Below are positions 1-19,475 of a stretch of 19,475 nucleotides of DNA, piece by piece (positions within the stretch are counted from its first letter, which is position 1; each line of letters opens with the position of its first letter). The translations under genes and the position numbers were made by a program. This stretch comes from a virus (taxonomy: Duplodnaviria > Heunggongvirae > Uroviricota > Caudoviricetes), in the IMG/VR virus record IMGVR_UViG_2844449076_000008; one strand, 5' to 3'. Below the pieces are notes generated by a model, which had not been told where the DNA came from, did not search any database, and worked only from the letters and a program-made list of their open reading frames with translations.

Positions 1-1248
1 TTAACTGATCGGCATTACACCACCGGGACGCGGATTCATATCTTCCAGGTCGCGGCAGTCATTGGAAGAGTAAATTCCCCAGTTGATCCCGGTGGCGTAG
101 GCTTCAAAACGGGACTTCATATCCCCGCGCAGTAACGCCCCGGCGTTAAATTTGGCGTAATAAACGCCCTGCTTACTTTTTCGTACCAGTCCGGTGTTGA
201 TCCGCTGTTCGATGCGGGTCAGATACGGCACCAGTGAATAGTTGATAAATCCCAGCCCCAGCTCTTCGATATTGTTGAAGGTGGCGCGATCGGTGTTCTG
301 CACCATGTGCAACGGCACCCGGAACAGACGACAGATTTCTTCCAGCTGAAACTTGCGGGTTTCCAGGAACTGACTGTCCTCGGCGTTCAGCGCCATCGAC
401 TTCCAGTCCAGCCCCATTTCCAGAATCATCGGGCGGTGAGCATTGCCAAGCCCCGTGTGACACTCCTCAAAATCTTTCTTCAGACGCTCGTAAGCATCCG
501 GCGTGAGCTTTTGTTCCGTACGCAACACACCGGATGTCACCGCACCATTACTAAACAACCTGGCACCGTGCTCCTCGGTTGCCGCTGCCAGTGAAATGGC
601 CTCACGCGCATACGCAATGGGATTCAGCCCGACAAGTCCATCCAGCGTCAGGGTGCGCACATGCCAGATTTCATTCTGGGTCAACACATCCACGGAACCA
701 TCCGGAAACGTCACCTGATAAACCGGCTGCCACTGGCTGTTCAGCTTCGGTTCCACACAGCCCGGATCTATCGGAAGAAGCTCCACCACTTCTCCCAGTG
801 CCTTTACCTTGTAGGCGTAAAAATTCCCCCGTAGACACAGGCAGACAATAACCAGCTCCCAGAATTCCTGCGGTGTCATGTAGCCATTAGGTTTTGCCGA
901 AACCAACTTATGCAGTCGTTCATCCACCGCCCGTGTTTTCAGGGTACCGCTGATTTTGTAGAGACTGCAGGGCAGCATACCAACAGACTCTGCCAGCACC
1001 CTGACGCAAGAATAGACCGCCGTCAGGCGCATGGCCCGCTGGCTACTGATCCGCTTTCCGGTATAGGTGTCGTATGACAGCCCGATAGCATCAGCAGTTC
1101 TGCTGGCGTGGTCACCGGCACATCGCTTTTTCGTTGAAATAATCCCGAAAAGAACACTATTTACCTCCGCCGACAGACTGCCGTGTACGGTCGAGATATC
1201 GCGCCACCAGCCACGACCAGAACAGGCACAGCGCCCCGGCAACAACAA
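1..1248 (-). CDS. phage portal protein (HK97-family-like); start codon uncertain
   Basis: 415-codon ORF ending in TAA at bp 1-3, directly downstream of the large terminase. Portal-like N-terminal motif [18 protein letters not shown] opens on TTG at 1248; no in-frame ATG or GTG until the ATG at 1030-1032; the first ~30 codons overlap a separate small ORF in another frame. Confidence 0.75.
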
Positions 1249-1339
1249 AACCCGCCGGGGGATAAATCAGCCAGGCACCATACGCCAGCAAAAGCGCACC
1301 CAGCACGCCCACCAGAGGCGCGAGAATCAGCATGATCAT
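1157..1339 (-). CDS. small hydrophobic (two-helix) membrane protein, unknown function
   Basis: 60-aa ORF with ATG at 1337-1339 preceded by GAGGT at good spacing; product is strongly hydrophobic ([45 protein letters not shown]). Sits between large terminase and portal. Confidence 0.45.
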
Positions 1340-1350
1340 AATTACCTCAG

Positions 1351-3084
1351 TTAAAGCGAGCGGATCCCGTAGGACTCAATGTGGTCAGACAGCGTGTCTT
1401 CTTTCTCGTACAGCATGGCTCTGCCAACCGCCATAATCAGCGCAACTGCACCATCGATTTTGTTTTCCGCCTGCTCTTTGACGGGTTTCACCACATCATC
1501 GTTACCCGGCATGTTTTTGCCGACCACGTTGCCGATACACCAGGTCATGATGGGATTGCCGTCATGATGAAAACGTCCCGATTCAATCGCTGCTTCCAGC
1601 TCTTTCATCGGATCGGACATATTGGTGAAGTTCTGGACGATAGTGACGGGATTCAGGTCTTCATCAGCAAGGTCATGTGACAACCCGGTCGCCCCGAAGG
1701 GGTCGATGGGTGACTCACTGACCGGGCTGATTTTGTTCGCCGCTTTGGCCTCCTCGAGGATGTAGCGATAATCCACCTCCGCACCATCGGTAACGGTCAG
1801 AACGCCCATTTCCACCCATTTCTGAAAGCGTTCGGCTGTCCGTCGATCTTCATTTTTCTCGACGCTGTACACCGTGTCATACGGTACCCAGAAACGCGGG
1901 GCCACACTGTAGTAATGCGTTTTACCGTCAATCTCGCGGGTATAAAGTCGCGCCATGCTGTTCATATCCAGCTTACGCGCCAGGTCAAAGGCCAGAATGC
2001 ACGGCTGCCCCTCGAACTGCTCAAGGGTCAGTGATTTATCCTCGCAGCTCTGCCAGCTCACCAAGTTGAAATACGCCGAACGCGCCGACACCCAGATATT
2101 GAGGTGTTTTGTTTTAAAGACGTTTGCCAGACGGGCGTTATTTTTCGCACGCTGCTGCTGACTTAACAAAAATTCGCGATAAACCGACACGCCAATATTT
2201 GGATTGGCTTTTTCCAGCACCTGCGGGCCGGTCCAGTCGTCACCTTCATCAACGGTATAGATGATCCCGAACAGTTCATCGTTAGGCACCGAGCCGTTGA
2301 GCATCTCGATGACTTCCCGCCGCTTGTCGTAGCACGGCCCCTCAATGTTGTACCCGGCGGTGGTGATGGCCCACATCAGTGGCTGACGTCGCGCCCCCAT
2401 CCCGGTAAGCATTGTGGTATAAAGCGCATCGGTGGCATGCTCGTGATATTCATCAACCACGGCACAGTGGGGTGATGAACCATCACCTGGGTTGCCGATC
2501 AGCGGTTCAAACCGCGCGCCATCCTCCGGACGGTTCATGTTTGAGGCGTTAACCTCAATCCCGAACGCTTCCGTCAGCATGGGTGTGCGTTTACACATCA
2601 GTCGCGCCGGGCGAAAGACTTCCCACGCCTGTTTCTCTGTCGTGGCACCGGAATACACTTCCGCGCCAAACTCGTTATCACAGGCAAAACAATACAGGGC
2701 AACACCGGCAGAGATTGCTGATTTGCCGTTCTTACGGGGGATTTCGGTGTACACCTCCCGGAAGCGGCGCAACCGGGTGCCTTTATTGACCCAGCCAAAC
2801 GCACAGCAGATCACAAATAGCTGCCACGGCTCCAGCGTGATGGGCATCCGTTTGAATGCCCACTCCCCCTTGGTGTGCGGCAACAGCTGAATAAATTTCG
2901 CGGCCCGTTCAGCCAGGTCCTTGTCGAAGCGGTAACGAAACGACTTACTTTTTTCCGCCATCAGGTCATCAAGATGGCGCTGGCAGGCCTGAATCACAAA
3001 CTGGCAGGCAACAATCTTTCCGCGCACGACATCCCGGGCATACTGATTTGCAGCATTTACGTTGGGGTAAGATTTCCGGCTCAT
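1351..3084 (-). CDS. phage terminase large subunit
   Basis: 577-aa ORF with Walker A-like PRKNGKS and Walker B-like VVDEYHEH motifs; overlaps the small terminase stop by 4 nt; followed by the portal gene. Confidence 0.9.
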
Positions 3085-3575
3085 GATTCGATAATTTTCA
3101 GAAACGGGTTAGTGGCTTTCTTCTGCCCCGCCAGGCCAATCAGACGCTGGCGGCTGCTGGGGTCGAGTCCGAGCATTGCCCCCGTGCTGCTCATCTCGGA
3201 CTCCTGTTCTTTTTTGGCGGTCAGCTCCGGATTTTTGACCCTGCCGCCCATTGCACCGGTGATGGTGTTGCCCTGTATGGCAATATTTTTCACGGCACGT
3301 CGCCAGAACTCATAGGCCACGCACCACCGCTCAAGTACCGCCAGGTCAGTCACGCACAGCAGGCCCTGACCGCAGAGTTCTTTGGTTGTCAGTTGCCACA
3401 TGATCGTGGCGAGAGGGAGATCTTCTTCAGCGAACCACTCTGGTGGCTCAACACCTTTGATGGGCGTAAAAACAGGTTCATCTTTGTTCAGGGCTCGCTT
3501 GCCGGGGTTTCCGGCCAGCGCCTTGCGCGCCGTTGGCTTGGGGCGACGCCCGGAACGCCCCGCCGTTCCAGCCAT
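3081..3575 (-). CDS. phage terminase small subunit (P27-family-like)
   Basis: ORF 3081-3584; the ATG at 3573-3575 ([27 protein letters not shown]...) is preceded by AGGAG. Basic N-terminus followed by GNPGKR, as recalled for P27-type small terminases; lies immediately upstream of the large terminase. Confidence 0.8.
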
Positions 3576-3625
3576 ATGCGGCACTCCTGGTTAAATTTCA
3601 TTTTTCGCGGGTATAAAAAAACGAT

Positions 3626-3674
3626 GGGGCGGGCAGTCCGGAAGACGTCAGGTCACAGGGATTTGCCCCGCCCC
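3626..3674. other. candidate cos / packaging-site region (GC-rich imperfect inverted repeat)
   Basis: GGGGCGGGCAGTCC ... CCCCGCCCC between the HNH gene and the small terminase gene, the position where HK97-type phages carry cos. The G/C-rich core is reminiscent of lambda cosN (GGGCGGCGACCT). Not proven. Confidence 0.3.
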
Positions 3675-3696
3675 TCCCTACAAGTGAGAATAATTA

Positions 3697-4047
3697 TCAC
3701 CGGATTCGTTCGCGCGCTGTTTTCGCTTTATGGCAGGGCCAGCACAGACTCTGCAGGTTGCTGTCTGCGTCTGTTCCGCCATGCGCTTTCGGGATGATGT
3801 GGTCGACGGTTTTCGCCTCGCTCACCACACCGACACGCAGACACAACTGACACAGACCTTTATCGCGCTTCAGAATACGGGCACGAATCACCGTCCATTT
3901 TGAGCCATAGCCACGCTGGTGGCGGCTCAGTCCGCGCTGGTGCTGCACCCAGCCTTCACCGCGATGTTTATCGCAGTAACCCGAACTGTCTGTGGTTGTA
4001 CCTGCACATCCACGCTTACGGCAGGCACGTGGGATTAGTGATGGCAT
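3697..4047 (-). CDS. phage HNH endonuclease (packaging-associated)
   Basis: 116 aa with paired CxxC motifs and an HNH core (CQLCLRVGVVSEAKTVDHIIPKAHGGTDADSNLQSLCWPCH); GAGGT RBS; located directly upstream of the terminase genes. Confidence 0.85.
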   Translation of the reverse strand: MPSLIPRACRKRGCAGTTTDSSGYCDKHRGEGWVQHQRGLSRHQRGYGSKWTVIRARILKRDKGLCQLCLRVGVVSEAKTVDHIIPKAHGGTDADSNLQSLCWPCHKAKTARERIR

Positions 4048-4089
4048 AAATACCTCATACCCTGCGAAATGTTTACCACGATAAAAAGG

Positions 4090-4554
4090 CTACTTAATGC
4101 ACTGAGTGCGGATATACTCCTGTGCCCCTTCCAGTTGCATCTGCATCGTCATCAGCCGCTCTCTGAGGGTGAAATAATCCCGTTCAGCGGTGTCTGCCAG
4201 TCGGGGGCTGGTTGCATTATCCACGCCGGAGGCGGTGGTGGCTTCACGCACTGACTGACAGACTGCTTTGATGTGCAACCGACGACGACCAGCGGCAACA
4301 TCAGCGCGCAGAGTTTCATTTTCAGCTTTCGCATCAGCTAACTCCTTCGTGTATTTAGCATCGAGTGCATTAACATCACGCTGTCTCTGCTGCATGTCAG
4401 TAATGGTTGCGTTCGCCAGCTTCAGTTCTCTTGCGTTTTTGTCGCGCTGCTCTTTGTAGGTAATGGCGTTATCACGGTAATGATTAACAGCCCATGACAG
4501 GCAGACGATGATGCAGATAACCAGAGCGGAGATAATCGCGGTGACTCTGCTCAT
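4090..4554 (-). CDS. Rz-like i-spanin
   Basis: ORF 4090-4566; the ATG at 4552-4554 overlaps the endolysin stop (ATGA). N-terminal TM helix followed by a charged coiled-coil-like periplasmic domain; contains the embedded Rz1 ORF in the +1 frame. Confidence 0.8.
4152..4334 (-). CDS. Rz1-like o-spanin lipoprotein (embedded in Rz)
   Basis: 60 aa with signal peptide and lipobox (LPLVVVGC) and a proline-rich mature part (PPPPPA); wholly inside the Rz reading frame in another frame. Confidence 0.7.
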
Positions 4555-5048
4555 TGCTGCCCCCACAAACAGACTTCACGCTCAATCTCACGACGGGTCA
4601 TCAGCCCTTTCCATTGCTTACCGCCAGCATATGTCCAGCGACGTAGCTGGTCACATGCGCCTTTGATATCGCCCTGGTTTATTTTGCGAAGAAGCGTCGA
4701 TGTTCTGAAATTGCCAGCGCCCACGTTGTAAACGAACGAGTAAAGAGCGCCGCGCGTTGTTTCCGGTATATCGACTTTGATGTACGGGTTAATTTGTCTG
4801 GCGACAGTGGCAAGGTCTTTATTCAGGAGGGCTTTGCATTCTGCTTCGGTATACGTTTTACCGAGCATGATGTCTTTTCCGGTGTGTCCGTGACATACAG
4901 TCCATACACCAATGATATCTTTGTATGGTATGTAGCTGACACCTTCCAGACCATCGTTACCACCTGGGCCAGTGATTAACACAGATGCTATAGCAACAGC
5001 CCCACCACCAATAGCAGCTGCAACAGCCTTGCGTAATGATGGCGACAT
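4551..5048 (-). CDS. phage endolysin, T4-lysozyme-like fold with SAR-type N-terminus
   Basis: 165 aa; Gly/Ala-rich weakly hydrophobic N-terminus ([20 protein letters not shown]) followed by E-x8-D-x5-T catalytic spacing ([16 protein letters not shown]); start ATG overlaps the holin stop (TAATG). Confidence 0.88.
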
Positions 5049-5263
5049 TATTCACCTCTCGCAGCCTTACGCTTGTCTTCTCTTATTTTGAAATACAGAT
5101 TTGTCAGATAAGTCAGAAGCCCCAGAAGCAGACTTCCCAGCACACCAATCGCAGCCCACTGTGATGGACTGACCTGATCCAACCACTGCAAAAACCAGTA
5201 GCCGGCACTGCCGGCGGAGGTGCCGTAGGCAATGCCTGTTGATATTTTTTCCATCTGATACAT
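5048..5263 (-). CDS. holin (small class II / pinholin-like)
   Basis: 71 aa with two hydrophobic helices and a charged C-terminus ([13 protein letters not shown]); immediately upstream of and overlapping the SAR endolysin. Resembles S21/EssD-type holins as recalled. Confidence 0.8.
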
Positions 5264-5298
5264 ATCCCGCCCCCCGACAGACCTGTGCTATCGGAAAG

Positions 5299-5329
5299 AA
5301 AAAAGGCCATCAGCAAAACTCTGATGGCC
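5299..5329 (-). terminator. Rho-independent terminator (minus strand) just upstream of the lysis cassette
   Basis: Perfect 9-bp stem GGCCATCAG / CTGATGGCC with a 7-nt loop (5305-5329), followed on the minus strand by TTTTTT (5299-5304). Confidence 0.6.
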
Positions 5330-5943
5330 TGAATCACCTTTACCAATATTGTATGAAAAAACACGCACGACTAATTGACAATAATTTTCATTTCCATTAA
5401 AAAAGATCGCGTAGCATTCTTAATTCATGAGGAACTTTACCCGCCAGCAATCTGAGTAGCGAAAGCTGTTCATCCCCAATGTTTTTGCTGGCGGGTCCTT
5501 TTTTCTACGGTCCTCCTCCCCGGAGGGGGGCATTTCATTATTTTTCTAATCGTTACTGGTGAGAAGGCGGAAGAAAAAGCCAGTTCTTCGCCCCTAAATA
5601 ACAGCATGATTCCAGTCCATGCAAAATCTGATTTCCAGCTCACACATACCGAGCGCTGTACAAAAAACCGCCAGCCAAGGCAGTTAAGAGTGTGTTCCCG
5701 GGGTTTGCTTAGAATATTTTGTAAGTTGTCCGAAGAGATATTTACAACACCAGAATGATGAATCATCAGTCCCCTGCCAGAGGTTCACTACGTAACCTGA
5801 CCGACAATGCACCATTCTGGTGCTGAAAAAAGAGCACTGGAACTGCAACAAAACAACATCACAGAACAGGAGATGGTAAGGAGTCAGACATTCCCACACA
5901 ATATTGTGTCAGTGCAAATAACAACCTTCGTCTCAAATCTCGC

Positions 5944-6018
<75 letters not shown>

Positions 6019-6021
6019 ATA

Positions 6022-6097
<76 letters not shown>

Positions 6098-6099
6098 GC

Positions 6100-6176
6100 T
6101 GGCCCACCACCGAGGACTCGAACCTCGCACCGTCAACTTAGAAGGTTGATGCTCTATCCGGATGAGCTAGTGGTGG
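6100..6176 (-). tRNA. tRNA-Arg (anticodon UCU)
   Basis: Acceptor CCACCAC/GTGGTGG, D-stem GCTC/GAGC, anticodon stem TCAAC/GTTGA, loop CTTCTAA, T-arm CGAGG-TTCGAGT-CCTCG, CCA encoded. Confidence 0.8.
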
Positions 6177-6177
6177 T

Positions 6178-6254
6178 TGGTGGCCCTTGCTGGACTTGAA
6201 CCAGCGACCTGGCGATTATGAGTCGCTCGCTCTGACCAACTGAGCTAAAGGGCC
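6178..6254 (-). tRNA. tRNA with CAU anticodon, ileX/ileY-like (tRNA-Ile2 lysidine type; could be called tRNA-Met by anticodon alone)
   Basis: GGCCCTTTAGCTCAG...CGACTCATAATCGCC...GGTTCAAGTCCAGCAAGGGCCACCA; homologous over its whole length to the ileY-like tRNA at 17601-17676 in this window. Confidence 0.8.
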
Positions 6255-6263
6255 GGAGGCAGA

Positions 6264-6292
6264 ATAATAACCATATGTCATCACATCTGCAA
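6264..6292 (-). promoter_or_regulatory. candidate sigma70 promoter for the tRNA array
   Basis: Minus strand TTGCAG (6287-6292), 17-bp spacer, TATTAT (6264-6269); predicted start 2-3 nt upstream of the first tRNA 5' end at 6254. Confidence 0.4.
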
Positions 6293-6342
6293 ACTCATCT
6301 GACCACCAGCACGTTTAACGTCCTGTGCCGTTTTTCAGGTAT

Positions 6343-6365
6343 AAAAAAACCCGCTCATCGGCGGG
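6343..6365 (-). terminator. Rho-independent terminator downstream of the ORF6N gene
   Basis: Stem CCCGC / GCGGG with 6-nt loop (6350-6365), followed on the minus strand by a 7-T run (6343-6349). Confidence 0.6.
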
Positions 6366-6443
6366 TTTAAGCTGTGTGGCGTAGTAACCACTCTTAACAG
6401 GATATTCAACTTTTTACGATCGTAAAGTTTTCGGAAAAAATTT

Positions 6444-7007
6444 TTAAAACCGCATCAACCGCTCCACCAGTTGCTCTTTACGGGCAACGATCCACCCGTG
6501 TTGCTCCAGATAAAATTTAAACCGTTCCAGAGTACATACCATCGCATCGGCGGGTACCTTTTCCGTGAACTCAACCTGACCGTGTTTATCGAAGTGGCTC
6601 AGTAATGCGCATCCATCATTTTCGATAGATGTGTTTTGTGCCGCTGGTGGCTGTTTCTGGTTGAAATAACAGTCTTCCAGTTTTTCGAACACTTCCCACG
6701 CCTGATCGGTTTCGAGCATTTTGGCGTGACGGGCTGCGCCACGTTCTGTCCAGAGGATGAGGGAGCGAACGTTACGGGCAATTTTCACAGAAACTCTTAA
6801 AGAGTTTTCGTTCTTCAACTCTCGTAACGCATCACCTTCTATCAGGAAAAAATGTTTACCTTCTATAAACCGTTCTTTGTTTCGATTGAAATTGTTTGTC
6901 AAACGCTGGCGCTCTGTTCCGTACAAATCAGCCAGCAGCTCTGTTGTCATGACAGGAAGATGGTTATGCGTAAGTGACGGGAGTTTTTCAATAGACGTGC
7001 GATTCAT
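6444..7007 (-). CDS. ORF6N-domain protein with KilAC-like C-terminus (phage antirepressor-like)
   Basis: ORF runs to 7205, but the ATG at 7005-7007 has an AGGA RBS at 7-nt spacing (MNRTSIEKLP...). Central region (LPVMTTELLADLYGTERQRLTNNFNRNKERFIEGKHFFLIEGDALRELK...RVSVKIARNVRSLILWTERGAARHAKMLETDQAWEVFEKLED) matches my recollection of the ORF6N DNA-binding domain. Confidence 0.55.
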   Translation of the reverse strand: MNRTSIEKLPSLTHNHLPVMTTELLADLYGTERQRLTNNFNRNKERFIEGKHFFLIEGDALRELKNENSLRVSVKIARNVRSLILWTERGAARHAKMLETDQAWEVFEKLEDCYFNQKQPPAAQNTSIENDGCALLSHFDKHGQVEFTEKVPADAMVCTLERFKFYLEQHGWIVARKEQLVERLMRF

Positions 7008-7364
7008 AGACATGTCCTTTCGAATATTTTGATTTACCCCTTTTGAGAGGGTGACCGGGCGCTCAAAACCGTCGAAAGTCGGCGGGCGTATTTCCATTGC
7101 TGGTATTGTATTAGCCGCACACCCGGTCATAAACCAAGAATTCTGGACACAAAAAAACCACATGGCTATCGGGTGTGGATACCGCTTTCGAGGTGTTTTG
7201 AGCACCGCGGGGAAATGTAAACTGCAAACCTGAAACTGTCAACACCGTCAGGTTCCAATCATCGGGTGGTGAGACGCACAGGGTTGGAACTACCGGGAAA
7301 CCGACCGGCGAGCTTTTCAGCTCCCCCATGCGCCCCACCATAATTCAGATGTGCGCGTGCATAC

Positions 7365-7392
7365 GACAATAAAAAACACGCTCGCGGCGTGT
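7365..7392 (-). terminator. tR'-like terminator downstream of the late promoter
   Basis: Stem ACACGC / GCGTGT with loop TCGCG (7376-7392), followed on the minus strand by TTTTTTATTGTC. Confidence 0.5.
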
Positions 7393-7453
7393 GTCTGTCG
7401 CGGTCTCTATCCGGGGTTCCAATCCCGACGCCAGATTTTGCTGGCGCGTGAGG

Positions 7454-7483
7454 AATATAGCCCCGGACAATGTGTCTGGTCAA
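7454..7483 (-). promoter_or_regulatory. pR'-like late promoter (Q-utilisation region expected to overlap)
   Basis: Minus strand TTGACC (7478-7483), 18-bp spacer, TATATT (7454-7459), beginning 5 nt after the Q stop codon; followed by hairpin CGCCAG-ATTTTG-CTGGCG at about 7430-7447 and then the tR'-like terminator. Confidence 0.5.
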
Positions 7484-7487
7484 GCAC

Positions 7488-7874
7488 CTACATAATTCGT
7501 TCTACGTATCTGTCCATCTCCAGCCGGATATCAAGCATCATCAACATGCCATCAATAACCCCTTCCGCTTTCTGCAGGCGCTTGCCAATACAGGTATCCG
7601 AACACCCATGTTTCCGTGCCAGACTCATAAAAGTCATTCCACCTACGTAATAATCCACCAGCAAATCGTGCAAATCCTGATTTTTCTTGTTCAACCGGGC
7701 CATACAGCCACAAATTATCATTGCATCATCATCAGAACACTGAGGGCGTGATTTCACTTTCGACGGAATTAACCCTTTAAAACCAGCAGCGATCGACGCC
7801 CAGGATACATCTTCATGAGTGTTTGCAGCCCAAGCCCCCCACCGTTCCATAACCTGCTGAATATCACGCGCCAT
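7488..7874 (-). CDS. late-gene antitermination protein Q (Stx-phage 933W-type Q family, from recollection)
   Basis: ORF 7488-7895; the internal ATG at 7872-7874 has an AGGTGA RBS ([23 protein letters not shown]...). Cys-rich motifs [12 protein letters not shown] and CSDTC. Sits directly upstream of the pR'-like promoter and downstream of rusA. Confidence 0.65.
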
Positions 7875-8235
7875 CGTTATCACCTGTGATTTCATAAATC
7901 TTCACGCCCAGTCGCCCACCAGGAACGAGCTGACCGCGCACAATATTGATTTCATCAAACTGCTCGTCGTCTATGAGTAGTCCGGCATGCGTCAGCGCAT
8001 CCAGTGGTGCTTTCAGGATATTGTCCAGGTCACGACGGCGCTTATCCGGTGGCTCTGCAATAATCTTTATCGCCAGCCTTCCGGACAGGTTTAATTTCAG
8101 CCGCTGCTGGCGAACAATTAGCGTCACATCACGGCGATAACGCTCACCAACTTTTGATACAAAATATGTGCTGCCACGACGTCGCCAGTAAGTATTCACC
8201 GTCGGCGGATAAGGTAAAATAAACTCATGGCGCAT
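7864..8235 (-). CDS. rusA: RusA-type Holliday junction resolvase
   Basis: 123 aa; [16 protein letters not shown]-terminal motif and acidic RRRDLDN...DDEQ segment typical of RusA; start overlaps the upstream ORF stop. Confidence 0.85.
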
Positions 8236-8492
8236 CAGCGCAGCACCTCCTGCACCATTTTTTCAAACTTTCCAACTTTGGTTTCCAGCTCTGCCACACA
8301 ATCAACGAGCTCATCCACCGCTTTTTGTGCGCGATGTTTCGCCTGCATCAGTTCCCTGAGCGCTGGCACCATATCCCGACGAATGGCATCTTTTGTTACA
8401 CCTGTTTTTTCCAGTTGTTCCGCCTGTCGCAACATTTCCTGCGCGTGTTTACGCAATTGTTCAGAGGTAAAAGTCATTGTCTGGTTGTTCAA
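8235..8492 (-). CDS. hypothetical protein (predicted helical / coiled-coil), nin-region-like position
   Basis: 85-aa ORF translationally coupled on both sides (4-nt overlap with the helicase stop, 1-nt overlap with the rusA start). No motif recognised. Confidence 0.45.
   Translation of the reverse strand: MNNQTMTFTSEQLRKHAQEMLRQAEQLEKTGVTKDAIRRDMVPALRELMQAKHRAQKAVDELVDCVAELETKVGKFEKMVQEVLR

Positions 8493-19475: not shown

Follow-up and report, generated by a model that had tools for sequence, protein, structure and literature searches.

A possible non-coding control region made of two exchangeable modules between the tRNA genes and the holin gene of a lambdoid prophage

The 680 bp separating the tRNA-Gly gene from the holin gene of this prophage contain no conserved open reading frame and are probably, if by no means certainly, a compact control region of non-coding DNA, assembled from two modules that have been exchanged horizontally. 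The interval corresponds exactly to positions 5264-5943 of the window, by which we mean the whole stretch of 19,475 nucleotides analysed (IMG/VR record IMGVR_UViG_2844449076_000008), the late operon being encoded on the minus strand. In lambdoid prophages the stretch from Q to the lysis genes is the seat of Shiga toxin and other virulence cargo, and it is increasingly seen as rich in small RNAs through which host regulation is rewired. A preliminary description of the same DNA regarded the interval as an empty cargo slot, perhaps a decayed moron site and perhaps encoding RNA; of these readings the last, that it may encode RNA, is the one best supported by comparison with related sequences. Judged from its homologues, the interval is a mosaic in which two conserved non-coding modules meet near 5644, Module A on the side of the tRNA genes and Module B on the side of the holin.

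The position claimed for the interval, downstream of Q and the tRNA genes and directly upstream of the holin, endolysin and Rz genes, proved right on ARAGORN and Pfam searches (Table 1), the holin being the first gene of a lysis cassette that continues with lysozyme and Rz. The claimed order of Q, pR'/tR' and tRNA genes holds insofar as Q does lie upstream, but a C4-RNA/ORF6N antirepressor-like module intervenes, with a C4/isrK-type antisense-RNA module between Q and the ORF6N reading frame. The frame adjoining the tRNAs is not Q; it encodes the ORF6N protein, and Q is a separate gene. The tRNA array is identical in CFSAN029787, where it is annotated as tRNA-Ile/Arg/Thr/Gly, and nine E. coli genomes carry the same 680 bp at 99-100% identity, RefSeq annotating nothing there. 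A larger unit of 1.1 kb (5270-6368) recurs with different flanks in S. flexneri SFBU1023 at 99% identity, and a truncated copy (5270-6277, cut by the end of the locus), again with different flanks, is found in E. coli ECMA0423 at 99.6%. The prophage itself is cut by IS elements at DnaB and, because of this truncation, its late operon may be dead.

Table 1. Coordinates of the interval's modules, their predicted elements and the neighbouring genes in the window
Feature	Position	Strand	Basis or remark
Q (PF06530)	7895..7488	-	domain search
ORF6N domain protein, 253 aa, antirepressor-like, adjoins tRNAs	7205..6444	-	domain search
Intrinsic terminator upstream of tRNA array	6368..6347	-	terminator scan
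Promoter-like site ahead of tRNA array	6293..6264	-	promoter scan
Array of four phage tRNAs, Ile2/Met(CAU)-Arg(UCU)-Thr(UGU)-Gly(UCC)	5944..6254	-	ARAGORN; Rfam tRNA matches
tRNA-Gly	5944-6018	-	last of four tRNAs at 6254..5944; ARAGORN
Module A, tRNA-Gly trailer RNA, short variant	5660..5943	-	homologues after tRNA-Gly; family alignment
Long trailer hairpin (helix 5 of family consensus, 23 pairs)	5741..5829	-	inverted repeat I1; single-sequence fold
Trailer-ending intrinsic terminator, stem AACUGCC/GGCGGUU at 5685..5666, then UUUUUUG	5660..5685	-	terminator scan; -10.7 kcal/mol
Module B, holin-upstream non-coding module	5264-5644		copies at ~85-87% identity; junction with Module A near 5644
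Second hairpin (GUCCUCCUC/GGAGGGGGGC), U-rich tail	5510..5545	+	terminator scan; -15.5 kcal/mol
Predicted antisense (convergent) small RNA, ~95 nt	5410..5504	+	fold -34.2 kcal/mol, z=-3.97
Candidate antisense-unit promoter: -35 TTGACA (5375-5380), 17-nt spacer, -10 TAAAAA (5398-5403)	5375..5403	+
Sense intrinsic terminator, 10-bp perfect stem AGGCCAUCAG/CUGAUGGCCU (5330..5304), then UUUUUUCUUUC	5295..5330	-	terminator scan
P21-type (S21-type) class II holin, Met1/Met4 dual starts	5263..5048	-	PF04971, E=1.5e-35

The longest reading frames of the interval had been put at 71-98 codons and none judged credible; the lengths are confirmed, with frames of 98 aa (5470..5766) and 71 aa (5684..5899), both on the minus strand, and the judgement accords with the finding that the ORFs searched match no Pfam or PHROG family. 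Stop-to-stop segments of 28 aa or more in the six frames number 18, and the ten longest of these likewise match nothing in Pfam, even at E<=1, and neither an accessory protein gene nor a recognisable remnant of one was found among the ORFs and six-frame segments searched with Pfam and PHROG. The comparison with Stx and non-Stx phages suggested in the preliminary description gave no match when the interval was compared by megablast with 50,697 phage records, Stx phages included, while the only matches obtained by blastn against the phage collection are the tRNA-trailer similarity and the last 50 nt. These results bear directly on the idea of a decayed or vacated moron site, according to which the interval would be what is left of an eroded accessory gene such as stxAB, nanS-p or a methyltransferase gene. 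The idea draws on the position itself, as this is where stx, LT-II-associated genes, nanS-p, methyltransferases or other cargo are found in related prophages; we nevertheless consider it quite improbable, given that no protein-family remnant appears in any frame tested and that both halves of the interval recur in many genomes as conserved and intact modules of non-coding DNA, so that the slot is better described as two discrete conserved modules than as empty or decaying DNA.

Coding of a small protein, be it by the 98-aa or the 71-aa minus-strand frame or by a 63-aa frame present in the AR_0086 lineage, appears very improbable to us. The frames do exist, an AGGGGA motif lies just 5' of the frame at 5470..5766, and NCBI lists a "hypothetical protein" both for near-identical Shigella copies of the 98-aa frame and for the 63-aa frame, the latter in RefSeq; yet the 98-aa frame spans both the module junction and the terminator of the trailer, has no relatives beyond the near-identical DNA copies in Shigella flexneri, and on our reading of the alignment runs into a stop after ~20 codons in other trailer variants. 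The 63-aa frame is split over two to three frames in the window and in three other lineages, that is, it is frame-shifted in four of five, and the Pfam and PHROG searches speak against a small protein as well.

The strong secondary structure attributed to the interval is borne out by its inverted repeats, one perfect of 12 bp (5439-5450/5485-5496), one of 10 bp (5304-5313/5321-5330) and one imperfect of 31 nt (5741-5771/5799-5829), as well as by fold z-scores of -5.3, -2.8 and -4.0 for the main elements. Terminator-like sites are concentrated here, nine being called between 4900 and 8400 where 3.5 +/- 2.2 are expected, and five of these nine fall inside the interval. The combination of a hairpin and a U-run that is taken to define an intrinsic terminator is predicted at 5330..5304 and 5685..5666 on the minus strand and at 5439-5504 and 5510-5545 on the plus strand. 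No Rfam family matched either module; a cmscan of 5200-6000 against Rfam at E<=10 found neither AsxR, AgvB nor STnc100 in the interval, nor was there any Rfam match to Esr41.

Module A begins with the base that directly follows the CCA of tRNA-Gly and consists of a structured 5' domain of ~205 nt followed by a short linker and then an intrinsic terminator. Homologues follow tRNA-Gly in SerU-LTIIb (two copies), in vB_EcoS-683R6 and in IMG/VR contigs that include the tRNA-Gly 3' end, the family amounting to 94 copies, 52 of them unique; a 24-nt motif of the trailer occurs in two of ~185,000 species-representative genomes, one of S. flexneri and one of E. coli. In an alignment of 49 sequences with 45 consensus pairs (2,103 pair cells), standard pairs occupy 97.6% of the cells as against 32-57% when the partners are slid, and the opposite strand gives 77.4% of cells paired, with 20.5% of cells G-U. 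Cells changed on both sides number 34, compared with 8.7 +/- 2.4 in shuffles (none of 500 reaching 34), and the pairs with changes on both sides are only six, compared with 4.4 expected (reached by 81 of 500), this shuffle control being inflated by relatedness. The folding energy of the single sequence is unexceptional (z=-1.29). Best preserved is helix 5, paired in 98.9% of the family cells even as 13 of its 23 pairs vary, mostly from G-U to A-U or G-C and in two cases on both sides, a variation that spans three sequence subtypes. The alignment thus indicates, for Module A only, that base pairs are kept across divergent homologues in a strand-specific manner. The terminator that closes the trailer aligns with the AACCGCC...GGCGGTTTTTTTT terminator of L110-type and long-variant trailers, the latter having an extra domain of ~100 nt from which the short variant of the window is free. 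On the minus strand from 5944 to 5660 the promoter scan called no promoter-like site, and the nearest one called, at 6030..6003 and thereby within the tRNA genes, is probably spurious; since no separate promoter is evident, the trailer would be co-transcribed with the tRNAs.

In Module B the salient element is a plus-strand unit, convergent with the late operon, in which a candidate promoter precedes a predicted small RNA that would have an unpaired 5' region, an outer stem of 12 bp around an inner hairpin of 8 bp with a GAAA loop, and a run of six U (5499-5504). The 5' end, placed at ~5410, would follow from the position of the promoter alone. The -10 hexamer is weak, being without the final T, and was uncalled by the scan, as the tool demands a T at position 6 of the -10; the TTGACA of the -35 is unchanged in the five lineages that keep the region, and in the AR_0086 lineage an 18-nt spacer gives a -10 of AAAAAT. 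By itself the hairpin folds at -28.8 kcal/mol (z=-5.31). The orientation of the unit is indicated by the U-run, which follows the hairpin on the plus strand only, and by the G-U pairs of the inner hairpin, which likewise form on the plus strand only; the outer stem is nearly invariant, and of its two single changes one (L056) favours the plus strand and the other (a ColV copy) the minus strand. A covariance model of the hairpin (R1) recovers only its own family, and IMG/VR scans for divergent relatives anchored on the inner loop or the outer stem returned 48 and 47 contigs, mostly the same ones, with about five variants. The second hairpin, in which the G/C run varies from 4 to 6 nt among otherwise identical IMG/VR copies, is probably a back-up terminator of the antisense unit. 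A sense-strand promoter was also sought in Module B; the only candidate (5565..5537) is broken by indels and substitutions in other lineages and was discarded. The sense terminator, kept in all holin-linked lineages, lies ~40 nt upstream of the holin ATG (fold -18.5 kcal/mol, z=-2.83), and a terminator is found at the equivalent position upstream of the holin of E2348/69 and of those in two further loci (L004, L110).

Module B is widespread. The preliminary description had named a common conserved spacer in many phages, with no expression, as an outcome that would count against its reading, and as regards frequency the holin-proximal 380 bp are such a spacer: of 5,426 complete E. coli genomes, 1,451 (~27%) have copies of ~85-87% identity, at 948 chromosomal and 643 plasmid places, and 558 plasmids of PLSDB carry the module. 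Orphan copies on plasmids, among them ColV-type plasmids where they lie beside iss, and in pathogenicity islands are truncated, with remnants of IS elements at their flanks. There are only about five sequence lineages, all at least 85% alike and with homology starting at the same point, and the variant of the window is nearly clonal. The high identity among copies may reflect recent horizontal spread rather than selection. On a rival reading the whole interval would be a passive spacer, with hairpins that are mere terminators parting the tRNA unit from the lysis cassette, with no stable functional RNAs, and with a conservation that results from recent horizontal spread and from hitch-hiking with the tRNAs and the holin; to this we would give some credence, though clearly less than even. 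The closeness of the lineages, the uncalled -10, the truncated state of the orphan copies with their IS remnants, and the fact that Module B offers no covariation are all in keeping with it. The conservation of Module B is, however, uneven, the plus-strand unit being its best-conserved block (0.8-0.95 invariant columns versus 0.25-0.7 in the flanks) with peaks on the plus-strand hairpin and its U-run (5450-5507) and on the sense terminator (5296-5335), and the plus-strand hairpin cannot terminate late transcription because it is oriented against it. Moreover, the trailer maintains its 23-bp helix through 13 varying pairs and on one strand, which is more than a terminator needs, and RNAs at this position have been verified experimentally in related prophages (PMC4104026, PMC8550237).

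If the interval is, as we favour, a control region, its two modules would operate as follows. Module A would be the 3' trailer of a prophage tRNA operon, comprising the promoter-like site, the four tRNAs, a structured RNA of ~280 nt and the trailer terminator, and this tRNA unit would be a self-contained insert, as the terminator at 6368..6347 flanks it upstream. Processing of the tRNAs would free the trailer, much as 3'ETS-leuZ is freed, and yield a stable RNA capped by its terminator. Module B would be the leader of the lysis cassette, with a small plus-strand unit convergent with late transcription that may yield an antisense or trans-acting small RNA like PasA/PasC, AsxR/AgvB and PapR at this position. 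The terminators at 6368..6347 and 5685..5666 together with the sense terminator, the last acting as an insulator, would halt any RNA polymerase unmodified by Q; therefore the lysis genes would be kept off in the lysogen, with the tRNA and small-RNA units still expressed. In this scheme we infer transcription, processing, RNA stability, targets and the insulator role alike.

A bolder reading, tentative and in our estimate rather unlikely, is that both halves are hitherto undescribed functional RNA genes, namely the 5' domain of the trailer and the plus-strand unit of Module B. The ~205-nt domain may then represent a new family of phage tRNA-operon 3'ETS RNAs that tRNA processing sets free and that have a regulatory or sponge role in lysogens, and the plus-strand unit a new antisense small RNA, which ColV virulence plasmids (beside iss) and the pathogenicity islands of UPEC may have kept for the benefit of the host and not simply as debris of a phage. 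Whatever the fate of this reading, the interval adds two small-RNA candidates outside Rfam. The first is fused to a phage tRNA operon and, if confirmed, would extend the notion of a tRNA spacer as regulator to phages, and the second occurs in roughly one in four sequenced E. coli, on ColV plasmids and in UPEC islands among other places. More generally, a seemingly empty cargo site can be a complete and exchangeable control module in which terminators hold the lysis genes Q-dependent, which has a bearing on the annotation of prophages and on predicting which of their parts stay active after decay. The advance is incremental, since the architecture itself has already been described.

Among known systems the late region of Stx phages (Q, pR', tRNA genes, stxAB, (nanS-p), holin) is similar in gene order, in its rare-codon tRNA genes and in having lysis genes that are reached only when several terminators are read through, but differs in that here there is no toxin or cargo gene or remnant, and in the C4-RNA/ORF6N antirepressor-like module between Q and the tRNAs. 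For the trailer the closest parallel is 3'ETS-leuZ, the 3' external transcribed spacer of an E. coli tRNA operon, which is said to have been described by Lalaouna et al. in 2015 as a small-RNA sponge. Both lie between the last tRNA and the intrinsic terminator of the operon, with no promoter of their own, whereas the present trailer is of ~280 nt, has a large conserved fold and is phage-borne, and for it RNase E release, binding to Hfq and a sponge role are hypothetical. 3'ETS-leuZ also appears as an sRNA in table S2 of PMC8550237.

STnc100/PasD (RF02076), a sense small RNA, lies immediately before the same Module B in ExPEC prophages (L002 4698-4886, 114.5 bits), and a PapR-like antisense 3' end precedes the module there as well. 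Long-variant trailers give sub-threshold alignments to this model at the same relative position, full-length at 22.9 and 27.1 bits and thus below the gathering score of 47 bits, and the model does not cover the conserved 5' domain of the trailer. Module B had itself been suspected to be the PapR of UTI89, as orphan copies lie near papI. The ends of PapR, taken from published cloning primers, are absent from Module B: the 5' end (forward primer) was not found in the window at <=3 mismatches, and the 3' end, searched in fetched loci only, is PapR-like only in two ExPEC loci (L002, L133), outside Module B and further upstream.

Convergent small RNAs are known from the moron site of EHEC Sakai prophages (Tree 2014, PMC4104026), and AsxR and AgvB (RF02703, RF02702) resemble the present candidate in lying downstream of a Q-dependent pR' and before the lysis genes in a convergent sense/antisense arrangement; they are, however, of 51-60 nt as against ~95 nt, and their sponge function was tested experimentally while the candidate is predicted only. 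PasA/PasC of EPEC E2348/69 directly adjoin the holin in antisense orientation (Pearl Mizrahi 2021, PMC8550237; Zhu, Shabalina & Storz 2026, bioRxiv 10.64898/2026.05.13.724894). Homology to these was considered, as the GCCAGCA/UGCUGGC stem and the CGAAAG loop look alike by eye; none was found by blastn at word size 7, nor did covariance model R1 match the PasA/PasC loci (L006, L007) at E<=10. The likeness is one of layout, a non-coding gap that immediately precedes a class II holin gene in a lambdoid prophage, antisense to the late operon, with a GCCAGC...GCUGGC-type terminator hairpin plus U-run and a sense terminator between small RNA and holin (the Pas layout being drawn from L006 and L007). 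The hairpin here is longer (12 bp plus the inner hairpin of 8 bp), a tRNA trailer takes the place of the nanS-p esterase gene on the upstream side, and expression and Hfq binding have been shown for Pas, whereas our unit is predicted from sequence and fold. By analogy with these related E. coli prophages, the layout of the interval is that of the known arrangement of convergent sRNAs between Q and holin.

The late operon is carried on the minus strand, and the gene and tRNA calls agree with the preliminary description in its coordinates and in the order tRNA, gap, holin; the gene beside the tRNAs, which had been taken for Q, encodes an ORF6N-domain protein, Q itself being the PF06530 match. 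Between Q and the tRNA genes lies a module resembling P1 immI, in which the antirepressor-like ORF6N gene comes after the C4 antisense RNA. The Gifsy-1 isrK-anrP locus has a similar layout, the copy in the window lying inside the late-operon leader.

Features in and around the 680-bp interval (window coordinates)
Feature	Coordinates	Strand	Remark
DnaB-like helicase	9700..8489	-	
RusA	8235..7864	-	
Antiterminator Q	7895..7488	-	PF06530
Promoter-like site	7483..7454	-	
P1 immI-like module	7460..6444	-	
c4-a1b1, isrK, C4 antisense RNA	7460..7262	-	Rfam matches
c4-a1b1 targets	7460..7408	-	Rfam, 50 bits
isrK	7447..7371	-	Rfam, 77.5 bits
C4 antisense RNA	7345..7262	-	Rfam, 71 bits
ORF6N-domain protein	7205..6444	-	
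sRNA-Xcc1 match	7128..7045	-	Rfam, full length, inside ORF6N CDS; 77.4 bits, gathering score 53
Intrinsic terminator	6368..6347	-	
Promoter-like site	6293..6264	-	
Four tRNAs	6254..5944	-	
680-bp interval	5943..5264	-	
Strongest trailer hairpin	5741-5829		23 pairs
12-bp perfect inverted repeat	5439-5450/5485-5496		around 8-bp hairpin, GAAA loop
Second hairpin	5510-5545	+	U-rich tail
Sense terminator	5330..5304	-	10-bp perfect stem, -18.5 kcal/mol, then U6CUUUC
S21-type holin	5263..5048	-	
Lysozyme	5048..4551	-	
Rz	4566..4090	-	
HNH endonuclease, then small and large terminase, portal	after Rz	-	

Two modules make up the interval as a mosaic: the tRNA-Gly trailer (module A, 5660-5943, minus strand) and the part upstream of the holin (module B, 5264-5644). 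In complete E. coli genomes megablast found the entire 680 bp in only 9 genomes; about 1,500 records match module B, the 381 bp nearest the holin, at about 85-87% identity. A more sensitive search placed module B in 1,451 of 5,426 genomes, at 948 chromosomal and 643 plasmid places. PLSDB holds 558 plasmids with module B, 523 of them conjugative. In every lineage the homology starts no more than about 15 nt from window 5644. Orphan copies, about 345 bp long and identical in their left boundary, occur about 380 bp from iss on conjugative ColV-type plasmids (344 bp on p111, L005 4001-4344) and in UPEC islands (L009 3001-3344, L010 3001-3222), where they lie a few kb from papI and are flanked by IS remnants. 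The interval had no megablast match in the phage collection, where blastn found only the tRNA-proximal part similar (71-74%) to the sequence after tRNA-Gly in SerU-LTIIb and vB_EcoS-683R6. A 1.1-kb unit comprising the upstream terminator, tRNAs and slot (5270-6368) has a 99% identical copy in S. flexneri SFBU1023, where an IS110-family transposase gene (L131 5342-6538) directly adjoins the holin-proximal end, homology ending at 5270, 7 nt ahead of the holin ATG; E. coli ECMA0423 carries 5270-6277 at 99.6% identity, at the end of the fetched locus.

That the gap has no credible ORF and strong structure was borne out: hairpins were found, and neither the 98-aa and 71-aa minus-strand ORFs nor the shorter ORFs on both strands of the slot had a Pfam or PHROG match, and Pfam matched none of the 10 tested among 18 stop-to-stop segments with 28 aa or more. 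Among 5.8 billion proteins six entries matched the 98-aa ORF: four are Shigella "hypothetical" translations (87-100% identity) and two have 71% identity over 46% of the query. The ORF spans an intrinsic terminator and the mosaic junction, and in other trailer variants its frame, read from the trailer alignment, ends after about 20 codons. RefSeq annotates a 63-aa hypothetical protein in one module B lineage; the window and three other lineages have it split among two or three frames. In the slot of nine E. coli genomes with the same 680 bp RefSeq annotates nothing.

Since every named match to the largest slot ORF in the protein database comes from Shigella flexneri, the window probably derives from a defective S. 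flexneri prophage. IS3-family elements, with IS1 copies nearby, cut this prophage upstream of the DnaB-like gene. In the stretches 9716-12168, 12567-14075 and 17038-19281, the truncation at that gene by IS3-family elements is followed by a fragment of an AIDA-type autotransporter, by three IS1 copies, two in tandem, and by a solitary tRNA-Met (17601-17676).

The trailer is a candidate RNA family with good comparative support. A 24-nt motif of module A occurs in 72 IMG/VR contigs, and the fetched loci contain 94 copies of sequence following the tRNA-Gly 3' end, with 52 unique members in a trailer family of three subtypes. RNAalifold on 49 trailer sequences gave 45 pairs in six helices, with standard pairs in 97.6% of 2,103 cells, as against 32-57% when partners were slid by 1-3 columns. 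Changes on both sides were counted in 34 cells (8.7 +/- 2.4 when shuffled, 0/500 reaching 34) and the covariation score was 0.183 (0.152 when shuffled, reached by 0/500), a control that is inflated by the relatedness of the sequences; the pairs with change on both sides, 6 against 4.4 (81/500 reaching 6), are not remarkable. The strongest hairpin is 98.9% paired despite 13 varying pairs. One fifth of the pair cells are G-U and the opposite strand pairs in only 77.4%, so that the predicted fold is that of the tRNA and late strand. Folding energy of the window trailer alone is unremarkable (z=-1.29), and the case for a trailer RNA depends on comparison with related copies. The terminator AACYGCC...GGCGGTTTTTT ends both the window copy and the subtype of IMG/VR contig L110, and aligns with that of long variants, which have about 100 extra nt between 5' domain and terminator. 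In two of these the extra part gives full-length Rfam alignments to STnc100 (L004 3090-3286, L121 2824-3018; 22.9 and 27.1 bits, below the gathering score of 47), suggesting that the tRNA operons of some prophages are fused to STnc100-like RNAs; the window copy has no STnc100 match in Rfam at E<=10.

Across five module B lineages conservation is uneven, with peaks at 5624-5642, 5450-5507 and 5296-5335. The second peak contains the 12-bp inverted repeat, followed by a U6 run on the plus strand only, the late strand having an A-run before it and no U-run after; the inner hairpin, with its G-U pairs, forms in plus-strand RNA only. A second plus-strand hairpin begins six nucleotides past the U6 run. 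Its G run (5524-5529; a C run on the late strand) has 4, 5 or 6 nt in copies that do not otherwise differ, including IMG/VR loci L013, L015 and L022, and is a slippage-prone tract altering stem length. Sixty nucleotides upstream of the antisense hairpin on the plus strand, TTGACA is invariant in all lineages retaining the region; the -10 candidates, the window's TAAAAA and the AAAAAT of another lineage, are weak, and the scan called no promoter at TTGACA/TAAAAA. Taken together, hairpins, U-run, invariant TTGACA and fold (z=-3.97 for 5405-5510) have the look of a short transcription unit, about 95 nt, in convergent orientation. Variation is very low, and of two single stem changes one keeps plus-strand pairing and the other minus-strand pairing; the unit is a candidate RNA family by conservation and anatomy.

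The third peak is the sense terminator, with the holin ATG 40 nt past it. Its 3' arm and U-run (5313..5289) show 25-nt imperfect complementarity (72%) to holin codons 2-9, including the Met4 start (5260..5236, minus strand), which could form an alternative structure affecting the choice between two holin starts, or, being largely U-run against A-run, may reflect chance.

With two modules conserved across genomes and no protein-family match in the frames searched, an empty or decayed cargo slot, as first proposed, finds no support; that the interval encodes RNA, the other suggestion, is the reading best supported, by the conserved trailer fold and by the conservation and anatomy of the putative antisense unit. 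From these sequence features we infer transcription, processing, stability, targets and an insulator effect. In the lysogen the tRNA unit would be transcribed from its own promoter as far as 5685..5666, and processing of the tRNAs would then free the structured trailer, an RNA capped by a terminator. The small RNA expected from the plus-strand unit would be complementary to the late leader, with which it would converge. Read-through polymerase lacking Q would be halted in turn at 6368..6347, 5685..5666 and 5330..5304, keeping the holin silent, and after induction Q-modified polymerase would pass all three.

Membership of the slot RNAs in a named family was rejected: the slot has no Rfam match at E<=10, blastn against the Pas loci found nothing, the covariance model of the antisense unit has no match in these or 75 other loci, and the PapR 5'-end sequence was not found in the window. 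The interval contributes two candidate RNA families absent from Rfam and unmatched by the prophage small RNAs checked. It is ordinary in kind, because it is accounted for by an architecture known from other prophages. In EHEC lambdoid prophages the moron site that follows pR' holds convergent genes for small RNAs, including AsxR and AgvB (Tree et al., PMC4104026). ExPEC prophages have the same module B; ahead of it stand a bona fide STnc100 (114.5 bits) and, in antisense, a 3' end like that of PapR (L002 4698-4930; L133 1387-1407), where the window has the tRNA trailer. The sequence convergent with STnc100 is one mismatch from the published PapR 3' end; because the PapR 5' end is absent at these loci, it is a relative of PapR and not PapR itself. 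PasA and PasC lie directly beside the holin/lysozyme operon (Pearl Mizrahi et al., PMC8550237; Zhu et al., bioRxiv 10.64898/2026.05.13.724894); RIL-seq tables and the E2348/69 sequence place them on the strand opposite the holin's, with GCCAGC.../...GCUGGC hairpins and U-runs at their 3' ends, and a sense terminator shortly before the holin. This architecture recurs in the window, the predicted order being sense RNA with terminator, antisense unit, sense terminator and holin, and vB_EcoS-683R6 and L110 share it, with different antisense units.
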